Part shown: positions 1 through 64,000 of the stretch, piece by piece
Numbering within the stretch: position 1 is the first letter of the stretch
Layout of the letters: each line of letters starts with the position of its first letter
DNA from: Ramazzottius varieornatus
Lineage: Eukaryota > Animalia > Tardigrada
Direction: 5' to 3'
NCBI GenBank assembly: GCA_001949185.1
Contig: BDGG01000003.1
Location: 783,577 to 847,576 of the forward strand
Length of the DNA stretch: 64,000 bases
Program-made: the position numbers and the translations under genes
The notes under the pieces: model-generated
What the model saw: only the letters and a program-made list of their open reading frames with translations
The model's database searches: none
What the model was told of the DNA's origin: nothing

Positions 1-138
1 GGGGGGGGGGAGTGTTCGGACGAGCCTCCGATCCATTATACTGACCATAAAACATTTGGGATTAGTCCTGGTTTCCTACAGAGCATTTTCGGTGCATTTT
101 GGGTTCAGTAAATGTTCATATATGCGACATATATCATC

Positions 139-186
139 ATGATATGATATGATATGATATGATATGATATGACATAATATATGATA
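139..186. repeat. (GATAT)n pentanucleotide microsatellite
   Basis: At least 6 perfect GATAT units at 141-170 with degenerate units on either side. Confidence 0.85.
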
Positions 187-763
187 CACTGAGCCCCATA
201 ATCATCTGTCCACACCCATTTTTGTTCCCGGAGCGTCATTTTATTCATAACTTATCTTGCACTAACCCGATTCTGATATCTTGGACGTCTCTTTGGAGGT
301 CAGTGTTTGACCTTTACGACCACGTGACTTCCGCATGAATCAATCAGCAAATCAGCTGGCAGTATCCTCCCTACAAACACCTAAAACTGCCTTGTTTTCG
401 ACTCCGAGCTGCGGGTGCTAGCCAGCAGATAGCACATCATGCTTGTTACTATTATGTGGCCCCAACATTAAGCTTTCAATTAAGCCCATTTCAAAAACTT
501 TTGCAGATATGCAGAGAAAGCTGTGTTGTCGTGTCAACCAGGAAGTATTGTCGGTTATTTTCGGTGGTGCATATTCACGACGCCTTTCGCACCCAGAAGG
601 TGAAAATATATGGGACGAAGTCTGAGAACTTATGAAGCCTCGCAAGGGAATTAGGTTAAAACGTGAAGAGCCCACCTTTGAGAGAGGCGCACTAGCTTAA
701 TGGATATTGAGAGGGTAGCGGATCGGTCTCATCGGAAGATCGTCTGATTGATTGCCAGTACTA

Positions 764-894
764 TTCCCTCGAAAGTTCTGCTCATTCACATGACAGGCCT
801 CTAAAATAACCCCCGAGCCTTGCTGACCAAACCACGATCACCCGGGGCCTGATTTATGGGGCTGTCATGTGACTGTGCAGAACTTTCGAGGGAA
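764..894. mobile_element. ~130 bp MITE with ~34 bp terminal inverted repeats
   Basis: ttccctcgaaagttctgctcattcacatgacag pairs with ctgtcatgtgactgtgcagaactttcgagggaa. Related degenerate copies occur near 29035-29150 and 54505-54572. Confidence 0.75.
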
Positions 895-939
895 CACAGC
901 ACTTCCAAACTGATTTATTTGTGGAAGACCATTCCAAAT

Positions 940-1625
940 CGTCACCACCGTTTACTCCGTACACCACTTTCTAATTAAGGTCCACCACCCGAGACTTCGA
1001 ACACCACTTTTTGCCAGATCGGTTTTTATTACTTAGTTTCAGAGAAGAAAGTTAGATCACGCTTCTATCGTAATTACAGGCGGCAAGAGGTGTTTTTCAA
1101 CAGCGGGATCTTTAGGATCGTGAGTTTTTCCTGTTCTCCGAACTTGCCACAACACGAACTTAGGACGAACTTATGGCGAACTTATGGCGCTGGGTGTCGC
1201 GAAACGAATCGGTGTCTTTCAACGTCTCACTTCTTTTGACGTTGAAAGTTGTAAATGTCCGCTTGTAAAGTCCGCGAGAACTTCTTCAAAAGCCTCATAG
1301 GTGGAGAATTCGGCTCCTTGATGGAATACATTTTTGTCATGGCTACAATCACAGTCAGAACTGCTCCCACAACTTCTTCCAGTACTACTAGACATTTCTT
1401 GTTGAGATACTTCAAGCTAAAGATTAAGTCCAAAGTGGTGAGTGTCCGGAAACCAATGCTCATTTGTAACCGCCTTCACGCATCTCTTAGAAACAAAAGT
1501 GGTGCGCGGAGAGTTTGAATTGTAATTGAGTAACGGTGGTGAACGAAAGGTGGTACGCCCAGACAAACGGTGGTGAAAGGTGGTGTGCGGAGACAATGGT
1601 GGTTCTCGCTGGTGTGCGGAGCACT
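940..1625. mobile_element. degenerate element with inverted subterminal repeats
   Basis: Clustered caccac motifs (tcaccaccgttt, tccgtacaccacttt) at 940-1012 are mirrored by gtggtg motifs (aaacggtggtga, aaaggtggtgtgcgga) at 1495-1620. No clear TSD. Confidence 0.4.
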
Positions 1626-1976
1626 TCCCTTAAACAAACTCTTTAGTCTGTGTTCGATCAATTACTCCACTTGATCATACCGTTTACAGTCATAGGAAAA
1701 TTTTCTCACAAAAGCTCAATTTGTTGATGTCTAAATTTGGATGGAAAACCCAGATTTTGTGAAATGCAATAGACGGAGAAATGGGACGGAAAACACCCCA
1801 GCTCACCTTACGATCAAGGAGAGCGGCAAACTCTGCTTGGGCAAGGTGCAAAAAAGTGCACGGTTGGTAAATTTTTACGATCTGTGAGAATCAAACATGA
1901 AGCCGTCTGGTTTCATCGTTACCACACTAGCCTTCCGGTCTGTGGAACAACTATACAGCGCTGACGCTTCGGTCGG

Positions 1977-3583
1977 TCACACTTTGAGCGAGGCATGCAA
2001 GAGCCGGCGGAAGGTTTCTGCAGAATCACCGCCGTCATCGACTGCTGCCCCAGCTGCCCGGCTTATGCGCTGCGCCGTTTCAAAATATGGGCTTTCGGCA
2101 AAGGGTGTATCCCACTGGGCAACTTCGTCTATCAGGTTCGTCAATTCTTTGCGACCAACCATCCGCCCTCCAGTTATACCCGCCTTGTCTAGTTGTTCCG
2201 CATCCGACGACAGAAATCAACTCCGCATTTCCGTGCTGATCACCCATCATCGGCTAGAACACGATCTTGTTGTACACATACCGGTAAGAATAATGTATGA
2301 CTGATTAAAGCTTTGAACGGATCAACATGATAGTTACCCATGCAACTATCGGAACTCCGTTCCAAATTGCTTCCAACACACTCTTCCACCCGCAATGACT
2401 TACAAACACGCGGATCGGCTTTGTGTTTTAGAACCATGTCCTGAGGCGCCCAGGGAACAATCAAATACTTCATGCCCATACATCCAGACTCTTGTCTGAT
2501 AGCATCTTGTATCACAGTCGACAGGAACTTCTCTTGAGCTGGTCTCAGCGACCAGATGAAAGGCCGCTTCAGTCCAATCAAGGCTTCGGCAATCTCCTGT
2601 ATCTATTACTCGCTTGCTGTGGCGACGGTACCAAAGGAAAGGTAAACTACTGACTGTTCTGGCTGGACGTCCAACCAAGAGATAACTGGACTTATCTCGC
2701 TCCGATCGCTAACGGATGGGGCAAGCAGTCCGATGAACTTAATGCTCAGATCGCCAAGGCCTGGTTGCAATTCGGCCAGGTTTTCACAGAACGAAGGTTC
2801 CAACGCTTGGAAAGAGTTGATAAGTATTCCCTGCGACTGTAACACGGCTCTTCTTCCTCTAGCCAATCGTTCGTTCCATCTGGAAGAGACCGTAGGGGGA
2901 GCTTTAGCCGCTAAGGCATGGTCATCTGGGCGCATCAGCTTTCTCCGAACGTGAGCGCTTGCCATGGGCGAAAACCCGAAGACTGAGATGTTACGGTGAG
3001 ACGCTGCTTCAAATGGTACAGCCCCAAATGTGATGTCCGCATTATAACATCCACAGCCTCCATCTCGCGGACTGATCCGTCAGACATCTCTTTTTCTTGC
3101 GAAGTAGACAGGCGGAAGATGAAACTTTTCAGAGCTTTGCAACTTTTGTTGGTTACATCCAATATTACTGTAATGCTTCATGAACTTCGCGAAACACGTC
3201 CTCATACGCGCGAAACACGTCCTCATACGCGCGAAACATGCCTTAAGGGGTTGGTAGGGCAAGATTTTCGGACCGGGGTTCAACTGCACGCGTATGATCA
3301 CGTGCTTTGCGAAGTTCATGAAGCATTACAGTACTTCAGCCGTCAGTTGCTCGTCGAAGACATGTTGGACGCCGTCATCTAGCCTCACAAAGTGGATGGT
3401 AGTTTCGTCCTGCAGCGTCATCATTTTCCGGGATCGCCTGTCATTCAACAGGCTCTCCGATGTGGCTAGACTTGCCCGGTGGCCTGCTTTGACAACTTTC
3501 CGCGATAGTTCCAGTAAGGGAGTGATATACCCGAAAGCCGGAAAAGGTAACCGTAGGAAGTGCTTGTTGAAACCCTCTGCCAT
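1977..3583 (-). pseudogene. plant-type family-1 UDP-glycosyltransferase pseudogene
   Basis: Motifs HFLRLPFPAFGYITPLLEL, ILINSFQALE, WLDVQPEQSVVYLSFGT, PSPG box [33 protein letters not shown]|PMMGDQHGNA, and C-terminal AAVDDGGDSAETF. Disrupted by a MITE (3168-3331), stops TAA TAG at 2603-2608 and a +1 frameshift near 2416. Intron at 2254-2337. Confidence 0.85.
3168..3331. mobile_element. TA-flanked MITE (Tc1/mariner-type) inserted in the UGT
   Basis: ~43 bp TIRs ctgtaatgcttcatgaacttcgcgaaacacg / cgtgctttgcgaagttcatgaagcattacag with TA on both sides, plus an internal 21-bp tandem repeat. Removing the element restores the UGT frame. Confidence 0.88.
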
Positions 3584-5067
3584 ATCGCATGCCTATGATG
3601 ATGGAGAAACACAATAATTTAATATAATTTAATACCCCCCTTATACTCCCAGAGCTCGAAATTGCGTGGTCTTTTAAGTGTTAACATTCCTACCGTACCT
3701 TTTTCGTATCTCAGGTATCCATCATTCATTGCTACGCGGAAAGGAAGTTCAAGCGCGGTTTCAAAACTGGATATCCAGTCAATCTTTCGGTGTTCTCTCC
3801 AATATTAGCGCGATCTCTCACAACGGTTGTACAGTGCGTTAAAGGCCGAATTTTCAGCCCATAGCCCGTGTGTAGATAGCCTAACGAAAGCTCGCAGTGG
3901 GTCGGAATTTCATGATACGGTACTTTTGTTGTCACATGACGTTACTGTATAGAGCACAACAAGTTAAGAAGCTCTTCGCACACTGCGATGATTTATCACT
4001 AATAATCCAACTGATAACGCTAATAAACCAGTTCGAGCTTACAATTTCTCACAGCACTGAGAGTGTCTCCTTCCGATCGTTGCGCTCCCAAGCTACAGTC
4101 CCCCACCTCCAAGTTATAGCAGGAGGAAACCGTGGCACTCAACTTACGAAACTGGAATTCCATTTGACCCCACTGCCCGCCATTTGCCTCCCAGATGGAC
4201 CGATACCCACGGATATCTTTCTTAAGCTGATATGGTATCCTTGGCTGACAGCACAGTAGATCAGCTGCATTGATCGTTTCCTCCTGGATAAGTCTTTTTT
4301 CCCACGCCGCTAGGCAGTGATGGAGTAGGGACTAGAACCATATAGCAGTAGCAAACCTGTGCCGCATCTTTATCTTCACCCTATTCGGATTTCAGAAACC
4401 GCACTGCACTGAAAGTATTTAGTTTCTGGAAGCTCACCGCGTTTAACGGAAATACATATACATTGTGAAAATGGCCGTTTTGCGAAGATTCAGCGAAAAC
4501 GTTGTTGAATTCTGCCCACAACTACGAGAAAAGCTGTGATGTTATGGATTTCATCCGGAACAGAAAAAGCATATTTCAGCGATCGCAACCCAGTTTTTGA
4601 AACTGCAACAGCACTGCCACTGCATTCTTTCCACCATTTCGGCGACTGCAGCTGCACTGCAATTCATTAGATTACAGTGTAGTGCAGAATGCACGGCAGG
4701 AACCAGTAGCTCTTCAGCGGTGAACACATCATCTTTGGGAGTGAAACGGTGCACGTGGCTAATGTCGTAGAGATCGTATAAGATATCCAGTGCGCGTATG
4801 AAAGCGAAAAATGTGTTGCTTACAGCAAGCGCAGATACAGACGAGGCAAGAATTTATCATTTCATGAAGCTACCGACTCGAGATGTTCTCCAGTGGGCTT
4901 TCCGCGGATGCACCATGAAAAAAAGGACTCTGCAAATTGGGCGACTCTGTTTGCGTGCCGTACCTATTTCAAAATATGCACCCATTCACTGTATACGTAC
5001 GCATACTGGGCGCATACAGTCATCAACATGGTCTTAATTATTAGCAGAGGATACGAGCAAGCTTTCT

Positions 5068-8000
5068 TCAGTGAACGAACTTTTTCGCGTATCTTTCATG
5101 CGTGTTCCAACGCTGCTCAATGGAACTACCAGTGGGTGACCTGAAGTTGACACGACGGTTCGTAGGGATCATGTCACTGGGGTAGTCGGTAGAGCGGCGC
5201 ACTAGGCCGTAATGCGCCTGAATGTTGTCGCCTTTCCAGCAGCGAGTCAAGTTGGTCTTGACGCTCTGCCGGTATCGCGGGTTGCTGAATGCGTAAACTG
5301 CAAATCACATCGTCAAGACTTTATTGTCCGGTCGCTCGGAATCTGTGCCAAACCTTCAGTTTAATGGCGTTACTGCTCGCCGTGCTCACACCGCCCGTAT
5401 ACTTGCGACTTGGTTACTCGACTACATTGGTTTCAGCATGGTGTAATGTACAGTGTAAATTATGCAGTTTTGAGCCTTGCAAATCAGCTTGGTATCCTGT
5501 GTAGTGAATGATTAGCAGGCCCCAAATCGAAACCGAAAATTTTTGGGACGGATTCCAAGCGACCGGGCCGTATTGAGGTTGCAACTGATTAGTTTAACGG
5601 CTCATACTTATTGGGTTATAAAGTGCAGCCGTCTTAGCAAAGACGGACGGGAGGTGGTACGCCATTGGAGTCAGATAGTCCTTCTCTCCGAAGACGCCTA
5701 ACAATGCAACCACGCAGTAGGGCGTCCAAGCTAAGAGCCAACCCAGCAAGATGCACACGCTAACTTTCGCCGACTTTATCTGTTGCGCTCTGGCCGCTCT
5801 TTCATTAGTCGAGTTGGCTTTGTGACTGCAAACAGTGGTGGACAGGGTTCTCAGCAAGGTCGCTCGATGCACGATAACTGACAGAATTTTCCCATATGAC
5901 ACGCTGATTATCATCAGCGGTAAGAAGTACGCCCCGATGCACCTAAATGATAAGGACGGTCCCTGTCATTATTTTACCCTCGATAACGGAGATGCGGTCC
6001 TACCCGTTTTTACACCTTGGTGGCTTCCATCAATGAAGGCTGATATTACATCGGATGGATACCCTACCCTCGATTACAGTAAGTCTTCCGCCTGAAATTT
6101 CGCGTGTCGTCATATGACATCTCGGCTTACATTAGGCTGATGTACGCTCTGTTAGAGGTAGTGGTATCCAGCACGTTGAACGAGCACGTTACCAAGTAGC
6201 CTGCGGGTACCTATAATGTATGAGCCAGCAATTAACCAATAGCCAAAAAAAATGTCTGATGCAGAATCGAAAATCCATGGTCTTACGTAAGACGGAAATC
6301 CCGGTAGCAGAGGAATGACAGCCCACAAAAAGCTAGGAAGAACATTGAAAAATGTTCCCTTACTTTATATTTGAAGTGCACGTGTACTGTACCAGACTGA
6401 AACAGTTCTGCCTCCAGTGTGTTCACTGCATTAAGAGTGCGCGTTGATACACATTTTCCAGTCAATCAATGACGTTCAAAATCAACAGCGGAACTGAAGC
6501 TACAAAATTCCTTCCTAGTCAATCAATGGTCAACGCCTGACTTACGATCAACAGGAAAATTCCTCCCTGTCTTGTCTCTGCACTTGATTGTGTGATTAGA
6601 CTTCTCCAGTGTATCAGCGAGTCTGTAGAGAGGCCCGTACTGCAGTGAACACACTAGGGGCAGTATTGTTTAACTCTGACTGTACCTACCAACTTAATGC
6701 GCATCCAACCACGTGAACAAGCAGTAGTTTCCTGGTGAGACTCTCACCAGGGAATCATACAGGCACACTGATAACATCCGAACACACAGGGAAATGATGA
6801 CCCCTCACGTGGTTCAGCGCGCGTAAGTTTGTTAGCACAGCAGTAAATTGAGGATTGGACATCATAACGTCGTGATTCATACCTGTATACCCATATGCAG
6901 TAGAGGACAGATTTTGATCGCTTTGCGGTGATGGAGGGTCGAATCCGCTCGAATGGTGTACTAGAACATTAGGAGTTCTCAGTCTTGCTTGCACAACCGT
7001 GTTGATTGCGTTGATCTAGGAAACGCCTTGCTAAATTTCACTTTCAAGATAAGCAGCTCGAGGGCTGCTAATTTTGAAAGCCAAATTTGCTTTTGTCATA
7101 CACACTTGGCTCAAAATTTCAAAATTTAATTTCTCAGCTGATTTCCGTTTCCCCCGTGCTTCACATCGCGAGATACCTTTTCTCGCTTGGGATTCGTGAT
7201 GCCTATCATCGCCGAGGATACTGGAGAAAGAGGCTAGCCAGAGAAAAAGCCAGAAGTTTCATCAGGCAAAAGGCAAAGTTTGCCCACAAACCCACCTCTC
7301 TAAACTCGTGCATCTCCGGTTGTTACGCACTGCTTTTAAAATTTCCGATTCTGTCTCACTCGCGTTTGATTTGAGTTGATCAAACTAATTGGGCAAGCAG
7401 CTTGTGAGTTCAACGGGTTTTGCCAACAAGACCGAGAACCCCTATTAGTCCAATGTTTCAAATGTGGTCAGAGGATTCTACAGTTACTAAAAAAGCAGTA
7501 CACTTACCAGATAACTGCACAGCGATCTATCGCCATTGCTGAGGCGCGCCCGAAAAGAAGAAATTGTATACGTACTTGGAGGGTATTTTGGTGTGCCGAT
7601 TCGCTACTACAAAACGCTTATCACAAACCAGTTATGGTCATGATGGCTGCAGTCCCGCACAATGACCCAACGAACCCATGAAATTGGCAGCCTGCAGCGG
7701 AAGACATCAATAAATTTGGCCAAAAAAATCAAGTATCAATAATTTAGCGAGTAGGTTTTCGTACCGAGAACCCCAAACATCCATTTCGAATGAAAACTGC
7801 TGACTGCGTACATGGGCGGGACAATAGTAGCCATCAACATATCGCAGAGGGCCAAGTTCACAACCATATCGTTCGAGCGGCTTCCGCCCCTTTTTGATCT
7901 GCAAAGAAATAGTACCATGAAAAAAAAGACCTGCTGTTTCTGTCCAGGTAGAAGAATCCAGATGACAGTGTGGTTCCACTCACATGTGGTTGTTGTAGAC

Positions 8001-8204
8001 CACAACTGCGTTACCGAAAAAGGCGACTAACCCGATGACCGAGATCACAAGACCTGTGATGACGTAGAAAGCTTTTGGAGCTGGTTCAAACTGCAGCCAG
8101 TGAGGCGGAATAATGGCCATCAGATCCTGGTCAGACCAGGTCGGAACGCAATGATGAAACGTATTCCTCTTCGTAGAACTTGCGCTCGAGATCGTAGAAG
8201 ACAT
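5068..8204 (-). CDS. rhabdomeric-type opsin, copy 1 (about 9 exons)
   Basis: Motifs IPPHWLQFEP, GNAVV, NLALCD, CQFHGF, IDRC, WAVIPLL..Y|VPAGYLVTCSFN, AWTPYCVV, FAKTAALYNPI (Lys296) and VYAFSNPRYR. Exons approx 8204-7984, 7897-7762, 7691-7629, 7538-7508, 6960-6883, 6333-6287, 6210-6131, 5942-5609, 5297-5068. Confidence 0.9.
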
Positions 8205-9777
8205 CTTGGTGCAGCAGAGGTGAGAGGTCGGAAGTGCGAAGGGTCCAAAGGAGAGAAGAAGGATCCTGTCTATTTCGGAGTTTCCCTTTCAGATGTACTA
8301 AACGCTACACAGAAAGGTTGAGGGGTGCAGATACCGATAACTATATACGGGTCGGTAAATTTGTAATCTGCTGATTTATCAGTCGGATTACCAATGACTG
8401 CATTTGATCCTCGTCTCGCGGACTGGGAGATGAAAGCCGAAAGACTTCACCGAAAGGCTCGGCGCACATCCGGGATTTCCGTGAGTATCATGTGCTCTCG
8501 GATACCGGCAAACGAATGACAGACCATGCGTGATAACATAATTGTCTTCCGGGGGCAAAGCAAAGATACCGCGTTATGCCGATGGCTGTCAGTACGAGGG
8601 AAAGGTTGTAAATTTAGTCGTCCAAGTTCGTATGTTCTCTCCTACTTAATCCCAAACATATATGGATAGATCGATAGATAAAATAATGGGCTATCGAATG
8701 ATCTTAGGTACAGGCAACGTGAAGACTCGGAGAATCCAAGAGATCCGCAATTAAAAAAACAATGAATCCCATGTTAAAAAGCGAAGACTGACAATCAAAT
8801 GGTCAATCAAGCGATAGACGCTACAGCCGTGGCTAACTTCACAAACCCGGTGTGGGGCGGCTTAGTTTACCACCTTTACCTCGTAGCGTTACGTACCAAA
8901 AATCGGCTTCGCACGTTTTCCAACCTGGGACTTGTGTTTTCCCAGAGGGAGTCTCAAGGTCGAAATGTCTGGATAAAAATCACTTGCTGTGAACGGCGCC
9001 TTTGTGGTCTGCTGCAAAGTCGAAAATCGCTCAGAAAAGCACGTCCATCAACTAGATTATGTTAGTATTTCTTCTGGCAGATTTACAGAGTTGAACAGCA
9101 AATAAACTGGTGTTGGAATACTGTATTCTCTCCGGAAATGGATGTACGTCACTGATATCTGGTTCATTAGAGTGTTAGCGTAGCTGTTACACAAAGCCAG
9201 CATGGCGTCAGATCTTGACGTCATAAATTATCTCTGCACGACGCTGAAGAATAGACTGGGGAACAGCAGGTGCTATCGGCCGACGATCCTGGTTAGGTGG
9301 CCGATTCTTCAGTTTGCCCATAGCACAGTCTCGGAGTACAGCAAATGAGGTTCAGAAGGAAGAGAACGTTCGACGAGAAGTGACAGAAAATACAAAGCAA
9401 TCAGCACAGTCGGACAAAATACTATTAGTCTGTGCGAGTCATTCACTGAACAGCTGATTTTATAACTGAACCAAGCAAAATGTGAACTCTCCGGATTGAT
9501 TGGATTGATTGAGTCCTGTGGCGTCACAGCTATTTCAATCGTATGAGCTACCGCCTACCGACCATATTTACAGTTTCACATTTTGAATTGAGTGACGTAC
9601 ATCCATTTCCGGAGAGAATACAGTACTCGGGAGTTACGATCAAGCGAAGGATCGCATATTCGACTTCTGCAAGCCGACCTATCGACAGGCTTCCCGGGCG
9701 ATACAACGATTGTACAACTGGCTGGGCTGGGTAATAAGTGCTGCACAGTGGTATCGATCGGCATGCAAATCTCTCGA

Positions 9778-11682
9778 TCAGAAAACGACGGAACTTTCTT
9801 CCCTACTCGACGTTCCACGCACATCTTTCAGCCGGGTAGCAACACCGCTCACGGAACTTGCAGTAGGTGACAGAAAGCTGACGCGTTGATTCGCAGGAAC
9901 CATCTCGTTGACGTACTCGGTAGAGTGGCGCGCCAGGGTGTTTCGAGACGTATTGTCACCTCTCCAGCAACGGCGAAGATTGATTTTAACGCTGTGGCGG
10001 TACCGCGGATTACAGAAGGCGTAAACTGAAAAGCAACGTTTTTGAAAGTGTGCTGGTGGGATACAAAAGGAATCCGTACTTATAGGATTGTAAACGGCTG
10101 CCGTTTTTGCAAAGATGGAGGGAAGATGGTAAGCCAGGGGAGTCAAGTGCGCCTGCGCGCCGAAAATGGCCATCAAGGCAACTACGCAGTATGGTGTCCA
10201 AGCCATGAGCCAACCCATCAAAATCCAGACACTTATTTTAGCCGACTTTATCTGTTGTGTCTTGCCTGCCCTTTCTTCCATTGTTCGGGGTCCCGAACTG
10301 TTTGTAGACAAGGTTCGTAGTAAGGTTGCTTGTAACATGACGGCGGAGACAATCTTTCCGTATGCCACGCCGATTATCATCAAGGGTAGGAAGAAGACCC
10401 CAATGCACCTGGAGCGTACGAAAGTGTGATCGATAACGACCTTCTCACGTTGGTTTTTTTTTGGTCTTACATGAGGCCGATGTAGATCCGGTTGGCCAAG
10501 CTCGCGTCCAGCACGTTGAACGAACACGCCACCAAATAGCCCGCAGGTACCTGTCAGATAAAGAGGGTTTCAAGTAAGTGCACCAAACTGATCACGCTTG
10601 ATGTCTAAGTCCCAGCCTTACATATGATGGGAAGCCCGGCAGCAGCGGAATGACGGCCCACATGAAGCTAAAACAGAATGGAACATTGCATTTCATCGGA
10701 ATTCGATCTTGTTGATTACCGAGATGAATTTTCCAACCTGTAACTCCAAATGCACCAGAGCGAAAGTTTCGATCTTTGTACGGAAATGGATGGTCGTATT
10801 CTCTCGAAAGGCTTGCTGGAACACGAAAACGAAGCGTTGTCGAAAAAGAAATGACGGTATGCACCGCGACTTCTCCAGGAATAATCTTATGGGGAAGCCC
10901 GGATGAAACATCTAAAAATGAAATGGTCTCACCATATAACAGCACATCGGTCAATTGCCATTGCTGAAAAAACAGTCAGGATGGATCAAGTTTTCGGAAA
11001 GCGATAAGTAATTTTAGGACGATGCTCACCAGTTATGGTCATTATGGCGGCGGTCCCACATAGTGAGCAGACAAAACCGTGAAACTGGCAACCTGCGTAC
11101 AAGTAGTAACCGGATGACCACACGTATGTTACTATGTATTGTATTGTGGAGTTGCGTTGCCTCATTAGCAATCAATCTGATCCTGTGACTAACCTCACTT
11201 ACCGGAAACACCGAAAACCCATCTCGAGTGGAAACTGCTGACCGCGTACATAGGAGGAACGATGGCAGCCATCATCATATCGCAAAAAGCCAAGTTGACC
11301 ACCAGATCATTGGAACGACTCCCGCCGCGTTTGGAAGATCTGCAAGTCATAGTTCGAGGTTGAAGGTGAAAGATATCCTGATCGATATGTCGGACATTGA
11401 GAAGTGATTGAAATGAGCATCGCTTTGGTAATTCGCTTGAGTTCGGGTAACTCACTTGTGGTAACCGTATACCACGACGGCGTTACCAAGAAAGGCGACG
11501 CAACCAATCACCGAGATGACAAGACCTGTTACAGTGAAGAATGCTTTCGAAGCTGGTTCGAACTGCAACCAGTGCGGTGGGATTATGGACACCAGTCCCT
11601 CATCGGACCAAGATAACGCCGGATGGACAAACGTCGATGGAGCTGGGGAAGTCGTACTTGCCACTGGACCCGGAGTAAACAT
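9778..11682 (-). CDS. rhabdomeric-type opsin, copy 2 (tandem paralog with the same intron positions)
   Basis: Motifs MFTPG..IIPPHWLQFEP, NLAFCD, CQFHGF, IDRC, Y|VPAGYLVACSFN, AWTPYCVV, FAKTAAVYNPI and VYAFCNPRYR. Exons approx 11682-11456, 11339-11203, 11092-11030, 10963-10932, 10825-10738, 10667-10622, 10550-10471, 10408-10080, 10026-9778. Confidence 0.9.
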
Positions 11683-14600
11683 GTTGAAATCGTGCTTGGG
11701 AAAAATAAAGGCACACCGGAAATGTCGGCGAGAAAGAATGGTCGGAAAGAGTGTTTGAGTGTTTGGTAGGTTAGTTCTTTCTGGATGCTTGGCGCAGCAA
11801 TAAAGCAGATTGTATGAAAACGCGGGTTGAGAGACAGTTTGTACCGGTATGCAAGTAAGCACTAACTTGTTTAGTAACACATGATTCACCTGTGAATACT
11901 ATTTTGCGGTATGATTTGTCCTCTGACCGCCATTACGGAAGATTTCCAGCCTAGCTCTTGAAGGCTCTTCCGTGAAGACAAGTAAGGCGCGATGAGAATG
12001 ACTGTCGTTAACGCGTGGCATAACAAGAATGGGATGTTTTTTGCACTGATTAACTCTTCTGAACTTTATGCCTCGGTCAAAATAGCTTTGATTCCCTACT
12101 GTCAACAACATATCAGCAACGAAACCAGTGACTGCATGGTAATTTATGGGTAAACGTGTTCCATCCACCCGCCTATCCGAGTGAATGATGGTTCTGTAAA
12201 CGGATCCAAATTTCCTTGATGTAAGAAGGTTCGGTCTTTGATTGTCATGGGGGTCGAAATGTCCTGTGAATCTGTTTCCTCGTCAAATGTACAGACTGAG
12301 AACTGTACAATTCCAGCTACAGGCAATGCCATTTCAACTGCGAACTTCAATAGACAATCGATGCAGCGGGTTGTTTTTTAGATATTTCTGGTTATTGGTA
12401 AAAAAAACAGTTCACAGGGACAACCGAAGCGCAATCGGCGGAGTTCTCTGTAGCGCCGCGCAGGCCGATACAACTATCTAGGTTTACCTTCATAACTGCA
12501 AGACAGGTAGATCCGTTGCGTTCCGTGCAGCGATAGCTTGCGCGCCATCGTAAGACACATCATCGAAGATGTCGCTGTATCCTTTGGCCACGGCCTGAGA
12601 GCGTGTAGGTAGGCTGCAGTGGATTCGAACACGGGGACCAGATACAACGGTTTCAAGCTAAGCTTGAGAGTTTTCCTGCAGGATCTGCTGGTACAATGCT
12701 ACAAGAAAGGTTACAATGAATGCATCGGTCCTTCCGTAAGACATGATTTGTTTACCTTCTCCGGTTAATGGATGAGATGGTTCGCGCACGTCCTTCTTCG
12801 CCATCTTGGCGAGCAAGTCCAGGCCCAGTAGACTGTATTGCACCAGCTGAGCGCAGTTGGGTACCGTGATCAAACCACTTTTGGCCGCTGCTTCCCGTTT
12901 CCTTTTTCCTCAGGATAAAACCGGTCAATATTGGAAGAATAAAAATAGGTTTTGAGTTTTCTGAGTGGTTTCTGATTTTGCAATTGATTTTGGGAGTTGG
13001 GCGGGTCGACTAGTGCCAATACAGCACTCAATTGCGAGCTCGTTTTTCTTTTGTCTTGCTTGCTCTTTCCCGTCCGCTAAGCCCGGCTATGGTCATCTTA
13101 TCGACCACTTTCATGACTTACCAATTACCCTGAAAGGCACCGCGCAAAGAAAACGCAGTTCCTTAAGCGCGATGACGAGTGAACAGTAAAAAGAGACCAG
13201 GTGAAGACAGGGCTCTTTTCACTGCTCCACCGGTCAATCGGAAGTCGTAGCTTCCTTGTTTAAAGAAATTCTGCTTGATTTTACCTATGGAGCTTTCAAA
13301 TGCATATGAACCATCTTCTGGGAGACGAAGGTTTCCTCTACACGGGTAGATAGTTTGCGAAATCGTGTTCGAGAACCTCGCTTGCGGGCTGGGCTTCGCT
13401 TGACTGTATGGATTTACGCTAGCCTAAAAAGACTTGTTAATTCTGGAAACGCTACTCACCATCACCACGACAAGTATCTTCAGTAGTCATGGTAGTGCCG
13501 GTAAAGATGGAACTGATGGCCGGGATGAGGTGAGGTGCCGTTTTGAACTGTTGGCAAGTTGGAAATCACGTCGGGCACGAAGTACCCAAGCAAAACTACG
13601 CAAGAGTGGGATACTGGGACTGACTATTGATGTCCGAATGACACAGTGTACAAGCACTGTTAAAGTGACCATTGAATTTCCCGTAGCCGATCTGCTTGCT
13701 TTTGAGTATGACATCGAACTAATATTCCGAAAGCAAAAACAACAATGGGAAAGACCCTCAGTTTTTGGAAATAAGCTTTCTGTACATGACTTTGAAACGT
13801 TTGGTTCAGACTTTGAATTTCTATGAACTTCGTCTTTGAAAATCAGTTCGTAGTGGAAACCAGATCATAGTAGACATGAACCTGTGAGGACAAGCCGCGA
13901 ACAGTGGTTTACAAAACCCATGTGCACTGTACGACAAGGTTATTGGGTTACAGTACGGCTGTGTATTATTCGCAAGCACGCATTGTTCGACTGCGAGTAT
14001 TCAAGTGTAACGACTTGGCCTTGACATCAAAGTATACCCACAAATTTACCGACCAATTGATCGAAAGGTGGACGAATGTGCGATGGACGGCTGGTACTTC
14101 ATTTACAACGAGTATGTTAAGGTTATAGTGATGCGCCTTCCAGCTGGAAACTCGAAGATGGAAACAGGAAGACTCAGATGCTGGAAGTAATGGCGATGGT
14201 CTCTTGACAATGCTTCGTTGTGTGCACTGCTGCACTGGGGACAATTTGTACGTGCCTGCCTACACAAAGAAAATGGAAGAGACTAAAGGAAGAGCTCGTC
14301 CTTTCAGGCCTTCCCTCATCATGCCTTGGTGCGCCCATTACAATCAAATCTCCATCCAGGAAATGGGTGAAGGCTGAGTATTCCTTGCTGGATGGCGCGA
14401 GTGAGCCGTCATTTCGCTTACTGAAACTTACCGTGGCGTCTGTCGATTTGCCATTTGAGGGACGTCAAGCATCCTTATGCATGCAGATGCAAACGGCGTA
14501 CATTATTAAAATTCAATTTCCTCTTCTTTCTCCATCGTCAAGCGCACTTTTCAACCCACTCTTCACTTCCTTCTTTCTTCTTTTGCTGGGTCTTCTCGAG

Positions 14601-14766
14601 ACCACCTTCCATGTCCTTTGCCTCCAGTCGAAAGCGAAACGCTTTCCTTCAATATATAACGTCGAACTTCATCTTACCATTAAAAACTTTATATCTTTCT
14701 CATCAGTTTTTTTAAGCAATCAAAATTTCGAAAGTTGTTTCCCAGAATAATCGAACGTTTTTCTAG

Positions 14767-15354
14767 ATGCTTTTGCTGACGTTATCCTCTGATGGAAGGA
14801 TGGTTGTGATGGATGAAAGCTATAATTCGTCCGTTACTGCGGATTTTCGACATTCCATTATCCGACACCTCAGTCATTCAGCTCCTAAAATACCGGTTGC
14901 GGCATTAGTGATCATCTTTGCCATATTCCTCACCATCATTGTTGCTTTCATTCTTTTCTGGGTACTGAACTGGATGCGGTCATACAAGACCTTTCCATCC
15001 GACGAGCCAACCGAGTACTTCCTGCACGATCTCTGGGAAGAACGATACCTGCCTAGCCCGCTCAACCACAAGCTCCCGCCTCAGAAATACGCCTGCGCGC
15101 AATGCGAACTGGTATCTGACGATGTAAAAACTGCAGACATGAGAATTCTAACAGTTCCATCACCAGGAAGAAAATCTTTTTGGAGAGCCGTCAGAAAAGC
15201 GTGGAGGACTCTGGACAGAGAGTTATCCGACAGCAACAGATCCATTGTGAATAACGGATACCAAACTTTCACGAACGAAGACTGCCTGACAGAACTTCCT
15301 TTGGTTACCCTCTCCGAAAGAGTAGACGAACCATTAAATAATTTTAACGCCTGA
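14767..15354 (+). CDS. hypothetical single-pass membrane protein (possibly a last exon)
   Basis: 195-codon ORF that starts right after a ttctag acceptor. It has an N-glycosylation sequon (NSS), then the hydrophobic stretch IPVAALVIIFAIFLTIIVAFILFWVL followed by basic residues. AATAAA lies near 15389. No family recognised. Confidence 0.5.
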   Translation: MLLLTLSSDGRMVVMDESYNSSVTADFRHSIIRHLSHSAPKIPVAALVIIFAIFLTIIVAFILFWVLNWMRSYKTFPSDEPTEYFLHDLWEERYLPSPLNHKLPPQKYACAQCELVSDDVKTADMRILTVPSPGRKSFWRAVRKAWRTLDRELSDSNRSIVNNGYQTFTNEDCLTELPLVTLSERVDEPLNNFNA

Positions 15355-15892
15355 CGATATGTTTTCATTCGTGTTTTCTGTTGATCAAAATAAAAGCTGA
15401 TTTTCTAGTGTACAAAAGGCATATACTGCTCACGTTGGTTCCTCCTCCGATGAAGTTGTTTGCTTGATGGCCTTACCATGTCGTTACGAGCTTGACGTCT
15501 CACTTATTGATCCTGCTTGAGCTGAAAGTGATGAACTATGGTAATTCGGAATTTGACACTCGTTTACTTCCCCATGAAGATGTGTTGGAGAAAGGCGAGA
15601 GTAAAATCAGTCATGGACACATGGTGAGACCGTCGGGTCGACAAGAGGGAATACAAGCGCGCAAGTAGAGCGGGAAACGGATATTTCCGCTCGGTCGAGC
15701 ACTGGAACACAGACTGATCGGAGGAAGAAAATATCCTGCACTCTCTTCTGCATCTGTGGTACCTCTAACTACAACCAGCAGTCAAGCTCGGACAGATATC
15801 TAGCATTCGATAGCTTTGAAAAATGGCCGGAAAGAGATGATCAGCAAGTTCCATTCTGATAAAACATGGGGTATGTCTTATTTCTGAATATA

Positions 15893-16996
15893 CATTGCAG
15901 ATGGGCCAGGTGACTACCACCTCACGATATTCACAGCGCTCTCGACTGCGTATGGGCTGGTCCTCACAACTATTTTTTTCTTTATTTAGTATCCCTATTG
16001 CTGCTCTTTAAAAATAACTTGCCCAGAAAGAATGTCTATGCGAAGTCGAGAACCAACCCAGAACTAGGGAGGGTGTAGCCGCGTCTCTGCTACGAGGCGA
16101 ACTTTTCACTGTTTCTCCCTCGGGAAAAATCTTTTTTCCCTCTTCTGCTATCTTGGATTAAAACTGCTGATTGCAAATTGTTTAACGGTAGTCTGACTTC
16201 CGGGAAAAATCAGTGCTCTTCTGTATGACTTGCTGATTCACTGATACAGTTACTATAGAGAAATTGGGCCGAAATACAGGGTGCGCGCCTGAAAACAGGG
16301 TTTCCCGAAATAGTTTGGAATCTTTTCCGGCAACTAAAAGCATAAACGGGATGCCAAATCATTGATCTATCTGAATCCGAAACGCTTTGGAGAGACCCGG
16401 GGAAACGTGCGTGGGGAAAGACTTTTCGCAAAAACTAGGTTCACGAGAATCGGCCACTTTTTCTGATTTTGACAGAATTGCAGAAAATTCTCATCCACTT
16501 GTTTGACAAGGCCTTGCGATTCTGGCACTTGGAAGAATTAGTCCGAAGACTTGGCTACATGACAAGCGGTCGTAGGTGAGAGTTCTTGGTTTAGAACATG
16601 AATTATAGTTTTTTTCACGAGTAGTGGTTTTCCGGCAAAATGGTCAAATTTGACGGTCTTAATTCATCAATCAACTTGGTTTGACTTTCTTGCGATCTTC
16701 TTTATCTTCTTACAAGAATCCGGATAGTTTTGCATCCGTCAAAATCAAATTGGGGAAAGATAATTGCGCATAGAATTCTACAGTGTCCGGTTTGTTTCTG
16801 CCGAAAACTCCCTCACCCGAAGTTATTCCAATCAACTTCTGTAACCAAGGTCTCACTACATACCAACAAGCTATAGCTCAGCGCAAGAGTGTGGAAAATT
16901 GCACATATCATGTGAAAGAACGAAAAAGAAGGCAGACAGTCTGATTTTTTTCTGCGCCAATGTTCCAGGTGGTAGTCACTTGGCCCATCCGCACTG
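15893..16996. mobile_element. ~1.1 kb non-autonomous Tc1/mariner-like DNA transposon (copy A)
   Basis: TIRs cattgcagatgggccaggtgactaccacc / ggtggtagtcacttggcccatccgcactg with TA at the left end. The interior resembles 30273-30750 and 33830-34414. Confidence 0.75.
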
Positions 16997-19540
16997 GTAG
17001 CCTCTGTGAAAATCCGAAGCTAGGCCAAGAATGGTTCACGTTGATCTATCCTATCGGGGTCTCATCTGACGTTGTGCTACAGTTTGAAAAATGACGCTGA
17101 CTGGTCAGTCCGCCCTCATCTCCCTTCAGAGCATTTTTGCTGGCGCCACTTGTCTTCATGTGCACCATGATCTACACAGCCGGAGTGTATGGGTTCGTAC
17201 GAGGAGCTGGTCCTCACTTTGTCCAGGTCAAAAGTTTGTTGACATACGTCATTGATGCGTCACAAGCGTAAGGAGCCTGCAAGTAGCTCGTGACGTAAAA
17301 GTGAAAAGTAGGCTTTAGACCTAGTACGGAAAGTTTTTCCATGGAATTTTTGCTGGACCTCTCTTTCAATATGGTGGATGAATTGATGGTTGAGCTACAC
17401 TCTGGCCGTTTAGGTTTCCCGAAACTCCTGTCAAGTGACGAGAGATGTGCGGCTAAAAATGACAATAGTTTCCTTCTCCGACCACTGTTGCTCATCGGTT
17501 GATTGATTGAAGAAACAACCGGAATGTCACATGGTCATAAAGTTCCAATCTTCTTCCAAAAGACACATTTCAAATTAAGGAAACTGGACGACGAGTTCCG
17601 GAGATAGAAGGAAGTAAAGTAAGACCACGGATGCCCATAACCCATGAGCGTGATTGTGTGTGTACATAGTTTTAGCCTGGACCACGTTAGGACCAGTCTT
17701 TTTTTTATGGTGACATTTTCCGGCTGGTTCATACTGTTAGGGCTCCCAGGTAGCGCAGCGATCCTGCGCCAGTTATGATGCTCTGATTCGGCCATACACC
17801 CTACATGATGATGGGGTTCACAGTGATCATGTTAGGCGTTACCGTCAGAGTCACTGTGTTCTCTGAACCTGGGTGACTGGATGTTAGACTTCACAAGTCG
17901 CGGATATCAAGATCGTGCTCTAAAGGTAGTATACATCTGCGGCAAGTACTTGGTAGTCGGTACACACACGATGGGTAATTATGGGACAGCAAAATCACGG
18001 GACAGGCGGAAAGGACGGCAAAACAATATTAGTGTGAATCGGTCGTGTGCGTACGCGCTTCCATACCGCTACAGCGGAAAGGCCTGTCCCATAATATTTA
18101 CTGTACCTTAATTACCCACCATGCGTGTACTGCTTTCTCCTCTGCGGATGGAGAGGCAGGCTCTCAGCCAAACGGAATGGTGAATGGTGTTTTCTGTCGT
18201 GCTCAAGCCGTGCCCGGTAGCACCGTGGTGGCGGTGACTCGATCAAAGCAATTTGTCTATGACGTATAGGATTTGTTGAGTGACGTCACGTTCTCCACTT
18301 CTCCAAACCACAGTACTGCCCGTAACAGTCTGCAAAGAGCTCTGACGTTTCGGTGCAGGAATCAGATCGTGTAGGTGCACACCACCCGACTTCTGTGATA
18401 CGCAGCAGGTGCAAGCTAAGAGGCTCCACTGCATTGCCGAGTGGCCGTGTGGAGCGATATCAGATACATAGTACTGGGTGAATATCAGTGATATACATGT
18501 ACACCCAGTACTATGTACACTCAGTACTATCAGAGGTGATACAATATCACCTCTCCGGGACGTTCCACTTACATTTAGGTACCTCCAATCTTTGCAGTGA
18601 TTCCCAGTAGATGGGACTATGAGCATCACAAACTACGTGTGGAAAGGGAAGGAACGAATCATCCAGTGTGGTGGCTTCCTTACTGAGAACAGCGCATGCT
18701 TGAGCCACAGTGTCAGAGTGCATATGTGCAAATTCGCAAAAATACACGCGCATGTGCGCATAAGTAGACCTCAGTGAGGACCGGTATGGAATGGGTTGGA
18801 AGCAATGCTGGAAGATTGATACAGCCATCCGCTGGACCAATGCCGTCCGCCAGCCAAGATGGCTGTCGATCAGACCCTGAAGTGCCAAAAAATTCCTCCA
18901 ACAGCGTTGATCAACGTTTCTCCAAAACTGAGGACTCAGCCGACTTACCATAACGTCACGGAGTTTCACAGCCCACGAGCGATGGTGACGTTGGTGCGGA
19001 CCTACAGTGTACAATGGGTACTCGGCCTACAAAACCTGGCAGGTAACACTTTAGCAACCGCCAAAGGTGTTCCGTGTCATTGACCCGCATAACCTGATAC
19101 CTCTGCAAAATCGTGTGTTTATGCGCGAGTCCGTGGCCCTTGATTACGCAGGAGTAGATGCACGACGTTTGGCTGATGCCGTAGGATGCTATCCTTCTTG
19201 TTCTGTCCTTACTCCTTTGCGTATCCGTGAAGAAACCCAGTAAATTTTATTGTATCACGTCTACACTCCAAGTAAATAGTTTCATTCAGCCCCAAACGAG
19301 GACGTTCGTGAAACACTTGCACGTCTATGCATACTTGATATCTATTTTGTCCCGGAGCGTTACCGACGGCAAAGAGTACTAAATTTGCAAGAGCAATCAC
19401 GTCAGCTGCTGCCAGAATTCCGCAGATCAACGGCATCATGAGCGTAAGCAGACTGATATCGGCGGTCAGAACCATACATTTGTGCATAATCAAAGTCAAC
19501 GACGTCGTTAGTCGTCAGCACCATGATCTATGCATTTTTG

Positions 19541-19588
19541 GTTAAGTACCGTCCCCCTTCAAAATACCGTTAAGTACCGTCCCCCTTC
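19541..19588. repeat. 20-bp direct repeat
   Basis: gttaagtaccgtcccccttc occurs at 19541-19560 and 19569-19588. Confidence 0.8.
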
Positions 19589-20992
19589 CCCTCCTAACAG
19601 AACTAACCTGCTCGCTTTCATCGTTCGGCGATTGGTCGATTCGAAAACATTATGCTCTTTGTCCCCTCTTTGAGATCTCGTCTGGTACCACCAAACAGAA
19701 TTCCCAGTTAAAAGACATGGTCTGTCGGTATAAAGTGATCGAAACGATTCGAATCCTATAGCTGAAGAGGGTCTACTGTGGTTCCATATGCGTTTTGTGT
19801 TCACTTGACTGAGCCCAACTACGGTTCTAAACTAGACCGCGATAATGTTGCTCGCTATGTGGCGTTCATGCCTGCTTATATCCCTGGCCATAGTGAACTC
19901 AGCGGGAGGCTGCGGAACGCTAATATCGGTGGAGATCTCCCGACCTCCGTTTTCGAACGGTCGCCAAGATCGACAAAAGGCCGCTCCGCATCTGAAGCCA
20001 CTCGATGATTCCGCTAGACGGGCTTTCTCTCGGTTGAAATCTGCATTGGCCCCAGATCCGCTTCAGTACGGTCAAGAGGTGTCACAGCTGATCGAGAAAC
20101 TGGGGGAGTTGCTCGGAGGATCGGCTGTTTGGCAGAAGGCATCGCAGGCTGCAGCACAGCCGGCTGATACGGCAACCCATGGAAAAATGTCCCCGTTGGG
20201 TTCCACTGCAACCCCACATTACCGACGCTTGCCGCTTCCAAGGTGTAATTCAGGCAGGAAACAATATGGGACAAGATGATCCCACATTGATCCACTTTTA
20301 AATACGCATTGAAAGCTAAAGGTGGATCGCAGCGTAAGGGTGAGGTGGTTTAATGTGGGACGATCCCATATTGGTACCGCAATGCAGTCTACGGCGGTCC
20401 GGCGGTGAGACAACATCAAAGAGCTTTTGAGTAAGGTACCCATAGCTAACGCGAAAACCTATCTGGTAGAGCTTTTGTTCCGTACCCCGATCACTTTCGA
20501 ACCTGTTTCTTGAACGCCTATTACTCATGTTCATATCCATAAAGATAGATTACTGATTTCCTGGCCAAAGGCCTTTCAGTTGCAGAGATGGAACGGCTCT
20601 GCTCCACATGGTCCAACCCGTTCAGGATTCGGGGTAAACTACAGTAACACCGTTAGCTCAACCGCACTGTTTCCATTGCTGACGGGCTATTGTCTACCTA
20701 TTGTTAAAAACCGCCGAAACATGATTGCGCAATTTTAAAACCGAGGATCAATCAAACAGACCACAAGCCTGCAACAATAACAAATTTAATAATAACAAAT
20801 GATGGAAAATAAATATACCGATCAGGCAACCGATAGAAAAATTCCGACAAGGGGGGAACTCACCAGAAATACACCTGAGAATCTCACTCGAGAATAGACT
20901 AAGTGAAAACGACCGACAATATCCGACTTGAGCGTAAGTTGAACAACAAGAGAAGCTGGGTACTTCAAATTAATTTAAAACAAATTGAGAAT

Positions 20993-21934
20993 TTAAAAAC
21001 AAGATAAAGGTTCAAATGGCTCAGAAAGAGCTATAAGAAGAATTGAAACGCTTGGAAAAACAGTCGACTGAAACTGCCGGCTCTTGACAGGAATTGCTTT
21101 ATTATCATCGTCGCTGCTGTCATCGAGAGAAAGAATGCGTTTGCCGGTCTTCGGCAGTTTGACGAAGCGACCATCGGCGTTCAGCTTCAAGATTTTGTTG
21201 ACCTTCGCCACCTGTCCCTTGTCACCAGCCTTGGCCACGAACTTTAGCTTTCGTTACCGTTTGCGTGAACCTCCATCCTCTTGTTCACCAACGTCCGATT
21301 CGGCATCGCTAGATTCCAGGAAGGATGATCCGGCGTATTGGGTCGGGTACTGGATCAGCATGATGCGTTCGTTTGTAGTATTGACGAGCTTGTACTGGTT
21401 TCCTGTTTCTCGTCTCAGCAGCTCGGTCATGGATCCAATCATGGCATTTAGGAACAGGGTCTTGTTAAGCTCGTACGACGCAATCTTGAATTCTTTCTCG
21501 AGAAAAACTGGAAACAAAGAATGGCAAGTCTCGTCGGACAGTTCGAACCAGTGGCAGAATCTTGCAAGCTTGCTGCTGGTATACGAGGTGGTAGTCGTGA
21601 AGAGGTCGCTTGTTGCGCGCAGCCGGAACGTTCATCGCTGTGCCACATTAACGTCCACGCTACTGCCACTGTATCCAGGTCCGACTTTTCCATGGAAATG
21701 GCTCAAATACAGACGCCTGGCATCCACCGTGTAACGTTTTCTGAAAAAAGCAAGAACGGAGAAGCCATGAAAGGTCCTGACCGCGAGAATGCAGTTTCCG
21801 GTGCTGAGCCTAACAAGAAACCACCAGCTCGTTCGTTCGTTGGATTTTTGTTCCCTCGACTTTCGAGGCCCCGTGTCGGTTAACAAATTTCTGATCTTCT
21901 CCCCGTTTTCTGTATCGTTTGTCAGTACTTGCAC
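20993..21934 (-). pseudogene. intronless ~314-codon frame interrupted by two stops (orphan or TE-derived)
   Basis: ORFs 21632-21934, 21254-21517 and 20993-21238 share one frame and are separated only by TGA (21632-34) and TAA (21254-56). Confidence 0.4.
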
Positions 21935-22237
21935 GCGCGCTGTTCCTCCGCAGCTATTTTTCGGATAACTCGCCGATCCTAATCAGAGGTAGTTGGCCCT
22001 GCACTCTACCACGCTCCCCTGGTATACGTTTCAACTTAGTCTAAACGTTTTGACCAATCGCAAGAAATCGGGAAAACCGACTTTTTCATTCTACAATAAT
22101 TTATTGTGCAGCAGTCGGCCTAAAATTGTGGGCTTTATAATCGACGAAAATGCGTTCGTTTCGCTGCAGACTACAGGATAACACTCTGGACAATAGAAAG
22201 ACAACGTGCAAAACGGAAATTACAAATCGACCCGAGT

Positions 22238-25200
22238 CTACAATATGGAAGGAACACGTCCGCTTTCGCTCAAGGGAGTTTTTCGGAAACAGCGGAAAAT
22301 GAATTGCCAGCAGTTCCTCGTGTGCAGCATGTAAGACCCATAGACTAGCGGGTTCATGATTGTGCTGAAGCTCAACGACAGCATCAAAAGGGCTTCGGTG
22401 AGCAGGTTATTATGATCTTGAAGGGTACTGTCGTCATAGGTCGGGGCAGTGGCGCTTCCATCCGTCGCCGCTTTCACGTTGATTGTTTCCGTCGATGCCT
22501 GGACGAAGGCCACGCAGATCATAATGGCGTAAGGGGTGTAGCACAAGACAAAAGCCAGCACGATCAGCATGGACAACTTCAACGTCCGCGACCTGGCTTT
22601 CTTCCGTATAATAGTGTCGGTATGGTACAGCTGGAGCCCAGTTGGCAGTCGCGCACGCAACGGTCGCAGCGTGGAAGTTACACGTGGACTTCCGTTGACG
22701 AGCTCCCCGTTGACAGTAGCATCCGCTGGTGAGATGTCGTGTATAGCGCGGAAGGATGGTGAACGTGAGGAAACTGATCCCTTGTTATCGTTGGTACCAC
22801 TGCGACTGGTTCGGAGGTTGTACTCGGTGCGAGTACTATCGTGTGATGAAGCTGTCAGCACGCGGCAGAGAGCCCAATGGCCGGCCTTGGAGGATGAACG
22901 GATGGTCCACAGGAGGATGGAAGAAATGATGATGATCATCAGCAGAGGAATAACGTACATCGCCAGAATGCCAAAGATGACGTAAGCTTTCTCGGCAGCC
23001 GGTGTCTGGAAGGAATTTAGCGTGACACACTGTGCAAAGTCGGGAACATCCGGGTGAAATTCCACGTGGAAAACCACAGCCTGAAGGGAGGAAAATCTGT
23101 ATTAGGATGATGTAATAGTTTTTTTTCGTAGTGTGCATTCTTAATCATAGCTGGCCAAAATCTTGGAGAGCTCATTTAGTTGCAACGCCCAAATTTAGAG
23201 AATAATGGCGGTCTCTGGAGATTACAATTCACCTACTAATCGCGACTGTTCTAATAGCCTCTCTTGACGAAAATGTTTAGGTTTATCATTTATGCATCTT
23301 TCCCGCGGTTTGTTCGTAGCCTTTACGCTTCTTTTGGCCCGACCTATAGCTACATCAGCTGTGACTGGCTCGACCAGTCAAGTCGTGAGCGGTGCTCAAA
23401 GAGATAGATACCACAGTAGGAAACAAACGGATACAGTATAGAGATTAAGTTACAACCCCGTTCGCTTTCCCGCTGTAGCTAAGGCTTGCTCAGCCCTTTT
23501 CATGACTTGTAACTACAATTTGCTTTCCGGAGCTCCGCTTATATTCGAAAAATAGCGAAATCGGGTTTAGGGTGAGCTAGCATTGTAAAGCATGGTGGCT
23601 GCCCGACTATTGAAATTATGATCAGCTGTGCTTATGAGTGACGTTGCAGCTCGTTTTAGCTACAGACGGACTTTCGTCTGGCGGTGGCAACTTAATCTCT
23701 GTAGTAAGTACTGCACCTGCTGGCGACACAAAAACAACCCTACATCCTAGGACCCTAGAGAAAGCAACCTCAAAGAGAACCAGTTGAGCCTAAAATTTAA
23801 ATAATAGACCAAACCTGTCATAGAGCTAGAACTTAATCCGTTAAGTTGCATTGTGGGCAACGAATGTGACAGCTGCGGCTATAGTACACGGCGCCCTTTC
23901 AAGGTATCAGTGGGGACCAGTGACCATAATCAGCCAGTTCCCTTGGGACTTCAGGGTCGGCACAGTACTGCGTTAGAGACAACTCGCACACGTCTTCGCC
24001 GGTCGTCCCACCATCCTTCTGTGTGACTTGTTCTCTCCTGATCTCTCCAGGAAAACAGGTTTTTCCGATTCCTTCCAAATTTCTAAATCTTCGAACAGCC
24101 AACTTCCTTCACCTGAGTCTCACGCGAGATTTCTGATACTTTTAGGCCAAATTTTACTGACGCTTTTTCTGTCCCGGCCAAAGCAAGTAACGACACAGGT
24201 TAACGATTCGCATCAAGTCGTCACGAGGTTTATGACAGACAAGGACTCAAGGGGATGAGAAAATCTTCTGTTCGTGCGCGATCGTTTTCTTCCACCTTTA
24301 AACTTTTGACAAGGAGGCTAAAAAGTTTTGTTTGCATGTCATAATGTCAGCGCCTACGAAAGATTTCTTAAGACTGAGTAATTTACTGCGTGGACTAACG
24401 TGGGAGTTAAAGTATCACAGTGAGGGAGCATTCATTAATCACGCCAGGTTTTTGATATCAGGAGGCCTGACCATGCTCTCTCCCTTGTCAGGCAATTCAA
24501 GCAAACAACTCGCTTTTATAACATTGCTGTCAGGTTTTGGGAACCCATCACCTCTCCCTGGGTAACTGACGTCATCAATGAATGCTCCCTAACGTCATTA
24601 GAAGGGATGTCTACAGTATACTGACGAACGTGGTACTACATAACCATAGCTTGTGAGGCTTATTATGGGAGATGATTCTAGGTTAAAAGGGAAATTTGCG
24701 AAACCGGAGTTTCCGCCCGCCGTCAAAATATTGTTACCGGCAGTGCAAGAACAGCAGGGCCAATGCGGGTCGGCGTTTCCGGGCCGATATATTGAGCATG
24801 TTGTCCTGTTGTTTCCTAATTTGATTTCAAGGGAAAGCTGAATTTCAGGGTCGTCAGGCAACGATCTTGATTGATAAGAATTACCACTGGGATTTGCCCT
24901 GCGTTGGCTGTTCCCTTTTGATGATTGGCATCCTGCGCGAGTTCCAGGGAATTTGTTTGCAGCTAGATGGAAACGCAGAGCGCCTACTTTTGAGGCGTGT
25001 ACACCGTTAAAAGTATCCACACATCCACAAATCCATTGCGTGCACCGCTAGACGCGCTACACTTCGGTTTCTGATCGGAAACGTGAAAAAACGTCTCGAC
25101 TTTACCAAAGGGAAAATCCCGTATCTAACCTCAAGATCTTCAAACGAATCATATGTTCATTCGCCGCAGGTCCTGATTACAGCGGATATGTTATGGGGTT

Positions 25201-26046
25201 AATCCTATCGTCTGCAAGAGTGTTCCGTCGAAGATTACGAGTACTGTCAAGTGTTAAGTCTAATTTAGTCAATCAATTTAGTTGCGGCGCCTAATCATTT
25301 TGCGATTCTAATTTTGCCTCGTCTCGCATTCAGACTTCCGAGTGGCAAAGACTTCAGACTAGGTTCGTCATTGCTGACATTTACAACATGAAGTATTCAT
25401 CAGACCACGGATGACTAACGCGAGGGAGCTCTAGGACTTCCGGCAGGATTAACGCCTCACTTTGGGATTGTAAAGGGATGCTAGGCACCCATACCTGTGG
25501 TATGCTGAAGACGACAGCGGCGAGCCATGCACAGCCCAGAAGGATCCTTGCCCGACGGGTTTGACCGTTGATCTTCAATGGCCACAAGACAACGTAGCAT
25601 CGATCCACCGACATGGTCAACACCACGAAAGCCTCCAGGTATAAACCGAGAGTTTTCGTAAAGGAGAGGAAGCGACACGCTGCGTCCCCCGCCGTCCAGA
25701 TAACCGTGACGCGCCAGCCGAGTTCCATCGCGATGGTGAAACAGCAGACTAGAAGGTCGGCGATGACTAAGTTTATCAGAAACGGTCGAAGCCGAGACCG
25801 ACGTCGTTCTGTGATACCCAGAAGCGACCATAGGAGAATGATGTTGGCGACTAGGCCGAGAACCAACACTGTGAAGGTGAGGACGGTACCGGTATCGTAG
25901 CGATGCATCAGTTCGGCGTAGCTCTTGAGCATGTCCTCGGTCGGTGTCGTTGTGACAAGATGAGAACCGGAAAAAGTTCCTTGCGTTGAGTTGGGCTGCC
26001 TGTGGTTTTCAGTGGATGGAATAAGTGCTTCGTTTTCTGAAGACAT
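22238..26046 (-). CDS. GnRH-superfamily neuropeptide GPCR (AKH/ACP receptor-like), 2 exons (26046-25495, 23080-22238), ~464 aa
   Basis: Motifs NLVIADLLV, ELGWRVTVIWTAGDAACR, SVDRC, SIPQ|AVVFHVEFHP..FAQCVT, AY..FG..AMYVIPL, KARSRTLKLS, FVLCYTPY and NPLVYG. Confidence 0.88.
23439..23701. mobile_element. TA-flanked MITE in the GPCR intron
   Basis: tagagattaagttacaacc pairs with ggtggcaacttaatctctg. An inner inverted pair ctgtagctaa/ttagctacag is also present, and both ends are flanked by TA. Confidence 0.65.
24424..24589. mobile_element. PIF/Harbinger (Tourist-like) MITE
   Basis: TIRs gggagcattcattaatcacgccag / ctgacgtcatcaatgaatgctccc, flanked by TGA/TAA (TWA-like TSD). Confidence 0.75.
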
Positions 26047-29000
26047 ACTGGTGAGATGTTTTCTCCCAAGCAGGCAAAGCGAGGCTGTAAGCAAGAATGT
26101 GGAAGGGAACTGTTTCCTGTTACAGTCTTTTGAACAAACAACAGGTGGATGGGGGTATTAGCCCTGACGGGATAAATGGAGCGAACTGAGGTGGTAAAAG
26201 GTAGTAAAGAGACTGGGAAAAGTGTCCGTTACACCTTGGGGGTAAATACCATAATGGTGGTGTGCGGCCAGAGAGTGTAGAGCAATTTAATAGGAGCAAC
26301 GATCTGACATGGCGGCAATAATAGGCTTCCTGTGCCTTGACTAATGGGGAGAATGGGCAAATTACATGAGCCCAAGCATATCCGGTGAAGGAGGAGGGAC
26401 CATGTTACTCGGCATTGGTCTTTCAGTACATAAGCTTCGGGATAATCCGTTATCGTTTCACCGCCAGAGTAACATGTCGCTTAATCATTAAAGGATGAAG
26501 ATGGTGTCGAGCCTGTGGCTACGTAAATCTTGATAGATTGTAGGTCCTGTAGACGGCAATTAGACGTGGCAGTGAAATGTGATGCATCCTGATTCCGGGA
26601 ACCCATCAGGAGTCCGCACACAAAGCAACCGAACCTGCAACGGAAACAAAAATATTGTTCCTTGCGCTCGAAATGAGACGGTGTAATCAAAGTTTTGCTT
26701 CGAACGAAATCCAAACAACTAATTAGAACAACCTAATTTTTGAGATGGGATTGATGCTCAGAATACCGTAAACCAAGCAGCTACTCATTTAGACTAAACC
26801 GCAGAGCTTTTTTACCGCTTTGAAATTTGAGAAAAAAATGTCTCGGTGACATTTACAGTACTAAAATTGTTTATCTGATTCGCAGCACCGGAAGTGGGGA
26901 ATAATTCATTTCAACTCAGATTATTCTGGGTTTAGACCTGTGAAAAATATGTCGACAAGACGTATCGCCCGGTTGAAATAAAAAAAGACAGGTTAAACGC
27001 AAAGGCAGGCCTCTCTGGGTCTCTCTTTAACTTCTACTGGCCACGAGCCATATGTGTGAATCGCCAGACATACGGCGCGTTTCCAATAGAAGCCATAAAG
27101 AGAGAGGCTTATATTGTCTTGGGTATAGGCTGGCTTTTATTTGAAACGCGCCACACGTCCATCGATAATTTTCGACATATTTTTCACAGGTATAAATCGA
27201 AAATGATTTTGGATCATCCCAAAATGAACCCAAAATGCTCCCCAGCAAACCAAGACTGATGACCAATTTTACAGGGTTAGTTACATGGATCAGAGGCTCG
27301 TCCGAACAGGCTGATGAGCGCCGGTGGGATGGAGCATTTGTAGCGAGATTGAATAGATAGAAACAGGACAAAGCGTTCAAAATGTCAGAACGGCGTAGAG
27401 TGGCATACGGCTGATGAGTGATTAGTGGGTGGGGATCGATGAGATTAAGGGAAACAATCACTTAGTTGATGGCATAACACGTTACTGACTTTTGAAAATC
27501 ATACCCGGAGACCGTGGTTGTATTCCTGGGGGAAAACATGACGGTACTTCAATAAACGAGGCCACAGGACCTTCGGCAAGATACACCGGTGCATGGATTA
27601 ATTCTACCAACACCGTAGGATGGTCTCTTTCAAGAAAACACCCCTCGGTATCTTTCTCTCACAACGAAACAAACTTGCATGAAGTAGTGTACGTAACCTT
27701 CCAAAGGCGGTAAAGTGCGCAACCGGTATATCCTGTCATTCACGTTTGGTCACATGTAAAATCGAACTACAAGTAGACTGTACTGATATTCTTGCCCAAA
27801 ACTTCTTCGGGTGTAACTCCGAAGAGGCTTTTGATATTCAGAACTAAAGATATTAATGTCTCTGTTATGCGAATCCAGGTTTCAGCAGTTCTCTGGATGT
27901 CTTTCGTAAGTACTGTGGAATGGCGCATGTCGTGAGTAACATCACGTAGAATATCATCTGAAGAATAATTTGAAACATGATTTTCGTACCTGAATTTTTA
28001 CAAATTTGGCGGATGAAATAGCCCAGTTAGTCCGTCAAGAGCTCGTTGCGTGACCATAGACCAAGGTCGCGACAATGAGGAGGATTCAGTGCGCTGCCAA
28101 TGAAAAGAACCAACCTGGCACGTGCTCAAGCACGCAGTTCCTGGTTTTCGCATGGCGTCGATGGCTCCATGCAACGCCTGCAGAGGTTTCTCCTGCGGAA
28201 GTTGGCATCAGAAAAACGTTTGATTCGACTGAAACCATACATACAAGCAGGGAAAAACCTTCATTACATTCGAGAAAACCAAATACCTCCTTCACGGACA
28301 TTCGACATGTTTTTCCCCGACGGACTTCTGCTTAGTTCCATTTTCGGTGCAATCTGTAGTACTGTCAACTGTTATAAATTAGACGAACAAGATTGTTTTC
28401 ATTAGGTTTTCCAGCCAGCGAAGTCAGGGTGCTAGCTGTGTGTTTGAATAATGCAGTCTCTCATGATGGTGAGAGCCTGACAAGCCAGCGCGATTAGACA
28501 TGCGTAATTAATCCATCATGCTTGGCTTAACGCTGTCCCGTCAGGAAAAGTCACGGAGCAGAAACTTCTGTTGAGGCATGTTCACAGCAACAGAGCTGGC
28601 GCGAACCAAAACGTTTTGCGTTAGCAGGGAGACCTCAAATGTGTGGCCCTTTACGTCACCGAAGCCGTCAGGCTGGTTTGGGTAGACAGACACAATCCGT
28701 CGATCTTTCTATAAGATTTCAACTCAGTACAGCGTACGTACATGCTACTCACATCACACGGATTCGGCTCGTGACGTATCGGCTAATACTGCTCATTTCC
28801 AAGCTACTAACACGAAAATCAATTGTTTGCGCCAGCACGGCATAGCACTATTGAATCGATCATGCTGGTAAACCTCGAAGCAGGAAGCCAATCGGCAGAA
28901 GTTGCCGACGTAAAAAATTAGCACTTTCAACGAGCGCAAATTTGTATAATAAGGTCCTATTAGTTCAGTGACGCGGATGCCTTCATCTCGCAGCGCCCCA

Positions 29001-30272
29001 CAACCTTCTGTAATTTCTCCAAGATTTAGCGCAGTCTAATGACAGGAGCATAAAGTAAACCCTCGGATGGTCATGATACAGTCAGCAGTTCCGGAGCATT
29101 ATCTGATGGGCCTGTCATGTGACTGTGTGAAATACTGGAACGAATACAGCAGCGTATTCTTCATTAGATGCTGCTCGTCGTTCAGTAAGGATCACGATCC
29201 CGAAACAATTGCAACAGAAGTCGCATCGTCTTCGCATCGTCAAGTGACTTGGGATTCAGCAATCGCGAACAAAATAAAGTCTTCGCCGTCGAGAGCACCG
29301 ACTTTCGTCAAGTGACATCATAACTCATAGCGCTCAGATTTAAGCTTAAGCAATTTGGCTCTTTTACCTGCCCGTCCCCCCCCCCCGCTTCACACTGCGG
29401 ACAAGTTTTGACTTCGATCCTCGTATGGTCCTTATATACCGCAACCAACGGTACCATGTCCCAGTCTTCACCATGACCTTTGTGACTACCACCACGGCCT
29501 GCAGCACGATAGCTTCCGCCACCGGCTTGTACGTTGTGATGACTACCATCCTGTCCACCACATCGTTCAATGGTCTTGCTGCCGCGGTGGTATTCCGGTA
29601 TATGTCGCCTTTGACCACCGTCGCGGTTAACATATCGGTCTACCGAATACTGATGGTTTGCCGTTACAGGTGTGACGGCAGGGTAGTCGAAGTAGAAGTC
29701 GAGACTCGAGAGCAGTTAATGGGCTTGCGAGGAGTACACGTACGATCCTTGCCTTGGGAGACCCGATATCAATCTTCTGCCGACCGGGCAGGAACTTCGT
29801 TCTCCTGGCCATGACACGCCTGCGAGAACCCTAAGCATTTGGGGCAGGTTGTTCCACACGTTGGGCTCGTGATTCCGGCACTCCGTGGAAGTGTACGGTC
29901 AGCAGGCTTGTAGGTTCGCTATGCGATTCGCAGGCGGCGACTTTGAAATGAAGGCCTTCATGTACTCTTCCCGGAGGCGGCTGGAGGTTTACCAGCAGGT
30001 CCCCTTGTGGCTGCGATAACGTTATATGTTTCCGAAGAGTCAGAAAAGGATCAGAAACCGAAAAACCAATCCGAGGTTTCGAACACCGGTCTGCGAACTA
30101 TCGATTCTTGAGAAACGAACAATTAAAGGGGGGTGCAAAAAAAGAGATGAGCTATTTTGACCAGGGTGGGTGAAATAGCCAAGTTGCTATTTTGCACCAG
30201 AAGGGTGGGCAAAATAGCATTAGCCTAATGTCGAATCAGCTAAGGACGATGGAACTATTGTGGAACGACATA

Positions 30273-33200
30273 CAGGGTGTATCCGCCAAGTGACTACCAC
30301 ATTGTGGTTTTCATGGCTCTGCCAAATGAGTGTGTGTTCATCCTCACAACTATATTGCCTTGGTTAGGCACTCTTTTTGCTTTGTTCAAAAAATAACTTG
30401 CTCTGTAAGAATGTTTATGGGAACTCAAAGCTCGACCCGAGACTGGGGAAGGTGCGAGCGCGTAGCTGCTCCGGGGGAGGGGGACTTTTCGCTCATTCTC
30501 CCTCAGCAAAAAAATCCTTTCTTACTCACCTTCACTTTTGCGCACAAGCTGCTGATTGGAAGTTGTTCAGCTGTAATTTACCTCTCCAAAATGATATTTT
30601 GTGTCGTTGTACCACTCGTCGACTGAATGATACAACAAGTTTGAGCAAATCGGGGCGACAAATAGGGCGGACGCCTGAAAACAAGGTTTTCCGAAATGGT
30701 TTTGATCCTTTCCCGACATTTGAAAGCATGAACAGGTAGCTGACGTAAGGGGATGGTATTCTTCCGGAAGGGTTCGTCAGACGTGGTTTTCAAACTATAA
30801 AATAATTTAGATTAACATGTCCTCTACATGCTAGCCAAAAGAACCGATGTGGTAGCTCTTGTGGTTCTCGAGATACAAATTCTCAAAGTTTTGGATCTAC
30901 CCGGAAGTAGTTCGACTGTCATCTTTAGGACAGAGTGGCTGGGGCAACCGACCTGTAGACGCTGGCTTTCAGGCGGCGCGCTTTCTTGCTCGACTCGATA
31001 TAGTTTAGCCAGACCAAAGAGCCATCAAAGAGAGCATGATGAGCCGACTTGCAGGCAACAAGGCACGAGCAAGGACCACACTCACATGTTAGCCTGACCT
31101 TACTTATAACTAATGTTGAGTCCTAAATTTTTGTCCGTTCCATCAGAAACGAACCACTGAACCAAATTCCTCAAAACGTTTTGTTGACATAGTTCTGAGT
31201 CGCGCGGAGTTTACGTGATACTTATTTTCATTCCTGGCGGTGTGCAGATTATTTTCTGAATTTTTTTATCAACGGCAAATCACTCTTGTCCGCTAAACGC
31301 TTACCTTGCTAAGCACAGTAAAAACGACGTCAAAATCAAAGTCACGTAAAAGCTATTGCGCGAAAATAACTAAAATACCACATGGACAGAGTAAAAACAG
31401 ACTAACTGGTGGGGTGAACAGCTCACTCTTCTCTAGCCCTGAGTCCGCTTGACTGCGTTCCGATCAACCTCGACCTACAAGGGAGCCTTTTCGGGATGCA
31501 AATTCTGATAGAATCTCGATGGTTTCAAGCACTGGGATTGACTTCTAGGGAGCTTACAACTCGGACCAGATACCCCAACCAAACGTCTGAAAAACTGCTA
31601 GTACCGGATCACCAGGTTCGTAGACGTCTATTGGTCCTCCGTTGTCGGCAATACAGGGTCGCCAGCAAACAGTGTAGTGGACTGACTCCTAAACACTTTT
31701 ATAGCTCCAGATTCATCGAGGAAGATTTTTTAATCGGGTTTTCTTCTCACGGTAGTGTTGACAGGAAGACCTGTAAACGCCCACGAACCTGGTGAATCGG
31801 TACGGGTAAGATAGTTTTCCAGGCAGTTCCGACACGAAAGCTTCCTTGGAGTCTATCCCATTGTTCGAAATCATCGAGGTTTCGATTGGAATCTTCACTC
31901 CGAAAAAGTTCCCTTGTTTGAAGAACTCTTTCCCCGAAATGTTACACACGGGGTTCAGTAATTTCAAAACTCTGTGGTACCAGACTCTCGTGACCCTCAA
32001 TAAGGTCATCAAAAGATAGGCCCTTCCTAATAATCACCATCCCTAAAAATTCAGTCTTTGGAAGTTATCGCAGGAAGGGAAAGAATTGTTGAACACAGGA
32101 AGTCACGCGCTTCCTCAACTTGCCCCGAAAAGTCAACGCACTTCACAATGTTGCAGCTGAAATTTATCAGGTTTTTCGTCGTGCTTCTCTCAAAAGTACT
32201 ATTCCAGCTTTGCCTAAATGCTTGCTACTTCAGACATATGTTTACCACTGTAAAAACGTTTTCCTCTACTCAAACGGTATTTCTTTCTACGGCACACCAA
32301 GCTGAGAGCAAGCCGAAGGCGAGCGAGCGAGCAGCTTGTAATTATAATTAGCTAATCCTGAACTATAAAAACACCAATAAAAATACCGCTTCTGCTGCGA
32401 TAGTTCAATCAAACAAGACATTATGTACTGTATACTCCCTTGCTCAAGAGTTTAGTTGAGATTTCCCGGATAGCCGTCAATATGCCATCGACACCACGGC
32501 CTGGCGGCCGATCGAAAAAATTTTCTTCAGATCGTGATACCGATACCGATTGGGTTCCTCATCTTGGTTCTCCATTACAAATTAAATCACCCAGCAACTT
32601 TCCTATGCCACAGTGGATGTTAATGAACCGAGTCATTTTTCCCTGCTGTATTTGGGCCACAGCCAAATCTTCTGATAATTTCATCATCATAATACGGCAA
32701 ACATTTCTTACCCTGATTTATCATAAGCGCTCCGAATTCCATCCATCGCTAAATACCGCGTAGATTATAAATTGGAGTTACAAAATAGTTGCAGACAGCA
32801 GGAAGGAGTGAATAAAATATAAGAAAAACAGGGCTCACAACCGTGTACGGAGACAAGCTAAAACAGCGTTTACGGCATCAATATCTTTCGAGAAGTCGGT
32901 CCCTAAAGTTGTTTCTGAGGTGTTTTTAGAATTGCTCGAACCACAATCCAGGTCACCGCTCGAACACGAAGCGCTAATTAGCTAAGGTAATTATCTGCAA
33001 CTTTCGTGCTGGATGGCTCCTCATGAAACGGTCGAGTTGAGCTGAGGCGGCGGAAAACTGAAATCGTATTTTTTGGGTCCACAGTAGCGCAACCAGCCGT
33101 CTGTCTGCGCTGCGCGTGGTCAGTTCTCACGAGGGGATTTTTCGAATCCGCCGCCTCTGATGCTCAAACCCACATTCCAGGTGGATAGAGAAGAGTTTCC

Positions 33201-34414
33201 TCTATCGTCTGAGCCGAAAACCTCGTCATCATTCCCTTCCTGGAATAAACTGGACGGTTCGGAATTGATCGTCCATTGACCGCTACAGTGCGCCGCGATG
33301 ACGTAAAGTTTCTTGATTGCCTCTTTGATTGATCACAAACGATCAGCTGATCGCCGGCACTGTTGGCTATGCAGCGGATGCCTTGCTTTTGTGCTTTTTT
33401 AGCACGTTAAGGCGTGTGGTACGGTTCAACGTCAACAGTACGGGCGATCAGCTAATCGTTCTGTGGTCAATCAAAGAGGCAATCAAGAAACTTATGTCAT
33501 CGCGGCGCACTGTAGCGGTCAATGGACGATCAATTCCGAACCGTCCAGTTTATTCCAGGAAGGGAATGATGACGAGGTTTTCGGCTCAGACGATAGAAGA
33601 AACTCTTCTCTATCCACCTGGAATGTGGGTTTGAGCATCAGAGGCGGCGGATTCGAAAAATCCCATCGTCAGACTTTAACCAGATGTCTACCTCACTCAG
33701 CGGGCTTCACGTAGAAAACGTTGCTGAAACGACCGTAATCAATTTATCCACAGAATGGTCAGAAACCGCAGAACCTTCGCCTTAATGCGCTGTTCAAAGT
33801 AGGATTTCTCTTGGTTGCACTGAGCGGAGCTTGAGTGCAAGAAGACATTGCGCAAAAACCGAGTGTTCGTGAATCAACAATTTTTTCGGCTTTCGAGGCA
33901 ATTTCGAAATCTTTTCATCCATCTCTTTGACGAGTTGACGTGGTGTCAACAGTAACCTCAGTTAACACAAAGACAGAGCTAAAGGATGAGTGGTGGAAAG
34001 CCTGAATTTTTGGTTTGGAGCGTAAGTTACGATTTTGCCACGAGGACTGGTTTCCCAGTAACACGGGTCAAATCGACGGTTTTAATTCGTTTGTAAGGTT
34101 TGTATGGTATTCTTGCGAAATTCTTCACTTTTCGATAGTCGCCAGTTAGCTGTGAGTCCGTTAAAATCAAATTAAGGCCGAGTACTCACATATGGAAATC
34201 CGGAGACTCGGTTTTGTTTGTGGTGTACAGTCTTCTCATCGGAGGTCATTCTAATCAACTTTTCCAACCTAAGACTCAATGTATGCGAATGAGCTATTTC
34301 TCAACGAAAATGCGTCAAAATCTGTATGACTTGTCTGAAGGAGCGAGACGAAAATAAACAAACTGAATTTTTCTGTGCCAGTGTTCCAGGTGGTAGCACT
34401 TGGAAACACCCTGT
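30273..34414. mobile_element. second copy (B) of the 15893-16996 family, split by ~3 kb of inserted sequence
   Basis: Left end ta|cagggtgtatccgccaagtgactaccac and right end gtggtagcacttggaaacaccctg|ta. 30380-30740 aligns by eye to 16010-16350, and 33840-34400 to 16420-16985. Confidence 0.55.
33134..33664. repeat. near-perfect long inverted repeat (foldback)
   Basis: Arms 33134-33365 and 33433-33664 are reverse complements with only a handful of mismatches, separated by a ~67-nt loop. Confidence 0.95.
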
Positions 34415-35200
34415 ATATACATGCATTCTCGAACTACGTGACGATTTTTGATGTGATCAGAGGCGCCGCTTTATGACGTCCTGACATCCATAATTATGTA
34501 GCGCAAACATCCCTCTATCCTCTATTTTGGCGAGAACGATCTACTGTATTCCGTGCAGGCAACTTTGGAAAACGTGTACTGCGAGCTACTTTATCAACTC
34601 ATGTGTGAGTGCCTTAAAAAGTTGTTAATAAACCATATCTCCTGCTCATCGGCCGAATCCGCCATTGAACCGCCAGGTTGCTAACGCCGCTACGCTAGAA
34701 ATCTCGTGAACGAATCTTCATTTAAATCTGATTCACGGAAATTTCACCAGTTTTCTAGGGTTTACTTCTGACCGAGCCGGACCAGACTTGTGCTCCGTCG
34801 TCACGATTCATGGTTTAAATCCGGAAAACCCGTGACAGAATACCATGACGGACAAAAAGCAACTAACCATCCCTTAGGATAAAGTGATTCGGCTAAGAAA
34901 ATGCATGCAATAGATCCGCACTGATGTTTATTCGACCGGTAGGAACATAACAGTCATTGAAAGTTACTGAACGAAACAACATTTCCAACAAAACTGATCA
35001 CCTATCTGACCACAATCTACAAAAAGAATCTGCAAACTGACGCCTGTTTTGAAGCCCGACTGGACAAAGCTACCGAAAATGCACCATACCAGTTCACTTG
35101 CCGAAAATCAGAGCGAGAAAAGAAACATATTTCCACATGTTCCACTGATAGACTACTTCGTTTACGTTAAAGAGACAATTTTACTCTGACGAGTTTTTCT

Positions 35201-37026
35201 TTACTCATCGACATCCCCGTACTGATTTCTGATGTGCCCCGCGTGCCGTTGACTGTCAAGCTCGCGCTTGGTTTCGTCCTCAATACGGCGAATGTCCGCC
35301 ATGGTCAAACCGTACCATTGATCCATCCAGCAGAAAACTTGACGATGAAAATTCAAAAAAAGCTTCCTTTCAGCCTACAGAAATTTTCACATACTTGGAA
35401 ATCAAGAAGCGAGAGAGGAAAAACTGGAGACGTTGGCCACGGACTGAACCAAATCCCAATCTCCAGTGGCGCACTTTTGCATTGATACTGGGTGGAGTGT
35501 GCGCCACTTAGGAAAACGACCAGGTTCAGTCCATCTGCCACGTCTTAAATTTCGGCAAGCTGTTCCAGGTTCCGAATAAATTTGTGAGACATTTTCCTTC
35601 TAGATTCTTTTGGTACCTTATGCGCCCAAGATTCGACTTTATTCTGAAGTCCGAACCATTTGAACTCAACCGTCACCAGCTTGTAGCAAGTCATCACAGG
35701 ACTGCAAGTCGCCTATAAAATTTCAAACACTCAGAAAAGCATAGAAAAGATAGAATCTCCAACGTGCAAATTTCAGAACTATCCTGCCGAACGAACCTTC
35801 CAGTTTCCCTTAAGGGGTCCTCGCCCGGCTTTCTGCGACTGGAATTGAGTAGGATCCCATTCTGCTTTGTAATCCTGTGAAAACAAAACACGAGCATCCG
35901 CTTTAGAAAACATACTGTGTACTACGCGTAACGGGAACCTTCACTAATGACTGTCGCCTGGTACATTACAAGGTGCATACCTTGCGATCAACGGGATCGT
36001 TGGCAATGTCGATGTAAATCACTTCCCGCTTTTTCAGCTTCTCCGGTGGCAGTCTGTGCACCTGTTAAAACGACCAATATTTACGTTCACTGTACGTCTG
36101 TCACCTTAACACTGTCAGTCCCGAAAAGTCAAGGCGATAACGGCTACTCATTAATGTTATAGACCTACGTTGGGAGAGTCGCCGCGATCGGCCACATGAA
36201 GCGTTTCCAGGGTTATCGCAAAATTATCTTTCATGTAATCCGGATTCTGAAACCACGTTAAAACCGAGATTAAAAATTCGAAGAAAAACAACCTGTCGAC
36301 ACCCGTGAAAAAAATCGTGACAAAAATCCTGTTTTTACTACGTCATATCGCATGTTTAGACTCTAGACCTCAACAGACCCACGGAGAAATGCAGTAAACA
36401 GTCGAGCTTTAGATTGGGTTGTAACTTACACTGAATTCCGTTCTACAATATGGATACGCATTCCAAGCTTTCTCATGGAATTCCAGCGAACCTTTCGGGG
36501 CAATTGCTCGTGCCCATCCAGGTATCTTGCTAGGAAAACAAACAGACGGTAATTTCACGATCGGACAGGCAGAGAGAAAAAATGATGCGTCAATCGATAT
36601 CCCCGATTGACAAGCCAATCAACTAACGTCGTGTCACAAAACCGAGCGATGTGTTCTTCGGCAGAAAAAAAGCGCAAACAAACCTGGCAATGTGGTAGAC
36701 TTTATGAGTATATTGTCCAGACGTTGGCTGGCCCTCCAGGAGCTGGTGATTATCGTATGGTTCATTCTTGAGAATTTCCACACCTTCGCCGCCTCCCGTT
36801 TCGTTCTTTGAAGCCTGAGCCACGGCGTACAGTTGCGCCACTTGATACTGCAAACAATAAACAGACCAATAGCTTCTTTTTACATTCCATTGTCTGTTGC
36901 CTCCCACTCACCTCTTCCACCGTCATCGGCAGCACCACTCGGCTGTAAGAATCAGAACAAAAACTTAAGAACGACATATGCCTAGAAAAATGAGCAATTC
37001 TTTACTCACTATTCCTTGATAATCAT
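35201..37026 (-). CDS. PITP: class I phosphatidylinositol transfer protein (PITP alpha/beta, vibrator/giotto-like), about 9 exons
   Basis: Spliced peptide MIIKEY|[10 protein letters not shown]|[40 protein letters not shown]|..[21 protein letters not shown]|NPDYMKDNF|..IDIAND|..GRGPL..W|..[17 protein letters not shown]|..[36 protein letters not shown]. Confidence 0.93.
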
Positions 37027-37643
37027 GGTCAAGTCGACGTAAATCTCCTTTTCAGTTGAGACACGTCAGATAACCTCCCGTCAAAAATTCTCCTGGTATG
37101 AAAATCAGGCGAGAGCAAGCAATACCATGCTCGAGAGAACAAACAAAGCCGTAATGAGAAGAACACTGCAAGAATTTTTTCTCAAGAATAAAGTTATTTC
37201 TCGACATTTTGACTGTTGCTCCACAAGACCTACTGCATGGGCTGCTATGAACGTTACGTGTGCAGCATGTTGACAGGCTTTACGGAACGAATTGCGACCG
37301 TATGCGTTACCGTACGTACGTAACTAACATAATATGAGCCTTGGCCCTTGGCCCTTGACTCGTGACTGATTTGACGAAAGACTCGTACTTGACGTCAGCG
37401 GAAGAATTAGAAACGAATTTCCCAACTCTCATGATTTCTCGATCCCGAAAGAAAGCTCCCGACAAGGTTCTCTCCGTTTTCATCCTCGACAAGTCACCCA
37501 GCGGGAAAGGTGAGTGGAAGATCGATACTGAACCTCCGTACGAGTTTAAAGTACCGTTGGTCTCGACTCTCGCTCTTTTGTGGTTGTCAGAGTCTGACCT
37601 TGTGTTGATTTATACCTCACAGAAATCGTGAGTCAAACTGAAA
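37027..37643. promoter_or_regulatory. putative bidirectional promoter and 5' UTR region (PITP / SET gene)
   Basis: Divergent start codons are ~620 bp apart. A likely SET 5'UTR intron lies at ~37510-37623 (gtgag...cacag). Confidence 0.4.
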
Positions 37644-39869
37644 ATGCCTGCCGGAAAGCGTCGTCCAAAGGCTGAAACCCGTGCTAAGTTGGGAAACAGC
37701 GATGGAGAATCGGAAGGACAGCGAACGTCGCCAAACAGCTCGGTCGGATCAGCGGTGGAGGAAGCAGCTCAAGCTGTGCCTGTGACGACCACCATCGAAC
37801 CTCATCCATTCCATCCTGTGCCTTTCTACGCGTTGCAAAACATGGCCTCGCGCTCGGTGGTCTCTCCTGCCAAGACACCCGCACCCAACAAACCGGCTTC
37901 CGTCAAGAAAACAGCCGTCAATCCCGTTACGGGCAAGCCTATCCAGACGGCCATTAAGACCATCAACAACGCGGGTGTGAAAGCCGTCAGCCCGATGAAA
38001 GCAGCCACGACGCAAACGGCCAAGCCTCCCGTGGTGAAACCTCCACCTAGACCTCCGCAGGATGTTCGCAGTGGCCCTACCACCCCGGAAAAGATCCTTC
38101 TCAAGTGAGGAACGCGTGTATCCCCCACAGGAAATTTCGTATGGTTGATTCATGGCAATCAAGAAGAAGAACTCAGCTGACGTGACATGATTTTCGCGAG
38201 GGGTCCTCGGCACGACCTGTTCTAGTCCGCTACCTTCAGGGCTTTAGGCCTACCATTCCAAGTTCCAACGTTAATTTTTTCTTCAAGTTCGGTTCCTTAA
38301 TCTCACTGATTCTTCCTCGCAGGGATTTGGCGAAAGGAAAGGAGGCCAATCCTGTTCGAGTCATCAACATCGTCGACGACACTCCGGTGCCGAAGTTTAA
38401 GTACATCTCGCAACGGGAAACTGCGCCGGACCTGCAGCCGCTCATCGATGAAGAAAGCGCCTTGAGTCGTTACGAACCTGTAATATCCTCAGCTTCTTTG
38501 TTCCTTTCAGGGTACTACACTCTGAAAGTCGTTTTGTAGTGTTGTACCAGCGAAACATGTGGACAGCTGTGCGAAGAGAAGGTCTGTCCGTGCCGAACGT
38601 ACTCGGGGACCAAGATAACATATCGAGTAAGTCTCGACTTCCGGCGACCGGAAGTGGACCGAAGTGACGCGCTGTTTCTTTTTTCAGCGATATCTTCTGC
38701 TGTACCAGCAAATGGAAACGTACGATAACGTTACGCAGGCTATCAAGGAGTGTAATTACTCTTGCTACTGCCACAAGGCCAAGAACAAGGCCAAGAAGGG
38801 GCAGATTTCGTGCTACAATCGGACATTTTCCAAGGGGGCAAAGTATGGCCGTCTTTACCTTCTTCTTGGTATCAAAGAATGATCCCGATAAATTTTGATA
38901 GGGTTTCGGTGGATATCTTCCGTACGGAAGGGCGTGGCTGGGGTGTGAGATCGCGGGAGGTTATTCGTGAAGGCGAATACATCGGAGAGTAAGTTGGAAA
39001 TATTGAATGACGCGGGATTTGTGTCACTGAGTAATGCTTCCTGAATCAATTGGAGCTGCTTTTGTTGTTTAGGTATGTGGGGATGTTGAAGCGCGACGTG
39101 CCGTCCGACGTTACCGGAGGCGATTATGTGCATGGTCTTGGCGAGGTAAATACCCATCGATTTCCCTCCAGATCCGCCATGCGAGAAGCGCTGTAACTTC
39201 TCGTAACTTCTCTTCGTTTTTGTTCTAGAAACTGGCCGGTCATCGAGTGGCGGTGGATGCGGAGCAGCAGGGAAATTATACCCGGTATGTCTGGGTCATT
39301 TACCGTAAATCTTCTTCTGTCAGAAAAAGATCGTTTTTCTTCTGTGTATGATTCGGTTCCCTGTTGTAGGTTCATCAATCATTCCTGTGATCCGAACGTG
39401 TTTGTGGCAAAGGTGGCTTATGAGACAACGATCCCAGGGTTGTTGCACTTGTGCTTGTTCGCGTTGAAAGAAATCAAAGCTTACGAAGAGATTCTGTAAT
39501 TATCTTGCTTTTTTTCCCACCATCCCATGAAATGCGAAAGGTTGTGAAAATTCTTTCAAAAGTGAATGAAATTATTTTTGCGTATTCAGGATCGATTATG
39601 GGTACGACTTCTGGGTGGCCAAGGCGAGCAACGGCATTTACTGCAAATGTGAGACCAAGATGTGCCATCATCCGCACGCGAAGCTGTCGCAGTTGCCGTT
39701 GGGTTCACAGCTCGAGATGTCTGAAGAAGAGGACGTTGGAGAAGAGGAGGAAGACCGGGGGGATACCGAGGTGTACGACAGCGAAGACGATGACGAGGAC
39801 GTCACGCCGGAATCAACCGAGAGCAAGTCCACCACAGGCTCTGGAACCAGCACCGAAATTGAAGTTTAG
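37644..39869 (+). CDS. SET-domain H3K9 methyltransferase-like protein (G9a/EHMT/SUV39 family), multi-exon
   Basis: Pre-SET DLAKGKEANPVRVINIVDD..FKYI, Cys cluster, IKECNYSCYC..CYNR. SET IFRTEGRGWGVRS..GEYIGE|YVG, GNYT|RFINHSCDPN, EEIL|IDYGYDFW. Post-SET CKCETKMC. Acidic C-terminal tail. Confidence 0.85.
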
Positions 39870-40819
39870 AATGTCAGGTTTTGTTTAGCTCGATTGAATG
39901 TTTGCAATCAAGTTGAATAACCGGCATAATATTTGTGAAAGCTATTCTGACCACGGAGAAGATTTGGATGGATTCTGGGTAGTTTTCGATTCTGATATCC
40001 TAGTGATGCATGAGTTTCTTTTCAGTAAAGTGTGTCATTATTCAAAGCTTGGGCGACTATAGGCGTTCTCTGGAACGGACTCCAAGTGGTAATTTCAGAC
40101 AGGCATTTTTGTAAGCCGGAAATACTGAGGCTTTCTATCTTTGCAACCGTTCCGAAGGCTCTTAAATGAGAGCAGTGACTTCGACCCAGAGGAGCTGTTG
40201 TACTGAGCTACTGTGTGAACCGGTGTAACCTACTGCACGAGTTGTTGGAAGGGCCCGGAAGGGGATGACTGATTTCTGAACGTAAACGTCCCATAGTCCA
40301 TAAAAACAAGTGCAAGAGCCCCGCCTCGCGACCGGCTGGCTCCACCCTGTTATCACAGATGTCCATGTGACGTCATACGTGTGATGTAGTCAACACCACG
40401 GTTGCCATTTCCGCACTTAGTACATCCAGCCTTGACCAACCTTATTCTCCGTGAATCTTCCACTAGAACTTCTCTTAGATCGCACTCCGCCATCTTCCCT
40501 TCTTCTGGAGTTCCTGTGTGTTACCAAGACGGTACATGAAGCCACAGCATCGCAACTGCGTCTAAGAGACGTATCGAGAGTTGTGTCGGCCTCCAATCTG
40601 CTGTCAATTCCACTGGAGATTGCTGCTTCGAAGCAGCGACATGTGAAACTTATCCACTGGATCAGTCTGCTGCTGGTGCGTGATCGTACGGTGAGTTAAG
40701 AACTTACGGTTCGTAAAACGCACTAGAATATTTGGTTACAGTAAATGCTTATGTGTTGATTTTGCAGTGGCCGTGGTAGTGTGGACGAACAGAGGATGAC
40801 CGCGCAATGAGAACTAGCG

Positions 40820-43800
40820 ATGTCGTCGTTTACGCAGTTACTCCTGACGTTTTCTGTGATATGTCTGTTCCTCTGCAGTCCCTACTCTTCCTGTGGAACG
40901 CTGGCAGATTACCTGAAAGGTAACAAGGGGCTCTCTGTGGCCAGGGACAGGAGAGCTACCGACGAGAACATCTCACTTAACAACGCAACGCGCGTTGGTT
41001 CGGTTGGTGCATCGTATGGCTTTCTCGACAGAAATGTCTCTCTCAAATCTGTTGTGGTCGTTGGACCAGTTAACCCCACGGAAGCCGTAAATCAGATTCG
41101 GCTGAACGACGAGATAAGTAAGTTTTTGCTTCTTATCAGAAGACATCTTAGTTAACAGCAACAACTTTTCAAGATATTTGATTGACGATTGAACAGCGGA
41201 AGCGGAGCGGCATATCACATCAATGCAGCTGGTTTGCCGCTCCTACTCCGTTAGGCAACCAGGTTCGTATGGTTGATTGACGGTAATGTTTTTGACTTGA
41301 TTGACATCTTGGCTTGTCTTGCAGTTTGCTCAACGACGACTATCTCTTCCTTCGTGGAAAACTTTAAGGCTCTTCGCAACTGTACAGTCATTGAAGGACG
41401 ACTGATCATAGGACCCATCGACTTCCCAGAGAAGCCGTTTGAAGAGATATCGTTTCCGCATTTACGAGAGATCAACGATTACCTGCTGGTGTACCGTGTG
41501 ACAGGCCTGAGGACCCTCAGGAACCTCTTCCCTAACCTGGCTGTCATCCGGGGCAAACAGATGTTTAAGGGTAACTCCCTGGTCATCTTTGAGAATCCTG
41601 ATATGGAAGATCTAGGCTTGATCTCGCTGATGCATATTCAACGAGGTGGTGTGTGGATCACCAAGAATCCCGTCCTGTGCTACCTCGATACCCTCTCGTG
41701 GAAGAAGCTCCTAGGCGAAGAATGGGCCAAAGTCTACCATAAAGAAAATAGGCCCGAAGAACAGTGCGTTAACCAGTGTCCAGGAAACTGCAGGACATTC
41801 TACTCGACGAGCCATCAACGAGAACGCCACATGTGCTGGACCACCAACGACTGTCAGCAAGGTACGAAAACAGTCTTCGATTCAAATTCAGAATTACCAA
41901 GCGAACTGTGAAACATCACCGGGAATAGGTGTCGTGGTTATGGTACTATCCCGCGGTAGTTATGAACGGACCGCTGGTATAGAATGTCCAGCGGTCAGCG
42001 AGACGATGACGTCATCCGTTAGAGGGGTGGCAGTGTGACGTTCTGCGCGAGTCTAGCTGGTTAGTTGCGGTGTATTGGTTCCGGGTCTGAGCAGCTGAGG
42101 GTAGTGTCGGACCGACCATGTGGTACTTTTTTTCGGTTGCAAATGGTTGCATTGTGAGCCTTTCTGACCTTGTTCCTTCTTGTAGTGCCACTTCCAGCAT
42201 GCAATGCTGTCGATCAGAAACAGTGCTGTCATTCCCTGTGTATGAGCGGCTGTTTCGGCGGAGAACGTAATGAGTGTCTGGTGTGTAATAACGTGCACTA
42301 TAGTGGGGCCTGCTATCATTCGTGCCCGGCATTTACTTACGAGGTAAGCGTGGTCTATGGGGGTTTATGGCTTTATACTGGGATTGCCGGAGTATACTCC
42401 TGGGGAGAAGTGTCATTTGCCGCGAACATAAACTGATGAGTTATTTGTGTTGCAGGTTCGCGGACGACGCTGTGTGACGGAAGCTGTCTGTCGTAATTTC
42501 ACACTGGATGGATACGCGAGGGATTTTAAGGCCCACGAAGGACATTGTCGGAGAGAATGCCCGGCGAATTTCATGACGGACCCGTTGGATATTCACAGAT
42601 GCGTACCCTGCGCTGGACCCTGTCCGAAAAGTCAGTAGGAAAATATCAAAACAAATTCAGAAAAAGAACTGGTTAGAAACCGATAAATGTTCTGAAATTA
42701 AATGTTGTATTTTTCTTTAGCTTGCAAAACAGCAACGGTGACGACGGTCGATACGGCGGAAAGGTTGAGACAGTGCACGATCATCAACGGGAGCTTGGAA
42801 ATCCAGATTGGCAAAGGAGGTACGACCGTTACGCTCATTGGAGCTTTTTCTCGTGTGTCATCATGGCTTGTTCGCCTACTCGAGCGTCAAAGACTGTAAT
42901 CAGAGGATGATGCGTGGGGCTGATTTCTTTTCTTCTCTGATTACAGAACAAATTATCGCAACGCTGGAGCAGACCCTGCAGAACATCGAGCACGTTACGG
43001 ATTACATCAAGATTATCCGCTCGCACGCCCTTCTTTCCCTCAGCTTTTTTAAACGTCTCCGTTTCATCGGAGGAGTCAACACCGCACCTGGAGGCTACGT
43101 AAGTAAACGTTGCTGTCCGTTCTCTCTGCGGAAAATAACGAGAAATATAACATAATAGGACTTGGACTGAACAAACTCTTCAGGATCTTGTTTCCAAGTG
43201 GCGCATCTTTCGAGCCAAAAACAGTGTTACCGTGCGCCGCTTGGAAAACAGTCTCGCCGTGGTTCCAATTCGTTCAAAATAAAATGAACATATCTTTCTT
43301 TTTGTAGGCTTTGATGGTGATTGACAACCAGAATCTGCAAGACCTCTTCGATTTCACTGCCGAGCGTCCGACCCTGCAGATCGGTAACGCATCAGCCAAA
43401 GTAGCCTTTCACTTTAACCCGCGATTGTGTCTGGGCAAAATCGACGTCTTGATGAATCAAATCTCCGCGGCGCTGAACACGACCTACGATCCGCGGGACA
43501 TTTCCACAACGTCCAACGGTGATCGTGTGGCTTGTGACATCAGCCTCTTGAATCTGATCGTCGGCGAAAGAGGCTCGGAAGTGGTAAATCAAGTCGGAAA
43601 AGACGGCCAGAATTTTGAAGAGAACAAATGATCCGAATTTCATTCGTGATTTCGGCTCTTGTGTATGTACAATTTTGTGTTTTCGCAGGTCATATTGACG
43701 TGGGATGTCTTCGAGATGCCCGATCCAAGATCCCTATTGGGCTACGTTCTATACTACCGCGAGTCACCGGTCCGTAACCTGTCCAAGTACGAAGGCCGAG

Positions 43801-46800
43801 AAGCCTGTTCGGGTGATACTTGGCAGCAGATGGACCTTCCGCCCCACGACGAACGCGACAAGATAATTTATCAGCCGCTTTATGGCCTGACACCTGGTGA
43901 GTATCGGGGTAATCATCCTGTCACGCGAAGGTGTTCGGAAGCTCGGGTTGGGAGCTCGGCAAACAAATTTGACAAAATCTTCTTTGCAAGTGGTGCATGC
44001 TTCCAGCCAGCAACAGCGGGAATGCGCGCCAGTTGGGAAACAGTCCTGCCGAGCTACCAATTATCATTTTGTCAAAGTACTCGTAACAGCTTTTGGTGCT
44101 GTTTATTTGTAGCCCGTCAGTATGGAGTATATGTGACAACCTATACCATCGCCTCCGAACGTCAAGGAGCGCAAAGCGACATTATTTACTTCACCACCTT
44201 GTCGAAGCAACCATCAAAGCCGGTCGCTGTCACCACCGAGTCGGTCAGCTCGTCCGAAATCCGCGTCTACTGGCAGCCTCCCGCTGAACCTAACGGCCAG
44301 ATCGTCCATTACAACGTCCGCTGGCAGCGCCTGCTTCGCTTTGACCATCGGCAGAGATTACGCGAACGAGATTACTGCCAAAATGGTAAAAATCCGAACC
44401 GTGACCATACCGTAACTCCGTACCGAATATTATGTATCTACACCATACCGTACCTCCGCATCTTACTCTACATTTTCCGTCCTTCTCAGCGATCGTTCCA
44501 TCGAAGCAGTACTTCCAAGCTTCCATTACCACCACGCCTCTCCCGGTGGCTGGTAGTGCTACGTGTAACTGCAATGGAACAAAAGAAGCAGATGCCGTGA
44601 GGATCCCCACTGGCCGAACGCCCGAAGAGCACGAAGAATACATCACTATGGAGAACGCCATCCAGGACCTGGTCTTTGTCAAGCGCAATAAACGCGATGC
44701 TACCGCGGTCTTCCCTGCTGCCGACACCACCTCGACGATGCTGGGCTTCATTGACAGCTCTACCGCTAGCTCCTCGAATGGAACGAAGAGTGAGAACGTA
44801 ACAGTCACGACGGAGCTGCAAGAAGATACGACAGTGGGAAATTCGACGGCTAAACCGAAACCGACACCAGCCACCTCGAACGAAACCATCCACCAACGGC
44901 AGATTACTGAAACTCAGTATCTGATCAAGGATCTTGTTCATTTCACCGACTACGTTATTTGGGTAAACTGATGAAATGAACTGAACCGAGGTGTTTTCTT
45001 GAGTGGCGCACGGTGTTAGCTGATAACAGTGTACCCGTGCGCCACTTGAGATGATGATGTAATTCACTGTATTTGCCCACGACGGCCCCACGTCTCAAAT
45101 AAACTTGTCCAAGATTAAGTTTCTTCGTGGAATATTTTTTAACAATCTGCTTGGTGTTTTTTTTCACAGGTGGAGGCTTGTCACAGTGACGAGGCTGCGC
45201 AGTCAGTTGGAAATGGCAACACGGAACCCGGGAAGTTCCGTTATCCGCCGTGTAGCTCGGGTGCGAACGCCAACCCCAGTCAGACGCTGGCTCTGCAGGG
45301 AGCTGACAACATTCCCAGCGATACTGTGGTGGCTAACTTTGTCCAACAACAAACAGCTTCGACGTCACATCCCGTCATCCAGATATCCTGGAACGACCCA
45401 CCTGCGCCTAATGGCGCCATCATCCGCGTCGATATCGAATATGCGTCTCCAGAACGTCCGGTAAGCCTCATCTGGGTAGTCAGCGGCAAATTTCGGAAGC
45501 GCTGAATGTCAACACCGGAAGTCAACAAACGTTCTAACTGTTTATCCAGTAAACATTGTTCTAATTTATCTTCGGCTTCTTTTGCTGGTCTCTAACTTGG
45601 GTTATAATTTGTTGAAGTCCGATGAAATACTCACGATAGTCAGTTTTACGTTTTGAAAAATAACTCTGAGCAAAACTTGGGTTGTTTTCCGCAAAATATT
45701 TAGGGACGGATATTTTTTTCCAGACGCCGAAGTCCGAGTGTATCCCACGAACCAAGCCAGGTAACGAATTGCCAGTTTACCGCATGGATTTTGTGGGCAT
45801 GCCGTCGGGTAACTATTCCTTCCGCCTTCGGGCTTCTACTTTCGCCGGCAACGGTTCGTGGACCGAGCCAGTCTTCATCCTCTACGAACAACCAGCCGGG
45901 ACTCCCTCTGGATACTCTTCTGAAACGGTGGCCGGCATCGTTTGTGGCTGCTTGATGATCGCGGTCGTGGTGGGCATTGCCAGCTTCTGCATCTGGAAGA
46001 AACAGTAAGAAACTTTCCTTACTCAAGGGTCGACCTTTCGGTAAAAACTGTTTACCGAAGGGTCCCCCTTCAATCAAAGCATGACATATACAAGATAAAA
46101 ATGTTTTCCCTTTTTTAGTTTTAAGAAAGAAATTCCACCTCTGCCGAACCAAGTCTCGGTTAACCCTGACTATTACTCATACACACCGGATGAATGGGAA
46201 GTACCCAGAGAAAACGTGGAGTTGGTCAAAGAGCTGGGCATGGGCTCTTTCGGTAAAGTCTTCCTGGGTATCGCCAAGAATATCCTGGCGGGCGTCGACA
46301 GGCTGGAAGTCGCCGTCAAAGTAAGCCCCGAGTCCCTTCCACACTCGTGGGAAACAGTATGAGTTAAATCTATTTTTCACTTGTAGACTGTCAACGAGGA
46401 CAAATCCATGTCGGAGAGGAGTTTCTTCTTGCAAGAAGCTTCCATTATGAAGTATAGTTTATTGAATTTTTTTTTTATTTCTCTTTTTTTCGAAGACAGT
46501 TGTTTCGGTCCTTTTGGGGCACTGACGATTGTTGATACTTTACTGACGACAGAGTTCAGTGCGGTATTTCTTCCACAGGGAGTTTCGATGTGCCCACGTT
46601 GTGAAGCTTCTGGGTGTGGTCTCCGAAGGTGCTCCGGCCTTGGTCATCATGGAGTTAATGAGTAACGGGGATCTCAAGACGTACCTACGGAATCAGCGAC
46701 CCGAAGAAGAGCATCCTGATCGAACACCGCCGCTCCTTTCACGCATCCTTCAGATGGCCGGCGAGATCTGTGACGGTATGGCCTACATCCACTCGCGCAA

Positions 46801-48016
46801 ATTCGTCCATCGCGACCTGGCAGCTCGTAACTGCATGATAGCGAGTGACTTGACAGTCAAAATTGGAGACTTCGGCATGACCAGAGATGTGTACGAGACG
46901 GACTACTATCGAAAAGGTAGGAAATTAAAAAACAGGCCGAATTTCTCGTACCCGTCGCCAAACCACGCAGCCTACCATGCGTTTATCATGATCTTGTTCA
47001 ATGGCAAAGCGTGTGTCTGACTTTGTGTTCACGGCCGGGTTACTGACCCTCTTTCACGTGTACGTGGGGAAAAAAATGTCGGCTAGACCTGACGTTGCGG
47101 CGGGTGGCGAACCGATTTTCTTTCACAAGCTTCTTGCTTTCATTTGCAGGTGGGAAGGGTCTTCTGCCCGTTCGCTGGATGGCTCCGGAATCTCTAAAAG
47201 ACGGCCTTTTCACCAACGAGTCCGATGTATGGTCTTTCGGCGTGGTCTTGTGGGAGATCGCCACGCTAGCTGCCCAACCGTACCAAGGGCTGAGTAACGA
47301 GCAGACACTCAAGTTTGTGATAGATGGTAATATCATGGAGAAGCCGGAAGGCTGCCATGATATGCTGTATGATATCATGAAGAAGTGCTGGCAGCGGAAC
47401 GCAAAAGACAGGCCGACATTCCTTCAGGTAGATTTGTTCCAACTCAAAATAATATTAGGTGAATAATTTGAATATCTTTTTCGTAGATCATTGCGGAGTT
47501 GTTACCGCACCTGAGCGATAAGTTTCGAGAAGGTGGCGAAGCCTACTTTGCCACCGTCGACACGAATGAAGTCCTGCGTGGTCCCACGCGCCACGACAGT
47601 GAAGTCGACGTCCCTGCCACCGTCGACGGAGCCTCGCCTTCCGCCACACCGCATTCACCCGGTGCTCGGGTCCTGAGCATCTTCGTCAAGGACGATGTAG
47701 GCGACGGTGAAGAAGAACCCGACTCGACCGAGACTGACACGCTACTTAACAGTCGCTACGTCGAACCCCAAATTGTTGTACAACAAAATGGTGAGTACTT
47801 TCCGGTCAAGCAAGATGTTGTTAACAGAGTAATGGTTGATTGTGTATCGTTACAGGTGGGTCGACCGTGAGTTCGGCTGATAACAGCAAAGCCATGGTCC
47901 TGACTTATCCCAACGCCGTGGCTAATGCCTCGGTCACCTCCGATGGGAACATCGGCAAGACGTTGGGCAATGGCGGGGCGAGTCAGACTTCGCTGAGTGC
48001 TAGGACGGTGTATTAA
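40820..48016 (+). CDS. InR: insulin/IGF-like peptide receptor tyrosine kinase
   Basis: Signal peptide, L1 ([35 protein letters not shown]), Cys-rich region, L2, FN3 domains, furin site KRNKR, TM ([23 protein letters not shown]), [32 protein letters not shown] and [10 protein letters not shown]. Stop TAA at 48014-48016. Confidence 0.95.
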
Positions 48017-49255
48017 GCCCGAACAGTTGCTTTCGTGGTAGTTTTATGTCTTTTTTGTACTGGCCAAAGAATAGTATCCTATGTTGTGCTCCCTTTTCTT
48101 GGTTTTTCTGCTTTTTACATGTATTCGGTTGGCATGCATCCTTTTTATTCTGTCAGCACAGTCTGCAAGGGTTGCAGTATCTAAACTGCCGGAATTTTAG
48201 TGGCAACTTCTAGCTTTTACGAGCGCATCACCTGCTGAGTATAACCGTGTACTTTGCGGCTCGAGTGTCAACAACAGATGCGGCCGAGGTGGTAAAAGGA
48301 AGGATCGCCAAACCTTTTTTGGCCATTCCGCATAGCGCTCGGTCCAGCAAGCATCGTCCAGCTCCTGTGGTTGTCTGTAAATCAGCTGAGCAGAAAAGGC
48401 TGGCGGACATTGGACGCCTTGACTTGAGATAATCCGTCGTTATCGAGGCTCAACGGAGATCATTTCCTCTTTGCTCGGAGTAGTAAAGGCCCTAGTATCA
48501 GAAGCGAAAGGGGGTGAGGCGTCCATCGATAGATGTTGCAGTCGCAGGTGAAGCTCCGGAGCCTTTCATCTTCGAACAGGAACTAATATGGCCCGTGGCT
48601 TCTAGGTTCTGCAAGGTACTTGAGGTACTGTATGCGATAATGCCATAACATGCTCATTTTGAGTCCGTCTCGCACACACTTCATGTCGCGACATTGAAGA
48701 CCAGTTTTCGCTCGATCTTTAACTTTTCCAATTTCACAATTCTACTGCCCTGTGTGAAGCTTTCGTTCACTCTACAATACATCCAGACGGCTATCAGAAC
48801 GGTGTGGTCGTTGCTGTTTCATTGAATTTTTAGATGTCCAAGCAGTGTCGAATCAGAGTGTATCCCGGTGTGTCGACGTCTTTTTTCAAGCACTTTGAGG
48901 CGGTAAAACGAGGATCGCGATGTCCAAGAAGAAGTTTCCAGAAATAAGGTTCGCATGGTTTGGTGTAGCGTTTTTGGGGCATCATCCGGTTCCTGTCTGT
49001 GCCACTGAATAGCCAGCGCGGATATACGACCGGAACTTGACTAAATGAATAGGGTAATCCGGTATTGCTTTTGTTCGACCTGTCAAATCAGTTTCTCACC
49101 TCAACCAAATTTCGGAGACGCATCGCTCATGTTACACTTCTTTTGATACTGTTTCCGTGCGGGGCTGAGGCTAGACAGATCTGCTCTACTGTCGAAGAGT
49201 GATATCAGTTAGGAAGCCATCGCAAATTGAGGTGAGACAGTACAGGTATACTTGC

Positions 49256-51068
49256 ATGATCAAGATGGTTTCCGTATGTCTGAATGTTCTGTTGGTTCTT
49301 GGCACGACCCTCGCCACAGCAGCGTACAGTTATCCCAAACCGGTTGCAGTAAGTCCAACGTTGGCTGCTAGTGGTCAGTACTACCACAACATCGGGACAA
49401 CAGCATCTCCGTCTATCGACTGCCATATCGCAATCCTCGGCGCTGGCTTCGCCGGCACATATGCAGCCTACCAACTGTCACCGCAATTCAAGGATCAGAT
49501 ATGCGTCGTGGAGAAGCTGACACGGATTGGCGGGCGGATCCACGACGTCAGCGAACACGATGGGGAGAACGAGCCACTTTACGGACTTGGACCACTGAGG
49601 TTGGGAGCGGGCCAGCTCAACATGCTGCGGCTCGCTAGAGAACTTGGTGTGGAGATTGAGTTGGACGATGAGAGCGCCGCTGTAATCCATCAGACTCGTG
49701 GCGTGTCCATCCTGTCGAAAAAGTCCATATCCAACAGCATGGATCTGTGCGTCAGAGTGTTCCCTACACTCAACTGTTCCGGGTAAGGTTTTCTAACCCC
49801 GACATGGTGGTCAGATGGACTACTGCGCCACTTCACCGAGACCCTTGTTTTCCCGATATCTAAACGCGTCTCGCTCTCTCGGTTCTTTGAACGAAATGTG
49901 TTTGATATATGGAAGAATATCTTACTTTACAGATGGAACAACAAGGACACAGACAGAGGCATGTGGAAACACATCGTGGATATCTACAAGAAGCAACCTG
50001 AGATCGTCAGCCAGTATGCGGACTTCACACTGTTTGTCCGAGCACTGGTGGGAATCGAAGGCTTCGAGTTCCTCCGCGCAATGACCAAGTTCCAGTCGGA
50101 TTTCGAACCCGGAAATACGGCCGAGACCATAGTCAGTCCACTGGCGCACATGACAAGCTTCCGAAGCGGATACTTTTATCCGAAAGGCGGCATGTCGCAG
50201 TACCCCTTCCGCATGATCAAGAGAGCTATAACGAACGGTGCGCGGGTTTTCCTGGGCGAAGCTGTCCTGAGTATCGACGGCGAACCGCAGGACCGGTTCG
50301 TGATCAAGACAGCCAAAAGAACGATCGTTGCCGACAGAATCATCAACGCCATCGACCCTTTCCCCTTCAGGAATATCACTGGGAATGTCGCGAGGGAAAT
50401 CCAGAACACGGCTGAGTTCCAAAGCATCAAGTGGACGGCAGTTGCCTCAGTGCTCGCTTGGTGGGATGATCGCTTCTGGGAAAAGTCAAGCATCGTCAGA
50501 GGACACAATGTCATCCAGACGTCGAATCACGCCGAGTGTCTCAACTTGATCGAAACACCCATTTACGAGTACGCCAAAAGCCAGAACGCGACAAGGCCGG
50601 TGTACGACGACGGTGTGTGCGTTGAGACGTGGCGAGCCGTGCTGAACAGTGGGAATACGTCCTTGCTGAAGGAGGAAATTGCGGCGGGTATGCAGAGAGT
50701 CTTTGGCGACGTTGTGGCTCCGTGGCCTAGGACCGTCAAAGGTACTTCTGAACACTTGATTGACTTTATGCTGACAGAGTGGTTTCAGTTCTGGGCTTCT
50801 CTTGTCCGCAGGTATGATCCACGAGCAAGCATGGCACAACGTGAGGGCGCTGTCAAAGTTCACCAATGAGGATATTCGGAGGTGGGCCATACAGCCCTTG
50901 GGCAACCGGGATGTATCGATGATCGGAGAAGCCTACCACCCGGCGTACTCCTCGTGGTGTGAGGGAGCACTACGGTCCACCATGGGCACGTTACAAGAGC
51001 ATTATGACTTTTCTTTCCCTTGTCTCGAATCACAGACCCTGACTGCTGCCGACTGCGCTACTCACTAA
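49256..51068 (+). CDS. secreted FAD-dependent amine/L-amino-acid oxidase family protein, 3 exons (49256-49782, 49933-50741, 50812-51068)
   Basis: Hydrophobic signal peptide, IAILGAGFAGTYAAYQL dinucleotide-binding motif, EK..RIGGRI (GG motif), PKGGMSQ, and C-terminal IGEAY....SWCEGAL. Confidence 0.82.
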
Positions 51069-51280
51069 GCAGAGTTTGAAGTTCCCCTTGTGAAGTGGAA
51101 TGGAGTGTGACACGAACTACTGTTTTAGCCTTTCGATTCTTTTGATCTTATTGTCGTGACGCCGAAGAGTCATGGCGCATCTGGACGTCCCTTATCACGG
51201 TAAAAAAACTTATGCCCATCGACCAGTGCCAAAGTCTGCGAACCTACAGTATGTCATGCACGTGCTACGATAGGGAATGG

Positions 51281-52647
51281 CTACTTTGTTATCTTGACGT
51301 TGATGTTGAAAACAAGTCCGTCAAATTTCTTTCCCGGATAGTGCTGAATCACTCTGCCGTTCAGGGGTTGTAATGGTCGATAGTTATCACCTTCTCCCGC
51401 CACATCATCGGTTTCCCGTAATTTCCGGAAGGCGGCCAGTTGACGTTCTGTAATCTTCTGAGGGCGGTCCATCACGCTCCACTCGACTGCTTCGGCACAC
51501 GGTGGCGTGGTCAGCGATCCCAGGTAGCGGTAGTAGGCAGACGATGGTGGCAGCAACTCCGCCAGTGTCAAATGAGGTAGCGTAACGTTGACAGGCTTAC
51601 CTACAGGGCAACAGCATATAAAACTGAAACGAGCAGGCTAACTTTTCCAGAAAAAAAGTCTACTCACCCGGGTCGACGACTTGGCTCAGAGTATTGACTG
51701 TTGAATACATATGCTTATGCGCTTGATCCTTCTCGCTGGTCAGCTCAAACAGAATGCCCACCACGGCCATGCCGGTGGACTCCGCTTGTGCTTGCGCGTC
51801 GTTCTTATCCAGCTTTCGGTGTACGATGTGAAGCTGTGCAAAGACTTTCGTTCGTCACTGTATAAGGCTGATTCGAAGCACGATATATTTTTTTGTTTTG
51901 AAACGTTGAACGTACCTCCAGAGGATATCTTTTGCCGTTAATGACGTGTTCGGAGCCACGCGAATCAGTGTTGCCCCAGTGGCAGGGGAACTGAGCAAAG
52001 GTGTAGGCAGAAGGAAGCCCGCCTTTTCGGACAAATGGCAAGTGATTGGGATCAAAAAGCCCACTGAATTGTACTGCAGACCAAAGTAACTCTTCTTAAC
52101 CGTACAATATCATACAGCAGCATCTGTGCCGCTTGAAGTCTAAACTGGTGCAAGGGCATCTACTCTTTGGACTTTTGCCTGCTCTGCACTGTACCGAGAC
52201 ACTGTAGGGTTTCAAAGTAACCTACCTGAATGTCCGTTGTTGATTACGGTCCACCTGTTATCCTTTGGGTGAGCTGCGTGCGATTGAAACTGGAGCGGTC
52301 CCAGCTGTGGAGAATGCCCGACCTGCGCGGTGTCAATCGCTATGGGCGACTGGCGAGCTCCTTTACATGCTGGAAAGTCTCTTTCCCATTCTTGTGGTGG
52401 ATACTCTAAAATGCCCAAAACACCGGCATGATACTAACGAGCAGAACACGTTGATGTCACAAACTGCTCTTACTGTAAATAGCGGAGGGCTGACGCCATC
52501 TTACCATCGGTATTCTGTTCGTAACCCCGATGGCCGTGACGACCAGAACTGTTCGTAGGAGCAACGACCCTAGAAATTCCGTGGTGTCTAACTACATATC
52601 CGTAAGGTGATCGTCCAATACAAAGCATACTCAAAATTCACAGAGCG
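51281..52647 (-). CDS. alpha-carbonic anhydrase paralog 1, His94 replaced (acatalytic or incipient pseudogene)
   Basis: Motifs W..DFPACKGARQSPI, NNGHS, QFPCHWG..GSEH, E|LHIVH, YYRYLGSLTTPPCAEAVEW and DNYRPLQPLNGR. The presumed first exon appears to contain a TGA, so the 5' end is uncertain. Confidence 0.75.
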
Positions 52648-53080
52648 TGTTGAGGTACTCCAGTCATATTGATAGTTAAGAGGTTGTTTCAGTGCGACCG
52701 TAGCGAATGTATTTCAGCATATAGTATTCAAATTTAAATCTCCTATGAGAAGGGTTTTAGACCTGTCTTAGAAATATTACTACAGAGCTGTCGTACAGAA
52801 GTCGGCTTGACCGCTGCGATGAGACGACTATCACAAATGTTTACTACGTAGAGTTGCTAAGTTTACTATTGGTCGCTCTTGAAGGAATAGCCGCGAATTG
52901 ACGTTAGTCTGAACGATCTAGTGATCCTAATCGACTACATTCCCCAAAAGTTACTGTAGTAATGTGGGTGAGCTCTGACGATGAGCGCACGTGAAACCAA
53001 AACATACTGAACAACGAACTCTCTCAACCGCTATGAGACTTGAAACGTTAAAAATTAATTTCGAAAACACAACAGTTACA

Positions 53081-56000
53081 TCACAGTAAGACCAAAGAGA
53101 AGGTTTCACCACATAAAAACAAAACCAGAAGCAAAGTTTTTTGGGCCCTCATCCGTTCGTAACCGGACTTCGGCTGAACAGGGACCGAGTAGTATTGAAC
53201 TTTTCTTCCGTTCAAAGGCTGTAAAGGTCGAAAGTTATCGCCGATATCTATTTCAGGAACTACAGCCTCTTTTTCCCGCAGTGTGTGAAAAAACTGCATC
53301 TGCTCTTCGGTGATCAACTGGGTCGTATCCAAGACTGTCCATTCCACGGCTTCGGCACAAGGTGGCGTCGTCAGCGAACCCAAGTACCGGTAGAAACCAC
53401 CGGCTGGCGGCAGCAGCTCTTCCAAAGTCAGCTGTTCTAGTGTGACATTGGCCGGTTTATCTGCATGATCAAAACCGTAAAGCCCTTGTCGACTACTGAA
53501 AACTTTAGTACCGTTTACTTGTATGAAGAGTAAGGTCTACGTTGCTCAGCCTGCAACTTGGCCGTCATACGTCATGTTCACGTCACAAAGCATAAGAGAC
53601 CTTCGCAGGGCTGGTGAGTGGTGACGTAGAGTGCAAAGTTGTGCGCTGAGCAAAGTAAAACTTTGCTCCTCGTACTAACTTGGAGACGTCACTTTACTGA
53701 TGGCCTGGATTACTGGCGCGATGTGCTTGTGAGCGTTGAATTGTTCAGTGGTAATATCGAATAGAATAGCGATGACAGCCAACCCGGTGGAATCGTTCTG
53801 AGCTTGAGCATCGCTTTCACCAACCTTTCGGTGCACCAGATGTAGCTGTAACGAAAAGCCGAGTTCAATTTCAGAAAGATGTTATCCAGCAGGATATGCA
53901 AGACCGTTTTGAACAAGCGGCGGGGAAGCGGGGTATGTTTTCTATATATCTCTTGCTGCTTGCACAATGTCGACAGTGCTTCGCGATGTATGGTGTTGAT
54001 TGATTGATGTACCACTGCTGCGTGGCCGTACTGTACCGAGATACCGTTCGAGGATAACAACTGAAGTTTTTTCTAACTCTGACGTGAGTATCAACTAACC
54101 AAAAATTTAACTTCCGAAAGAGCTTCGAAGACTGGTTATGGCGCTGGTGCGATAACAACTCGGTGCAGTTGGCTCCACCCACCCCTTTGAGGGTAAAGGG
54201 AGGGCCACAAGTGCGGCCCTCCCTTTATCCTCAAAATCATACTTATCACGACACTGCGCATGCGCAGTCGCTCACAGAAAATTGCACAGGACCGCGCACG
54301 AACATCGCGACAGGCGCTGCGCATCTATGACAATGAACTTGAGCTTCGAAAAGCATTGTGCAAGCGTCAGGGCCACAAAAATACGTCGAAAACCACAAAC
54401 AAAATGCCGTGACATATCACTGTTCTGCACCTATGAGAAATACGAGCAAGCGATATTTACATCAGTTAGCCACATGGCTTGTTGATATAAAAGTCAGTTA
54501 ATGCATTCACGCAGTCACATAACAGGCCCCTAAAGTAATCCCGGGGTTATGATGGTCCAGAGCCGTGCACAGGGTATCAGTAGTGCTGGGATACATACGA
54601 TAAAATACGATATACTATTTCCTGATAAATATCTTTCAATATTTATATTTCGTTTTAGATATCAACCACGTATCGATATTTCGATATGATACGTTTCTGA
54701 TATCTTATTTTTGATATATCGAATTTTATTGCAGTAATATATCGATATATCAAGCCAGTAACATGTTAAAAACTATCAAAATCAAGAAAGAGCCAGAGAG
54801 AAACCAAACGGCTGTCGTTCACTACGTTCGAGTCAGAACAAAAGTCAAATCTCTTCGTGAATGCGAGTGTGTTCGTTGCTCAATCTATCAAGGTCTGTCG
54901 TTACGCACCTAGTTACGCTGACTGTTCACTTCTCCGAAGTCAGCTTGGATGCATGTGTGCGATACATTACGGGCGAGGCTGCGCTGCCTGCGCGGTACCG
55001 AACCGGAGTATTGACTTCCGAAGTTCCGATTCTCAGGTGCGGGTTTGCGATTTATCGATACATCTCTGATATATCGATATACCGCGATATGATATTTTCA
55101 TTTATCATATTCCGCTCAGCGATATTCCGTCCATATCGATATTTCGATATGATATTTTTGTCATATCGAATCACTGTGATGTGATGTATTTCGATAAGGT
55201 ACGATATATCATATTTATCCCAGCACTAGGTATCAGGCAATATGTGGGCAGGATTAGGGCCCTCTGCTGGCATTGGAGGTCCTGTCAAGTCCTAACAATC
55301 AAATTGCCCGCTGATTGGATGCCACAAGACCACCATGCACGAGCAGATGGCGCTAACTCAAGAAAGAAAGACCAGGTCAAGAAAAGACGCTGGACGACGA
55401 GTTCACGGAGTGGGAACGACTCCGTCAGCTGTATTTCCCCAGGTCGTTTTAAGATCCAGGTGCGCATCCGCTCTGTTTTCGGTCGCACTCAGTCCAGTCC
55501 GTTGTCGATCGCGACGCGATCCGCATCGCTTTCAATCCGTTTCTTTTTCTTTGATTCTGCATGGTTTTTTCCGTCGAGACACGTTCGGACAAGTCCGCAA
55601 AAGTTTTGGCCAGGCCGGTAGCCTGTCGGCCAGCCATCGAATTTAGCTAAAGGTCTCTGACATGACTCATTGAGCCTCACTCTTGTTGCGGTGGGTTCAT
55701 TCGGTACTTTCTTTTACAACCGTTTACTCGAGAACGAACCGCGCATGTGGATCTCGAAAACGGTTAGCTGGATCGATGGAACGTTGCCTACAAACCCATG
55801 CTATCGAAATGGCCGAACAAGCTCAACTAAGATTTCAGGGAGATTTCAGTTTTGTCTGTTCGGCCACTTGCTACCATGGCGCGTTTAGAGACGCAATGCA
55901 TCATCAGTAGGCTCCGCCCTCTCCGAAAATTCGCAGTATCACCAGCGCAAGCTCTAGCCAGTCTGGTGACGCGTTGTTCGGTCTCTGGTGGAAAGTCGTT

Positions 56001-56930
56001 CGGGACGTGAGCCGGATCCGGTGCAATGCCCGTTGGTTCATGGGAATTCTGCCCACTACCCCCCTAATACTCTCTGCGCGGCTCTGCTCATGTTTGTAGT
56101 CGAACTATATTATCAGTAGGTACTCTACGTAGCATCGGTAGTGGCGGTATTGTTGACATTATGCTAAACAGAGTGGTGGAGCGCTTGAACATTCATACCT
56201 CCAGAGGATACAGCCTGTTGTTGATAATATGTTCAGAGCCACGTCCCAGCGAGTTTCCCCAGTGAAGATGAAACTGAGTGAAGACGTAGTCCGCCGATAG
56301 ACCGCCTTTGCCAACAGTCGGTTGCTGTTTCTGATCGAAAACTCCGCTAAACTGAACTGCAGACAATGCGATCCGTGTAAAGACTAGGAACCTCTCTGTG
56401 CTGGTATTTCACCTGTACCTGTATGGCCGTTGTTGACTACGGTCCATGTTTTGTCGTTAGGTTCTGAGCCATATGCTTGGAATTGCAGTGGCCCCATCTG
56501 AGGCGCTTCCTTCGCCTCAGCTCTGCTGAGGGCAATAGGTGACTGGCGCACGCCTTTGCACGCCGGGTAGTCGTTCCCCCAGTCCTGCGGCGGACTCTCT
56601 AGAAGATGCATGAATTCCTGAGTGGGATCTACTCATTTGATGTGGCCAAGTGTGCGTTACGCGGCTGCTGCTGCAAGGTCGGAAATGCTTCCCTACCCTT
56701 GGCCACGAGGCCTTATAGCATTGTTCGGTCGGTCGTCGGGTAATGTCACCACGGGTGGGGGACCATTATTGACAGGCATCACTGTAAGCTAGCTCTTATT
56801 CGTACCATCAGTATGATGTTGATATCCCCAATGGCGGGAGGGCTGCTGATGAGCGACTACCGTGCCACGAACTATCCGAACCCCGACCAAGGGAACCAAT
56901 AAGTAAAATAACCCAACATCCAAGCGCCAT
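53081..56930 (-). CDS. alpha-carbonic anhydrase paralog 2, signal peptide plus hydrophobic C-tail (CA IV-like, probably GPI-anchored)
   Basis: Motifs MALGCWVILLIG, DYPACKGVRQSPI, NNGHT, QFHLHWG..GSEH, E|LHLVH, FYRYLGSLTTPPCAEAVEW, DNFRPLQPLNGR, and tail KTLLLVLFLCGETFSLVLL. A ~2.3 kb intron lies at ~53849-56198. The 5' exons are not fully resolved. Confidence 0.85.
54581..55228. mobile_element. non-autonomous hAT element with 8-bp TSD
   Basis: TIRs tagtgctgggatacatacgata / tatcatatttatcccagcacta. Perfect TSD ggtatcag at 54573-54580 and 55229-55236. Dense cgatat subterminal repeats at both ends. Confidence 0.9.
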
Positions 56931-57136
56931 GATGTTCTGAAGTGGTACATCCAAGGATACATCCAGTACGGGTCGGTGTATTACAGTATACCCCATCCAG
57001 ATTATAGTACTACAGATTCAAAGCCTTGCAGATTCGTGGTGTAGAACCAAACTATTGCAGCAACCATATTCAGACTCTTGAATGGGAATGTTTAATGGCG
57101 AACCTTTTCTTCGAATTACTTTCCAGTTGATTGCTG

Positions 57137-57182
57137 GGCGACCATGGATCGTACAGCTAGGCGATCATGGATCGTACAGCTA
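57137..57182. repeat. 23-bp tandem duplication
   Basis: ggcgaccatggatcgtacagcta followed by ggcgatcatggatcgtacagcta. Confidence 0.85.
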
Positions 57183-57869
57183 AGGGACCCAAATCACCTC
57201 AGCAGAGCAGAGTAGAATACACTACTTTTACCAGGATCGCATAGTCCAGATCCAAGCTTAAGTACGAATACCGCACATGTGTCTCCGCGTGATGAAGGTG
57301 TGTCAGCCAAGCAGGCAGGCGTGCACGGTCGGCTCTACAGTATTTAGACAGGGCCAGTGGCCCTGCATGTCTATAGCAAGCAACTCGTACGTATACACTC
57401 CCATAGTCGGCCTACAATCATTCAACATCACACCATTATTCTTTCCCACAGTCCAACCACCGATCGTGAAACAAAACACAAAACCAGACCGTAACACGTG
57501 TTGATGCGTTAATCAACAGACATTTACTTATTTATTTGAAAATGCTGTCCGTCCGACCCGCTAAACGAAACAAGAACAAAAACTGAACTGCAGATTAGTT
57601 GAAATGGCGACCAGACATTTGCTCCTGAACTTGCGAACGCTGTCCGTCCCATCGGCCAAAACCGAACAAAAACCAGAACGAAAACGTGGCAAAAATCGAG
57701 CTTTCGCGGTAGCAGAAAATACTGAATTCAAGATTCAGGATAAAACGTAGTTCGTCCGCACCAAAAGCTTCCACGAGCACTAGACACATATGTACTTCGC
57801 GCTATCATTGAATTCCCTCATCAACGACCAGCACAGGAAATCGAATTCTTGGTAAGTTCGATCGTTCAC

Positions 57870-58720
57870 CCCACAGCTGGTCCGAACTAACAGAATAGGA
57901 ATGCCAACTCTTGACACAACCAAAACGTGGTGTTCTTACTGGTATCGGGCAATTATCGATGGTGGATGAACAAAATCAGGCGAGATAACTAGTGAGTAAG
58001 CATACATCCAACACTGATGCAGCCGTTCGCAAAGTTCATCCGGACGAGCAGCTGACCCAAGCCATATACTTGGTGTTCTCACTGGTATCCGACGACTAAT
58101 GACCAGTGACCACAGCTGTACAACAACAGAAGACGCTATCTAGTGCTCTTGGTACTTTGTCCGAATAGATGGCCAACAGACTCAAAAAACCCAGTGTCTG
58201 TTGATCGCAAATTTCGTCCGGACAATCGGCTGCCAGACACCTAAAACTTGGTGTTGTCACAGGTATCGGACATCGACTCACCATGGTTGTACAACGACGA
58301 CGGGATGTGAAATCAAGACATCTTACCCTTGACAGCTGATTGCACAGTTCGTCCGAATGAACAGCTGACAGAAACAAGAAATTTTGGTGTCGTCTTTCGT
58401 GTCGACCAGACACTGACGAGGCTGCGTGGGTAGACGGGATATGTTGCTGGCACCAGACATCGATCCTGGATGTAGCCGATCGCGCTTCCGTCCGGGCGAA
58501 CAGCTGCAGAGAACCGAAAACTTGGTGATGTCTCTGGTGTCGGACGTCCGGATGAACAGCTGACAGACAGCAAGAATTTGGCATCGGGAAATCACCATTG
58601 TCGGTAGTACAACAACAAGCGGGATAAATAGCCAGCGCCTGACATCCATCCTCGATGAAGCCGACCGCGCTGTTTGTTCGAATGAACAGCTGCCAAACAC
58701 CTAAAACTGGACGTGGTGCA
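57870..58720. repeat. degenerate tandem array
   Basis: At least 6 recurrences of the core ttcgtccg(a/g)a(t/c)gaacagctg(a/c)caga...aaaacttggtgtt at irregular spacing. Confidence 0.7.
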
Positions 58721-60279
58721 AGTGTTGGTCGTCACTTTGCCGCCTCTTGCCAGGGTCTCGTTTTTGACTTCTTTCGTGTTTGGTTTGGGTTGATGATGGG
58801 TTGGTGCGGCAATGACGGCGTTCCGGTTGACGATGTCCTCGACGATCTGGATTTGGTTCATTTCACGTTTTGTTTGTTTTGGCTATGGCAGGTGGGGTGA
58901 TCGTGGTGTCTGTGTCTGTCATTTCCGTGTCGCCTCTTGCCAGAGTATCCTTTTTCGTTTTGCTTTATGCTCTGTCAGTCTTTTTTCTTTCGTTTGGTTC
59001 GCTTAGGCCCATATTGCATCTGAAAACTGCATGCGTATTCGATGCAGAGGTCCTGCGTGATGTTCTGGTTTTGGTTTATGTTGTAGGTTGCGTCGGGCGA
59101 CGTCGTTCTTCAGTTCAGTCAATCTTGTATAATCTTGTGCCTTCTCTCTACGCTCCTCCCCAAAAGAGACGCGCTCGTGGATTCATTCCGGTGTTACGGC
59201 TAAAAAGGCCTTCACCGTGACTCCACATGTCGAGCTTGCATCAGCTTTTTTGCCCGCGATGACTATCCGTAGTAGTAGGACATGGTATTTCGGCCTTCGG
59301 ATTTTCACAAGACGTCGATTACGCCGAGCTTCCGAGGAATTGATAAGCCGATTAGAAGGATAAATGTCACTGTGTTCCTTTCAAGGTTCTGCGCAATCAC
59401 GTGACAGCGTACACACCATTAAGTCGTCGACCGTCCATATGTATAAGCCGCACCAAGAATTGTAGCGAATCGTAGTTCCTTCGGGCGACACCGACTCTGA
59501 TATTCACTGGCGAACGCCGACAATGAACCATCCAGCGACAGATACTCCAAATACAGTCACGATCATATTTCAACGTCAGCCCATGGTAGGTGTGAGCCCA
59601 ACTCTACTATGTCGTTCCGCTGACCGAACGAGTGCCAGCTCTATCGCTGTCGTCTGCTAACTAAATAAAGTTAACCAGGTTAGCAAAACGCGTCGCAGAC
59701 AGGTGTAAGATCAATTACCGACTGAGGCCCGACTCTATCCCAGCTCGGTTGCCGGCGTGGCGATCGTCATGCTTTGAAGAAGAGAATTTCTGCGTGATAT
59801 TTGCATGTTGTTTCTGTATTGCTGCCTCCTCATTTTTCGAGTGTAGACTATCATCAGTATCTTTAATAACGATTTCTGGCCGGAAATTGAAGCATGATCG
59901 GGATACCTGGTAGTGTAATCACGTTTTTTGACTCGCCATGGTTTCTTCATAGCGTGAGAGTGGGGCTGTTGCTTGTCGATATTATGTGTGTAGATTGGGA
60001 AAGTAATTGTCAAATTCCGCCTCGGCAGATCCGTTTCGAAGAGAGCGAAATACAGCCCTCGAAAACAATCAGTTCGGTTTCAAAACTCCGTGACGGTGCA
60101 TCGCAATGGGACGTGCGGACTGTTTCTAGAAGAATACCCTTGCTGACTTCGGGTTGGACTTGGCAAAGCACTTGGACAATGTGAATATATCAATTTTGGT
60201 TCAAAAACATATAAATCTTCACGTATACAAGTGGTCAACGGTCGCTCTATCGTGATCAAGGTTACATACCTACAACAGA

Positions 60280-63200
60280 CTAGACGAACATTATCAAGGT
60301 TACAAAAAAGGCAAGGATAAAAGGCAGTGTGGCTTGTGAAATGCAGTTAGTGGCAGAGGATGTCTTGGGACTGTAGTGCATGTTGATGAGGTCTTTGGCA
60401 TCTTGTGTGAAGCAGGCTTCGTAGTTGCCGGTGGGCGTGGTCCACGCACCATTTGCACCACAAGTTCGGCTGACAGTTCCTGCGAGATTAAGAACGTTCG
60501 ACGTGGTACACGGGCCTGGCCTAAATGTNNNNNNNNNNNNNNNNNNNNNNNNNNNNNNNNNNNNNNNNNNNNNNNNNNAGGCCAGGCACATGTACCGAAA
60601 GACCTCCACCATCCACGTAGACTTACTTGTGGTATCCAGGCACATGTGTGGAGGACACGGTTGTGCGGTGGTTTTGTCCTTGGGCGTGGTCGGCCAGCAG
60701 ATCTTCCCATCCGTTCCGCCCCGACACGATCCAGCTGCGGAGAAGAAACTTGTCAGTCATCTCGACTGAACGAAAAGCTAGTTCGAATCGCCTTTACCTT
60801 CGCCTTCCCATTGAGCAATCTCTTTCAAGAAGGTTTCGCAACCTGCGGGAGTGCTCTGCTGCCACGGTTGTTTCGGTGTGTCCCGTCCTGCACCATTGGC
60901 GATCTGAGCCATGGTGGATCCGGCGCTGGAGTCTGTGGTCACTTCGGTAGTAGCCATCAACGTGGTTTCCCGGAGGTTGAGTACAACACCCGAGCCAGCC
61001 AGACCGGCGATGTGGATGTCGTTGCTAGGCTGGCTGGGTGTGACCACGGCCACTTGCAGGAGCCCACAAGCCGAGAGGTCGGTGTGACCGACGAGGTGCG
61101 TAGCGCCATCGGCAGCCGTCGTGTTCCATTCACCGCTGATGCTACATTGACGTGTGGCTGCGGGAACGTGCTGGCTGTCTTCACCGGGTACCAGTGCACG
61201 GCATGGCTGGCGCGCAACATAACCTGGGGGAGAAGCCGGCCAGCAGAAACGGCCGTCGGATGTACCGGGACACCCTGCACCTGAAAAACAGAGGGACCTT
61301 CAAGCTTCGTTAAAACATGCCAGCACAAGTGTGTCTCCCTTTTTCTGATTTAACTATCATCTCAGGTGACGACATGGCTTCGTTGATGTCGGGGTGTGCC
61401 AGTCAAAATGTCGATAGTGTGCGTCCTGTTAGCCCAGCTTTCAACTGTGATCCGCCTCTAATCTGTTAGTTGTTGCCATTTAGAGCTACTTTTCTACGGA
61501 ACATTGACGTACCGTCTCGAGTGTTGTCCAAGTTGTGGCTGTGCAAAAAGTCTCGGCACTGTGTGCCATCAGCAATTAGCCATGGTCGAGGAGGAATATC
61601 TTTCCCAATCACATTCCAGTCCTGGTTTTCACCGTTTGACGAAACAACCGTGGTTGTTACCATGTCATCGCCGTTACCGTTACCATTACCGGTGTACGCC
61701 GGTTGGCTGGGCGCCGTAACGTACGAATACAATAGTGTACTCTGCTCAGGGTAAGCGACAGCTGGACCTGGTGTAGCATACATGACACCTGGGTAGCTGA
61801 TGTAATTTGGGACGTTGCCACCGGTGGACTGATAGTCCGAATGTCCATGTTTCTCGATGAACTGTGGCAACTGGTAGCAGTCGTCGTAGCTACTCTGGCG
61901 AATATCATTGTGTTGCAGGCGTTGATTGGCGAATGGGTAATCTCGCCATTGTCCGTTGACGCATTCCCTCTTGACGTAAACTGGCAAAGAGAACATTCAA
62001 TTATTTTTTAGTGGTTGATTGGATGAGCAATTATTTTCAGCGACAGTGACAGTTACATCACAGGCCACAAATGTTTTACCATGTTGCGGAAAATATCATG
62101 TAATCATTACGTTGGAAGTAGACTAGCTTACAGAAGGAAAATGAGTGAACCACGACGTACTTTGACTTTGACGAGGAACATCGGGACAGACTTGGAGGAT
62201 GGTTTCTCCAGGGTCCGCTGAACGCCAGCACAAGATTCCGTCGAAGACAGGCGGGCATGACAGCGCTGAAAATAGAACCGTACAGTCAGATACAGTACCA
62301 CCTCCCAGCTGAAATTCCACACAGCCAGAAACCGTATCGTTCGTTGAGCGAAATGAGAACCACATTTCAGGCAAACGTTTGACACTTCCAGGTTTTCCCC
62401 CGCTGTTCTGTACACCAGCGGAGCTTCGCACCTTTGTTTCAAGAAGATATCGTGGTAAACTTTTGGCAGTTCAATATCGAACTTCACCTTTTCGTTACAC
62501 GAATAGCGAGTTCGGCACACAGACTAGGCAAAATCGTTCCCCTAAGTGACGCACGCTTCCAACCAATAACACAGAATAGGTGCGCCATTTGGGAAAACAC
62601 TCTTGTTACGTTTATTTGCGGTTTCCTCAATCCATGAAGCCAGAAAAGCTTGAATCAAGAAATCAATTACCATAGAACAGCCCCAGTTTCGTATGTTTCT
62701 TTGCATGCGTTCTTGTTGAAAACCCCCGCAAACGTCCGTGACATCGTAGTCATGAACAGTTATTTGGAAGAACTATCTCGACTTACGGTGGTCACTGTGT
62801 TCGTTCCGTCCTTTGCCCTTCAAGCGTCTCAAGAAATTCAAACACCTTTCCTCCGAAGTAAATTTGAACGTAGCCTGGACAGAAGTCTTGGTAGGGATAT
62901 CCTCGTAGCCCTGATTATACTGTGGCGGAGGTTGTTCATAAGGATCTTGACCCGGTGCGGCGTACACTGGTTGAGTGTACTGCACCGGATACTCGGCTTG
63001 ACGGCGGGCTTCCTCTTCCTCGTACTGTCTTTTCCGCTCCTCATGTTGCCTCACAGCTTCCTCATAGGCTCGACGAAGATCATCGTCGCTCTCCGCTTGT
63101 CTTTCACCCTCATGGTCTCCTTGGTGCTGATCATGTTCGGAAGCCGTTTGATTGCGGTACAGAGCGCGGCGGTGTTCTTCATCGTCAGTGCTCTCATGGG

Positions 63201-63453
63201 CTTCGTCTTCGGTGTGAGGTTCGTCGGTCGTGTCGGGTTCGTCAGTGGTCTCCGACTCTACTGTTTCGTGGTCCGTGTCGGTCGAGTTGTTGCTGTCGGT
63301 CAAATTGTCGAGAGAGTCAACGGGGACTTCGGTGAAATCAGTCAGTTCGGTGGTATTCACCGCTTTGTCGGGGTCGTTACTGAGGGTGGCGTTAGCCTCG
63401 TCGGTGTCGTTCGTTGATATATCCGTAACATTCAACAAATCTGAAGGCTGCTC
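60280..63453 (-). CDS. 5'-partial protein with three class-B (secretin-family) GPCR hormone-binding HRM domains, no 7TM, hydrophobic C-terminal tail
   Basis: Phase-consistent exons 63453-62787, 62265-62161, 61980-61513, 61280-60798, 60734-60627 and 60479-60280. They encode three repeats of C..C-x3-xDG-xx-CW..C..R-x-C-x2/3-G-x-W..C and end in LPFILAFFVTLIMFV-stop. Confidence 0.8.
60529..60578. other. assembly gap (50 N)
   Basis: Run of N inside the predicted last intron of the HRM gene. Confidence 0.99.
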
Positions 63454-64000
63454 CTGCAATTAGACAGAGAGTATAAACGATGCTAAGTGATGCCAAATTG
63501 TAGGGAAATGCCAATATGCCTTCGAAGGCTCTAGCAGATCACAGGGCATTGCCAATTGGCAAAGGATTTCACCCAGATCTTCATCTCAATTGGCGCACGC
63601 TTTCAGTGTTAGCGGCTGAGAGCTTGCGCTACTTGGAGAAATACTCTTGCCGGCTTGGGTTCTTTCCCAAGTGGCGCACGTTTCGATTTTAATAACCGAC
63701 AGCGTGCGCCACTTGGAGAGCTGATGTCGGCAGGTTTGTCTGCCTAGGTCACATTAGACTGCACAAAGAACGTAGAATAACAACTAATTAAGGAAATCGA
63801 CTGCCTGAGTTTTTCTAAAAACCCAGCAATGAACCAAGATGTAATAGTTGTCTTCGGATAACTGTAAAGTGATTATATTTTCTGAGGATATTCTACACGC
63901 AAAAATTTTGATGAATGGTTTATTTTAGTATTTTGCTACGGAATTTAGGGTGATGCCTTCTAAAGTCCATCATGGTGGTTAATACAATATCAGAACCGAC

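Follow-up and report, generated by a model that had tools for sequence, protein, structure and literature searches.

Gene model and domain architecture

In class B1 receptors, which are built of two domains, the ectodomain is the half that captures the ligand. The question raised by this locus of the tardigrade Ramazzottius varieornatus is whether that half can stand, in three tandem copies, in a gene of its own that ends without a seven-helix (7TM) core. The window analyzed here is a stretch of 64,000 nucleotides, and all positions are given on its scale unless stated otherwise. Six minus-strand exons (A to F), predicted from the DNA between 63453 and 60280, display canonical GT..AG boundaries and in-frame joins, and their summed length of 2031 nt is a multiple of 3, in agreement with the six phase-compatible exons of the original prediction. 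All acceptors are AG dinucleotides following a pyrimidine tract, and the donors read GTAAGT, GTACGT, or GTAAAG. Every junction after exon A (A/B, B/C, C/D, D/E, and E/F) is in phase 1; hence, in all three domain copies, a phase-1 intron falls between the helix Cys and the Cys that follows it, a pattern that had also been anticipated. Exon A has no Met and is preceded directly by an in-frame stop, so that an upstream exon is required. A candidate for this exon, expected upstream of the window, lies 1.25 kb upstream of exon A, at G000:C3:848361-848284 (would-be window positions 64785-64708). It consists of an ATG-initiated run of 26 codons with a hydrophobic h-region, reads as a typical signal peptide, and ends at a GTAAGT donor in phase 0; the 3′ part of the intervening intron 1 occupies 63454-64000 on the minus strand. 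The locus is most likely an intact seven-exon gene with a predicted protein of ∼702 residues, a gene model that is part of the overall explanation weighed below.

The exons, all on the minus strand, distribute the domains as follows. Exon A (62787-63453) encodes a T/D/E-rich, acidic segment bearing 8 N-glycosylation sequons, a helix-like E/R/Q-rich segment, a P/Q/Y-rich segment, and the N-terminal helix and first cysteine (Cys1) of the first HRM domain (HRM1). The N-half of HRM1 (Cys2-Cys4) is specified by exon B (62161-62265), whereas its C-half is found in exon C (61513-61980) together with the P/Y/G-rich linker 1 and the helix and Cys1 of HRM2. Exon D (60798-61280) contributes Cys2-Cys6 of HRM2, the S/T-rich linker 2, and the helix and Cys1 of HRM3, which continues with its N-half (Cys2-Cys4) in exon E (60627-60734). 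Exon F (60280-60479) supplies the C-half of HRM3, a 27-residue spacer, a hydrophobic tail, and the TAG stop codon at 60282-60280, with a GTATGT hexamer 10 nt past the stop. HRM1 extends from Cys1 at 62844-62842 to Cys6 at 61879-61877, HRM2 from 61558-61556 to a Cys6 ending at 61066, and HRM3 from 60840-60838 to 60414-60412. The acidic region is long, heavily N-glycosylatable, and probably disordered. It had been regarded as a stalk, but this role does not hold, since an N-terminal segment is membrane-distal.

Pfam HRM (PF02793) searches, run exon by exon with a gathering score of 26.2 bits, returned 34.5, 42.8, 26.8, and 17.6 bits for exons B, D, E, and F, respectively; exon C yielded no HRM match of its own and carries the motif R-x-C..G-x-W..C. 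A six-frame scan of the genome agreed with these exon-wise matches and recovered three separate copies. Direct reading of the translations located the six Cys in canonical order, along with the conserved Asp, Trp of CW, Pro, Arg, Gly, and Trp, in all three copies, with two additional, nonconserved Cys in HRM3. Structural evidence comes from an AlphaFold2 (AF2) model of exon D, covering copy 2 only and without its N-terminal helix, which reached pLDDT values of 84-93 over residues 1-55. Foldseek searches of the PDB with this model matched solely class B1 ectodomains (GLP-1R, PTH1R, CLR, CTR, GCGR, GIPR, and CRFR2), with a probability of 1.0 and ∼69 aligned columns at the top, and PDB matches by sequence were likewise confined to class B1 ectodomains. 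In the ESM Atlas, only weak clusters of HRM fragments were retrieved (score 0.78). HRM was the only module identified in the exon-wise Pfam scan; adhesion modules such as GAIN/GPS, EGF, and Ig were absent. The protein is therefore composed of three tandem class B1 ectodomains of the HRM fold separated by low-complexity linkers, as originally proposed.

Conservation in other species and integrity of the locus

Two protein sequences from SRA assemblies bear on the conservation of the gene. P0001 is an uninterrupted, orthologous 352-aa open reading frame (ORF) that is colinear with the R. varieornatus gene across three exon junctions. Its HRM segments are 46-54% identical to those of R. varieornatus versus 20-33% for the linkers, a pattern of constraint on the domains; since P0001 stops short of HRM1, this comparison concerns HRM2 and HRM3. 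P0002 is seemingly the equivalent of exon D from a third genome and runs into an intron at the same place, its donor (G/GTAAG) being deduced from the last residues of the protein sequence. Word-indexed searches for homologues of P0001 and P0002 matched only the queries themselves, and the single-sequence AF2 model of P0001 was too poor to use (mean pLDDT of 43.8). The best explanation for these relationships is that at least copies 2 and 3 were already separate before the split from the other species carrying the gene.

The window contains an assembly gap at 60529-60578, within the intron between exons E and F (60480-60626). The gap sits in a hairpin loop whose arms, 60505-60522 and 60579-60596, form an inverted repeat. 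The flanking exons join in phase, and in their alignment to the uninterrupted ORF, residue 35 of exon E corresponds to P0001 residue 287 and residue 2 of exon F to residue 290, with no indel. Nothing coding has therefore been lost in the gap.

The C-terminal end and the missing 7TM core

The predicted protein ends with a 16-residue hydrophobic tail (60330-60283; Kyte-Doolittle mean of 2.54) that is followed by neither cytoplasmic nor charged residues. Upstream, small residues (S-S-A, from 60360) precede a 7-residue spacer, and the layout is similar in P0001 (N-S-A or S-A-A). The last residue of P0001, which also has a 16-residue hydrophobic tail, aligns with the last residue of exon F; both the stop and the tail are thus conserved, in support of the initial description of a terminal hydrophobic stretch that runs into TAG. 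A genome-wide profile scan for 7tm_2 (PF00002) revealed no match in the window or within ∼190 kb, the nearest matches on the contig being ∼195 kb and 1.2 Mb away, and no cluster of hydrophobic segments was found in the 10 kb downstream. Together with the stop kept in P0001, these results uphold the claim of a missing 7TM. With neither 7tm_2 nor GAIN/GPS, the protein belongs neither to the class B1 GPCRs nor to the adhesion GPCRs (HormR plus GAIN).

The tail would most likely function as a signal for a putative GPI anchor at the S-S-A site, although the 16 hydrophobic residues could act as a weak membrane anchor instead. An alternative without GPI, either a soluble secreted peptide binder or a type I membrane protein that a short relic of the first transmembrane helix (TM1) retains in the membrane, appears unlikely. 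The tail begins 26-28 residues past Cys6, inside the spacing of 16-38 residues that characterizes TM1 of B1 receptors, and MAFFT places it on TM1. However, it is just 16 residues long and closes the protein, and it is preceded in both R. varieornatus and P0001 by small residues at GPI-like spacing. Descent of the tail from TM1 is not claimed here: its position fits, yet shuffled sequences resemble TM1 of the PDF receptor just as well as the tail does.

Relationship to the PDF receptor and to known ectodomain-only proteins

Comparisons within the genome pointed to the PDF receptor as the nearest relative. Its N-exon (L011) is the best in-genome match for HRM1 and the best or tied match for HRM2 and HRM3, with Smith-Waterman (SW) scores of 96, 85, and 80 for the three N-halves, an assignment that rests on exons of ∼35 residues and in which HRM2 and HRM3 are nearly tied with two other receptors. 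The PDF receptor gene, Rv-pdfr (G000:C5:566100-569900, minus strand), encodes a class B1 GPCR with the same HRM fold and has phase-1 introns at the same positions, i.e., before Cys2 and 33 residues after Cys2, which are the boundaries of exon E. It differs in specifying one HRM, seven helices, and a cytoplasmic tail, versus three HRMs, a long acidic N terminus, and a 16-residue hydrophobic end. The arrangement of pdf-1 and pdfr in this genome fits a description in the literature, in keeping with its identity as that of R. varieornatus. Among the B1 receptors of the genome, only the PDF receptor shares the T/S that precedes the conserved Asp. Replacement of the W of the WDG motif by these residues had been taken to suggest diverged specificities, an argument that is weakened because the tardigrade PDF receptor ectodomain itself carries T at this position. 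Judging from these matches and intron positions, the three domains most likely arose from duplicated receptor ectodomain exons of a PDF-receptor-like source gene.

This relationship also bears on a different role for the same protein, in which the HRMs would serve protein-protein or matrix adhesion, as assumed for the HormR domains of adhesion GPCRs, and the acidic N terminus would form a mucin-like coat. The long, sequon-rich acidic region and the low-complexity linkers would suit such a role, and the genome also harbors an adhesion-type gene with EGF, Ig, and HRM domains. We nonetheless deem it improbable: every sequence and structure match is to a B1 ectodomain that binds peptides, adhesion GPCR HormR structures are absent from the matches, no adhesion module accompanies the HRMs, and the nearest relative in the genome is the PDF receptor. 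The HRM fold is, in turn, no proof of peptide binding, since adhesion GPCR HormR domains are not known to have hormone ligands. Far less credible still is an explanation by error or gene decay, with the locus being either a misassembled or mismodeled B1 receptor with hidden or lost 7TM exons or a pseudogenized duplicate of the PDF receptor: the assembly gap within the locus and the GTATGT hexamer just past the stop would be compatible with it, but the gap is intronic with flanking exons colinear with P0001, the stop is kept in that sequence, no 7tm_2 exons lie nearby, all six Cys and the D/W/P/R/G/W core are preserved in each of the three copies over the seven exons, and conservation is higher in the domains than in the linkers.

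The originally claimed novelty of the architecture stands as far as the searches reached. No described counterpart was found, but tandem HRMs are known ahead of the 7TM in some invertebrate B1 receptors. Two tandem HRMs occur in P0010 (XP_055374844.1, PDF receptor isoform X1 of Condylostylus longicornis) and also in P0009, P0003, and P0004; where complete, these receptors retain the 7tm_2 core that the tardigrade protein lacks. Functional likeness, as opposed to shared fold or ligand, exists with NPR-C, a clearance receptor, and with the co-receptors GFRalpha and CNTFRalpha, all of which keep a ligand-binding ectodomain without the signaling part, for clearance or presentation. Their folds and ligands are unrelated to those of the HRM protein. 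As far as we found, the ectodomain-only B1 forms described in the literature are splice by-products such as sCRFR2alpha, a soluble form of CRF receptor 2 that is produced by splicing and has been proposed as a decoy (PMC5930453). This variant, a precedent for decoys made of the ectodomain alone, similarly lacks the transmembrane helices of class B1 receptors and has a proposed ligand-sequestering role. It is nonetheless a soluble, single-domain splice isoform, whereas the tardigrade protein is specified by a separate gene, comprises three domains with a putative anchoring tail, and has been kept between species.

Proposed function and implications

The best explanation for the whole of these data, to which we would give an even chance, is an anchored triple-HRM binder of B1-type neuropeptides that does not signal. 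The protein would reside on the outer leaflet of the membrane, most likely through the putative GPI anchor at S-S-A, and each HRM would bind a B1-type neuropeptide by the amphipathic helix at its C terminus, with PDF as the first candidate ligand and DH31 or DH44 as alternatives. Peptide captured in this manner may be buffered, cleared, concentrated, or presented to the true receptors, so that the protein may plausibly work as a decoy, presenter, or co-receptor held by GPI. The structure of the gene, the identity of the domains, the lack of a 7TM, and the conserved stop are supported directly by the data, whereas the anchor, the binding of peptide, the nature of the ligand, and the direction of the effect are inferred. 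More specifically, the protein might be dedicated to PDF-type or other B1-type neuropeptides as their GPI-anchored, trivalent trap or co-receptor, derived from an ectodomain that lost its 7TM core and was multiplied, a proposal that we advance only tentatively and hold to be rather doubtful.

Cofolding of P0001 residues 48-318 with residues 17-46 of the Rv-PDF-1 exon gave a score of 0.02, which provides no answer either way. The Pfam models for PDH and calcitonin peptides produced no matches in the genome because they are too short. CRF/DH44-like genes are present in the genome.

In tardigrades, PDFs act as hormones (PMC11879619), and a published cAMP assay of tardigrade PDF and its receptor, PDFR, offers a direct test of the idea. 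If the proposed explanation is true, a separate, conserved gene with three B1 ectodomains on a membrane anchor would represent a naturally occurring, multivalent device for trapping or presenting peptides and a compact scaffold for peptide-binding modules. It would also provide a clear case of the conversion of a receptor into a nonsignaling binder that duplicated its exons and lost the core. Such a protein would add a previously unknown layer of extracellular control to tardigrade neuropeptide signaling and could help to explain the range and duration of the hormonally acting PDFs.

Results

The original prediction of six in-frame minus-strand exons held upon reading of the locus combined with a scripted splice-site check, which delimited exons A (63453-62787), B (62265-62161), C (61980-61513), D (61280-60798), E (60734-60627), and F (60479-60280). 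These are bordered by AG acceptors preceded by a pyrimidine tract and by GTAAGT, GTACGT, or GTAAAG donors, and sum to 2031 nt, a multiple of three. As anticipated for the introns within the HRM copies, all junctions from A/B onward are in phase 1. Exon A lacks a Met, and directly upstream of it is a stop in the same frame; the start must thus be in an upstream exon. Reading beyond the window revealed such an exon 1.25 kb upstream (exon 1; C3:848361-848284), with an ATG, 26 codons, a classical n/h/c signal-peptide layout, and a phase-0 GTAAGT donor compatible with exon A, which likewise begins in phase 0. The predicted product is ∼702 residues long.

Each exon was used singly as a query in searches. 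Matches to Pfam HRM (PF02793; gathering score, 26.2 bits) were obtained with exons B (34.5 bits), D (42.8 bits), E (26.8 bits), and F (17.6 bits), and a six-frame genome scan with this profile pointed to the same four places. Exon C, the C-terminal half of HRM1, carries the R-x-C..G-x-W..C motif without a profile match of its own. Each of the three copies retains six cysteines along with the Asp/Trp/Pro/Arg/Gly/Trp core. A phmmer search of PDB sequences retrieved only class B1 ectodomains (VPAC2, PTH1R, CTR, CLR, GIPR, CRFR, and GHRHR). The AlphaFold2 model of exon D, built from a 16-row alignment, reached a confident pLDDT of 84 to 93 at residues 1 to 55, the domain core, with a disordered linker, and Foldseek matched it to the GLP-1R, PTH1R, CLR, CTR, GCGR, and GIPR ectodomains with a probability of 1.0. 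Profile, sequence, and (for exon D) structure searches thus substantiate the claim of three secretin-family ectodomains.

The predicted lack of a seven-helix core was also corroborated. A six-frame 7tm_2 (PF00002) scan over the entire genome (55.8 Mb, 200 contigs) found ∼17 receptor loci but none in the window; on the same contig, the closest matches lie at distances of ∼195 kb and 1.2 Mb. Minus-strand sequence in the 10 kb downstream showed no hydrophobic cluster, just four isolated hydrophobic 19-mers followed by carbonic-anhydrase-like ORFs; several exon-like ORFs at 51281-56611 (minus strand) suggest tandem alpha-carbonic-anhydrase genes as the downstream neighbor. Nearly all other HRM matches above the Pfam cutoff in the genome lie directly upstream of 7tm_2 exons. 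The exception, a 30.3-bit match on the minus strand of locus L002 (G000:C2:7416000-7425999), has no 7tm_2 match in its vicinity; the gene around it, with ORFs resembling EGF, Ig, and CUB domains, probably encodes an adhesion-type receptor with a 7TM that has diverged or lies at a greater distance.

When 1.84 billion cluster representatives were searched exhaustively with exon D (HMMER), only nine matches had E < 0.001, and two of these, P0001 and P0002, look like orthologues. P0001 (352 aa), encoded on a 2171-nt SRA-derived contig of an independent assembly, has two HRM domains, shares the P-x-P-W..C..L helix motif, and is laid out alike past the last cysteine. It is colinear with the triple-HRM gene over junctions C/D, D/E, and E/F and, being uninterrupted at these three intron sites, most likely derives from a transcript. 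P0002 (154 aa) resembles a genomic counterpart of exon D from a third organism; it runs into an intron at exon D's own end position, and its last residues suggest a G|GTAAG donor. Copy-to-copy scores pair the first P0001 domain with HRM2 and the second with HRM3, indicating that the HRM2/HRM3 duplication is older than the species split. Identity to P0001 is 46 to 54% in the HRM segments but 20 to 33% in linkers and spacer, a mosaic that would be expected under constraint on the HRM domains. The other exon D matches correspond to typical B1 receptors with calcitonin-, CGRP-, PTH-, or PDF-receptor-like names, a subset of which have a tandem pair of HRMs ahead of a 7TM. This arrangement was seen in some arthropod B1 receptors with PDF or calcitonin receptor annotations, i.e., P0009 and P0010 (Condylostylus longicornis), P0003, and P0004 (Limulus). 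Word-indexed homologue searches with P0001 and P0002 gave nothing further.

An assembly gap (60529-60578) lies within intron E/F, flanked by 18-nt inverted-repeat arms (60505-60522 and 60579-60596) with 16 of 18 positions complementary, which places it in the loop of an intronic hairpin that probably caused it. The third HRM domain is completed by a phase-1 junction of exons E and F, which align to P0001 without indels (exon E residue 35 at P0001 287, exon F residue 2 at 290); the gap therefore hides no coding sequence. As a separate observation, a palindromic unit, CCAAGTGGCGCACG together with its reverse complement at a distance of ∼22 nt, occurs 10 times in the window (0.34 expected), including introns of the triple-HRM gene (62542-62592, 63586-63636, and 63667-63716) and sites elsewhere (43194-43244, 35498, and 45036). 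Visual inspection suggested a similar unit within a PDF receptor gene intron.

At the protein ends, the prediction was only partly upheld. Acidic residues abound over the first 200 positions of the protein (58 D+E in 222), where there are also eight N-x-S/T sequons and no hydrophobic segment; being N-terminal and hence membrane distal, this T/D/E-rich region is not the stalk that had been proposed. The small residues and terminal hydrophobic stretch do exist: the 27 residues past the last cysteine include S-S-A, and the protein closes with 16 hydrophobic residues (Kyte-Doolittle mean, 2.54). P0001 has N-S-A-A and a 16-residue hydrophobic tail, and stops at the residue aligned with the last one of the triple-HRM protein, in support of the predicted end. 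The predicted signal peptide, small residues, and hydrophobic tail make a textbook GPI-attachment layout, from which we infer that the protein may be GPI anchored. The tail sits at a TM1-like distance from Cys6 and MAFFT places it on TM1, but it resembles TM1 of the PDF receptor no more than shuffled sequences do, and we do not claim homology.

The HRM exons were compared with the ectodomain exons of twelve HRM-plus-7TM receptor loci from the same genome. One of these, L011 (contig 5, minus strand), is the PDF receptor, as a tblastn query with a fly PDF receptor scored higher there (227 bits) than at any other locus. HRM1 matches the L011 N-half exon best (SW 96), ahead of its own sister copies (60 and 54); for HRM2 and HRM3, this exon comes first or shares first place with two other receptors. 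L011 alone among the genome's receptors has T before the conserved Asp, resembling HRM2 (S) and HRM3 (T). The exon starts one residue before Cys2, ends 33 residues after it, and is in phase 1 at both ends, and the next begins five residues ahead of Cys5; these borders are those of exons E/F save for a one-codon acceptor shift, exon E starting two residues before Cys2. From this exon-level comparison, we conclude that the HRM domains derive from duplicated receptor ectodomain exons. Their source was probably a PDF-receptor-like gene, a tentative assignment because the exons are short.

A degenerate tardigrade PDF core pattern matched contig 1 (plus strand; exons of 111 and 147 bp, intron of 211 bp) and contig 20 (minus strand). 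These layouts and that of the contig 5 receptor gene agree with Rv-pdf-1, Rv-pdf-2, and Rv-pdfr (PMC11879619), on which basis the genome is identified as that of R. varieornatus. That study gives this species two pdf genes only; we also noted a third PDF-like precursor gene (G000:C20:191503-191537, minus strand; L020 ORF 1476-1661, minus strand), 6.5 kb from Rv-pdf-2, with a dibasic site, an 18-residue PDF-like peptide, a Gly amidation signal, and an upstream signal-peptide exon like that of Rv-pdf-2. Two CRF/DH44-like precursor genes were observed in L003 (ORF 625-1635, plus strand; G000:C13) and L004 (G000:C9), with Pfam CRF scores of 33.7 and 29.6 bits; their peptides are candidate ligands.

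Discussion

The structural details of the original prediction are all confirmed, and are extended by a predicted signal-peptide exon, likely orthologues, and a link to the PDF receptor. The fold is known, as are tandem HRMs in some receptors; our search for a described counterpart (a separate conserved gene with three HRMs, no 7TM, and an anchor-like tail) found none. As a precedent, the soluble CRFR2alpha splice variant comes closest among described proteins; a decoy role has been proposed for it (PMC5930453).

The triple-HRM gene thus encodes a conserved, probably secreted protein that has three B1-type ectodomains but is no receptor by architecture, as it lacks a 7TM. In B1 receptors, the HRM fold captures the C-terminal helix of the peptide ligand, and a peptide-binding role is a reasonable expectation by analogy. 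On this view, the protein would bind PDF-type peptides, or others of the B1 type, at the cell surface but would not signal, and may act as a buffer, sink, presenter, or coreceptor.
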